Shown one piece after another: positions 1 to 54,904 of a DNA stretch of 54,904 nucleotides. A program made the position numbers and the translations under genes. Position 1 is the first letter of the stretch; every line of letters starts with the position of its first letter. Below the pieces are notes generated by a model. That model did no database searches. It was not told the DNA's origin and saw only the letters and a program-made list of their open reading frames with translations. Origin of the DNA: Lineus longissimus (lineage: Eukaryota); the NCBI RefSeq assembly GCF_910592395.1, contig NC_088313.1:17894500-17949403 (forward strand). Direction: 5' to 3'.

Positions 1-1049
1 ACAATAGCTCACAAACCAAGTAAATTCTCGACATGACCAAGGGAGTAACAAAATCTTGAACAAGCTCAGAGTTTTATCTCATAGTGATAGCCACACATGA
101 GTGCTATAAATAACCAAAATAAAATTTATTGATGCAACAAATCTAAAGCTCTACAGACCCCAGTAAAGCTGAATAATATGATCTACATGTAGGACAATCA
201 GTTCTGTCAATAATATCTATTGATAGCTCTGAAGTATACATGCACATCTTGCTTTATGCCGCCAGTCATCATTGCCACTTATTCAATGATAATATCATTC
301 ATTGTCTGCAGAATAAGTTTGAGATTCCAGACAGCACAATTAAGGTCAAGGGCATGCAAAACTGCGCTGACTGTGCTATGTGTGGAAGCTTTTTTTAAAC
401 AAGTTGAAAATCAATTGAATGTGGTATCCGGTTGTGATAAGCTTCCAGTCCATGTAGACTGTACTACGACTGGCACTACCGAAGGAATTCATCCAATAAG
501 CAGTCTGCATTGTTCATTGCCAGTTCTAACACTTGCAGTAGGGGAAATGTGCATGTATGCCAGGCCCAGTGTAGTATTACATCAAGGTTGATTTTTTTTA
601 ATATGGACACAACTTGAAACAGGATTTCAGTAATTTCACACTGGAGTCAAACATTAAGGTATAAAAAATGTACTAGTTTTAGGGGTTTCAAGACCTTGTC
701 CGTCAAATTCAGTTTCAATGTATGATCTAAACTTGTCAATATTTCTAAAACAGGTGGCGACTTTGAAACCTTACTATCACAACATGTATTGATGTAAATG
801 TTTGAATGATCATTGATTTTAATATATAAATGGTGATTTTGTGTCCATAGTCATCCTCGTCAGCCGTTATTTACAAACTTGGTATTTATAGTATTTGTAT
901 ATCAGTCCACACAATGGCAATGTTGAAATTAATATTTAATGCGTATTTCTGCAATTTCGACATTTTTAAATTCAATTACAAATTCAAAATTTTTAACGAA
1001 GAGTGTAGGCCTTTAATTCCAATTAAAAAGTGGCGATATTACGTACAAT

Positions 1050-1145
1050 CTTCGCCACTGTTCAATGGATTTACAGTTGAATGCGATCAAACTAGGCCTA
1101 CATCATTTCCGATCGGGGATTGTAAATTTTAGCCCGTAAAACATC
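1050..1145 (+). repeat. Short dispersed repeat (~95 bp), copy 1
   Basis: ccactgttcaatggatttacagttgaatgcgatcaaact..catttccgatcggggattgtaaatttta recurs at 2393-2490. Confidence 0.75.
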
Positions 1146-1967
1146 CAAGAAATAACATTGCATATCCATCTTCACCAACACCGATGTAGATAACCGCCTC
1201 TATTCGATCAGAATAGATCATTTAGGCAGGCAAAACAGTCGCCGACATGTTATTTCAGCATGGCTTCTTTTGCAAGAACAAGAAAGAAGGGCAAGCAACG
1301 TTCGATTGCCGGATTGGTCTGGTTCGATAGGCAACAAAAATGCTGCAGCAATCATCCATGACAGAGTAAAATAGGCACATTTTCGGTGTGAAAATCGTGT
1401 TTGCTTGCTTTTAATTAGTGCCAGCATTTTCTCAGCATTGTGAGGCGAATATAAATTTCTAATTGGGACATCACCAACTCAGTTTTTGTGAAGACACACG
1501 TTTATTGATTGTCCACCTTTGAAATCTTATCTGTGGATTGGAACACCAAACAAAGGCGGCGGGCACCTCATGAAAACTTGCTGAACTCGGGTCCTTTTCG
1601 ACCAGCATTAGTGATAAATCTGACGCCGTAAAAAGTAAAATTGATTCCCTTACTGTTTATTTTGATATTCCTTGATGATTTTTGCTATTTGTTGCCTTTG
1701 TAAGCGAAATTATTCCCCTAAAAAGCCGGTAAAATGTGGTCCAGGAGGCGATTTTCGGCGAGGCGAATCATCGAACTCACGCACATTCACGAACTCCGTG
1801 AACTAAAGAAAAAACTTATTAAGCAATGATTTTTAATTTTCTTGATTAGAAAGTTAATGACTTAAGAAATAGCTCAAAACCTTTTAAATTATTTCAATTT
1901 TATTGCACTAAAGTAATATTTTTATTGAGTTTTTCCCGACAGCCAACACGAAATCGATGAAACGAAA

Positions 1968-2006
1968 ATGGCGGACGTGAAGGCGCTGGAACATCCAACT
2001 CTCAAG
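1968..2006 (+). CDS. MAEA: MAEA (macrophage erythroblast attacher / CTLH-complex E3 subunit) coding exon 1: MADVKALEHPTLK
   Basis: ATG at 1968; translation matches the MAEA N-terminus (..YPTLK|VPYE..); GT donor at 2007. Confidence 0.75.
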
Positions 2007-2187
2007 GTTTTGATCGATTTATTCATAATCGACGGGGAAAATATGCTAATTAAGAAGCTAGGCGTTTAAATGAGATAACATGGTTTCGAATAAATATCGG
2101 TTTTATAGGGTTTCCGCCGCCGAGTTTGCTGAAAATTGACCCTCCGTTGCGATGTTTACATTCTTGGGAAGCCACCCCAATCACTGT

Positions 2188-2228
2188 ACATGATGGCATG
2201 TACATGTACATGTACATGTACATGTACA
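2188..2228. repeat. (CATGTA)n microsatellite
   Basis: catgtacatgtacatgtacatgtacatgtaca. Confidence 0.9.
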
Positions 2229-2392
2229 CTCCACAATACATTACTCATTGTTACTTCATTGTGCTCTCTTCGAGGTTCGATTTTACCCAATACCTGAAAC
2301 TACACTTGGATCCTCAACTAGTAAAGTAAAATACGGAACGAGTTTGCAATCCCCGATCAGTGATCACACCTCATCGGTTGACTAGTCTAACG

Positions 2393-2490
2393 AAGCACCA
2401 CTGTTCAATGGATTTATAGTTGAATGCGATCAAACTACGTCATTTCCGATCAGGGATTGTAAATTTTAACCTAAAATACAATACATCCCA
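2393..2490 (+). repeat. Short dispersed repeat, copy 2 (in MAEA intron 1)
   Basis: Near-identical to 1050-1145. Confidence 0.75.
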
Positions 2491-2890
2491 ACTTGTGAAA
2501 GACTATTTGTGCTCGAGTACACTCTACAGACTACATACATGTACAGTCTACAATGGCAGTGCTAGTGCAGTGTCAAGAGACAGAGTGTCAGTGTACGTGA
2601 CTGTGATAAAAACCCACGCCACAGCACAGGCACACAGCAGACAGTGTCAGTGAAGACACGCTGCAGATAGGGCAGAACGAGAGACATGTCTGGGCAAGGT
2701 AGTTTTGACATTGCACCTACCAACAACACTAACACTCACAGCCTCGGTCACCACGCTCAGGGCCATGGACCCAAGGCCAAGTCCTACTCTCTGTGTCTTC
2801 TAGTAGGTTGTGCAATGAAGACTGCCAACATTGACTACAGTTTAGCATGTCTTTGAGAGCCATTCTTTTACTAAAAATGTTCCAATTTAG

Positions 2891-3073
2891 GTTCCATACG
2901 AAGTATTGAACAAGAAGTTCCGCACTGCCCAGAAAAATATTGACAGAGAAGTTGCCCATATTCAGACTGCAACCTGTGATTTGGAGAAGTGTCTTCAACA
3001 ACAACCTTCTACTGGAGAAGTCAACAAAATGCTGGATGGTGTGGTGGAAAAACTCACTTTGTTGAAGCGAAAG
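2891..3073 (+). CDS. MAEA: MAEA coding exon 2 (VPYEVLNKKFRTAQKNIDRE...LTLLKRK)
   Basis: AG acceptor at 2889-2890, GT at 3074; strong similarity to vertebrate MAEA residues ~15-75. Confidence 0.85.
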
Positions 3074-3305
3074 GTATAGCTTTGCCAAAGATCTTACCTT
3101 AACTATCGGTGCTTAGGATAACTTCATAATCACTTTCAATTATCTTGTCCTTCTATTGTTGATTGCTTTTTAATCTATAACTTCTCAAAACTAAATACAA
3201 ATGTATATTATTTTAAACACTGATGCCTCCGATTTTGACGGGTAACAACTACATGTAACTGGTTTAATTGAAAGTTTCTTTGAAATTGTACTCTTGAAAT
3301 TTCAG

Positions 3306-3509
3306 GCTGAGGAGAGTGTGGCTGATGAAACTGAAGCTGCAAAGGCGTGCAAGAGAAGAGTGGACCACTTGAAAGAGTTTGAAAGGCTAAGTGTGACTGC
3401 CCAAAACCAGTGGAAGAAGAAACGCCTTGATCGAATGCTGGTGGACTACTTCCTGAGATCTGGCTACTACAATACTGCGCTGAAATTGGCTCAGGACTCA
3501 AGTATAGAG
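3306..3509 (+). CDS. MAEA: MAEA coding exon 3 (LisH region; ...LVDYFLRSGYYNTALKLAQDSSIE)
   Basis: ttcag acceptor, gtatga donor; conserved LisH motif. Confidence 0.85.
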
Positions 3510-3748
3510 GTATGATGTAAGGCCTTTTCAGAACGTGTGATTTTCATCACACGTACATCTTTTTTGAATAACGCTGTCTTCCCATTTAGTTCTTTGATGA
3601 CTTTAAACCTTACTGGAGGATGGTGGGCGCTGTTAAGGATGACTGCAACATTACCTACCTTCTTTTTGAAGTCTTAGGATTGTGATGTTGTAAATCATGA
3701 ACGTTTCAAGCTTACATCAGTACATGATAGTTAACATTCCCTTTTTAG

Positions 3749-3871
3749 GATCTGACCAACATCGAGCTGTTCCTGATCAGCAAGGAGGTGGAGGAATCCC
3801 TCATGACAAAGGAGACTGCGAAATGTCTCACCTGGTGTCATGACAACAAGTCAAAGCTTAGGAAATTAAAG
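3749..3871 (+). CDS. MAEA: MAEA coding exon 4 (CTLH; [18 protein letters not shown]...KSKLRKLK)
   Basis: ctttttag acceptor, gtatgc donor; frame continuous with exon 3. Confidence 0.85.
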
Positions 3872-4026
3872 GTATGCATTAAATATGAGCTTTGAATACA
3901 GTAATGTTAGATCATTCAAGCTGATTTCAACATTACTTGCCTTGGTATGAAGTTCAAAATAGCGTAGATACCAATCTGTCTTATGCCCTAATCATATGTT
4001 TATAGTACAACATCTATGTTTTGCAG

Positions 4027-4121
4027 GCTTCATTTCTGTTCCAGAGCTCTTTGGAGTTCAATCTGAGACAGCAAGAATTCATTGAATTGATCAGGTGCAA
4101 CAAGAGAATGGATGCAGTCAG
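4027..4121 (+). CDS. MAEA: MAEA coding exon 5 (ASFLFQSSLEFNLRQQEFIELIRCNKRMDAVR)
   Basis: ttgcag acceptor, gtgagc donor, ends in phase 2. Confidence 0.8.
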
Positions 4122-4560
4122 GTGAGCCGTTTCAGGTTTTTACTTGTCGCAACTCCAAGGCCTGCTCCTAGTGCAGTCTCCACATACCCTTGTAGAGATA
4201 CATTCCAATTCAAGTCAGGTTTGTATTGTGTCTGTGGTGCCAGTTGGGCAATGGAAAACTTTACAATGAAGAAACACCTGACTTGCTGCATTAGACTATA
4301 AAGCCCTTTCATTTGCATCAGGTTATCTTGAGCTTTAACCCTGTCAATCATGACTATTACTGGAGCAAACACCAGCGCAATGCATGGAGGACTCCTTCCT
4401 CTGATGTGTGACTGCAAAAAAGACAGGCCAGACCGACATTGCTTAGCCGAAGAAAATATGGGGAACAGATGCCAAAGCTAATTGAAGCAACCAGATTGTC
4501 AGTGCAGCCACCTGAATGTAGAAGAAAAATAAACTTTAAACAAGAAAAATCATTTTTCAG

Positions 4561-4669
4561 GCATGCTAGGAAATTCTTCACCAACTTAGAAGATAACCAG
4601 TTGTTTGATGTGCAAAGAGTGATGGGGTTATTAGCGTTTCCTAGTGATACAAATGTCTCCCCCTACAAG
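4561..4669 (+). CDS. MAEA: MAEA coding exon 6 ([36 protein letters not shown])
   Basis: ttttcag acceptor, gtaaag donor; completes the split Arg codon from exon 5. Confidence 0.8.
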
Positions 4670-4856
4670 GTAAAGATATGTGCCCCATGTAACCATATCG
4701 GGTAGTTAGTCGCAATGTTTTACTTGCTTCGGATGCATGGATGCATGCCACATTACATGAACTTACATGTTAGTAAATTGCCTCATGTTCTCTTGCTTTC
4801 AACTACATTTCCTGATTCTGGTAATCGTATTCTAAATCTTAATTTTGTCTTTGAAG

Positions 4857-4990
4857 GAATTGCTAGACACGTCTCGTTGGGAATCTCTGGTGCAACAGTT
4901 CAGATATGAGAACTTCCGACTCCATCAGCTGAACACGTATTCTATCTTCGGTGTGTGCTTACAAGCTGGCCTGTCTGCTCTCAAAACGCC
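4857..4990 (+). CDS. MAEA: MAEA coding exon 7 (ELLDTSRWESLVQQFRYENFRLHQLN...LKTP)
   Basis: ttgaag acceptor, gtatcc donor (phase 2). Confidence 0.8.
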
Positions 4991-5142
4991 GTATCCTTTT
5001 GAAAATGAACATAAAAAGTTGAGTATAGTGTATTGTAATTCAGTTGGCCCCAACTTGACCCCTGATAGTTGTAGGTCTCACATGCCCCAAGTTAATTTTA
5101 AACTTAAAGTCCCTGTATGTATTTCCTTGACTGTTTCCTCAG

Positions 5143-5338
5143 CCAATGCTACAAGAAGGATCAAGAAACTCGCAATCCTGACTGCCCAGTTTGTAGCAAG
5201 CACTTGAATGAGCTGGCCCGATCGCTTCCATTCTCCCACTGTTCCCAATCAAGGCTGATCTGTGCAATGTCGGGCAAGTCTCTAAATGAACACAACCCAC
5301 CTATGATGCTACCAAATGGATACGTCTATGGTTGTGAT
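5143..5338 (+). CDS. MAEA: MAEA coding exon 8 (degenerate RING: ...[13 protein letters not shown]...[12 protein letters not shown])
   Basis: cctcag acceptor, gtaagt donor; conserved RING-Gid motif [12 protein letters not shown]. Confidence 0.85.
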
Positions 5339-5533
5339 GTAAGTATTCCGTATAATGTGGTCTTATCTTTTCTAGGTTGTCAAAGTTCTTGATAAGCTGT
5401 GGAAATAAAGGCCTTCTTCTCTATGCTATAATAACGGCTTCATATCAGCTGTTTTGGGACTTAAAATAATACACTGCATGCTATTCTAAACAGTCAATTT
5501 TTCAAGTTATTGATCAAAAACTTAATTTTTCAG

Positions 5534-5635
5534 GCTTTGTCGATCATGGCTGCCGAGAATGATGGCAAGGTGGTTTGTCCAAGGACAAAGGAGGTCTACA
5601 CTCTCGACGAAGTCGACAAAGTGTTTGTGATGTGA
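5534..5635 (+). CDS. MAEA: MAEA terminal coding exon (ALSIMAAENDGKVVCPRTKEVYTLDEVDKVFVM*)
   Basis: ttttcag acceptor; TGA at 5633-5635; C-terminus conserved with vertebrate MAEA. Confidence 0.85.
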   Translation, partial: ALSIMAAENDGKVVCPRTKEVYTLDEVDKVFVM

Positions 5636-7649
5636 TATTTGACAATACTTGTTTTAATTTTTGAGAAGCTGTCAGTTCAGAGATGATAACTCTAGAAAAT
5701 TGCTGTAATTTGCCCTTTTTTTCTTCTTTGGTTCATAAGGGTACTGTACACCGATTTTGTTGCATCGATTATGACTGCGATAAGAGATGGACCACAAGTT
5801 CGTTCACTTGGTCTCATTATGGATTGTCATTAGTTCTGGAAGTTAAAGTAGGAAACACTCCAGTTCATTGTGTGCATCACTGAGTTCCTGTGGAGAGGGC
5901 AGTTCTTTATTGCATGCCAAATGTTTGCTTTCTGACATATATCAGCAGTTTCTCTACAGTAGTGCCAGTCTAACAGTACCTTGGGCTTCTATTAATTTAA
6001 GGCTCATTTAAAGGGAATTCCTTTTGATGTCGTAATTATTTTTTTCACCCTTCTTTCTTGTCTATTCATAGACTTCAACTGGTGTCAAAATGATCCCAAC
6101 TCATCCAACCCCATAGCAAAAATGAGTGTAAAGGTCCCTATGAACCAAAGAACTTTTTTAAATGGCTTTATATTCTGCTCATTGTTTTTCAGACTGGAGA
6201 TACAATTTCCATATTGTTGTAGATTTTTCTGTGGGTGTTCCTGGCTTACTTAAAGAAAGCACATGAAAGGTTAATTTCTTAAACAAGGTCAATTCAAGTC
6301 AGCGATTTTCTGATTTACATTCCTACTCCCACTTTTGTGACAGTTTTAAAATTTTTGTTTTTTCTGGGGAAAAGTGTCCATGCAAGCTATCAGTTTGAAA
6401 TGAACTGTTGAAGTGTCAATGGGGGAAGAGGACTTTTGATAAGTACCTTCGGATAGCACAGCTAGAAAGGTACCGTTTCACTGGTTGTACAAGCATTGTA
6501 ACGACAACACCAACAGCTGATGACTTCATGTTGGCTGTTGTTAGTTTAAAAACGATTTGTAAAGCTTTGATATTGGCCATAAGTGAGATTTATGTAGACT
6601 GATCTTTCTTTTCTACCAGAGACACACCAAACATCATTTGCTGCAATATATTGTGCAAAGGTTAAAGGGCATTGAAAATATGTGTTGTATCATCTGTAAC
6701 TATTCATAGAACTAGACATTAGAATGATGGTGGCGCTAGTTTCAAAGTTTAATGTTCTTAGTATTAATGCATGAAGAGTAATGTTTTCAAGAGATTTAAT
6801 ACATGATATTCAGCAGATCTGAGTCAACGGTTAGAATTAGAAATCAAGGTCTATCTGCAGAGAGTTCATCTTCAGTCCAGTAAGCCTAAACTTTTCCTTT
6901 TAGCGCTGATGATGCTTGGGACAGTATTCAATTTTTTTAAGGAAAGTTGGCCTGAAGGTTGTTGGGTATCAAGTTAAGTTGGACTACAAATGTCCAATTC
7001 TAGGAATTGTAACTGTTCTGTTGGATATTGGAGAAGAAATTAAAATCATTTTGTGCATTTTTTATGCGGTGGTTTTTTGATGAAAAGCATCAAAATACTC
7101 CTTTAAGTGTATTTAATAAAGATTTTTTATATGATACATCACTTTTGTATTTTTTTGCTATTTTTCTCAATTTTCCTCCGAATTTGCAAAGATGATGGGA
7201 TTTTGCCTATTCGAGTTGACAGTGTGATTTTTGGAGTGACTGATCAACCGCTACCAGATTGGTTGAGGCTGACAACTCTGCAGGCCTGTGCTACAAACAC
7301 GACCATATGGTGTTATCAAAGTCTGTGATGGCAGAGAGAATTTCCTTTTGTTTGCTTGGAGAATCGGTATCATACAGTCTAAAGGCATCAGTTTTCAGTT
7401 CTTTACTACCCTACTAGATAGCTCTGCCTGTTCTGTTGTGCCTCGCCAATACCAAGTACATGTACACATGAAGGTTGAGGCAGTACAGTTTCGTGTGTAG
7501 TAAGTGCTTGTATTTGATGGTGCTCGTTAAATGATTGTGATGTGCTTCATATGGCATTGTGAAAAATTTGTGATGTAGAATAAAGAGTGATGCTAAGTTA
7601 TGTGCTGTGCAAAATAAGGTGATTCAATAACCATGGGGAACGTTGGATG

Positions 7650-8200
7650 CTCGAGTATTGTCACAATCCATATTTTGCCTCAAGGAAATGTGGGTTCCTT
7701 TGGACTGACATGATCTGCTTTGACTCAAGAGACACGTTGGTTGGCCCTGATGATGCGTCACGATCTTCCTTGCCACGTGGGTTCTCCCAAAATCTGCCAG
7801 GAGATATTGTCACAATCAGTTTTGCAAAAAGTAACTAGAGTGCTGTTACCATCCACTTTTTGCCTGGAGGAAGAGTGGGTTTCTGTGGACACGTACAACA
7901 TTACACAATCTGCTTTGCCAACGAGGATGTGGGCTCCCTCAAGATACGGAGCAATCTTTCTATTTGCCTTGAGGACGCAGGTTCCCCTAAAGGGCTGCGC
8001 TACAACCCAAGTTCCTGTCATAGTTCACCCTGCCCGCAGCCATGAGGAAATTCGTCTCAAAGATTCTACTCAAGGCACTGTCACAATCCACTGTCTTTGC
8101 CAGTGTGGCTCTCTAGGAACTAAAATTCCTGGCTCTTCATGGAGTGAGACTCAAAACCGAGGTTCCTTTTACCTCATGTCTGTGCCGGGGCAAGCAAAAG
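7650..8200 (+). repeat. Degenerate ~90-100-bp tandem repeat (satellite-like)
   Basis: The motif tgtcacaatcca(t/c)..tttgcc..ggaa..tgggtt.c.ttgga..atct.ctttg recurs near 7655, 7805, 7850 and 8080; this explains the repetitive peptides in ORF 7720..8214. Confidence 0.5.
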
Positions 8201-9540
8201 ATCCCATCAAGTGAGAAACATGAGGAGCTTGCATAGACTTCCCCTCCTTCGCCAAAAGGCCGTCGCATAATGGTCAATAACGACCCAGTACCAACCAGAA
8301 CCAGAATGTAAATCAAGCCAAAATGGTAAAAGAAAGTAATAAGTACTGGTATTGTGTTTAAATCATTTTAATGCAATCTCACCGCATAGTGTGTATTCTA
8401 ATACACCACTGAGCCTGGTATACAGGCAAAAATACAAGAGTATTGGACATGGCAGCTTCTGACAAAAGGATTTATCAATATAATCTTATACAATAACTTA
8501 CACAAGGCAGTCACTGCCAGATGTCTTCAGGAGATGTACCGTCACATTTGAGTAGGCAAAAGCACAAGTCTGCAAATTACACTTTTCAGCAGTCGAATAA
8601 TGAGCAACTTCTAAAACTGTGACTGCATCTGATGAGACGTCTTATGGTGAGGGGGATGTCCTCCGTCTTCAGTCCTGATAGGTTGGTTTATTTTTGGTGG
8701 AATATCCTCCAAAAGGAGACATTTTCATTTCGCCAGTAGGAAAGGAGGTCTATCACACAAAACAAGGCGATCTATATGCAGTTGCAGCACACTGACCAAT
8801 ATCTTATTATCTATCCATTGGCATTGATTATCTTAACACATCACTTACAACAACTAGTGTCTGAACTAAATGGCCAAAGAATGTTATCTTACTACAAAAG
8901 CCACCATGGTCAATACTGGTATCATAAAATAGATAAATCTTATCACAGATATACGGGGTCGTCAAAATAGAAGACAAAATAGCTTTAAGCGAACAGATCT
9001 CAAAACAAATCAGTGAGTGATAAAAACTAAGTGCATAAAAAAATAATCTGTTCATCTAAAGACCATAATTCTACATCGACATTGGGCTTAATCTTGAAGC
9101 ACCTTTCTGTGTTCAATTCAACAACACTTCACCCTGTTGAGCTTCAATAAAAATGAGCACAATTTGAATAACACTGCATATGCTCGGGTCTACAGATCAA
9201 CCGTAACTGTTAACTACCAAGTCAAAGGAAATGGTTTCACCCAAAGTGTAATGAAGTTTACACAGCATTTCCAAAATCACTCGGATAGTGCTTGACCATC
9301 AGCAATAAACTGACGATTGCCATCATCACAGTTCACTACAGGGTGCATCAATGAAAATGATACCCTTTAAAAATTTACTCAAGATGACAAATCAAGTAAT
9401 GGTCACAGATGAAGGACTTTTCAGGCCTAGTTTAATAGTCAAATGGTGTCTTTACTTAAATTTAGATTCGTTTTGATACACTTTGTAACAAACTAATCAC
9501 AATATTATCCAAAGACGGAATGTATCTAGTCTATGCTTCC

Positions 9541-9948
9541 TCAGAATATTTTCACCGCAGGTTCCTTATATGAAACACTGTAGGAAGGGCAGATACGGGG
9601 CAGTCCATGATTTGAGTACTTCCACCTATTCCGTTTTAAATGAGGCTCCTGCGTTGAGGCCAAAACTTGGAGCGACGTTTTGTGTGGAACGTCCGGCTCA
9701 TTATACCAGTCCGTTGTTGATGTGTCTAATTTTTTGGTCCCCTCAGTCCCCGCTGAGTATACTTTAGGAAATCTTCGCAAGGTTGGTCGTTCTGTTTCCT
9801 GGTCCCCGAAGTAACTTGCCCGGTACATGGTCTTAAAGTTGTAAGGGTTCCCTTCCTCACCCTCATGACTGAGATACGCTGATCCAGTGAAGTGCTGCCT
9901 GTGATATGGATCTTTGTTCATCTTACCGAGGAAACGGGAATCTTTGCC
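9541..9948 (-). CDS. Uncharacterized small protein, terminal coding exon (GKDSRFLGKMNKDPYHRQHFTGSAYLSHEGEEGNPYNF...KEPAVKIF*)
   Basis: ORF 9541..9921 extends in frame to a ttttcag acceptor at ~9949-9950 on the minus strand; no family recognized. Confidence 0.4.
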   Translation of the reverse strand, partial: GKDSRFLGKMNKDPYHRQHFTGSAYLSHEGEEGNPYNFKTMYRASYFGDQETERPTLRRFPKVYSAGTEGTKKLDTSTTDWYNEPDVPHKTSLQVLASTQEPHLKRNRWKYSNHGLPRICPSYSVSYKEPAVKIF

Positions 9949-10066
9949 CTGAAAACAGATGCAAGGTATGAGTGACCAAATTATTCGAACCCAGCAATGT
10001 TACTTGTCAACTCATTTAGGAATTATTATCAAGAAGACATTTAGAAGGACAAATAACCAATCGTAC

Positions 10067-10228
10067 CATTTCTTGGTATCCTCTTTTGTATATTTTGATT
10101 TGGGGGTTTGGAGTATTCCTTGATCTGGATAAAATCTCAAAACCGAATAGGTTTTCAAGGAAACCTGGGGAAAATAGCCTTTGAGCAGAGAAAATGGGTG
10201 ATGTTTCAGGCTCTTCTCTAATGTCCAT
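10067..10228 (-). CDS. Same uncharacterized gene, upstream coding exon (MDIREEPETSPIFSAQRLFSPGFLENLFGFE...KRGYQEM)
   Basis: ATG at 10228; GTACGA donor immediately after ..QEM; phase 0 join to the 9948 exon gives a ~189-aa product. Confidence 0.35.
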
Positions 10229-11019
10229 ACCTGTTACCTAAAGGAACTTTACACAGAGTCACCAGTTCCCATTTCTTCACACATGGCATTTATCCGAGTC
10301 TGAAGCCATTAGGCCTTTACCCGTACAGCAATGGCTCAGAGTAAAAGCTCCAGAATTATCTGTCCAAAACAGTCAAGGAGAACACTTACATCACCAAAAT
10401 ATTCACCGCAGTCTTGGATAATATTTCTGTTGTTGTGGACAGAGAAACTGTTTTGACTCTTGAAGCTTTTCTGAAAGAATAAAATAATCAAATGCTATCA
10501 TCAATAGACTAAGTGATTCTCACTGGCTTCCCTGGCTTCAGACCATAATGATATAAGGTGGTGCAAGGACAGGAGACATTCCTTTTTATCAGGTGGAACG
10601 CCAAAACCCCATTGAAACATCTGCAAGTTATAGGGGACACAAAACTCTCAAAATTGTTATCACTATCAAAGGGAAAAGTCAGTGTTTTCATCCGATAAAT
10701 GTCACAATGTTCAAGGGACACTGCATTATGTTCAAAGGACATTAGCCAATATGATTTGTCAGAAGTGAGTGGGCCCATTGGAAACATGTCAGAGCAAAAG
10801 TCCTCAATACTTCTGTATGTTATAAAATCTCGCCATACCAGAGTGTTCAATAAAATATGTGTACAGCGCACACTTCAGTAGCAAAAACAAATTCAAGTCA
10901 TTAAACAATGACCTAATATAAAATTACATTTTGCCGACTGGTGAGAAAATATTGACCGAATCAATAGGCTTGACCATTCTTGAAGACTTTCAGCTAGATT
11001 TTTAAAGTGGTAATGGTTA

Positions 11020-11220
11020 TGGGTGGTACAGTGGACCCGGGTGCTTGCAGGGGTACTACCTTAATGCTAAGCTTCTTACAGCTCACTCAGTACTCTACTA
11101 TTATAAAGGCAACAGTGGACCCTCCCATAGCGGACACCCTCTCTCATGAGGGCAGTGATTTTGGTCCCAAATTGGTTGCTTCTATTCAATTTGACCTCTG
11201 TAATAAGGACCCTCCCTAAA
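11020..11220 (+). repeat. Dispersed repeat family, copy 1
   Basis: cagtggaccctcccatagcggacaccctctctcatgagggcagtgattttggtcccaaattggttgcttctattcaatttgacctctgtaataaggaccctcc is about 75% identical to 14260-14385. Confidence 0.6.
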
Positions 11221-13332
11221 CTGCACTTGTCCGTCCCTTAATAGAGATGTTCTACTGTAATTTGGAAATTTTCAAAAATTTTCCCCACATGCCAACTGGC
11301 CGATATTCACATCACAACATGCATTAGCAACTAATATATTGCCATTTATTTGATCGATGTTTCCATCTAAATGCAATATATCAATCGATATAAAGTCACC
11401 AGTTTGATAGGAAAACAAGCATTATTGAGGTTGTCAAGTCACACATCAGGCGTGCTTCCGCCGGTTGTCAGTTGTCATAGCGATGCAAACAAAACAAAAA
11501 ATCACATCAATCAAATGAACTCTTGAGTACCACTTTGTCAAAAAATTAAAAACACAATATCAAGATTTTAACCATGACATGTTTATAAAAACACACGATA
11601 CATTTCAATGATATGAAAAATGTAATTTTTATGACTTTGGATTACACTACGAAAGGATGTTGTTACACAATAACAATACATCAGCGCTTATTAGTGTTTC
11701 AGCTAGCAATCTGAAATTGCAGGGCAAAAAAGGGAACGAAAAAGGGAAAGTGCCCTGCAAAGAAGATTTTTGTACGTTTTTTACACCGTTTTGACATGTG
11801 TAACTTTGGCTGTCATCATGGGTTAAAGACACACATTCAATGGGTTTATTTTAGAAATAACGCAATTACTTACAAGTATTAAGGGTTGTGATGTATTACA
11901 AATAACAAACAACCAAGTCACTACTTTGAAATTATCACCATGAACGGGCAGTGCATACTAACTGTGCTACTAGAAGATTTAGAGGATTGTGCAGAATTGG
12001 GTGCAGAAAGATTTGCCTGAAAGAGATGTGTAAAATTTAATTTTTTTATGCTGTCTTGTTTTCAACCACTTTCAATGTACATCACCAGTTGAGTAAGCAA
12101 CTACAAATTTGTGTCACAGGAAGCAAGCAAAGTATTATTCATGTAATTTTGTTAGAAATCTGTCCCACATAAATTTCTGTTTTGTTAATTTCCCCTGACA
12201 GCCTGAGGCAGTGCAAAGTTTTTCACATTGAAAAGATTATCACAAATTGCACTGCAATTTTATGAATACCATTCTGATCTCAAGGTTTTTTGCATGTTGT
12301 ATGCAAATTTACAGAGAAAAGACAAGACCAACAACAGGTCTACCAAATATTGTGTCAAACAAATCAACAAAAAATACATGTAAAGTCTATTAAAGGAACC
12401 TCTAATCTCCAAATGCTTTTTGTACAGCCTACAGAAACAGAAGAAATTAATGAACAAACTAATAAATGTGGAAGGAACAGACATAAGGACATCACGGTTC
12501 CTAGACCTGAAGCAAGAGGAATGTTAGCCATGGGAGATACTGCTACAATACATTCTAATGCGGATTCAGGGACAGGGTTCCTAAAGAAGTTTATCTGCCC
12601 CCCCCCCCCCCACTGAGATGTATGTAGGTGGCACCACTATATAGATAGATACATTGAAGTGGGACTTTCGAAAAAAAAAAGCAGGAGCTTGGTGGTCCAA
12701 TCGATGGTCTTATGCTACAGATTTTCTTGACCACTAGCGGTAAGTTGCCAATCATCCTTCAAGGGTTAATTTTTACATAGGGGCAACTATTGACTATTGA
12801 GCTACCTGAAAGCTACAGGGTGGTCTAGGGGAAATGGTAAAAATGGTATACCAAAGAATCAGAAGGAGAGGACGGTGGTGGACTGGGATACATGATTGGA
12901 TCATGCCGATTCAAATAGTTCTGAAACTTAACACAGAATTCATACATTAGTTAGTGCAGTATTAGGATTTTATTAACAGAAGCACACATCTTAGTCCAAA
13001 ATGGCCAAGAGTAGTGCCTATTTAGTGGTCTTGCAGAAAGGTTTTGGATCACTGGGAAATGAATGAAAAGCTTTTTGAAACAGTACAGCTGTAGTATAAA
13101 TATCTAAGAACTTGCGTTTTATTTTGACATAGCGTTGTGTGAATTCTCCCATCTCACAATTCGTGCCTTTATGCTACTAATAAAACCAGCTAAGATTGAA
13201 TCAATGGGAAAATACAAAACTTGTCTTATCAGTGTTATCTACCACAGTATTAAACATGAAAAGTAAATGTGATTTCATGAATCAATTTCATGCCTTATTT
13301 TTGAGAATTTTGAATTACTTTTTGAAACTTAC

Positions 13333-13476
13333 CGAGTCTTTTTCCATATATGGTCGTGGCGGTGGAAATGGGTAAGACTGTGGGACATATGGAGAAGCTA
13401 ACATGGTGCCTGTCGTTGTTCCAGGAACTCTTGCTGGTGTGTTATAGTATACATGCGGTAGGCCTCTATGTTCATA
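13333..13476 (-). CDS. Candidate second coding exon, proline/tyrosine-rich (YEHRGLPHVYYNTPARVPGTTTGTMLASPYVPQSYPFPPPRPYMEKDS)
   Basis: tttgtttgcag acceptor and GTAAGT donor flank a 48-codon open segment in phase with the 13889 exon. Confidence 0.25.
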
Positions 13477-13838
13477 CTGCAAACAAAAGGTAGTCATTAT
13501 GTGTCACTGTACTTGTCACCATGTTCAAGTAAAATAAAACTTTGGGCTTATAGTGAGTTATAGTACACGTAACCTAGTTAGGTTTCTCCAGATTTTTGGC
13601 ATATTTGCTTAATCAAATACCAGAAACTTTGGCAACAGTAATTATCATACCCATGATAGCCTAACTATTAAAAAAGATGTTACCCCCGCAACCGTGAACA
13701 GAGTCAGATTGACATTAAGAAGTTGAACGGCCCTTTAATTAATTTTTTTAAAATTCTGGCATCAGAAAGACTTCCAACAAAGTTGTCCTCATCCGTGCAG
13801 GGAAGCAAAGCAATAATAGCATTAATTTGATTACTTAC

Positions 13839-13889
13839 CCAGTTTCCTATATCTGCCGTAGAAGGCGCATGTTGCCTGCCTTTCGGCAT
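13839..13889 (-). CDS. Candidate first coding exon of an unassigned gene (MPKGRQHAPSTADIGNW)
   Basis: ATG at 13889 followed after 17 codons by a consensus GTAAGT donor. Confidence 0.25.
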
Positions 13890-14194
13890 CTTGACTGCGT
13901 GAGATAGTAGCCTAGCCTATATCTGATAATGACCCGATAGTGGATACAATGTTGCAATCAAATCACGCGCACTGCATAATAACTCCCAACTTCCGTGTTG
14001 CAAAACCCGCAATAACGGCACAATAATAACCGTAAAATATCGCTTCTGGGCTGCAAATCCTAGGCCTTTTGTGAATCTGTAAGCTATGTTTGTATCCGCT
14101 TATAAGATAGGGATAATCACAGCTAAATCACCGATAAAGCATTGTGATCGTGGTATTAGCCTACGATCCCTCGGGAACGATTGTGTACACGTTG

Positions 14195-14400
14195 CTAGGC
14201 ATCAGAGCCGCGTGGTCTTTCCACCCAATGCCGCAGATGGCGCCACCGTGCGTTTTTGACACAGGACGTCGCAAAAAACAGTGGAACCTCCCCATAAGGG
14301 GCAACCTCTCTTTTAAGGACACTTGCTTTGGTCCAAGATTGGTTGTTTCCGTTTTATTTGACCTCTCTAATCAAGACACCTCTCTATTAAGGATAGCCCC
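14195..14400 (+). repeat. Dispersed repeat family, copy 2
   Basis: cagtggaacctccccataaggggcaacctctcttttaaggacacttgctttggtccaagattggttgtttccgttttatttgacctctctaatcaagacacctc. Confidence 0.6.
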
Positions 14401-14919
14401 AATCATACAGTTTTTATGGACAAGAAAAAGGGTTCTGGAGAATGGATCACCATCCATTGGATGGGGATAGCTTGGGGGGTGGCTCAACCAATTTGGTTAT
14501 GCACATCCAAATTGATATGGTATCACTGCTACCATCTACTTCAATCAGACTAATTAACTGAGGTATATGTATATCAAATATATCCCTTTTAAAGTATGAG
14601 AGGAACAGAACTTTTATTAACTCTGAAGTTATCTCAAATAGTCGTAGGGTGGGGTCACTCGGTCTATTTGTCACATTCCATCACCATGATTATATAAATT
14701 GAAGCACATAAATTAAAGTAAGGAAAATGTATTGGACAATAAATAATTTGCAGTACAAGTATGCATACATGGTGGAGAAGATTACAGTAGGTCAGCTGCT
14801 GTATGATATATTTTGACCTGCATATAGTCTTTCATGGGCCTGAATAACACAATCATCATTAAAACTGGACTGCTTATACAACCCCGCCACCTGTGGTGAC
14901 ATCAAATATGACATCACAA

Positions 14920-16632
14920 TCAGGTAACATATATTTTCTTAATGTCTTTAGAGGGGCAGGTCATAAGGCAACGCTTACAAACAACTTCATTTGACAATTT
15001 TGTCACTGAAAGTAAACAGTTCCTGCACAGATTATGAGAACATGGTAACAAATAAGCAGCTACCTTGGATGATTTGAGGTTCAAATGACACATCATACAA
15101 GTCGTATTAGTTTTTTTGGTATCTGTTGTTTCGTTTGATTGTGCAGGCTTCCTGAAGCTTGGCAAGTTTCCCAAAGTCAAGGACACAGCGGAGTCTAAAC
15201 TGTGAGATAAATTATTTTCATGTGATGCGTGAACAATACCCTTAGTTTTACTTGTAAATGTAATTGCTGTAGCAAAGGGCAGCTTGTGACAGGCGGTGGC
15301 TGGAAGATTCATATGAGAAGGGGCATCCCGTGACCGAACCTCAGTTGAAGTCAGTTCACCAGTGACATGCTTTGTTTTCCTCTTTTTGTCTCCAGGTCCA
15401 GGACTAGACTTATCAAGGTTATAACCTTTCCTTTTTAGTAAAACATTTTGAGAAGAATGAGACTTTGTAAGTGATACGGATACACTTTGAAAACTAGCTT
15501 CAGCTGGCACTTCAATGATCTCACAGTCACTGTCACTAGACTGTTCAGACACCTTCGGGGCAGTATCATACACAGTATTCAATGCCACATCCCGATTTAA
15601 GAAATCCATTGAATGTCCTATAGTCCTTGCAACATTTTCAAACTTCTTCCCACTTCTAACTAAGAAGTGATCAATCCTAACCTTTAGGGAACTGTTGGGA
15701 ATTGGCATGCTTGCACCATGGAAGGCAACTCCAGTGAATGGATCGTTGGGCGACCTTCCCCACTTTGCTTCTTCTGCTATGTGTCTCTCCATTGTGTTTT
15801 TATCAATTGAATGTCCCGATGGAAGTAGGAGCGGCATTGTCATAATATCACATGTTATCGGATCCATGAATTCATTCGGAATTTCATCCTCTTTTTTGAC
15901 ACTATCTGAATCAGTGACTCGAACCCCAGACTCTGATATGCTAGTGATCACATCAACCTCAACCTGTTGTTGTCCTCTAATAAAATCATTATGCAAGCCC
16001 CAAATCTTGTCAAGAATGGGCTTTGGGACTGAATGAGCAGGTTGACCAAAGACTGCAATACTTTTAACACATGGAATACACCCCCCTTGAGTTCGCGTAA
16101 TTCTTATCAAAACATGGCTTACACATGCTAGAGATGTATTTCGGAAGTGCCGTATTTCAGAGTTTATTACATTCTGTCCAGCACAGTCGATGTATTGGTG
16201 GGTATTTTGAGACATACCAGAATGCCGACAATATGATGGGTTAGAAAAGACGAATACTGTCGGTCCTGTATACTCCCTTAAACACCTTCCAACAGTCACA
16301 AACATTCCCTGCGTGTGAGGAGCTTGCTCCATCAGGAAATTATCATTCACAATCCAGGAATCTTTCACAAGATCTGAGCGGGTCATAATCTCGAATCCAC
16401 ATGATTTCTGTGAGCCGACAATAGGGTTGATGACAATTTTCTGTATGTAAATGTTACACGGAAATGCAATGGTCATCATCACAGGTGGTTTGATGAAACG
16501 TTCTGCTAGAAATCCATTATTTTTTACCAAATAATTGTCTGAAATTATGTTCGTGATTTCATGTCCATCAACACTGACTTTATCACAGAAGATCCTGGGT
16601 TTCAGGTAAGGACTGCAAAAATCCCAAGCCAT
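14920..16632 (-). CDS. UBOX5: U-box + RING E3 ubiquitin ligase, UBOX5/RNF37-like; the whole 570-aa CDS lies in one exon
   Basis: Residue-level matches to the UBOX5 N-terminal domain (FIKPPV..; HVLIRITRTQGGCIPCVKSIAVFGQPA), a central U-box (PNEFMDPITCDIMTMPLLLPSGHSIDKNTMERHIAEEAKWGRSPNDPFTGVAF) and a C-terminal C3HC4 RING (CMMCH..CSHNLCRNCL..CKRC). ATG at 16632 aligns with the human start; an acceptor-like cag 26 nt upstream suggests a separate 5'UTR exon. Confidence 0.8.
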   Translation of the reverse strand: MAWDFCSPYLKPRIFCDKVSVDGHEITNIISDNYLVKNNGFLAERFIKPPVMMTIAFPCNIYIQKIVINPIVGSQKSCGFEIMTRSDLVKDSWIVNDNFLMEQAPHTQGMFVTVGRCLREYTGPTVFVFSNPSYCRHSGMSQNTHQYIDCAGQNVINSEIRHFRNTSLACVSHVLIRITRTQGGCIPCVKSIAVFGQPAHSVPKPILDKIWGLHNDFIRGQQQVEVDVITSISESGVRVTDSDSVKKEDEIPNEFMDPITCDIMTMPLLLPSGHSIDKNTMERHIAEEAKWGRSPNDPFTGVAFHGASMPIPNSSLKVRIDHFLVRSGKKFENVARTIGHSMDFLNRDVALNTVYDTAPKVSEQSSDSDCEIIEVPAEASFQSVSVSLTKSHSSQNVLLKRKGYNLDKSSPGPGDKKRKTKHVTGELTSTEVRSRDAPSHMNLPATACHKLPFATAITFTSKTKGIVHASHENNLSHSLDSAVSLTLGNLPSFRKPAQSNETTDTKKTNTTCMMCHLNLKSSKVAAYLLPCSHNLCRNCLLSVTKLSNEVVCKRCLMTCPSKDIKKIYVT

Positions 16633-17767
16633 TGTCACCAAACAACCTTGCACCTGACCTGTAGTGTAAAAAGAGAATGCAATTAATACATGACTGACAT
16701 GACTGAATGAAGAGATGGGACAACAGACCTCACCTACACGGTGCAGTGGTGGGCTGGTCACTGTTCACTAAAAGATTGGAGAACCAAATCGTCACAATTC
16801 TGTTGGCGTCATATGCAATTTACGGACGTCGCAGTTTAACATAAGTTGTGTACCGGTGCTACGGAATACGCTGCAGACACAAGTAGAAAAGAATCATATT
16901 GAATTTGGCTAAATCACAGGGCTCGGCCAGCCCTCTGAATCTGGTGATGGGGGGCGGGCGAGGGGGTTGATCCAGCAGCGGACATTTGTCTTGACTCTTG
17001 TTTGGCGCAGCTACAGCTTAAAGTGCTGTGGTACAGCCTAGTAGCAGTGTCATCATTGGCGAAATCGACCAAAGTTTGTGAGGGGCTGAGTTTCGTCCAC
17101 AAATAGATCTGTTTACACACTATGGCAATGGCGTATTGCAGGTACACGTCAACGGATCATTGTCGGACGTCAGTTCGCCAAGAAAACCAAAGGAATCGAA
17201 GGATTCATTGAACTCATCAACACATCACTAGTTTTCAGTGAAGTGCAACTGTATTCCTAGGTGAATCACTTTGGTATATAGAGAGTAAGATTACAATTAA
17301 CTCACGTTAAAGTTTGAGTTCCGGGAGGTAGCGTTGTCAGTAAGTTGGTTTAGGGGCGCAATAACCTAGCTTATAGCGAGCAATTAGTACACTAAGATTT
17401 CAGTGATTAACATAATAGTTGCAAGTATTTGGCATTTTAGACTCATATTTCGTGCTATAATAATTACGTTGAAAACATAATGCTCAAAATTGATTCATGA
17501 AAAAGTTGTTAGGGCAATATCAAGCAAGCAGTAATGGAAAAAAGTGTAATTCCATTAACTGAATATTGTTTTTAGACACTATAACATTTTAGGCCTACTT
17601 TTCCGTAAACCACGAGAACAATGTATGTGAAAAAAACAACACATATAAGTGAGGCGCCGAGTATACAGTAATTGTAAGGTTTAAGAAAAGCTCGGTCTCT
17701 AAAGTCTGGAGGTCCGGAGTCCGTAACTGTGACGGTCACGAGAGTGGTTTGTCCTAAGGCACCTATT

Positions 17768-17878
17768 CCATAGAGCTATACCCTATACTACACTATACGC
17801 GAACAATAGTTTCATGGTCATGCACCCTTTGTGAAGCCATTGTTCCCGTATAGTGTAGTATACCGTATACCTCTATGG
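17768..17878. repeat. Hairpin / inverted repeat with ~32-bp arms and a ~47-bp spacer
   Basis: ccatagagctataccctatactacactatacg ... cgtatagtgtagtataccgtatacctctatgg (about 29/32 complementary). Confidence 0.8.
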
Positions 17879-17964
17879 AGAAGGTGCCTTACGGATAGAT
17901 CTAGAGGGCGGTTTGGGGTTCCGCCGACGGTGCTCGCATGCATTGGTCGTATCCTCGAAACCTT

Positions 17965-18377
17965 TACAACGACAACAAAGCTGGTGGCATCCATGACAGT
18001 ATAGGAATTGACGGTGAGGTAACAAAAAATATCGTGGCATCCAATGACGGTATAGGAATTGACGGTGAAGGATCTCGTGGCATATCGGATGCGCATCCGA
18101 AGACGGTAAGGGAATTGACGGTGAAGGATCTCGTGGCATATCGGATGCGCATCCGATGACGGTAATTGACGGTAAAGGATCTCGTGGCATATCGGATGCG
18201 CATCCGAAGACGGTAAGGGAATTGACGGTGAAGGATCTCGTGGCATATCGGATCCGAAGACGGTAAGGGAATTGACGGTGAAGGATCTCGTGGCATATCG
18301 GATGCGCATCCGAAGAAGGTCAGGGAATTGACGGTAAAGGATCTCGTGGCATATCGGATGCGCATCCGATGACGGTT
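17965..18377. repeat. Minisatellite, ~7-8 copies of a ~56-bp unit (GAAGGATCTCGTGGCATATCGGATGCGCATCCGAAGACGGTAAGGGAATTGACGGT)
   Basis: Direct tandem copies visible; each unit contains the perfect 18-bp palindrome ATCGGATGCGCATCCGAT. Confidence 0.85.
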
Positions 18378-18380
18378 TTA

Positions 18381-18410
18381 TATATATATATATATATATA
18401 TATACATACG
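18381..18410. repeat. (TA)n microsatellite
   Basis: tatatatatatatatatatatatata directly 3' of the minisatellite. Confidence 0.9.
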
Positions 18411-21400
18411 CATATATGTATATATTTTAGTTTTATACTATGTAATTGCAAGCTCTAGTGAACTCACTCAGATGTTTGACATGGGGGAGCATCCCCCCCC
18501 CCCCACCCCGTCCTTCCGATACGTTTTAACCAGTGCATTGGGGGTTTGGGAAACATGTGTAAGTGGGAGTCATTTTGTGTCTCTGGGTCTTGAAACTCAC
18601 AAAGACAAAATCTTCGAAATCTGGATGCATAATAATTGATTTATCGCTAACGAAACCGCCTTAGCTGATTTGTGATGCGAGTTGGGTCATAGAAATGTTG
18701 ATGCTACAAGATGTATATTGTGGTCCTTTAAAGCGTCTCAGAAGGACTTATTGAGGGGGGGGGGAGTTAAAAATGCTCCAGCATGATGCATGATGCATGA
18801 TGCCTGAGCAGAAATCCCCCTACAAGCAGCCTAACAGCAACTTCGGGGACCAGATTTAGATGTGATATTCCTGATATTTGTGCTTTCAACCAACACCAAC
18901 AGATGGCAACAGAAGATATTGGAAGGGTCTAACATTATTTAGCAGAAAACCCCCTACAAGAAGCCTAACAGCAACTTCGGGAACCAGAGTTAGGCCTGGA
19001 AGAATTTCCTAGCCCAGCGTAAAGAGTCGCAGAACCCTTAGAGCGGCAATTACCCAATGAAGAGAACTGTTTAGGGAAAATAGTTACTCGCGCAAGCGCG
19101 GCAACCGAACACGCTATGAGCGACATTCAACGCTGCGTCGGGCTGGAGGCCATGTTGTTTTAGGTCGTCTGCTACAAACCCATTCTCTTCCGCGTTTTAG
19201 GAAAAATCAAAATGGTGATTTGAAGATTTTTCACTCATGGAAACGTCTCTATCTTTGTTATCCGTGGTTAGATGAACAATCTTGATCTATCTTTCTCTCA
19301 GTGATAAAATATCAGGTTCTGTGTTGTGAACGAATACAGTTGCACAAATACTGCAAACAACGACTAAACGGAGTGAGCTCACAGTTGCTCAAGGATCTTT
19401 TGCGTGATATGTATATCAATTCCGAAATGATGACAATATCATAGGTTCATTCCTTTAATGAATGGATTATAGGCCTAAGTATAAACTCATCAAGTGCACA
19501 GTCGTATACTGAGAGCCGCAAGGTAAGCCCACTTTTTAATCAAATTACGCATAGTGGTGTGATATGGTTTATGATGTTTAGTCGTTATGAATAATGTATC
19601 ATTGATGCAGCGAGATAACTGCGATAATTGCGTCGGTAACTCTTTTTTATTAGTAGGCATTGTTGAAGAGGTGAAGAATATGTGCCAGATATTGCGTTAT
19701 AGCCATACAATGCCAAGGTAAGCCTTGGTAGGTCTACGCAGAGGATCAGAAATATTCTGGTCTACGTCACCATCCTGCCAGGGAAACGCCGAGTAAATGT
19801 CAAATCGTCGAACCCCAGCCTTCAGAGACCCTTCGGGCCTCGCGCGTTCTCAACTGTTCGACCCCTGATCCTGTAGCCAATCTTCTGCTGCTGGACAAGG
19901 GCTGCTGGACGCAGATCTAATACCGAATCTGTGTATTAAGGTCATCCTCGTCATCTGTACGCTCTATTTTATTTTACCCGAAACATACATGTATATGTTT
20001 ATTTATGCACCAGGATTGTCAGCATAGGCCTATCATATCGGTACCATGGCATAATATGGTCATAAAGTCATAATAAAGGAGACAGTCATCTGACTTTCAT
20101 TTAGGTTTAATGACTGCGTCATGAGTAATGAACAAGGTGGATTAAAGCTTATTATGCGGCCATCAGACACGTCCATTTGAATATCATGAGTTGCCCATAG
20201 GCCTCATCCACACTTTTAAGGCCACTTGCATACGTGCTCTGTTAAGTGCTCCAAAGCACTTTCGTGGGCATCATGGTCTATTTCACGAGAAAATGCACAA
20301 GTTTTTAAAGCTAGAATCGGATTAGCATTACCAAGAACGAGGCATGGCTATGTACCTACACTTGTCCAATGGCTTCAAATAGTTGCCACTCAAGTCATGC
20401 CTTGGCAGTTATTAATTTCTTATCACAATGCAATAAAGAGGACATTCTTCATATTTGCTATATACATGTACGTCAGAAAACTGCACGTATACACATATTT
20501 ATATCAAACATAACATCCTTATGTGCTCACATATTGTCTGACAATGGGTTTAGTAACTGGAATGATTTACAGTTCCTTTTCAAGTAATATGAATTGTCAT
20601 AATAATACATCATAAATTTATGATGGGATTTTTCTTTAAAATATACATGTATTTTGGTATTGATCTTAATCTTATTGGCGAAATAATGTGGGTATAGAGC
20701 ATATCGAATATCTTGTGTTATTTACATTATTTGGTACATGGTGGTCACAAGCAACTTGCCATGGGCCTATATCTTATGCATTTACAAACCTATATCAAAC
20801 ATTGTGTATTTGTGATAAGATCAACTAGACTCAAATAAATTAATAGGCCGCCATCTACTTACGTCACGACGATCAAGTGGTTTGAACCATAGTTGATGTG
20901 TTAACATTACTTTCAAGAGTCGGCCTCCTGGTTGTCCCACATGTGATGGATTTTTATCAGAACAAGGAAGTAAAATGCACACTTTAAGATATAAAAAAGG
21001 AAGGTTAATATGCACTGTCGAGAATATGTTATAAATTTTATATGTATACTTAGGCATCGGACGAAAGATACCATGACAAGATGAATATCTTTCATTACAT
21101 GACTGTATATTTTGGATCTCATGTCGATTCGATAATGTAAATTTTGGTAATAGAATAAGTCAAATGTGGAATAAATCCTCCTCTTCTTCGAAAGATATAA
21201 GTATGTTGTTGTTAGCCATTTTTGTTGAACAGGTTTATTGATTTTCGCAAATAGATATGTGAAACATTGGGCAGAGCCGATAATGTCAAGTGGCATACAC
21301 AGAACGATTCACCAATGAATGATGTTTGAGGCGAAGAGCACGACTGCTGTCTAATAAATGACCCCTGCATGGTTTGTCCCCAGAAAATATGAAATTGCAT

Positions 21401-24400
21401 GGGTATGCTTTATGGGTAAAAGGTTAAAGGAGACAGTCTGAATAAGATATGCAATATTCTTAATCGAATTGCAAAATAGATATATCGGGATTTTCACAGT
21501 ATAAATATCAGAGGTTATGTTGAGTATCATCAATATTGACAAATTTAGGTGAAATAGTTCAACCCATAATCGGCATCAACAGCTTCTGCACTAAGAATCG
21601 CTTTCGATCCATTTCAATGAAATGAAAATGCGCATTCGTTAGTAAGTTTGTCATGAAATTGTGCCTCATGCTGAAATAGATATCAAATACGAGGAGTGAG
21701 ATATGAAACTGTCAAACTGACTGATTACCAAATCGATAAAAGCATGCAATACTAAGCCTGTATCCTATATGTACAACTAAGGCTAAGAGCTCCAAATATA
21801 TGTATGGGAAAATCCAATATTCCGGATTATTGCCCATTGTGCTTTATAAAACCAGGATGCCCCACGAATGCTTCCATGGTCTGTGGATGCCTGATCTCCT
21901 ATCATCACATCACTGAAAATGTCTAGGAAAAATCTCCAGGGAAACCATAACCATATTTTTATCGTGCTAAACCATACTCCCCCACAATGGCAACGGATGA
22001 GGTCAGATGCCATGATGTTGATACTTGTTGATTACTTATTGGAAGATGGAGCATAACAATAGACCTTGTTAGTGCGTGCATGTCCAAGGAATCAATTCGT
22101 CATTGCAGTTGGCGACTAGTGTGACAAAGGCGAATATGAGACAGCCATTGCCGTAAGACTAGCATGATAAATTCATCAGAGCAAACTACTGTGTGCAGGG
22201 CCGTATAAGCGAACGTTAACCCCTGACTGCTCAGCTCGGGCTGGATGAATTGAAAGCTGTCTATCATTTGAAAAAAAATCGTATCTCACGTCATGTCCGT
22301 CACGGATCTAATGGAAACCCGTGTTCATATACAAACTGTTAAAAATATCGAGAGATAAAGAAAACCACTGCTATTACGAGAATGCATTGATACCAAAATA
22401 TAACATGACGTATTGTCTTCTACTCACCCGCCATTTTCAGTTAAATTTACGACGAATATACCATACAAGGATCATATTTTGACTATCTTGGGAAATGAGT
22501 CAGAAATTTAGATATCAATGCGACAGATGTACAGCTATATGCCCAATAAAGCATTCTCTTCTGACTGGAAGCATATCATATAAACTATCGAACGATATGC
22601 CATGTCTTTGATCGTGTGCGTCTTCCACGTGGGTGTAGGATTATATGCCTTTGATTACGTATTAAGGTGAATCAGGAAATGCCCTACTTTTCCCTGACAG
22701 TTTTAACGGTTTATGACATTGGGTTTTTTTATATGAGGGCAGGGAGCAAGGTATCACTACAATGGCTATACCAACTACCAATGGAATGAATGACCACGAA
22801 GAAACTACTTCTTGCCATTAGCTGGCCAACAACTAACATTGACCAATTGGAATAGCGATGAGTAATACCAAATACAGGAGCAACTATATCAATATCATAC
22901 TCATTCACATGCACCAACCGCGGATACAAAATGGAAATTCTGGTCGAACTTTTACCGATTATGGCGCTGATTCTATTTCCCAAAATGAGTATTCGAAGAG
23001 CAATAGTCAGAGCTACCAATAAGAAGAGCCATGTGCAGCCAACATTGAAGCCAGTCTATACACTGACCACAGAAGTTGTCGACCATGCAACATTCCAGAA
23101 GCCATGCGTTTTCCATCGTCAGATTCCAAATGCCAAGAGTGCAAATTGGAGAAGACACTGAGAGAAATGTGAGAAATCGATGTCAGGCGAGCTCAGCAGG
23201 ATATGTTACTACAAGGATATTCGATATACGATCATATTATTTTGTTTATAAATAGATCCTGACGAAAGCAATCCAAGATCAATTAGAACAGGCCATCGAT
23301 ACATGCATACACAAGTCAAATAATCAGTGTTCCCTCTCGGCGGCGTCGTGCATGCTCCTGGGTGTTGGACACGGAAATGTTAGTACTCGTCGGCCACCCG
23401 GAAACCGAACACGTCAAACATGGCCATCACATCTTGATTTGTCGTTTCGAACCGTTTAAAGCTGGGGTTTAAACAAAAAAGTCGATGAATCTTGTCTATC
23501 AAACAGCTTTTACATTAATTGTTTTGCATTTATCCGACTGTGTTTTGTCTCGCGCGGGCTAAAACAGCTGCATCGGATATAAAGAAGGCGGAGAAATGGG
23601 AATGCGAAGGGTATAGCTCAGGTAATGCTGCGGGTGAGGAATTAGAATCTGATACATATGCTTACCATTCCGTGCAATAGATCAAATCGGAGTTTTTTCT
23701 TCACCTTACTAGAAAACAAGCTGTAATTTATTCTTGGTGATAGAGGTATATACTGCATGAAGATACCTCGAAGGTATACTGCGCCAAAGTCTATAGTAGA
23801 AAACCCCGCAGCTAACTACATGCATGTCATTCTGAAAGCTACAATTGGGATTTGTAGGCTTACGAATTGTCCTTCCGTAGTCCTTGCATTCAAGAAGCGT
23901 GGATGTACCAAGTACCTGTTAACCGTGCAGTAATTTATTCGTAAATTATTTATGGAAGACGTTTTTTGAGACGCCCTATACAACTCAAACAAAACCCAAG
24001 TGGGTACAGTAGCCCAATCAGTCTTGCGATAGATATATACTGATTAAATACTCGATTGATGCACTGCCTGAATTGTTTGCTGGAAATTTTTTCATGAGTC
24101 AGTCAGTTCAAAATTTTGAAAAATTTTCAAAGTCAAATCGTGGTTGTCGTGCAGATTTAGATCACACGTTGGTCGTTGAGATCAATCACTTGCATGACAA
24201 AGGCAAGTCCCGTGAGACGATTCTGATTCAGTTACAGTATATATCCAACATTTCACCGTCTGTCAGTTGAAGATGAATTGAAGATAGACTGGCAGTGTAG
24301 CCTATCCAGTCGAGATGAAATGAATGGATAAGTTCCTCACAACTGAACTCGCCTAAGGCTTGTCCATTATCAAAAGGAGATGAATTTAGCAAGACGTTTG

Positions 24401-24419
24401 TATTCATACTTGACTGGCT

Positions 24420-24830
24420 GTTCCGAGAATGACGTCATTCTGCCGGGCAGCTAACTTCTCAGTAGCGTGGTGACGTCAGAGCTAAATAGGTTATAATCCG
24501 TTCGTGCGCTGGGCGTTTGCTTGCATTAAAATTTGCACGAGAGGGTTAACTAAGAAGAGCTGACCATTTGAAACTGAAATCAAATGATTGTGTCTCAGTT
24601 CAGAGTGCCGATTGTGCTATTTCTCGTTTTAAAAAACTGTGAATTATTCAGCTCAGTGTTCCTTGGGAGCACTTCTTATTTGATTTTCTTATTTCTATGG
24701 CAACGAGTGGAAGATTGAAACACGTCGGAGTACTAGTTACAACATGAGACACCCGGCCGTGTGTCATAAATTATTTTAGACGAGGCGACTTCCTTACTGC
24801 ACGTGACATGCTCACGTGACCAACACACAT
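24420..24830. promoter_or_regulatory. Promoter-like island with no assigned gene: a perfect 14-bp CRE palindrome plus twin E-boxes
   Basis: GAATGACGTCATTC at 24427-24440, a second TGACGTCA at about 24470, and CACGTG at 24800-24805 and 24813-24818. Confidence 0.25.
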
Positions 24831-26051
24831 TGGGCCACCTTCATTGTTGTCTAAACTTCGGACGCAGTGGTTCAGCCTCACCCCCCCCCCCCCCCCTTCC
24901 ATGAAGGAAGCGAGGGAAGGGTGACGAATGGACTGCGGCCTCGAGGGGTTAGTGCCTTCTGAGCCAACAAGCGCCGATTCATTCGGAACGTTGAAATGCA
25001 CTTTCGTCACCGGTGTGACTGTCACTTCCCTTTCCTTCTCACTTTCGTGCTGTGTGCCCGCAGTTCTGAAAATCGAGTTTGCTAGGTGGCATGATGACAG
25101 CAACTGACGTTATTGCTTTCTCATGTTGCGAGTGACTCGATGAAAGAGGAGATTACATGAACTGAGATGGTATACATCATTCCTTTTAGGTTGAAAATTT
25201 TACGAACCAGTTCATTTGAAGCCCAAAGTTGACCATCTTGACCTTCAAGACAGTGCGCGTCGTATGGGTGGAGGTAACGGAGGCAATACCACTGGAAGTT
25301 CAGTAAGAAAGTTGACAGATAATCTAATGAGTGAACCAGCGTATCATGACGGGCATTAAGGTTTAATAGATTGGTGATGAAGAAACTAACAGGCTTACCA
25401 TGTAGACGACGGTCTCGCGGAAACAAGTGCATTGCGCATTCAGTTCAAAAACGAGATTTGAACGATGCCATTAAATATAATCAAAGGTGACGAGGATTAC
25501 GCCATACCGTTTAGTTTCCATAGGAACAATAATCCAAGGTTAGCCTTTATTGGCTGTATCTTCTACTAGTAGGTTACGGGGTCCATGCCATTTGAAAGAT
25601 AGATAATTATTCAGTTTGTGTAGTCAGATTTGATCGACATCAAGTGCCATGGGCAAATATAACTTGATCCCTTCCCAACCTTAAAATAATTTCAGTTGCA
25701 AAGGTTTATGCTCGGTTGGTATCCGGATTTCCCCATGCCCTTTACCAAAATAGGCTGTAAGATATCATTAATGAATGTATCCCAAGGGATAGCAACGAAA
25801 TAATAATGATAAATACTTTTTTATCCGTCAAAAATGATGACAAACCCTTGTAATTCTTGTGTCGAAATTCTGACCCCGTGAAAAATTTCCAGAGCATAAT
25901 CCTGAATCTAGTGTGAGACGAATAGCTAGCAGTAACTGTCGCCTAGCTTTTCGTGTAACGCCCATGCAGCCAAATTATCCTGGTCAGCATCTAAACGAAG
26001 CAATCGATTCCGGATTGTGTCTGTTGTCCATGGGATGATAAATCAGTCTAC

Positions 26052-26088
26052 GCCCCCACCCCCCTCCCCCCCCCCCCCCCTCCCTACA
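26052..26088. repeat. Poly-C tract (one of several: 12594-12611, 18490-18505, 24875-24896, 26668-26680)
   Basis: cgcccccacccccctccccccccccccccctccc. Confidence 0.9.
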
Positions 26089-29000
26089 GGATTTGATCAT
26101 ACGGTTCATGGAGCTGCTGTCTGGATGGCCATGACGATAAATCAGCAAGTTGTCGCCCTGGGTTGATCTTGCTGTGGTGCCTAAGATTTGGTAAATGAAA
26201 CAATTTCACGACCACCGCCGCATTCTGCATCAAGTCTGGATTTGTTTCAGGCGAAATATCTGCCATATGAAGACACACACGGGGACCTGTGTACGGAAAA
26301 AAACGTGATGTATATGGTATAGCCGAATACAATTCGGGTCTCATGTGTGTTCGTCAGTCCCATTCCCTTATATACCGCTTCGCAGCAAATGAGGCCATAA
26401 CAAATAATCGATGGATATCGAATAGTTGAAGACCATCTACATGCCGGTCACCTAGGCAGACGAATGTCGTCTGTAGAGTTGACTGATGAGAAATGAACGA
26501 GTGAACATTGTCATTTTAATGTTAGCTGCAAGAACCAGCACATGTGACGTGTACGTCACCTCCGTCGTCATCATCGCCATCATCATCATCATCATCATTG
26601 ACGACCGCTGTAACCCAGTTGGGTATTGAGCTACTGTATCAATGACTACACTATCAATCTGTACTGTAACCCCCCCCCCCCGTCACATTAGCTCACATTG
26701 GCATGCAATTCACAAGCAGCTCTTTCTTTCTTTGCCGATTTCATCTGAGCACCGAGGCGCATATCAAAAAGGGTGATGAATACGAATTGCCTGGCTTACT
26801 GAGCATCGATCCTTTATCCAATATATATATATGTTGCTTTTATCAGATTTAGCTCTATACCATGTAATCCTGGTCCTTCAAGCATATTCGCATGTCAAAT
26901 TGCCTTTGCCTTTAATACACTGGAAAGGCCTAGTATACATGAGTAGATGAGTGCTGCAGGTGGCAATGCAGTCCATACTTCGTCCCAAAATTTCTTCACT
27001 TCTGCTAACGTTGCAATAATGTCAAGAAGACGAACCGAACGCGATGTAACAGTGAAATAATTATCGCACATCATGATGCTCTCCGTAGATTTAGGCTCAG
27101 TATTCATGTACAGGCCCCATATACTTCCCTGTACCTTTTCGGACAAGATGCTAAATGTCAGTTCAGCCTGTTCTTGCGACCAACAGCCAAAAGGTCAGTA
27201 TTTTGGACCCGAGACTTGGGAATTGAACTGTCACATCTCCCGCCCGTCCACGTTCAGCTTCCGCGGTGAATAATGAATCAGGAATCACAGAGCATCGGAT
27301 GTAGACTAGAACTCAAGGGGAATATTTGTGGAAATAGTCTAAAGAGCGAAAGGTAACGCAGTGAATTTGCCTTTTGAAAGACTCTGCCCAACCTAAGCTA
27401 TCATCACCCGCCCACAATCTTTCAGCCACCATGGCAATGATAATGACTCGAATAGCAAATTTATAGAAGCTTGTCACTTGCACATTTTTAGCATGCTAAG
27501 TGCGGGGACTCCTGGGTTCAAGCGCAATTAACGGTCTCGGGAGAGTTCGAGTAGAACAAATTGAAGTCGTAACAAATGGTCTGAATTATGTTCTGGTGTA
27601 GATTGTTGGAATGGTTGTACGTATTTGAATTGATTTTGTGTGAACGTTGAAGAAGGTTTTTGTCTATTAAACGTCATCGAACTCACATTCACCGGTGATC
27701 TGAATATGACCAGTTATCCATCTCGTAGATTGTTGGAACATTGTTAGGTAGACTCCAACTTGACACTGAGGGAAGCTCGGCTGTGCTGGACATAAGCCGC
27801 CGTACAAACAAGGACGCATGCATCTACCCAAACCCATTGCACTGTCAAGTCATATCACTATCCGACCGTCATCCATTTTTTCCATGATCTGTATTCTGGA
27901 ATGGTACTCGAGTAATCCTCGAAAGTCTCAACATGGTCGAGGTGTCTTTCTACTTGACATTTGACAAGCATTGGTCTATAAAACCAACATGAGTGGTCTC
28001 GATATTGATTTCGAGAAATTGCTTTTTTTATAGTGGCATCCATGTACGCCGCTGGTCTGTATTCTGAGAGTGTAAAGTCATGTACATGTATATCCAACTC
28101 ATTCATTCTTTAACTTCTTTGGCTGGGATAATAGCAGCGTCTTTTCCGTTTCGTCAAATCTAGAAAGGGCAACCAAAACCTGGTCATTCCAATTGTGAAC
28201 GCTGTCGCCGATAGGCTTTTCGTGACTCCGATCAGTCCTAAAGGATTAATCAGCATCAGAATAGTGGTTGTGGTCATTTTTTTCTTTTCATCTTCTTCCT
28301 TGTATCCACTTAGATGGCATTTTAATCTTCTCTTTGCAGGTCTTGGGTGTATGAATAGAGTAAGGAATCAGTCAGCCAATGAATGCAAGTATCAAAAGAA
28401 GCACTGCATGGCTCAGGGCATTGTCAATCCTTCCACTGTCTTCAGTCCCCTCAGGCTTGTCATTTCTAGCTTCATCGTGTTTTGTTGACCCTGACTCTAA
28501 CAATGTTCAAACCATTCGCACACTCAAACATCTCATCAAATATAGCAGCCTAACCTTTAGAGAAACACTGTTGGTCCCCTGGTAGTGTTGGTATATCCAG
28601 CACCCCATCACAACCGGGCTGTCGGCTGTTTTTTGGTACGAGTGAGTTGGTAGTGGTTAATGGTAAATTTAATTCATTCTGCTATAAGGCGTAGAACTGC
28701 GAGGCCAAGTAAATATGTTCGTGGTTGTCTGGCTTCCCACACACAATCTCTCTCCAGGGGAAGTAATAAGACTGGCATTATACACCATGCCACTATACAG
28801 CAACCCGGAGGCCGTCTATTGACTTAGTAATCAAGAAAGATGCGTCGGGGCACTAATTTCTTCCAGTCACTATTTAATATAACGATAGTTTTGGAGACTA
28901 GTGTCTTGCAAAAGGAGGGAAATTGCTTTAGGTCACATCATTTTCTTGAGTGAGTCTTGAGATGGGAGATCAGTTTACATTGTACAGTATATACAAAAGT

Positions 29001-29299
29001 GAGATAGTCCTATTAATAATCAATAAAACTTGTTTTCTCTTGTCTTGCACTTGCAGTCCGGGGTAGATCGACACCATCGCCATCTGTTAACAGCGGGTGG
29101 ACATAACAAATATGGAACATTGAACAGTATTTCCATTTGGAAGCATGATAAAGTGTCTGATAGAAAGTGCCCAGACTTTCCGAGTACATGTAACATATTG
29201 TGCCGAACCTGGCTTGCCACGTCTCCAGGGATCGTCTTCTGAAAATTGATTGTGACAGGTGACATTGCCCTCACAATAAAGACATAATATGGTCTTGGT

Positions 29300-29898
29300 T
29301 TATCGTTCAGGTGCGATCAATGTTGACTTGACGTCATGTCGCACGTGATGACTATGATGCTAAGACAGAACAGTCTGTCAAAGATTGGCAACATGCTAAA
29401 CGCAGCAGTACATAAAAATAAAGGTAAGTCGGTTCCATGCTCATCGGAAAATGCCAAATTTTGAGAAAACTTGTAACTAAATCTGAGGCCTACGTACTTG
29501 GATGCCCTTTCTGCTCGATCAAAAGCCCAATCCCACCAAGGCAGAAAACTATTTTCTGGACTCTCGTCAGCATGTTTTTTGAGTGTTTCAGTGCCTGATT
29601 ACTTATTCCAGGCCACTGTTTCACTATATCAAGTAGAGGTACGAACAGATCTCTGTTTGAGCGAAATCCAATTTGTAAATCCCGCCTCCAGTTTTACTCC
29701 CATCATGCACTTTCAAAGTGACGTCACTCAGCTTTATTCCTGCCTGTGCGCCATTTTGAAAACATTGGGAGAGGGAATGTGGTATCCTTAATTATCGGGT
29801 ACCATCCAGCCCTTTAGCCTCAATATTTCTTTTTGTCTTTCTGTAGGAATATTCCTTATTTCTTAAACGTCAAGTTGGCGTCGTTTGCGGGTGTCGAC
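29300..29898 (+). promoter_or_regulatory. Putative PPP2R2 promoter / 5'UTR region with two perfect CRE palindromes
   Basis: TGACGTCA at 29329-29336 and 29719-29726, CACGTG near 29343, immediately upstream of the ATG at 29899. Confidence 0.35.
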
Positions 29899-29905
29899 AT
29901 GGCGG
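29899..29905 (+). CDS. PPP2R2: PP2A regulatory subunit B55 (PPP2R2) coding exon 1 (MA, then a phase-1 G)
   Basis: atggcgg|gtaag; joins exon 2 to give MAGNGGDIQWCFSQVKG, which matches the B55 N-terminus. Confidence 0.6.
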
Positions 29906-30018
29906 GTAAGCCCTCCAAATTTCGCTTTAATTCTGATGACAGTCCCTGTATTATTTTGCATTGACAATCCATTCAACCTGAAGCCCTCTCCTCACTTCCC
30001 GTACTTTTCTCTTTGTAG

Positions 30019-30087
30019 GGAACGGTGGTGATATTCAGTGGTGTTTTTCCCAGGTCAAAGGTACAATTGAAGACGAAGTAACTGAAG
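30019..30087 (+). CDS. PPP2R2: PPP2R2 coding exon 2 (GNGGDIQWCFSQVKGTIEDEVTE)
   Basis: ctttgtag acceptor, gtatgt donor; conserved DIQWCFSQVKG. Confidence 0.8.
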
Positions 30088-33000
30088 GTATGTGGCGTCG
30101 GCATAGTCGGTGTTGTCTTGCCGTGTGAACTTTGGCTTCCCAAGCCGTTTTTGATTCATTCGATGGATGCGATGTGAATGCATGCAATGCTCGAATGCAT
30201 CCCTGCCTGCTGACATGTTAATGTACAAGTAATTTATTCCTTAATGGGTGCACAATAGACCTTATCGACATGACATGACACACACGAACCAGGGCTCCAA
30301 CAAAATAAATATGCGCACTCAGAACATGTCAGAAGGCCTAACAAACTTCGGACAATGGCAATGCCATGCCATGCCCATGCCATAATAAGAAGCCACTGGC
30401 GACTGTGATCTTTGATGACTATTGACTGATCAATCTCACCCTTGACTTTGTTCGAGGTGAAAATAAATGCATGGCTTTGGCTAGTTGGCTCCGAAACTAA
30501 CTCAACTGCTAACTTCGAAAAGGCCCATGCGTTGCATCGTGCATGTTAAAATTGTAGTACGCAGTCAATGGCGTAGGCCTATTTGAAGAAGACGAATTGG
30601 CGCCAAAACAAATGCATCAATATCATGGCAATGTCTCAGCCTGGAACAAGTCAGAAGGCCACAGTGGCTTATGGCATTTCCCCCCAGTATTTACAGGCAA
30701 CTTGAGTTTATCATTCATGCCAAGTTGTTGTCACCTTGGGAATAAACAAAATCCATTATGAAGTTTGACTATCATAATCAATGGACACAATCTATTCTTA
30801 CTTGTACAATGATTGAATTTGAAGTGGCCTACATGTACATCAAGATCAGCTTGAATCAATGAGTAACACTGGAGTTAATCAGGTCACTTCAGCATAGTTG
30901 ACCTGCCGTCATATGTGAAACAAACATGCCTGAATTTATGCATCTAACAATAGTAACATTGGATGAATGAAGACAATATTCATTGAGTGTTTGTTTCACT
31001 TGTAAGTAAAGTTGTATGTAATTTTGGTCAGCCACATGCTCTCTTTACTGGATGGCACACCTGCAACATCCTGGCTAGGGCCTCTGTTGGTTTCATTATC
31101 ATAGTCAGCTAGTGTCATCACGCTGGGGAGTGGTTGAGTGTACTGTGAGATTTGACTGTTGTCTGCAGAAAGACCTTGGATATGCTAGACACAGGTACCC
31201 TGGTTTTCTGCCAGCTGGGGAGGTGGGAGCCGATCAATATCATAAAAAATTGAGATTGAATGAACCAAATTCAAGATACTTGTCTGTGTTTTATGGTTCT
31301 TTTTCTGAATCAGTTTGGGAATGTCCTGCCTTGGACAGGCAGTGACCTGCTCCTGTCCAGCATGAAAGCCACTCTTGTTTGCAAAACAAACGCCAGTATG
31401 TATCCTGCTTCACTTTCTCAAAAGTCAATTCTGCTTACATGTTGATGAATGATGTTGAACATACACATAGATATGAACATACACATAGATACCACATATA
31501 TTTCCAGTTCCACACCTATTGATTTTATTATCCAGTGTGTATTCACCATGTAGTATCACAGGGTCTCATGACATTTATCCATGGCCACTAGCTTACATGG
31601 TGTATATGTCGCTGCCTTTACAAGTTGGTATGCTCTTGCCAACAATGTTAGTAGCCTTGAGTTGTCTGGATAGAATCTTTTCTTGGCATCATTTATTCCA
31701 AATTCCGATACTGACTGGCAGATTAGCGGGTCGTGGATAATCGTGCTCTGCAGGCTTAAAAAAGTCTTAGTATCTGTACGGTACTACTAGTACTACTAGT
31801 GCTGCACTGAGCAGAATGAAGAACATGTATGAAAGGGAAATCGACTTGGCATTTTGTCATAGATAATACTGCATGTATCTTCTCAAAGGAGTGTGTGTCA
31901 GGGGATATTTTCATGATGTAACTCTGTTTGACAATCCCGATTCCTGAAAAATATCTTCCTGAATCCATGGGCTTCACTTTCAGAAACAGCCTCTGGTTGT
32001 TTCAGATTTGGTAATTGTCAGGTATTTGACAAACTCCGTGTACCCACTCAATCAGAGTTCTGTTTAAAAGTGAACCTTTGGCTTTACTAACCAGAAATTG
32101 CATTGACGTACAATTTCAGCCCAAATCATTGATATTTTATTAGATGGAAAAAAATACAAATCTCCACTCACAATGTTTTCATTATCATCGTTTTGTCATC
32201 TCCAGCACCAACTGATTACCTCTTTTTTTAGTATCCAGCCTTTCTGAGATCTGCCAGTTACCATGACAACATGGTCTTCCTGCTGTAGCACTAGCAGGTA
32301 GAAGGTCTTTATTAATTATCACGGTTAGGGTAATATGTTTGAAGTGGATGAGCTCCTCTCTGCCGGGGAGTAACTCCCCGATGGCTAGAAGGATATGGGG
32401 AAAATTATGCAAATTCCAACCCTTTTGACAATTTTGTGTATTTATCCATGTGGATAATGACTCTGAACTGTTGTCATTCACTTGATTGACAATTTTATTC
32501 CAGTTTTGGGATATTTTAATTTTTCTTTGTCTCGAACTCAAATTTTGACAACCACAGTACAGAATCTGGTGGAATTTATATGTAGATTTTTTCAGTTCCA
32601 TCTTTAACTAAAATCAGAACCTGTGGCACCTTGAAAAATATATATTGGGTTCATTATCTTTGCCTATCATTCGTATATCAATAGGTCATAGTGCTAGTGG
32701 GTGGCAGGTATAAATGGCACGCCTGTAAATGTATTGAGTTTTATATCGATTGTATGCTTTTCGAGAATGTTAATTTTGCTCTTGATGGCTGGATGGAACA
32801 GGGTCAGGTTTTTGTGATTGTTGGTAAAAAATGCTGGAGGCGAGGCAAGTCCAATGTCTGTTGGGAAAGCTTCCTAATGTGACATTCGACATCTGCTCTG
32901 AGGGTTTTAAACAGGAAAATACTTCCTGACCTATTGATAATTTTTTCTGGAGTGGATGTGTGTCTGCCTGCAATAAATAACTATAACTACTATTACGTGT

Positions 33001-33220
33001 ATTATCCGTGATGTTTTCAGCATAAAGTGAAGTGTATTATTTGCAGCTGCTGTCGACAGTAAGACTGAAGTCACTGGCAGTAAACTGGGAAGTTTCTGCT
33101 TGTCTTTTCAAAAGACTAACTGTTTCTTTAGCCAAACTGCTGATCTTCTGTGACTCAATGGTATTTGATAATCATTGCAACATACCATTCTTTTGCACCT
33201 TCCCCGTTCATGTCTTGCAG

Positions 33221-33318
33221 CCGACATCATCTCATGTGTCGAGTTCAATCATGATGGTGAGCTGTTGGCGACTGGCGACAAGGGTGGCAGAGTGGTCATC
33301 TTCCAGAGAGACCAGCTG
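33221..33318 (+). CDS. PPP2R2: PPP2R2 coding exon 3 ([33 protein letters not shown])
   Basis: Near-identical to the vertebrate B55 WD-repeat 1; cttgcag / gtaagt. Confidence 0.9.
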
Positions 33319-33523
33319 GTAAGTGCAAGTTGACATGCCAAACACAGGGCTCGAGCTAGAATTTCTTACTCAGGAGTCAAACTGAAGTCTTGACAAAATC
33401 TCAGGAGCCCTGTAACAGATTTCTAAGTTAAGAGTTTTAAAAGTGCGGGTCCTAAACATTGAAGTGTAACTATTTCAGCACATTTGGTTGGTATGATAAT
33501 TTCTACCCATTCTGTTCTTTCAG

Positions 33524-33689
33524 AGGGAGCCCAATGTCCCACGTCGTGGAGAGTACAATGTCTACAGTACATTTCAGAGCCACGAGCCAGAGTTCGATTA
33601 CTTAAAAAGTTTAGAAATAGAGGAGAAAATTAATAAAATAAAATGGTTGAGGAGGACCAATCCAGCCAACTTTCTCTTGTCAACAAATG
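33524..33689 (+). CDS. PPP2R2: PPP2R2 coding exon 4 (..[40 protein letters not shown])
   Basis: Highly conserved B55 block; ctttcag / gtaggt. Confidence 0.9.
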
Positions 33690-33911
33690 GTAGGTAGTCA
33701 GTTTGAGTACCTGAAAATGGTAGTTAAGTTTGAATTTTACAAAAAGAAGACAAGAAAATTAACGAATTTTGTTCAACTCATTCAGTATCAAAACGCTTTG
33801 GTATGATGCCTTCCTCCAAAATATTAGAAATCTTAGTAAGAACTTGTGTTTGGTCGTGGCCATGTTTTCTAAGCTTGAGCAATGCATGCTGAAAATCTCT
33901 GAAATTTTCAG

Positions 33912-34199
33912 ATAAAACAATCAAATTGTGGAAAGTGTCTGAACGCGACAAGCGACCCGAAGGCTACAACCTGAAAACTGAATTTGGTGAACTCCAAGCC
34001 AACAATGTGACGTCTTTGCGGGTGCCTGTCCTCAAGCCGATGGAGCTAATGGTTGAAGCTAGTCCAAGGAGAATCTTCTCAAATGCCCATACCTACCATA
34101 TTAATTCTATATCAGTCAATAGTGATCAGGAGACGTACATGTCTGCTGATGATCTCAGGATTAATCTGTGGCACCTAGAAATTACTGATCAGAGCTTCA
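33912..34199 (+). CDS. PPP2R2: PPP2R2 coding exon 5 ([22 protein letters not shown]...[14 protein letters not shown])
   Basis: Highly conserved; ttttcag / gtatcc. Confidence 0.9.
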
Positions 34200-34678
34200 G
34201 TATCCTTTTTACCATCAGTCATTGAATTGTTCTACGGTACAAGCCTTGCTCAAATTCACAGAGACAATTGATATATAATTTGTTGATGATTTTCCAGTGG
34301 TGGCGTCATTATGGTTAATGAGATTCTACTGATGACAACAAGGGAAATCTGATTCATCAGCGTAGTGCCTTAGGCAGAATTTTTGTAATTGAAATTACAT
34401 CAGATTGATGATAATAATGAAATTGGCGAGGTTGTGGTAGTTGGCGATTTTATAAATTCAGTGTTCCTACACCTTTGGCGTAGGCAGTCTAAATTGGGGA
34501 CTGGAAACTATTTTTGATGTTGATAATTGTGATGTGAATTGTCATCGAATGCCGCCTTGATAAAATAAACAATGCCTCGACATATGGTACTTCCAAAGAG
34601 TATGAGTACATGGAATAGCTTTGGAATGATAGGACATGTGGTTATTGACTATGTTTTTCATTACATCTGTTGGCAAAA

Positions 34679-35022
34679 CCGCTGCTCCCTGCTTCAGACA
34701 TTTGTGTAACACAATTTTTCCATGTTTTGTTACAATGATAATAGCAGGTACAGTAATATGTAGGTTTACGTGCCTGGATGACTGGTTGTGTGTCCATGGC
34801 CCCGTAGTCTACAGACAAATGTATTCAAATCTCTGATAGTACGTAATGCAATTTCAGTGTTCAGGTTTCTCTCAGCTTTTCTATCTGCATCTTCCTGCTT
34901 CAGACATTTGTGTAACATGATTTATCATATCGTGGTACACTGATAATAGCAGGTACAGTGATATGTAGGTTTACGTGCCTGGGTGACTGGTTGTGTGTCC
35001 ATGGCCCCGTAGTCTACAGACA
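34679..35022 (+). repeat. Intronic repeat copy A (dimer of a ~180-bp unit), in the PPP2R2 intron after coding exon 5
   Basis: ctgcttcagacatttgtgtaaca...ccgtagtctacagaca occurs twice in tandem; the whole block recurs at 35538-35880. Confidence 0.85.
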
Positions 35023-35130
35023 AGTCTTCTCCCTTGATTGTATGAATGTTCTCAAATCAGATGCCCTCTCTGTTACTGGAATCCTCCTTTGAGTTTTGGT
35101 AATATCACTATTTGCCTTAACCTGTCCCAG

Positions 35131-35295
35131 TTATCGTTGACATCAAACCAGCCAATATGGAGGAGCTGACCGAAGTCATTACAGCGGCAGAGTTCCACCC
35201 GACGGAATGTAACGTGTTTGTTTATAGTAGCAGCAAAGGCACTGTTCGATTATGTGATATGAGAGCTCAGGCACTATGTGATCAACATGCCAAAT
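35131..35295 (+). CDS. PPP2R2: PPP2R2 coding exon 6 ([24 protein letters not shown]...[16 protein letters not shown])
   Basis: Highly conserved; cccag / gtaagt. Confidence 0.9.
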
Positions 35296-35537
35296 GTAAG
35301 TATAGTAGAGTAACCTCTGAAGAGTCGTCGTATTTTAGCTGGTCAAGGGCCACCTGTGCAATAGGCCTATTTTACCTCTTACAGATGCACCTAGAACACA
35401 CTGTCGTACTGACAATCACATAGTGAATATCAAGTGAACTGACTCGATTTGTGTAGAGTTGAGGTGTAAGACTGGTAATAGGAATAACTGCTTGTTAGTT
35501 ATGCTCCTGATTGAAGATGTTCATAGTTAAATGTTAG

Positions 35538-35880
35538 CATCTTCCTGCTTCAGACATTTGTGTAACACAATTTGCCCATATTGTGGTACAATGATAATAG
35601 CAGGTACAGTAATATGTAGGTTTACGTGCCTGGATGACTGGTTCTGTGTCCATGGCCCCGTAGTCTGCAGACAAATGTATTCAAATCTCTGATAGAACGT
35701 AATGCAATTTCAGTGTTCAGGTTTCTCTCAGCTTTTCTATCTGCATCTTCCTGCTTCAGACATTTGTGTAACATGATTTATCATATTGTGGTACAATGAT
35801 AATAGCAGGTACAGTAATATGTAGGTTTACGTGCCTGGGTGACTGGTTGTGTGTCCATGGCCCCGTAGTCTACAGACAGT
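35538..35880 (+). repeat. Intronic repeat copy B (same dimer), in the next PPP2R2 intron
   Basis: More than 90% identical by eye to 34679-35022, same orientation. Confidence 0.85.
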
Positions 35881-35955
35881 TTCTTGAATAAAATGATGGG
35901 ACCCCCCTCTAGAAGATCTTGGTTACCATTAATGTTATTGTTCCTGTCTTTTCAG

Positions 35956-36217
35956 TATTTGAGGAACCTGAGGACCCAACAAACCGTAGTTTCTTCTCCG
36001 AAATCATCTCTAGTATATCGGACGTCAAGTTTAGTCACAACGGTCGCTATTTAATCACACGGGACTACCTCTCAGTGAAAGTGTGGGACTTGCACATGGA
36101 CACTAAACCCATAGAAACTTATCAAGTGCATGAATACTTGCGGAGTAAACTCTGTGCATTGTATGAAAATGATTGTATATTTGACAAGTTTGAGTGTGCC
36201 TGGAGTGGCAATGACAG
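35956..36217 (+). CDS. PPP2R2: PPP2R2 coding exon 7 ([32 protein letters not shown]...[10 protein letters not shown])
   Basis: Highly conserved; tttcag / gtaact. Confidence 0.9.
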
Positions 36218-36556
36218 GTAACTATTCAAAGTTTGATTCAAATTCCTAATTAAATTAAAAATATTAAGGGGACTTTATAATGGGTGCTGTTCCCATAAGA
36301 AAAGTGACAGAAAAGCCATGTTTCATATTGCTGTTTTGGAAACCGTTATCCTGGTCTTGTGCTGTTGGAAGTGCTTGGCCTTCTTTAGAGGGCATTGTGT
36401 CTTTGGAAACAGCCTGTTATGGCACACTTGTGGAGTTCCCATAAACTTTGGTAATTTTCATTGTTTAAAGACTACCACATTGTAGATAATTAGATCAGTT
36501 TCAGTTGACACAGCATCTCGGGTCATTAAAAATAATGTCCATCTGTCCTTTTGCAG

Positions 36557-36833
36557 GCACATAATGACAGGATCGTACAACAATTTCTTCCGAATGTTCG
36601 ACAGGGAAACAAAACGTGACACGACATTGGAGGCATCAAGAGAAAACATGAAGCCACGCACCGTTCTCAAACCAAGAAAAGTCTGTGCTGGTGGCAAACG
36701 GAAGAAAGATGAAATTAGTGTGGATTGCCTGGACTTCAATAAAAAAATAATCCATACTGCTTGGCATCCTTTAGAAAATATTATAGCAGTTGCAGCCACT
36801 AATAATTTATATATATTTCAAAGCAAGGACTAG
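36557..36833 (+). CDS. PPP2R2: PPP2R2 terminal coding exon ([21 protein letters not shown]...[15 protein letters not shown])
   Basis: ttgcag acceptor; TAG at 36831-36833; matches the B55 C-terminus. Confidence 0.9.
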
Positions 36834-39800
36834 TACAAATGATGCCTAGGATTTTTCAATTGATAAGAGGGGAAAATGTGGCAGTGCTGGTCTGCTGGTT
36901 GCACTTCTGTACTTGGCTGTTCTCTTATCTGTGGCCACTGGGCATTGAAGCTTGTTCAAGGTACAGTCAGTGTTCATAAATGGACTATTTGCTGCACTCA
37001 AACTCAAGATAAACATGCTATACTTGAGAGTACTTCGCTGATAATGAGTTGCTTCTGTTGGCTGCAGTATCGGTGCATGAAGTAAACTATCAATTGTGCA
37101 TTCCATGGGCATGCATATCTATTGTCTTATCGTCCACCTATAACATATTTTTGGTCGAAGCTGGTGTTCAAAATATTGATACAGCAAATGCAATCAAGGA
37201 AAGGTCTTTCCGCATTGCCTTTTAGATCGGTGACAGTTAGACAGACCTCAAAACCGTAGAAGTTGCATTTCTAATGGCCAACACGCAAAAGCAGGAAAGG
37301 CTCAGATTTTACTCAAAACCGGTCTAATTTCTACTAAATGTAACTTCTACAGTTGTGCGAATATTGTAGTTAGGTTTAAAGAATAGGCTGTATCGTCTCC
37401 CACCGTTTAAAATGTTCCTCTGAACATGCACAAAACCTGAGGAATTGGTTATGGGGAATTTGGCTTCAAAATATGTCCCAGATATCTGATACTTTGTACT
37501 CTGAAAAAGCTTGATTCTCTCTTACTGGTGAAGTCTTTGAATATATGGTGCTATTTTTAACATAGCATAGACTTTAGATGACGCTTGTAACAATCATTTA
37601 CCGGTTCAAATATAAAATAAAACTGGGGTTGTTTTTCATTCAAGGCACTTAGCTGCAGGATTGTCCAGTTGTTTTTTTCTGTCAACCTGATTTGGGCAAT
37701 TTGCTGGCACGTGTTTATGTTTTATACACCTGACTGAATTATCCTACATTTCTTTTGTCTCATTTTGAAATTTCATGAGCCACTTAAATGATGTCCAACA
37801 TCTAGTCCCCAAAAGGGTACTGTTCAGCTACATTGCATATCTTTTCACATGTTTTCTATGTTGAGAGTTGGCTACTTCCTAATGAATTGTCACTTGCTGG
37901 CACTATCTTCACTGCCAAAGCTTAAAGATTTTCATTGCATTTCACCTTTTGTAATAGTAGATGAGTTGACTTGCTTTTGGGCCACGGGTGCACTTGGGGG
38001 TGGCAGTAGGGCAAGATTTCTTCATGTCCACTGAACAAATTATTTACCTGCAGAGTTAAGGTGTGTTTTTTGAATTTGCATAAAAACTGGAATTGGTTTA
38101 CTACATGTACTTAGTGCATCCGATGGCCCTTAGCCTTGTTCAGTTTTATAGAATGTGCTACAACCCTTGCACCTATATCTGACTTGGACCTTTGTGCGCT
38201 TGTAAGCCTTTGCACAACATTTCTGATTTGGAACAAAATACTAGTATTGTATAGTTAGTAGGTAGAATTAGGGGTGTTTGAGTTAATAAATTTCGTTTGG
38301 CAAGACCAAGAATTGATATAGACTGATTGGTGCACTGATCGACTTTTCTGATGAAGTATAAATAGATACTATCATTGCAGTTGATTGACGGGAATTCTTG
38401 ACTCCCACTTAGAGGAATAATGTGCTACTTTCATTGAATTTCCCTGTTGATCACAAATATTCCATTTCAGTACACGTGTTGTGTCATTCTATGACAACAA
38501 ATCTTACAAATCTAACTCATGCTTTTGTTTATAACTATTACATGTACATTCCATTGAAGTATTATGCTGCTTTAAAAAATGGTAAGAAATACTCCTTTCC
38601 CGACCAGATCGGAATGAAATGACACCACGTTGACCAGAATACGTTGCTATTTGAATGGCAAGTACTGATTCTGATGAATGAAAAACTTGTGCTAACAGGC
38701 TCTGTTATTAACTAATGAAAGGTTTTTTGTTACTTAAAATGTAGACTTGAATTGTGACTTAATAGTCTTCTGTGGAATTTTGATGAAATTTCTAAAGGGT
38801 GATAGTTTTCCTCTTGGCATTCCCAAATGATGTACTTGTTTACTGTCGATCGACGGCAGTTTTGGGAAGACCCTTGGTTTTGTGTGCGATGCGTTGTCCT
38901 ATCATGCCTTGAGGCTTAACAGGGTTTGATTGCAAAGGGAATGAGTGGCGAAGAAATATTAAAACACTACATCACATGTAATGTAATGTTATGTCATTTC
39001 ATAATTCATATTTCATAATTCTTGCTCCAATGCAAAATTCTACACTCCTTTAAGAAATTTCACAGAATTCATTTGTTCTCGTTTTGACTCTGTTGGTGCC
39101 CAGCAAGTTCCCTGCAGACCAGCAAACTGAACAATTTGTATATACCTATGTTGTCTTTGTATGTATCTAATAATTATTTTATATGTGCTCAATACTTTGC
39201 ATCATGTCTTGCAAGAAATGCACAACTTGCCTCTTCAAGAACTGGGAAGATTCCTGTTGTGGAAATTTGGAAAAGGTGCCTTGAAATGCCAAGAGTTCAT
39301 AATGTTTGGCAGGACTGATTAATTAATTTAAATCGAAAAATTCCTGTGTAAGCTTTCCCCGTCTGATGCATTGTTAACTCCAGAAACAGCTGAAGGAAAT
39401 AATTTCCAATCACAATTTGTTATGTATGATTGATAAATGAAATTGCCTCCAATGGAAGCAATATATCTTTGCAGTCGTTAGCTCCGCAATGTTAAGAAAT
39501 TTTTCATATTGAGAGAAATTTTCTATGGTTTATGGCCAAGCGACTTGTGTCAAATACGGTCGAGGTATGCTTCAAAATATTGCATGTCATTCATTGAAAT
39601 GAGAGTGATATCAAATATTTCTCAACATCTCGAACCATAGTTTTAGTTCTGACACTTGCTACTGTATATTCTCCCTGTTCTTGAAGGGTTCGTTCTGTGC
39701 TCTGCGTGTAAATACATATATTGATCAAACTAACCTACGGAAACTTTGTATTCAATCTTGCCATGGTGATTGCCGAATTCAGTTACAATTCTATTGGGAG

Positions 39801-40021
39801 CTGATAGAGATCGGTATAGAAGGTTGCTTGTCAAATTCCTGATAGGATGCATTCTGTAAAAGAAACTTAGCCATGGCTTTGGGAGAGAAAGAATGAAATA
39901 ATTTCTAAGCAAAGTGGGTAATAGAATGTTGCCGTCTTGAGAGTGCAAGCTAGGTTAATATTTGAATTTTACCCTGTAGAATGTTTGCAATGCACCATAT
40001 GTATTCAGACCCCTTGCTTGC

Positions 40022-40260
40022 AGGAGTCACGGTTAAAAGACTGTCATGCCTAGGTCGTACCTGTCTGTGTGCATCGCAGCTTTCAGGTGATGACTTCAGG
40101 AATTTGTTATCTAACTTTGACCAATTTCATCTGAACTTAAAATGGCAAGACCACTGTCTACAGTGTACATAGAGCAGAGGGCTCCACCTACAGTGTACAT
40201 AGAGCAGAGGGCTCCACCTAAACAAATTTGTACAGAAGTGGCCATCCTTTTCAATTCTAA
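40022..40260 (+). repeat. Dispersed repeat copy 1 (with an internal 30-bp tandem duplication at 40158-40217)
   Basis: Shares ggagtcac..gactgtcatgcctagg..gtacctgtctgtgtgcatcgcagctttcaggtgatgacttcagg..ctaactttgaccaatttcatctgaacttaaaatggcaagaccactgtc with 47022-47115 + 47967-48060. Confidence 0.8.
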
Positions 40261-41290
40261 CTCCTGCCCTTACACCACTGTCTCATATAAACCGTTACTT
40301 CTCATCTGTGAGTTCAGTGAAGTGTAGTTGCTCTGTTCCAGTTGTACTTGTGAATAATAATTTGTGCTGAACATTATTCTGTTGTCTTGCATTCCATCTG
40401 CTTAGTAAGCAAAATAACTGTCCGTTGTTTTGACTAGCAATGCTTGTCCTATATTGTAAGAGGTTAGGTTGGGCTCCCATGTTCTCTGTTAAACTCTGAA
40501 ATGCATGAAAAAGACGTAATAAATGTGAGTTTGAACAAGCCTTCTTCCGTGGATTTGGTTAGTCCTAAACTGGGTGCAAAAACAAAGAGTACATGTACAA
40601 TTCGGCATGATGATAAGTGACTGGAGAGAAAAATTCTTTTGACCTGTTTAGAAGTTGCTCCACTGAACAGTAATATTTTCTTACATCCTTCAATCAAGTC
40701 TGTTTCTAAGTTAAACTTGGTTCTAATAGAACACAAGGGGTAAATTTCTGAAAGGAAAATGATCGCTTTTTTTATAAAAAGTTGAGGTATGGAAGCACTA
40801 ATAATATTAGGGGGGGGGGATCACTGATATGTGCTACTGGCTGTTTCAGGGTAATTCCCAGTCAGAAGAGTTCAAGGCCTTTCTTTGACTTTCATTTTGT
40901 ATCTTTGGCATTGGAAGCTTTCATGGTACTTATTGTGCAGAATCCTGAATCAATGCAACCTCATTCCAGGAAGGGGTCACCCTGGGGACGTCATTGACAA
41001 GCTGTCAGGCTTGTGAGATTTGGATGTGATTACCTTAATCTTTTGTATAGAAAAAAAAGAGAAAATAAAACAAAAGAGATATTACATGTCTTGTTATGTT
41101 GATATTTCCAGCTTTATGTTTCATCTGAAGGTCTATCAAGAGGCACTCTCGGACCTCTGAAAAGTTCAATCCATTGCAGACTGCTTTGGAAAACCCTTGG
41201 GCAATCTTATTCCTTTGTCAAGGAGAAAAGTGGCAAAGATTCATCCCAATGAGAGGAATACCTTCAATTCGAATTTACAACATCTGTTCA

Positions 41291-41653
41291 TTTACTGATA
41301 TATAATAATCATCCGCTGTCCGCCCTAGTGGAGGTTGTAAGAGCTATCAAGTTCCAATGGATGGCCTATATTCGTAGATTGATCCCACATGTACATAGTC
41401 AGTTTGAACTATCAAATCGTTTTTCAGGTTAATCATAGCCAGCTCTACAATGTTGGTTGTAAGAGTCCTTCCTACTAGAGTTATCCACAGCAGCAAGAAT
41501 CTAAGCTTGATGTCTAATCCCTCAACAGCATCCCGATCCCTGATCTCCCGAGGAGGTTGTTGGAAGGCCAGCACCCAGACGCCTCGGTGCTGGCAGGACA
41601 ACACCCTTAGGCCTTGCTACTAGCGGGAGGAGAGCAATCCTTTTCCCTCCAAT
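41291..41653 (+). repeat. SINE-like dispersed repeat, copy 1 (just 3' of AS3MT)
   Basis: atataataatcatccgc..cctagtggaggttgtaagagctatcaa..ttaatcatagccagctct..ccttttccctcc; second copy at 45419-45836. Confidence 0.75.
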
Positions 41654-42021
41654 AGAGCAAAGGGGTCTGGATTGTGCTTCTGAAAAAAAACATTGACTGC
41701 AGTATTATAAATGGTCACTTTCTTTATTCAATGACTCGCCATAACGAGTCTCACTGGGGTCTCAACTATTAACGTAGATGTAAACTCAACACATCATGTC
41801 GTTATACATACTTGGTGGTATTAACAAGAGACCCTGCTTTGAACTGAGCTCTTTTTATTAGGTCTATCTGAACACAAAATTATTTGAAGAGAATTGTCCT
41901 TTAATAGTTTTGAGTAATGAAGGCAGCAATATAGACTTGTAGCAAAAACAGATACCAGTAAAGCTATCCATTTCTGCTTATGGACAATGCCAACATTCAC
42001 ATGATAGTGAATGACTTTACT

Positions 42022-42153
42022 TGCCTTGGTTGTTGGACAACAAGCAGATCCATTCTGTCCCTTGTCACATGGCTGTAAGGTGAAGTCACTATTGTATCGC
42101 GAGCAGTGTAAGAAGGTGGCAACCTCCGAATCCACTGATACTATATCACCTGC
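42022..42153 (-). CDS. AS3MT: AS3MT coding exon 7 (AGDIVSVDSEVATFLHCSRYNSDFTLQPCDKGQNGSACCPTTKA..); 3' end uncertain
   Basis: tttccag acceptor at 42154-42155. The open frame runs on to 41821, but a GTAAAG donor at 42021-42016 after ..TTKA, and the similarity of GSACCPTTK to the AS3MT C-terminal CCGTKK, suggest the true CDS ends near here or splices to a short final exon. Confidence 0.5.
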
Positions 42154-42373
42154 CTGGAAAATAATGGAAGGACTCCAAGTTTAGAAAAGTTCCTCCACTG
42201 CGGAAAGTAGAAGAAAGGTTAAAGACGATAGGCAACATTAATGCCTTTATAATGGAGACATTGTCACATCCATGTAGGTGTAAGCAACATTTCAAGCTAC
42301 ACACTTACCCCCTATCACCAAAACACAAACTATCTATTCTATCATGTCTATCTATTCCTTGGTTTACACTTAC

Positions 42374-42513
42374 TTTGAATGATGTGGCATAGTCTAAGAA
42401 GAATTCTTCCTCTGCTCCCTCAATAGTGCCTTCATAAATCACTTGACATTTTGGTTGAAGGTCGAGCGGTAATTTCACCAGACGATATGTGACCGATACA
42501 TACTTGTAGCCAG
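42374..42513 (-). CDS. AS3MT: AS3MT coding exon 6 (GYKYVSVTYRLVKLPLDLQPKCQVIYEGTIEGAEEEFFLDYATSFK)
   Basis: catgcag acceptor, GTAAGT donor; aligns with human AS3MT ..RFVSATFRLFK..RCQVIYNGGITGHEKEL.. Confidence 0.75.
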
Positions 42514-42900
42514 CTGCATGAAAATAGGTATAGACGATTTTCAGGAATGTAATGGTGCAATGATGTGGGGAAAGATGTCACATCTGAGCTGGGCACCAAT
42601 CCATGACTACAGACAAGGGAGAACCAGGCCAAAATAAGCCATCCAGGTAAAATCTCTGTGGCGACCAAACATGGCACCAAACTTGAGCAACTTGAAAAAG
42701 AAGTACCGGTACACATTTCTTTGCTGCTGTAAAGTAGGAAAGCTCCAACAATGCTTTCTGTGTGAAAACCATATTGACTTGGCCATGTTTTGTGGAACTG
42801 GATTGAAAACATTCAAATAATTTATTTGAACTAATTTGATATCACATTGAACTCTGGCACTGAAATGAAAGCTTTGAATATTAATTTCAAAAATACTTAC

Positions 42901-43114
42901 TGACAAGCTTCGCCATTTCTTCGTTGTCAACAGTGATGGGGCTTGCCTTCACAAGTCTTGGTTTAGAGAAACCAACTTCCTCAGCCAGCTGCACCAACTC
43001 TGTCCAAGCTAGAGCCCCTGAGAGGCCCTCTCCCCACAGAACCTTCTCTTTTCGGATATGCTCTGGCAAGACTTTGTCACAGTAGACGTCACTGAAGTAC
43101 ATTTCTCCTCCAAC
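42901..43114 (-). CDS. AS3MT: AS3MT coding exon 5 (VGGEMYFSDVYCDKVLPEHIRKEKVLWGEGLSGALAWTELVQLAEEVGFSKPRLV..)
   Basis: ttttag acceptor, GTAAGT donor; conserved GGELYFSDVY..KVLWGEC motif of arsenite methyltransferase. Confidence 0.85.
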
Positions 43115-43532
43115 CTAAAACCGATTTTCAGAAGTGTACAGTGGAACCCTGGTCGGGACCACCCCGGTAACGCGACCACCCCACTATGACGACCAAGAAT
43201 CGCCGGTCCCGAATGGTTTCCTCTCTAATTACCATTACAGGGCCCCCCAGTAACATGACCACCTCGGGACCCAGACCACAACCACTTGATTGGGTGGTCC
43301 CAATGACCAAATTCACCCCTCTAACTCGACCAAAGGAACTTATGAAAGGATTAGGGTTAGAAAAAATAGTCCAAATATTTTTTTCGCTTTTTTTTTCTCC
43401 TTGTAAGTTTGAAAATTTTTCCAAATTTTGAACTTGATCCCAGAACATAAGAACAATGTTACAGTTCAAACAAACTTATCAGATGTCTATCAGCTTGACA
43501 GTTGAAATCTTCGAAAATTCTGCTTGACTGAC

Positions 43533-43602
43533 CTTAAGTGAATCGTACGCCTCCCTCAGAACTGCCCTTTTATCTGGGGATAGATTAACTACACAGTTGG
43601 AT
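43533..43602 (-). CDS. AS3MT: AS3MT coding exon 4 (VSNCVVNLSPDKRAVLREAYDSLK)
   Basis: tttcag acceptor, GTCAGT donor; conserved VSNCVINL (SAM-MTase motif III region). Confidence 0.8.
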
Positions 43603-43864
43603 CTGAAATAAGAATATAAATCACATCACATCAATGTGTCAAATAACCAAACAATGCCATTATTCTTGCAATCAGTATCAGTACCTTTGACCAGACAGTC
43701 CAAAATTGCTTTAATGAATGAGAGAATCAATTATTAACTAAAGCACTTCACTTTCTTACAGAGCATTATAATTACCGGTAAATCATATTCATCCTTTAAT
43801 TTGCACTGATAAGATGGACACCATAAAACTTAATGTAGATGCACTGGCCTAGTCTTTCACTTAC

Positions 43865-44001
43865 ACTATGACATCATACTCATTCTTTGCAATGCCTGCT
43901 TCCCAAAGCCTCTCAATGTAACCCTTCTTGAACTCAACATTTGGTTTGCTGAATCCAAATGTTTTGGTGTGGTAATCAATGTACTTCCGTGCCACATCAA
44001 T
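43865..44001 (-). CDS. AS3MT: AS3MT coding exon 3 (IDVARKYIDYHTKTFGFSKPNVEFKKGYIERLWEAGIAKNEYDVI)
   Basis: ctccag acceptor, GTAAGT donor. Confidence 0.8.
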
Positions 44002-44325
44002 CTGGAGTATAATAATAACATATAATGGCATGGAAATCAAACAGAATGTAGAGAAGCAATTTCAATGTGCAAGCGAATCTGTGCTTGATCCTATCAATTC
44101 CCTTTCTCTGGCAGAATCCTTAGAATGTGCTGAAACATACCTTTATTTCCAATGAGTCACATTTTAACACTCTCAGAAGTTGATTACTCAGATCTTAACT
44201 TCCAGTTAGCTATCAGCTTTGTTCTTATGATCCAACTTAGGACACACAAGTATTGCTATATTTTCATGGCTGCAGCAATGTTTTAAAAGTCTAAGGATTA
44301 ACTAGAATGTCTTGACTCTCCTTAC

Positions 44326-44476
44326 CTGTTCTTCTGTCATATCGATTCCTGTCACTTGGCCATTCTCTCCCACAAGTTTACTGAGGATGTAACAGTCTCT
44401 TCCGCTTCCACTCCCGAGGTCCAAAACTTTACACCCCTGGACATTTTCTGGGATGATGAGTCCACAACCATAATAC
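44326..44476 (-). CDS. AS3MT: AS3MT coding exon 2 (YYGCGLIIPENVQGCKVLDLGSGSGRDCYILSKLVGENGQVTGIDMTEEQ)
   Basis: attcag acceptor, GTAAGG donor; SAM-binding motif I LDLGSGSGRDCY identical to AS3MT. Confidence 0.9.
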
Positions 44477-44712
44477 CTGAATCATAAATGATACATAAGT
44501 TTTTGTCAGGTAGTATATAAGAAAGCTGCAACTTATAGAAAGTAACCGTAGGCCTACCCTTACAACTCTACATTGGATTGATCAGACAAGCTGCCCTTGA
44601 TCCCCCGTTTCATGAGGCCTATACGTCGTCGGACCTGTTGCTGATTGCGATGCATACCAAAATCAGAACCTGGGACTGAAGCCAACAGCAAAGAGGCTAG
44701 TGACATACTCAC

Positions 44713-44873
44713 TTAACAACAACATCGTCATGAACAAGCTTCATGGCTTTCAGAACATGATTTGGCATTTTCTGGGAAGCAGTTTTGCAAACATTTGTCT
44801 TCAAATCATCAGATGTTTTCAGCACTTTTCCATAGTAGTTTTTGACATCATCAAGCAAGGACTGTTCAGACAT
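44713..44873 (-). CDS. AS3MT: AS3MT coding exon 1 (MSEQSLLDDVKNYYGKVLKTSDDLKTNVCKTASQKMPNHVLKAMKLVHDDVVV..)
   Basis: ATG at 44873; GTGAGT donor at 44712-44707; matches the AS3MT N-terminus (..VQTYYGQVLK..). Confidence 0.8.
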
Positions 44874-45418
44874 GTTGAAAAGGTTTGTGAAATATATATA
44901 TATCTCAATCAGAGAATACGAGTTAAATGGCAACTTTTGTTTTATAATTATGGCATCTGCCGTGCGGCGAGATCTCATGAATAGGGGATTGGTGGTGCGC
45001 ACGCGTATGCTATGAACGGATGTCCGCCTCTTGAAAGATACGGATGATTTATCTGTGTGAGGTCACTGTGTCACACATTTTTTATGGGTGTCTTTATTTT
45101 TGTGCCTTACATCCAACACATTATCTATCGTCTACATATTTTGATTTCAAAATGAAACCTTTTCTTGGTGATGCAGCCTATCTAATAGATCTAAAGTGAC
45201 GGAAAAGACGCTACTGGACGCCAATTCTGGGCAAGTGTGCTCTGACCGGGATTCACTGGCCGCCAACTTTGGCGTCGAGAGGCGTCACTGAGGCGATGGC
45301 GTCCAGTAGCGTCTTCTCCGCCACTTTAGGCTGCCCTTTTGAAATCATGTGACATCAAGACGCACGCTGAATGGCCATAGCCTCGCCACCGACGCCAAGC
45401 TTTAGGCTTCTAATATAT

Positions 45419-45836
45419 AATAATCATCCGCCCTAGTGGAGGTTGTTGTAAGAGCTATCAAATTCCGTTGGATGGCCTATTCGAAGATTCATCCCAATCA
45501 GAGGCATCCTACCTTGTCAGCTTAAACCATCAAATCGTTTTTCAGGTTAATCATAGCCAGCTCTGCAATGTTAGTTATAAGGGCCTTACTACTAGAGTTA
45601 TCCACACAGCTGGAGTCTAAGCTTAATGTCTAATCCCTCAACAACACTCCGATCCCTTATCTCCTGAGGAGGAGCACCACGAACCTGTGCCGTTGGGAGG
45701 ACAGCACCCCGACGCCTCAGTGCTGGGAGGAGAACACCCTTAGGCTTTGCTACTAGCGGTAGGACAGTATCCCGAATCCTTCTTGCTTGTGCCGCAACAT
45801 CCGACATCAGCAGATCCTTTTCCCTCCGTCTGTCAA
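45419..45836 (+). repeat. SINE-like dispersed repeat, copy 2 (5' of AS3MT)
   Basis: Same family as 41291-41653, with internal indels. Confidence 0.75.
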
Positions 45837-45877
45837 CTGTCCTCAACAGTTAATTGGAAGAAGAAGAGAAGAAGAAG

Positions 45878-45950
45878 ACATACTCACTTAGCAACAACAT
45901 CGTCATGAACAAGCTCCAAGGTTTTCAGAAGATGATCTGGCATATATTAG
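45878..45950 (-). pseudogene. Orphan fragment of AS3MT exon 1 (3' end plus donor), duplicated ~1.1 kb upstream of the intact gene
   Basis: gacatactcacttagcaacaacatcgtcatgaacaagctccaaggttttcagaagatgatctggcat is about 85% identical to 44701-44770 (the exon-1/intron-1 junction). Confidence 0.6.
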
Positions 45951-46245
45951 ATGCTAGAACGTCCATAACTCAAACCCTCAGTATTTCATTATTTCCTTGT
46001 GCCAAACCATCTAATAGATACTATATCGTCCATGTTATGTTTTCAAATAATTCTTTTTTCTTTGTGATTCAAGCATATCTATTTAGATGCTAGAACGTCC
46101 CTAATTCAAACCCTCAGTATTTCATTATTACTTTGTGCCAAACCATCTAATAGATACTATATCGTCCATGTTATGTTTTCAAATAATTCTTTTATCTTTG
46201 TGATCTTATAGATGCTAGAACGTCCATAATGCAAACCCCCAGGAG
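45945..46245. repeat. Tandem repeat, ~135-bp unit x about 2.2
   Basis: tagatgctagaacgtcc..caaaccctcagtatttcattat..gtgccaaaccatctaatagatactatatcgtccatgttatgttttcaaataattctttt repeated. Confidence 0.8.
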
Positions 46246-47021
46246 ATATTATGTGGAAATTACAATAGTGTTCATTTACTTTTGACCGACGTCCGGGACG
46301 TACACACTTTGTGAATCAAAACATGTTCTTTGGTTCGAACTACGATCATGCATCGCCTCAATAGACAACCTTGATGTTATTTTTTTTTTTTTTATAAAGG
46401 AAAGAAAGTTCAAATACTGAAAAGAAATCTTCTAAGTCTGATATTCCAGATTATGATCTATTGATTTCTTTGACATATTTGACATCACGTACCAAGCGTG
46501 ACAGGTATATGCGGTCATTAAATTACCTTCATTGTAACAATTGAATAAAATAGTCACCGCGTTCACATTCAAAAATCATACACTTTGATATATAATCAAT
46601 ATTGCATGAAAAATATTTTTATTGAATATTGCAACATATATCATGCCATAGTCGTGTATTTCAAAGAATTTAATCACAAAACGTATCCATCGTTTATGAA
46701 CATAAAACCGGTCGATATAATATAGCCTACCTGTTATTATATCCAGTCACAAAGGCTGTCCTCGGGAAATAGAGAGAACGGGGTGGGTTGTTTTCTCGGG
46801 TTGACGTCATCAAGTCAAACTTATTGTTTTGTATTATTGTTTTTAAGCATCCTACCAGGCATTGTAAACACACTGTTTCATTTCATTTCTGACAACAGGC
46901 AATGGTATCTTATCGTCAAAATACCACCTCGTTTTCGTTCTCGTTCTCGGATCGAAAATCTTAACCGCTCTACTAATAGTCTTTCCTCCAGTCGATATTG
47001 ATTGCCGGATCCGGAGTCACT

Positions 47022-48060
47022 GTAAACAGACTGCCATGCCTAGGATGTACCTGTCTGTGTGCATCGCAGCTTTCAGGTGATGACTTCAGGAATCTGTCAT
47101 CTAACTTTGACCAATAGCATGCCGCGAAGTTACTATTTATAGCTCACAAGGTCATTTGCACAAGATATTGATGACGTTTTAGTCACGTGACAGTCGGACA
47201 TCGACACTTATTTCTACGCATTTGAGCTTATTTCAAAGTCAATTATCTTTGACCCTGCATTGTTTTTAGCATGAATGATACCATAGAGTCAGAGAGAGAA
47301 ATATTCAGAACAATAATGTAGTATTTCCAACACTCGGACATGTGCCAGATTGAATCTAACTGCCCTATAGTTAGAAAGCCTGAATCCATTACGAAACCGC
47401 ATGTTTGTCCGACATTAGCGAGTTTCCGCATCGCTTACGATTACGATTACGATTACGATTTGTGTTTGACGTCAGCGATTTTTGGTGCTACGTCGTCCCC
47501 AGAGAAATCGTCGATGGTACTTTCGTCTCGTTCTTACGAGGATTCCGGCTGATCTTCGTAAGTCGAAAAACGATTACATGGATTAGCGAAAAGCCTATTT
47601 TCCACGCTACATATCAAATTCAAGGTGAAATATTCATTGAAGAATTCTTTAGAACATATCTGTCAAACATAGGAACTGCATTTAATTTGATCAACGGCGA
47701 TTTTGATCATGTTTTAGGGCCGAGAAAAGTGCACCCAGAGCATGAGAGCAGAGTATAGGGCCTATACTACAGTACACCAAGTCGTTGGTGTGAATGCGGA
47801 AACAAAATTTCTGGTTCATGCCGGTTTTGAGAGTATTACGATTACGACTTTGAAATCGTAATCGTAATCGTAATCGTAAGCGATGCGGAAACTCCCTATT
47901 GCCTGTAATTCAGCGATGGGGAAATAGAGGGCAGCAGCTGCAGTGACGTCATCTTCGCGGAATGCTATTTCATCTGAACTTAAAATGCCAAGACCACTGT
48001 CCAGTGTACATGGAGTAGGGCTCCACCAAAATACATTTGTACACAAACGGCCCGCGGCCT
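47022..48060 (+). repeat. Dispersed repeat copy 2, split by an 851-bp insertion (47116-47966)
   Basis: The left part 47022-47115 and right part 47967-48060 are collinear with copy 1 at 40022-40260. Confidence 0.8.
47116..47966. mobile_element. Non-autonomous TIR element (MITE-like), 851 bp, inserted into the dispersed repeat
   Basis: 14-bp terminal inverted repeats AGCATGCCGCGAAG / CTTCGCGGAATGCT (13/14). An apparent 2-bp AT duplication is present relative to the empty site ccaatttcat in copy 1. Internal ~39-bp inverted repeats containing (CGATTA)4 lie at 47422-47460 and 47853-47891. Confidence 0.65.
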
Positions 48061-48278
48061 ATTGCCATGGACATTGCTCGCTGATAAATGATCGAGATAT
48101 TAATTGCAAGCTCGTGGCGATAACATTGAAAATAAAAACGTGGGAAGAGAGTATCCTTCATTAGAAGATTGATTGCATCCGGGGAGAATGGGGAACAAAC
48201 AACATTACTTCCCCAGATCGATCCCCGCAGTGTATAAAAAATTGATAGGCCTACAACATGGCGCAGCACAGACGTTGG

Positions 48279-48810
48279 TAGGCGGGAGGGGACATAAATC
48301 AGAATATATCGGCCGATTAATTACTTGCGCCGCAAAGGCCTCCCGCGAATGATGCGCCGCAACAATGCCCCGCTAAAAACACGCCGCAAAAGAATGCGCC
48401 GTAAAAATCTCGCCGCGTGACCCAATTTAAACCAATCAGGAGCCAAGGACGGTTTGAATTTTGCGGCAGAGGTATTTTCGCGGGAGTCTTCTGCACGATT
48501 TGCGGGGGACTTATGCAAATTTCGACACTTTAGCGGCGCACTTCTTTAACCAATCAGAGACATCGTAACTTCGTAAACCCGCCGCCAATAAGTTGGAAAG
48601 TAACGATGTCTCGAAATTTGCATAAGTCCCCCGCAAATCGTGCAGAAGACTCCCGCGAAAATACCTCTGCCGCAAAATTCAAACCGTCCTTGGCTCCGCT
48701 TACCAGTCAGAACGGCCCCTGGTCAAAACGGCCCCCGCTTTAATAGAGTCAAAACGGCCCCGAGTCAAAACGGCCCCGGGTCGAAACGGCCCTGGGTCAA
48801 ATGGGCACCT
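48279..48810 (+). repeat. Left TIR of the long-TIR element, including a nested foldback and a 14-bp tandem array
   Basis: Inverted match to 50337-50619. Confidence 0.8.
48436..48698. mobile_element. Palindromic foldback (MITE-like, ~260 bp) nested inside the left TIR only
   Basis: ggagccaaggacggtttgaattttgcggcagagg...cctctgccgcaaaattcaaaccgtccttggctcc forms a near-perfect inverted repeat. The right TIR shows the uninterrupted sequence ggagccaagggtatccagtcagaacgg. Confidence 0.65.
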
Positions 48811-48876
48811 ATAGCGGCGGAGTGTAGGGTATCGTGTGAAGTGGGCGGGTATAGTTGAGTGTATAGTTGAGGCGGT

Positions 48877-49770
48877 TTAGGGATAAGTATTTTTAGGGGT
48901 GGGAACTTCGATCCTGTGATTCAGGAACACCTGGTTTACAATTTCTGCAGCAGGCGTGAAGATCTCTTTGGCTGCTGACTTCTTGATCTCTATTGCCACA
49001 TTCGTTGCAATGGCAGCCCCTAGCTTGCCGGGATGGACGTGGGGTAGACTGCCTCGTATAAAGTTGGAACCTTTCTGGAGCACCGTGGCCTTGCACCAGA
49101 CATTCTTGTTACGCACGCTACATCTCCAGGTCCGGTTCCCGTTCTGTCTCTTCGTGGCCTTCACTGTGTATAGGTAACCATGACTGTCGGCAAGCTTTTC
49201 TTTTCCTTTCTGTGAGCCATTGTAGATTATTTCGTACAGTGCAGGTGCTGCAGCTCTGGCGTACGGCAATGGGTCTGGTTCTCGCATTGAAGACTCTTGA
49301 AGGACGGATGGGATATCAAATTCGCCGAGGGTGGGGTCACTGCTGGTGCTCTGTTCTTCCTGGTGCTGCTCGGCAATATACTCGTCGACCACCATCTGCA
49401 GCTCTGCTTCACTTGGCATGCCGTGGTCTACGTCTACGTCTGGTGGTGGCTCGTCGTCTTCCAGTACTTCTTGATGATCTTCAGCCCATTCGTTCATGAT
49501 GACCTGTAACGTGGAAGTGTTTTGCAGTGACAATCGTGTGCTCTCGCCCTGGGGCTCCCCAACACTAAGGCGGCTGTAACTTCTTGCCTGACACCGTTGG
49601 CACCTCCAGCTGATCGCATTCCCCAGCTTGACAGCGGCACGGTACTCTTTCTGGCTTATACCCGTGTTGCAGATTCGGTGTTGCCACTGGTCACATCCTT
49701 CGCACTGGAGGCCATGTTGTCGTCTCTTCACTTGCTTGCGGCAGGAGATGCAGGGATCCTCTTCTGTCAT
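48877..49770 (-). CDS. 297-aa protein with an N-terminal PHD-type zinc finger and a C-terminal FLYWCH/WRKY-like zinc finger
   Basis: CISC..(x11)..CEGCDQWQHRIC..(x20)..WRCQRCQ fits a C4HC3 PHD. YLYTVKATKRQNGNRTWRCSVRNKNVWCKATVLQKGSNFIRGSLPHVHP fits the FLYWCH pattern (F/Y..W.C...C...H.H). An acidic central region (EDDEPPPDVDVDHG) is present. The ORF is intact and lies inside the long-TIR element. Confidence 0.6.
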   Translation of the reverse strand: MTEEDPCISCRKQVKRRQHGLQCEGCDQWQHRICNTGISQKEYRAAVKLGNAISWRCQRCQARSYSRLSVGEPQGESTRLSLQNTSTLQVIMNEWAEDHQEVLEDDEPPPDVDVDHGMPSEAELQMVVDEYIAEQHQEEQSTSSDPTLGEFDIPSVLQESSMREPDPLPYARAAAPALYEIIYNGSQKGKEKLADSHGYLYTVKATKRQNGNRTWRCSVRNKNVWCKATVLQKGSNFIRGSLPHVHPGKLGAAIATNVAIEIKKSAAKEIFTPAAEIVNQVFLNHRIEVPTPKNTYP

Positions 49771-49856
49771 AGTAAGGTGTTGATGAAAGTAGCGTCGAGT
49801 TGTAGCAGCAATGAAGTCTTGGAATAAACTGATGAAGATCTTGAGAATTCTGGGGG

Positions 49857-49864
49857 TTTATATA
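49857..49864 (-). promoter_or_regulatory. TATA box (TATATAAA) ~90 bp upstream of the PHD-FLYWCH ORF's ATG
   Basis: Minus-strand gactatataaaccccc; position appropriate for a core promoter. Confidence 0.35.
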
Positions 49865-50336
49865 GTCATCGTGACGAGATGATAAAATGAACAGTACTCA
49901 TTCTTGAGCTCAGTCACAAGATTAAAGAGACAGTGCGACCCCTCTCCACTCTATATGTATTTGGTCAGATGTAAAATTATTGAACAAAATAGATGTCTAG
50001 AAGTTAAAGGTAAAAGGAACCTCAGCAAATATCACGAAAAGTAGCCTTGATTAATTCCCCTTGCTTAATTAATGATCTTATATTTTTCTGTGTGATCACG
50101 GACCTGAATAAAGTTCGATGGTGTAGACCTACATTAGCCCTACATATAGAGAATAATGTAGAGAAGATTAATAATAATAACAATAATATGGGCGAACAGG
50201 CCAAAAACCAGATAACGCAACTTCTAAGTTTTAAAAGTGCATAACATCTGCTTTCTTATCTCGTTACCACTGGTTACACGCACGCAGTAAAAAAAGTTAT
50301 CTAGTTCAGATAGGTTACTACCACTAAACTACCAAG

Positions 50337-50619
50337 GGCCGTTTTGACCCAGGGCCGTTTTGACCCAGGGCCGTTTTGACTCGGGGCCGTTTTGACTCTA
50401 TTTAAAGCGGGGCCGTTTTGACCAGGGGCCGTTCTGACTGGATACCCTTGGCTCCTGATTGGTTTAAATTGGGTCACGCGGCGAGATTTTTACGGCGCAT
50501 TCTTTTGCGTCGTGTTTTTAGCGGGGCATTGTTGCGGCGCATCATTCGCGGGAGGCCTTTGCAAGCGCAAGTAATTAATCGGCCGATATATTCTGATTTA
50601 TGACCCCTCCCGCCGCCTA
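50337..50619 (-). repeat. Right TIR of the long-TIR element
   Basis: Reverse complement of the left TIR; (GGGCCGTTTTGAC)n array at 50337-50443. Confidence 0.8.
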
Positions 50620-51359
50620 AGCGAGAATCGTACCACTAGAAAATCGAGCCGTTCTATCAGCACCCTTTGTTACTAGTGCACTAAAGGGGGGCTATATGCA
50701 GGATGATAGGGGCGAACTTAACACCTTCAGCGCCGAACCACGTAGATCGACGTGGCCCAAATTCCCCCTCTGAGCTGGTTATCGGAGTCTCATGGACTTC
50801 AGAAAGAACTACGCCATCGCCATCTTCAGGGCAAAGTAGGAACTGAAAAGACCAAACCACTGAATTACAAAATTAAAATAAAGCTGTTCCGACACCGGGA
50901 ACTTTTAGGGGGGTCGGGGGTGTTGGAAAAGGGGGTCATTTTGGCCATTGTTGGTCATTTTTCAATCAAAAAATAAAATATAGTAAAGGAGTGTAGCTAA
51001 CATAACTCTATTGATTCAAGAACACCTTGTCTTGGAGAAGTTACTTCAAAAGATCTTATGCAGCCATCTCTTATACTTTTTTTCCCTGGGGGTCTGAAAA
51101 GGGGGTGTTGGGGGTGAAACACAGGCGCTGAAGGTATTAATGCTCACTCAATGAGAAGATTCTGGCACGCTCTCTAAAATACAAAAAGGCTTTGGGCTCT
51201 GTCCGACAGTGCATGTTGGACCACCTAATTAAGGAAATCTTGGTTGTGGGTTTTTCTTGGCCGTCATCCAGAAGCCCACAGTGAGATAGAAGTTACACCA
51301 AAGAGAACTCGAGTTCATCCTGGCCTGAACATACACGAGTTTTCTTAATCAGTAGGGTC

Positions 51360-51760
51360 GCGCTGTTGTCACAGGTACATGAGCTACTCCAAATAGGCTG
51401 CATGAGTTAGTTGGTTACCCAGGTATACCTTCTGGAGGACAGAGAGATGGAGTCGCCACCACCTAAGACAGAAGAGCCCCCATATTGCCCTAGTACATGG
51501 GCTGTTTGAATCGTGCTTATGCTGTTCCAGGAACATGTTTTACCTGGCTCAGGTCCATGAGGCACCTCGGGCACATAAACTACTCATAGAAGGCTATTCG
51601 AGGTTGGGTACTTGGGCCTGTCTTCAAGAGAACACCAAGATGGAGTGGCCAGCAGGTTCCTGATGATTCCCCAGGCACATGAGGTATCTCATGTACATGA
51701 GGTACTCCAGATAGGCTACTTGAGCTGCCAAGGAGGGTATTGGGGCTCCTCAAGAGCAAA
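51360..51760. repeat. Degenerate tandem repeat, ~130-bp units (..catgagstactccaaataggct..gg..t..ctggagg..agagatggagt.gcca..)
   Basis: Three diverged direct copies recognizable by eye. Confidence 0.45.
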
Positions 51761-51874
51761 GTGAGGTGGAATCTCTAATGCCCTTCACTGTCTCTCACTC
51801 CTTTCCCACTGATGCTTGCTGTCTTGGTGAAGTATTGGGATTGGTTGTTACTTTGTCTCAGGTCATTATATGTG

Positions 51875-52060
51875 ACCCACCACAACAAAATGAGTCGCAT
51901 GTCGCACAGAAGATGAGCCTAAAATGACACCAGGACATAACAGAAGAAATTGATGTACTCAGATGTTACAAAAGGCAGACAACAGTGAAATGAACAACCA
52001 GTCCATCTCAACCTGTAAAGCTCAGAGCGACATGCGACTTGTTTCGTCATGGCGGGTCAC
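51875..52060. repeat. Short inverted-repeat (MITE-like) structure
   Basis: gtgacccaccacaacaaaatgagtcgcatgtcgc ... gcgacatgcgacttgtttcgtcatggcgggtcac, about 185 bp apart. Confidence 0.4.
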
Positions 52061-52689
52061 ATACTGTATGTAATGGAACAAACGAAAATATTCAATCAAT
52101 GGGTTTATTCACAAGTTCTTACTTACATTTTAATCACAAAAATATAAATGCTGACATTCTGGTCAGTAAATTAATTTTGGTCAACATTTGCATGAAAATC
52201 ATGCACGTTACAAACACCATGTACTGACACCTTAACCAACCTAGCAGGGAATGGAACCGAGGCAGCAAACCACCAGTCAGCCATATACATGTAGTCATCA
52301 CTTTTAAGAGTGGACTATACTAGGCAGGAGCTTGGGGTCCCACTGCTGGTTACAGTGTGAACATTGTGTGCAGAAAGGGGACAGGTCTTCTTGACGTTGT
52401 GATAAAAAGATCTCTCATACAGGCATGAAATGTGCTGATGTAATGTTAGAAGTATAGGCAAATGATATCAATCACTTTGTGAACACTAATCTTGCCCTTG
52501 ATCCTGCCTACATGTACAGTCTTCAGAAATGCACTGCATGTGTCTTCACACAAGACTTCACAAGACGCTCCTTCCTGTGAATGGCAATGTCACATCAAAG
52601 AATGTCAGAAAGTAGCAAAATGCAGAATTCAGCACCAGTCCAAATGCCAGCACATTCAATGACAATTTCAACATTGTTCCAATCCTACT

Positions 52690-52826
52690 TCACCAATCTG
52701 CACTGTTGTTTGCAAGATAGTCCTTTCTGCCGATGTTCTGTGCCTGTTTGCTCTGCATTGCCTCTAATCTTGGACAGTCTGTGATTCGGTGACCAAGACC
52801 ACTGCAGTACAAACATCCAACTTCAC
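52690..52826 (-). CDS. DDX41: DDX41 terminal coding exon with CCHC zinc knuckle ([44 protein letters not shown])
   Basis: ccttgcag acceptor; the zinc knuckle C-x2-C-x4-H-x4-C and the following residues match the human DDX41 C-terminus almost residue for residue. Confidence 0.85.
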
Positions 52827-53039
52827 CTGCAAGGAGACAATAGAGTAATGAAACAGTTAGAAAATATTTTTCCAAGTGATAATGTACATGTGGTGAAGGA
52901 GACTTGACATTAGAACAGTTGAATATCTTCCCTTTTCGGAGAGACTGTCAGAATTGGAGATATAATCACTCAACTCGAGGTTCCTAATAACGTCAAATCG
53001 TAACCAAGACGATGAAGACATTGGAAGACTTCTGCTTAC

Positions 53040-53150
53040 CTCCAATATCAAGATATTTCTCATTTTCTGACTGTAGTGTGGCCAGGAATAATGGAACCTT
53101 CTGTCCAGCTTCGATCAACAGATGCTTCAGATCTAGTAAAATGGACTCTT
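53040..53150 (-). CDS. DDX41: DDX41 coding exon (EESILLDLKHLLIEAGQKVPLFLATLQSENEKYLDIG.)
   Basis: ctttttcag acceptor, GTAAGC donor; matches human DESVLMDLKALLLEAKQKVPPVLQVL. Confidence 0.8.
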
Positions 53151-53560
53151 CTGAAAAAGTTAATATATTTGATGTTTGAAGTAATGTGTCTTGGCAAATC
53201 GAACATGCAAAGCAGGAGAAATGTAGAATATGTTTCTGGTGAGCTAACATGTAAACGCTGCTTTTTTCTTACATATAATTGTTTTTTAAATCATGCACAT
53301 AGTCTCGGTTGGAGTACAGACATGAAATCAATGATGCTATGTTATATGATGTGTACAATGCAAAATCCATATAACCGTGGAACGAGGGGTATCTGACTGT
53401 CCCTGTCCGTAGATTAGACCGTTGTGATTGAACGTGGCGTCAATACTGTATAACCCTGCGGGAAGAGCCAATGGAAAATGCCAATCAAACTGTCATGGTG
53501 TTCTCAAAGGCATATCTATCAAAAGAACTGTAACCAAAGAACTGTATCAAAAGAACTTAC

Positions 53561-53632
53561 CACAACCCTTGTTGATGAACGTAGTTGCTGTACCCATGTT
53601 TTCTCTTCGACCAGTACGACCAATCCTGTGAA
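53561..53632 (-). CDS. DDX41: DDX41 coding exon (VHRIGRTGRRENMGTATTFINKGC)
   Basis: tttcag acceptor, GTAAGT donor; helicase motif VI HRIGRTGR. Confidence 0.85.
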
Positions 53633-53911
53633 CTGAAATCCGACAAGATAATTGTTAGAATTTAGATGCCGAAGTCACATTTTCTCGAAGTGGAAAATTC
53701 CCAACCTGACACATTTGTTAGCAGGATAACCTCTCTGCTTCAGACTCATATTTCGTCAGAGAATGGGGATCTTCTATTCAATCTGTCCTTTGTAATCCAG
53801 ACCCAGGCCAAGGTGTTCTTAGTGGAGAGATTCCACGACATATTTGAGCTTATAAGAGCATACTGTTATCAAAGCAACTTCTGATAAAGCACTAAAGTTC
53901 AAGGTTCTTAC

Positions 53912-54061
53912 CATAGTTCTCGATATCGTCAGGCATATCATAGTTGATCACATGTTGAACATCGGAGAAATCTAAACCTTTAGATGCCACATCTGTAGCT
54001 ACGAGAACATCCTTCTCTCCCTTTCTGAACTGATCCACAGACCGTGATCGATCTTCCTGGT
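53912..54061 (-). CDS. DDX41: DDX41 coding exon ([50 protein letters not shown])
   Basis: tttgcag acceptor, GTAAGA donor; helicase C-terminal domain. Confidence 0.85.
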
Positions 54062-54335
54062 CTGCAAATATCACAAATTGTCAGCGCCGTCAACAGCGTG
54101 ATCTATGCGCAAGTCACTTCACCACAATTAGCATCCTCTGAGGTAGGCATATAACTAGGGTTTCTGGGGTACACTGAGCAAAAAACCCCATCGAAGTGTT
54201 TACATGAGTAGGCTGTGATGAACCCATCCTCCCTCGCCAAAGAAGGATTCCCTATGTGAGTAATCCCAATTGGTGCCCAACAAATGCTCGTACTCGTAGG
54301 AGCAAGGTCAAAGAAACAAAGTGGAAAATTCTCAC

Positions 54336-54432
54336 CTTTGCCACCATGTATGGCCACAGCCTCGACACCTTTCAGTAACAAATACTCATGGATAGCATCG
54401 ACATCCTGCTTCTTCTCCGCAAATACCAAAAC
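54336..54432 (-). CDS. DDX41: DDX41 coding exon ([32 protein letters not shown].)
   Basis: cttaag acceptor, GTGAGA donor; matches human [32 protein letters not shown]. Confidence 0.85.
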
Positions 54433-54651
54433 CTTAAGATAAAAAACATAAAATCGTAAACAAAATCTTATCAAAAATAAAAGAAAGTAACAACTCTCAT
54501 CTTTAGAGGGCACCCACACCAATATTTTACACCGCTATTACCCTCAATCACATGTTTTCAGGATTTAAAATTTTACTCCTTTACTTTTTAATGCCAGCAC
54601 TGAAATATCAATAACCAAAAGGTTTTGAGCAAATTTCTTCAGTATTAGTCA

Positions 54652-54904
<253 letters not shown>

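Follow-up and report, generated by a model that had tools for sequence, protein, structure and literature searches.

A probable duplication scar beside an arsenite methyltransferase-like gene of Lineus longissimus

The AS3MT-like gene and its intact paralogue

The window, which is the whole stretch of 54,904 nucleotides of Lineus longissimus DNA analysed here, carries an intact AS3MT-like gene (XP_064631599.1) on the minus strand, the coding sequence of which (41620..44873) is divided into eight exons: 44873-44713, 44476-44326, 44001-43865, 43602-43533, 43114-42901, 42513-42374, 42153-42025 and 41679-41620. An RNF37-like gene is its neighbour. The spliced translation of the eight exons is identical to the predicted protein P0001 (XP_064631599.1), and the arsenite methyltransferase-like protein of L. 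longissimus matches the protein of this gene at 100% (E 1.7e-224). Exon 7 has a donor of the GC-AG type, and the last splice was therefore overlooked in the earlier note on this DNA. The short terminal exon, which begins just ahead of a DPF motif, is also found in Tubulanus polymorphus. A GC-AG intron 7 followed by such a short exon is easily missed in annotation, and the 3' exon then mimics an intergenic repeat.

XP_064631599.1 contains a Methyltransf_31 domain (Pfam, E 3.9e-32), with the fold and motif of SAM-dependent methyltransferases, and is a clear homologue of human AS3MT (PDB 8xt7, E 5.9e-104). AS3MT/ArsM proteins have conserved cysteines, C32, C61, C156 and C206 in the human protein, and arsenic is bound by C156 and C206. 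The protein of the window resembles human AS3MT and CmArsM in its SAM-binding DLGSGSG motif and in C29, C58 and C153, the equivalents of human C32, C61 and C156. It differs from them at position 203, the counterpart of arsenic-binding C206, which is a glycine, so that it has only three of the four conserved cysteines expected of a competent arsenite methyltransferase. The cysteine equivalent to C206 is present in 26 of the 27 other AS3MT sequences aligned, among them the paralogue P0121, the exception being a Tubulanus protein (P0049) that also has glycine. The C206S form of human AS3MT has no activity on iAs(III) or MMA(III) (PMC3877260). A further difference concerns the cysteine-rich CC...CC C-terminal tail, which is kept across animal AS3MT in the protein alignment and has been lost from XP_064631599.1 through a frameshifting deletion. 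General decay of the gene was considered and rejected, as a relative-rate test against its paralogue gave 6:6.

This paralogue, XP_064630677.1 (P0121), is an intact AS3MT protein encoded on the same chromosome, with 93.5% amino-acid identity to XP_064631599.1; the species does have a second intact copy. It retains the cysteine-rich C-terminal tail. The order of RefSeq accessions is uninformative for placing it, since the accession of a gene at a distance of 26 kb is 1,024 numbers removed.

AS3MT-derived pieces inside a minisatellite

Two related segments in direct orientation, each of about 350-420 bp, lie on the minus strand on either side of most of the gene, R1 (41299..41650) at its 3' end and R2 (45413..45827) upstream. 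All the similarities described in the earlier note proved genuine, well past what chance would produce. Self-BLAST of the window aligns 41295-41634 with 45410-45767 at 79% over 369 columns (E 4.5e-88), or at 88% (285/324) when substitutions only are counted. These segments had been described as a SINE-like repeat beginning 170 bp past the last exon; R1 in fact overlaps the true terminal coding exon (tblastn of residues 334-353 of P0001 places it at 41682-41623), and consists of the 3' two-thirds of that exon, from the codons for EGKG, together with the 3'UTR. About half of the repeat is former coding sequence for the animal-conserved tail. Relative to R2, R1 has a 38-44-nt deletion between AAGGAT microhomologies, which shifts the reading frame so that the protein ends in ...LLSSR* and removes the cysteine-rich tail, out-of-frame remnants of which can still be read (CSPPASSKA*GCCPASTEASGC...GDQGSGCC*). 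R2 is the pseudo-terminal exon and 3'UTR of a second AS3MT copy. Its translation is still legible (EGKGSADVGCCGTSKKDSGYCPTASSKA*GCSPPSTEASGCCPPNGTGSWCSSSGDKGSECC*), with 70% amino-acid identity to the C-terminal tail of XP_064630677.1 (E 1.4e-7) and an in-frame TAA stop; both R1 and R2 have TAA where the paralogue has a glutamine codon. The two segments finish at the same point (...GATGATTATTATATAT), beyond which their flanks are unrelated, and a possible AGTAAA poly(A) signal lies near this end at 41296; the opposite end of the homology falls within the coding exon. The supposed mobile repeat is, therefore, the AS3MT terminal exon, with its former cysteine-rich coding tail, and the 3'UTR, present twice.

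Further upstream, on the same strand, lies a fragment of exon 1 (45877..45943), referred to here as exon 1', which comprises codons 36-54 (MPDHLLKTLELVHDDVVAK), the GT donor and the beginning of intron 1. It had been described as a 73-bp stretch with about 85% identity to the 3' end of exon 1, and the resemblance proves to be closer: 44702-44768 and 45877-45943 align without gaps at 91% over 67 bp (E 9e-21), of which 56 nt are exonic and 11 nt, including the GT, belong to intron 1. All six differences are non-synonymous, none is silent, and the intron nucleotides are identical. Retention of the donor and of these 11 intron nucleotides indicates that the copy came from DNA and not from spliced RNA. 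At the amino-acid level exon 1' is closer to XP_064630677.1 (84%) than to XP_064631599.1 (68%), and it shares with the former L40 and T43, states that none of the 26 outgroups has. Exon 1' and R2 are separated by 49 nt of filler (45828..45876, minus strand) including a (TTC)n run detected by TRF; in blastn-short searches of the window this filler matches only itself. No other AS3MT exon remnants were detected in the window by tblastn (E<=10), so that exons 2-7 and codons 1-35 are missing from the second copy.

These pieces form part of a block that interrupts a tandem array. The earlier note was right about an array of about 135 bp following the fragment (45944..46245, plus strand, 2.2 units; TRF gives a period of 136 with 95% matches for 45947-46245), but a diverged partial unit (45091..45190, plus strand), running from phase 40 to 136 and then from 1 to 6, also lies on the gene-proximal side, and what had appeared as an array beyond the fragment is a three-unit 136-bp array split by the block at 45191-45943. 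The local alignment score of the partial unit is 85, against 32±6 for shuffles (maximum 55) and a maximum of 64 for 248 other segments of the window. The array resumes at about phase 127, where it shares a GCAT microhomology with the end of exon 1', and an overlap of 9-11 nt, ATATATTAGAT, matches ATCTAATAGAT at 45180-45190 in the junction alignments. Excision of 45191-45952 in silico yields one continuous 3.1-copy array from 45091, and the maximum score of this test falls exactly at 45191-45952; such a joining is permitted by ~19 of the 136 array phases. The proximal end of the block is a near-perfect palindrome of 139 bp (45191..45329) with 33-nt arms that are 94% complementary (DNA fold -44.4 kcal/mol, z = -7.0), of which there is no second copy in the window, and it is followed by an 83-bp spacer (45330..45412) that matches nothing else there. 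A 13-nt inverted repeat occurs at two internal boundaries of the block.

An outer direct repeat on the plus strand is present 1.05 kb past the 3' end of the gene (X_A, 40023..40245) and again beyond the array (X_B, 47013..48052, in the two parts 47013-47115 and 47967-48052), the two copies being 92% identical in one stretch of 103 bp and 89% identical in another of 65 bp. A TIR element of 851 bp (47116-47966), bordered by an AT target-site duplication, separates the two parts of X_B, and X_A represents the empty site. X_A possibly belongs to an older or larger duplication, or is an unrelated repeat. No homology between the two units was found beyond R, exon 1' and X, even at word size 7.

Origin of the upstream block

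R2, exon 1' and the satellite remnant follow one another as R1, exon 1 and the proximal array unit (45091-45190) do, in matching orientation, and they lie collinear with the intact gene, on the same strand and 0.5-1.1 kb upstream of it, the retained pieces having diverged to a similar extent (R 88%, exon 1' 91%). The earlier note had raised the idea of a duplicated AS3MT unit, since mostly deleted, and R2 and exon 1' bear it out: on balance, the block is probably the stump of a second AS3MT copy, placed head-to-tail just upstream of the gene by tandem duplication and then reduced by internal deletions. We infer the order and number of these events as follows. A tandem duplication would have covered ~3.9 kb, beginning where the 3'UTR ends (about 41299), taking in the whole gene with its promoter and stopping at 45190, which is phase 6 in the first unit of the upstream 136-bp minisatellite. 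A deletion of ~3 kb, from position +12 of intron 1 to position +30 of the terminal exon, would then have taken exons 2-7 from the upstream copy, leaving the 49-nt filler with (TTC)n as its junction. A further deletion of ~0.4 kb, joined at the GCAT microhomology, may have taken away the promoter along with codons 1-35 and all but a remnant of the duplicated satellite unit. The survivors, in gene order, would be the 3' end of exon 1 with its donor and the cysteine-rich terminal exon with its 3'UTR, together with a satellite remnant of 9-13 nt at the far end of the stump.

The stump has the features of an unprocessed duplicated pseudogene, in that it lies head-to-tail beside a collinear, adjacent paralogue, has preserved the 3'UTR as well as an exon-intron junction, has an in-frame stop, has lost most exons and shows similar divergence across its pieces. 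It departs from the usual case in that nothing but the two ends of the gene remains, within a minisatellite, and in the palindrome and 83 bp at its junction, which duplication does not explain. Nothing corresponding to these 222 bp is present beyond R1, and an additional insertion or junction filler is therefore needed; three or four separate events are required in all. The phylogenetic signals also conflict: exon 1' groups with XP_064630677.1, yet R1 and R2 share a TAA where that protein has glutamine, so that homoplasy or gene conversion must be invoked. Moreover, the agreement in array phase would be expected equally from a one-step insertion with target-site duplication.

Such an insertion is the main rival to duplication, and is possible, although it seems clearly the less likely of the two. 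A break in the first 136-bp array unit would have been repaired by template switching (MMBIR/FoSTeS or an SDSA-like process), bringing in pieces of an AS3MT paralogue (the terminal exon with its 3' flank and the exon-1/intron-1 junction), filler and the palindrome, and leaving a target duplication of 9-11 nt; a full second gene would never have stood at the site. The block is indeed a patchwork of at least five segments with GCAT microhomology and filler at its junctions, as in known FoSTeS/MMBIR insertions, where short segments of nearby genes are joined in this manner with a short flanking duplication. The 9-11-nt overlap and exact restoration of the array on excision, the natural inclusion of the palindrome and 83 bp in the insert, and the 13-nt inverted repeat at two internal boundaries all accord with this mechanism, and the derived residues of P0121 type in exon 1' would allow a donor other than the adjacent gene. 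However, template switching requires no particular order, whereas every AS3MT-derived piece in the block follows the order and strand of the gene next to it; unless the neighbouring copy served as template, the collinearity and orientation of the pieces and their position upstream would be coincidence. The apparent target-site duplication could just as well be what is left of the end of a tandem duplicate.

The remaining explanations are far weaker. That two mobile SINE-like copies flank AS3MT, one having captured or transduced the exon-1 fragment, is very improbable. Like tRNA-derived SINEs, R is 350-420 bp long and occurs as two direct copies near a gene, and there is a weak third partial match beside R1 (41236-41293, E 0.002). 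Unlike them, it is coding at one end and contiguous with the gene, the annotated terminal coding exon lying within R1 and about half of its length having once encoded a conserved tail; it lacks a tRNA-, 7SL- or 5S-like head, its copies have neither an A-rich or simple-repeat tail nor target-site duplications of their own, and only two copies were found by nhmmer in the 54.9-kb window. ARAGORN detected no tRNA-like sequence in the window, and there was no Rfam match at E<=1 in 39500-48000. A SINE identity was accordingly rejected, as was Helitron or TIR capture. The juxtaposition of non-contiguous fragments of one gene, with introns largely gone, recalls capture by Pack-MULEs and Helitrons, but no TIR pair, subterminal motifs or 5'-TC...CTRR-3' ends bracket 45191-45943, only the 13-nt internal inverted match and the self-contained palindrome being present. 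AS3MT is, thus, not flanked here by mobile elements, and the region provides no evidence for the repeat-mediated exon capture suggested earlier or for any other transposon-mediated capture. It is scarcely more credible that the reverse transcriptase of a LINE inserted a retrocopy of a mis-spliced AS3MT transcript, one in which exon 1 ran directly into the terminal exon, and created a target-site duplication. Exon 1 and the terminal exon almost adjoin, the homology stops near the possible poly(A) signal, and there is a 9-11-nt flanking duplication; against this, intron nucleotides and an intact donor are kept, a poly(A) tract is absent, the 5' end begins within exon 1, and the sole flanking duplication encloses a larger block, with 222 bp of unrelated DNA between it and the end of the 3'UTR. 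This origin was also rejected. It is, lastly, unlikely that the fragment has been kept because it functions. It might serve as an alternative first exon, its ATG (45943) and donor (45887) being joined to the second exon of the intact gene downstream to give an N-terminally truncated AS3MT, or as a minigene, in which the same donor is spliced across a mini-intron of 46-64 nt into the R2 exon to give an ORF of 93-99 aa. The frame is open from the ATG, exactly where the homology ends, to the donor, which matches the parent along with the intron nucleotides; (TTC)n with an AG behind it looks like a polypyrimidine tract with its acceptor, and all six differences are replacements. Nevertheless, six of six is not significant at such a length, the ATG lies in a poor Kozak context (T at -3), the ORF across the mini-intron reads the tail in the wrong frame, and a collection of ~15 billion proteins, in which the RefSeq models of L. 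longissimus are included, contains no such isoform. The stump most likely has no role. It would be an ordinary duplication scar, a kind of feature already known.

Implications for arsenic methylation

With two intact copies and one stump, AS3MT has been duplicated recently in L. longissimus. The link to arsenic tolerance drawn in the earlier note finds no support here, the intact local copy lacking an arsenic-binding cysteine. A more speculative reading, which we regard as possible but doubtful, is that the locus records a functional turnover, with a local AS3MT unable to bind arsenic in the canonical manner and a non-canonical role recurring in nemerteans. The stump may then be what remains of a copy of canonical type, the lineage of which persists elsewhere on the chromosome, and the non-canonical role may be that of a pseudoenzyme or of an enzyme with a new substrate. 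Replacement of the cysteine by glycine and loss of the tail arose independently in one of two Tubulanus paralogues, which would be a sign that duplicated AS3MT has repeatedly taken on a non-canonical role in nemerteans. Since the copy in the window has neither this arsenic-binding cysteine nor the cysteine-rich tail, gene counts alone would overstate arsenic-methylating capacity.

The AS3MT gene and the repeat at its 3' end

The AS3MT-like gene of the window lies on the minus strand at 41.6–44.9 kb and its spliced translation matches XP_064631599.1 (P0001; 353 aa, "arsenite methyltransferase-like [Lineus longissimus]") with 100% identity (E 1.7e-224), the next matches, from molluscs, fishes and other nemerteans, being at most 60% identical. 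A second L. longissimus protein, XP_064630677.1 (P0121; 380 aa), shares a 90% cluster with P0001, to which it is 93.5% identical, has a longer tail (...LEGKGYTDVGCCGPSKKDSGCSPPTSSKAQGCCPAST) and is assigned to the same 21.66-Mb chromosome; RefSeq accession order is unusable as a proxy for gene position. The differences between the two proteins cluster in exon 1 (7 of 54 residues, vs 12 in the next ~290), a bias that could stem from gene conversion that homogenised the remainder of the gene, or from a faster-evolving N-terminus. With GT/GC-AG introns chosen so as to give P0001 exactly, the gene has eight coding exons, at 44873-44713, 44476-44326, 44001-43865, 43602-43533, 43114-42901, 42513-42374, 42153-42025 and 41679-41620. 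The donor of exon 7 is GC (GC-AG intron 7, 42024-42023, ACCAAG|gcaagt), which is the sole way to the RefSeq protein. This donor is probably the reason that the earlier note put a distance of 170 bp between the last exon and a SINE-like repeat: with the terminal exon hidden, the open reading frame was continued to 41824, and the true terminal exon in fact overlaps the repeat.

The two copies of this repeat, R1 downstream of the gene and R2 upstream of it, align over 369 columns with 79% identity (41295-41634 vs 45410-45767; self-BLAST, E 4.5e-88), or 88% if only substitutions are counted. The last 20 residues of P0001 (KHNPDPFALLEGKGLLSSR) are found by tblastn within R1, at 41682-41623. R2 translates as TEGKGSADVGCCGTSKKDSGYCPTASSKA*GCSPPST..., with 70% identity to the P0121 tail (E 1.4e-7), and reads further as ...EASGCCPPNGTGSWCSSSGDKGSECC*. 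In an alignment, a DPF motif and, after it, a GCCG...CC tail are common to the AS3MT of molluscs, annelids, hemichordates, amphioxus and vertebrates, and the Tubulanus polymorphus orthologue has an equally short terminal exon starting just before DPF. About half of the "repeat" thus codes, or once coded, for AS3MT, the remainder being 3'UTR, as judged from translation and alignment. Homology between R1 and R2 starts 30 nt into the terminal exon, at GGAGGGAAAAGG, and ends at ...GATGATTATTATATAT. Relative to R2, R1, which belongs to the functional gene, lacks 38-44 nt between two AAGGAT motifs (~41636-41650), a deletion that shifts the frame to LLSSR*, with loss of the tail. No tRNA-like sequence was found in the window, the repeat region has no Rfam match, neither copy has a tail or a target duplication of its own, and nhmmer detected no third copy in the 54.9 kb; these features contradict both a SINE identity and a SINE insertion. 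A weak partial match directly past the R1 end (41236-41293) to R2-internal sequence (45484-45540; 71% over 58 nt, E 0.002) hints at more small rearrangement in the 3' flank of the gene.

The interrupted array and the origin of the relic

The orphan exon-1 fragment beyond R2 (45877-45943) is 91% identical to 44702-44768 over 67 nt without gaps (self-BLAST, E 9e-21) and comprises codons 36-54, the GT donor and 11 nt of intron sequence identical to that of the parent; as part of the intron is kept, it is not an ordinary processed retrocopy. It differs from the adjacent gene by six changes, all of them replacements (N38D, V40L, A43T, M44L, K45E and V53A). Three of these, L40, T43 and A53, are the P0121 states, L40 and T43 being absent from all 26 outgroup AS3MTs compared and A43 96% conserved, which places the fragment closer to the P0121 lineage than to the neighbouring gene. 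R1 and R2, however, both have TAA where P0121 has Gln, ahead of the conserved terminal CC. The few informative sites are therefore in conflict, suggesting gene conversion, homoplasy or mosaic ancestry. No other AS3MT exon remnants were found in the window by tblastn.

A tandem array does follow the fragment, as the earlier note described, with 136-bp units from 45947 onward, but a diverged partial unit also flanks the relic on the side nearer the gene, at 45091-45190 (local alignment score 85, vs 32+/-6 for shuffles, maximum 55, and a maximum of 64 for 248 other segments of the window). This partial unit starts at phase 40, continues to phase 6 of the following unit and ends exactly at the foreign sequence; at 45940-45944 the array restarts in phase ~127, with a GCAT in common with the fragment's end, and the two junctions agree in 9 of 11 nt (ATCTAATAGAT vs ATATATTAGAT). 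Removal of 45191-45952 in silico restores one 3.1-copy array from 45091, and a scan of all end-points placed the maximum TRF score (533) exactly there, joining being possible only within ~+/-10 nt or one period later. The relic block thus interrupts the array and does not merely adjoin it. The 753-bp block consists, in plus-strand order, of a near-perfect 139-bp palindrome at its proximal edge (45191-45329; 33-nt arms, 94% complementary, DNA fold z = -7.0) with no other copy in the window, an 83-bp segment without assigned identity, R2, a 49-nt filler (45828-45876) that contains (TTC)n and matches nothing else in the window, and the exon-1 fragment. A 13-nt inverted repeat (GCTTCTAATATAT / ATATATTAGATGC, 12/13 complementary) at the 3' boundary of R2 (45406-45418) and the fragment/array boundary (45942-45954) may be due to chance in AT-rich sequence or be a trace of template switching.

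The relic is an unremarkable partial pseudogene next to a gene that was duplicated recently. We consider it slightly better than an even chance that it arose by tandem duplication of 41299-45190 (~3.9 kb), a segment that stretches from where the 3'UTR ends to phase 6 in the first unit of the array, after which the upstream copy would have lost sequence in two deletions. Such a duplication would leave the surviving terminal exon, exon 1 and array end ordered and oriented as in the intact copy, directly upstream of it, with similar divergences (88-91%), but it leaves the palindrome and the 83 bp at the junction unaccounted for and requires three or four events. Composite insertion in a single step, through template-switching repair that left a target duplication of 9-11 nt, would account for the microhomology, the patchwork structure and the additional 222 bp; it appears rather unlikely, and under it the collinearity with the neighbouring gene would be coincidental unless that gene or its tandem sister served as template. 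The restored array does not discriminate between tandem duplication and composite insertion, since both predict it. It is highly improbable that the exon-1 fragment is functional, as an alternative first exon or minigene: its frame is open from ATG to donor, and splicing into R2 across a mini-intron of 46-64 nt would yield an out-of-frame ORF of 93-99 aa, but the ATG context is poor and the product is absent from the protein catalogue.

Every similarity in the earlier note proved real, and its interpretation as a duplication scar was essentially right, R2 and the exon-1 fragment deriving from a second AS3MT copy; repeat-mediated exon capture, which it also proposed, was wrong. Transposon capture is contradicted by the tested features of the relic, and retroposition likewise, by the retained intron nucleotides among others.

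Arsenic-binding residues of the surviving copy

Human AS3MT binds arsenic through C156 and C206, and the C206S mutant is inactive towards both iAs(III) and MMA(III) (PMC3877260). Alignment to PDB 8xt7, with the correctly aligned C156 as a control, places Gly (codon GGC; 43020-43022, minus strand) at the equivalent position, 203, of P0001; Cys is found there in 26 of 27 other aligned sequences, including P0121. The window copy also lacks the conserved CC...CC tail, whereas P0121 retains both tail and Cys. Gly203 and the frameshifted tail together suggest that the window copy would be unable to carry out canonical arsenic methylation. P0001 is nevertheless not in overall decay: measured against outgroups, it and P0121 have equal numbers of substitutions (6:6). 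Gly, with no CC tail, is likewise seen in one of the two Tubulanus paralogues (P0049). Identity between paralogues is 93.5% in Lineus and 65.9% in Tubulanus, and each pair is a lineage-specific duplication in a neighbour-joining tree, so the Cys-to-Gly change and tail loss arose twice.

Other features of the window

A direct repeat absent from the earlier note, X (~190-220 bp), brackets the whole AS3MT-plus-relic region (40023-40245 vs 47013-47115 + 47967-48052, ~90% identical), its first copy containing a 30-bp internal tandem duplication; X may be a repeat family or belong to an older duplication of larger extent. The second copy is split by an 851-bp non-autonomous DNA-transposon-like insertion (47116-47966) with a 2-bp target duplication (AT), 14-bp TIRs (AGCATGCCGCGAAG / AGCATTCCGCGAAG) and, internally, inverted repeats of 49 nt with (TTACGA)n; the first copy keeps the empty site. 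A 2.3-kb element (48281-50614) is bounded by long inverted repeats (48281-48448 vs 50614-50446, 97.6%; 48703-48801 vs 50441-50343, 96%) and has an internal palindrome (48439-48697). Its 297-aa ORF (48877-49770, minus strand) is absent from the protein collection and has FLYWCH and PHD zinc-finger matches. Two clusters of tandem or inverted repeats have no relation to the AS3MT region: 17755-18376 (17.8-18.4 kb; ~106-bp units plus an inverted segment) and 34685-35878 (34.7-35.9 kb; ~206-bp units, 91-96% identity). A single-exon RING finger protein 37-like gene, identical to XP_064630575.1, lies at 14920-16632 on the minus strand and encodes DUF5918, U-box and RING domains.
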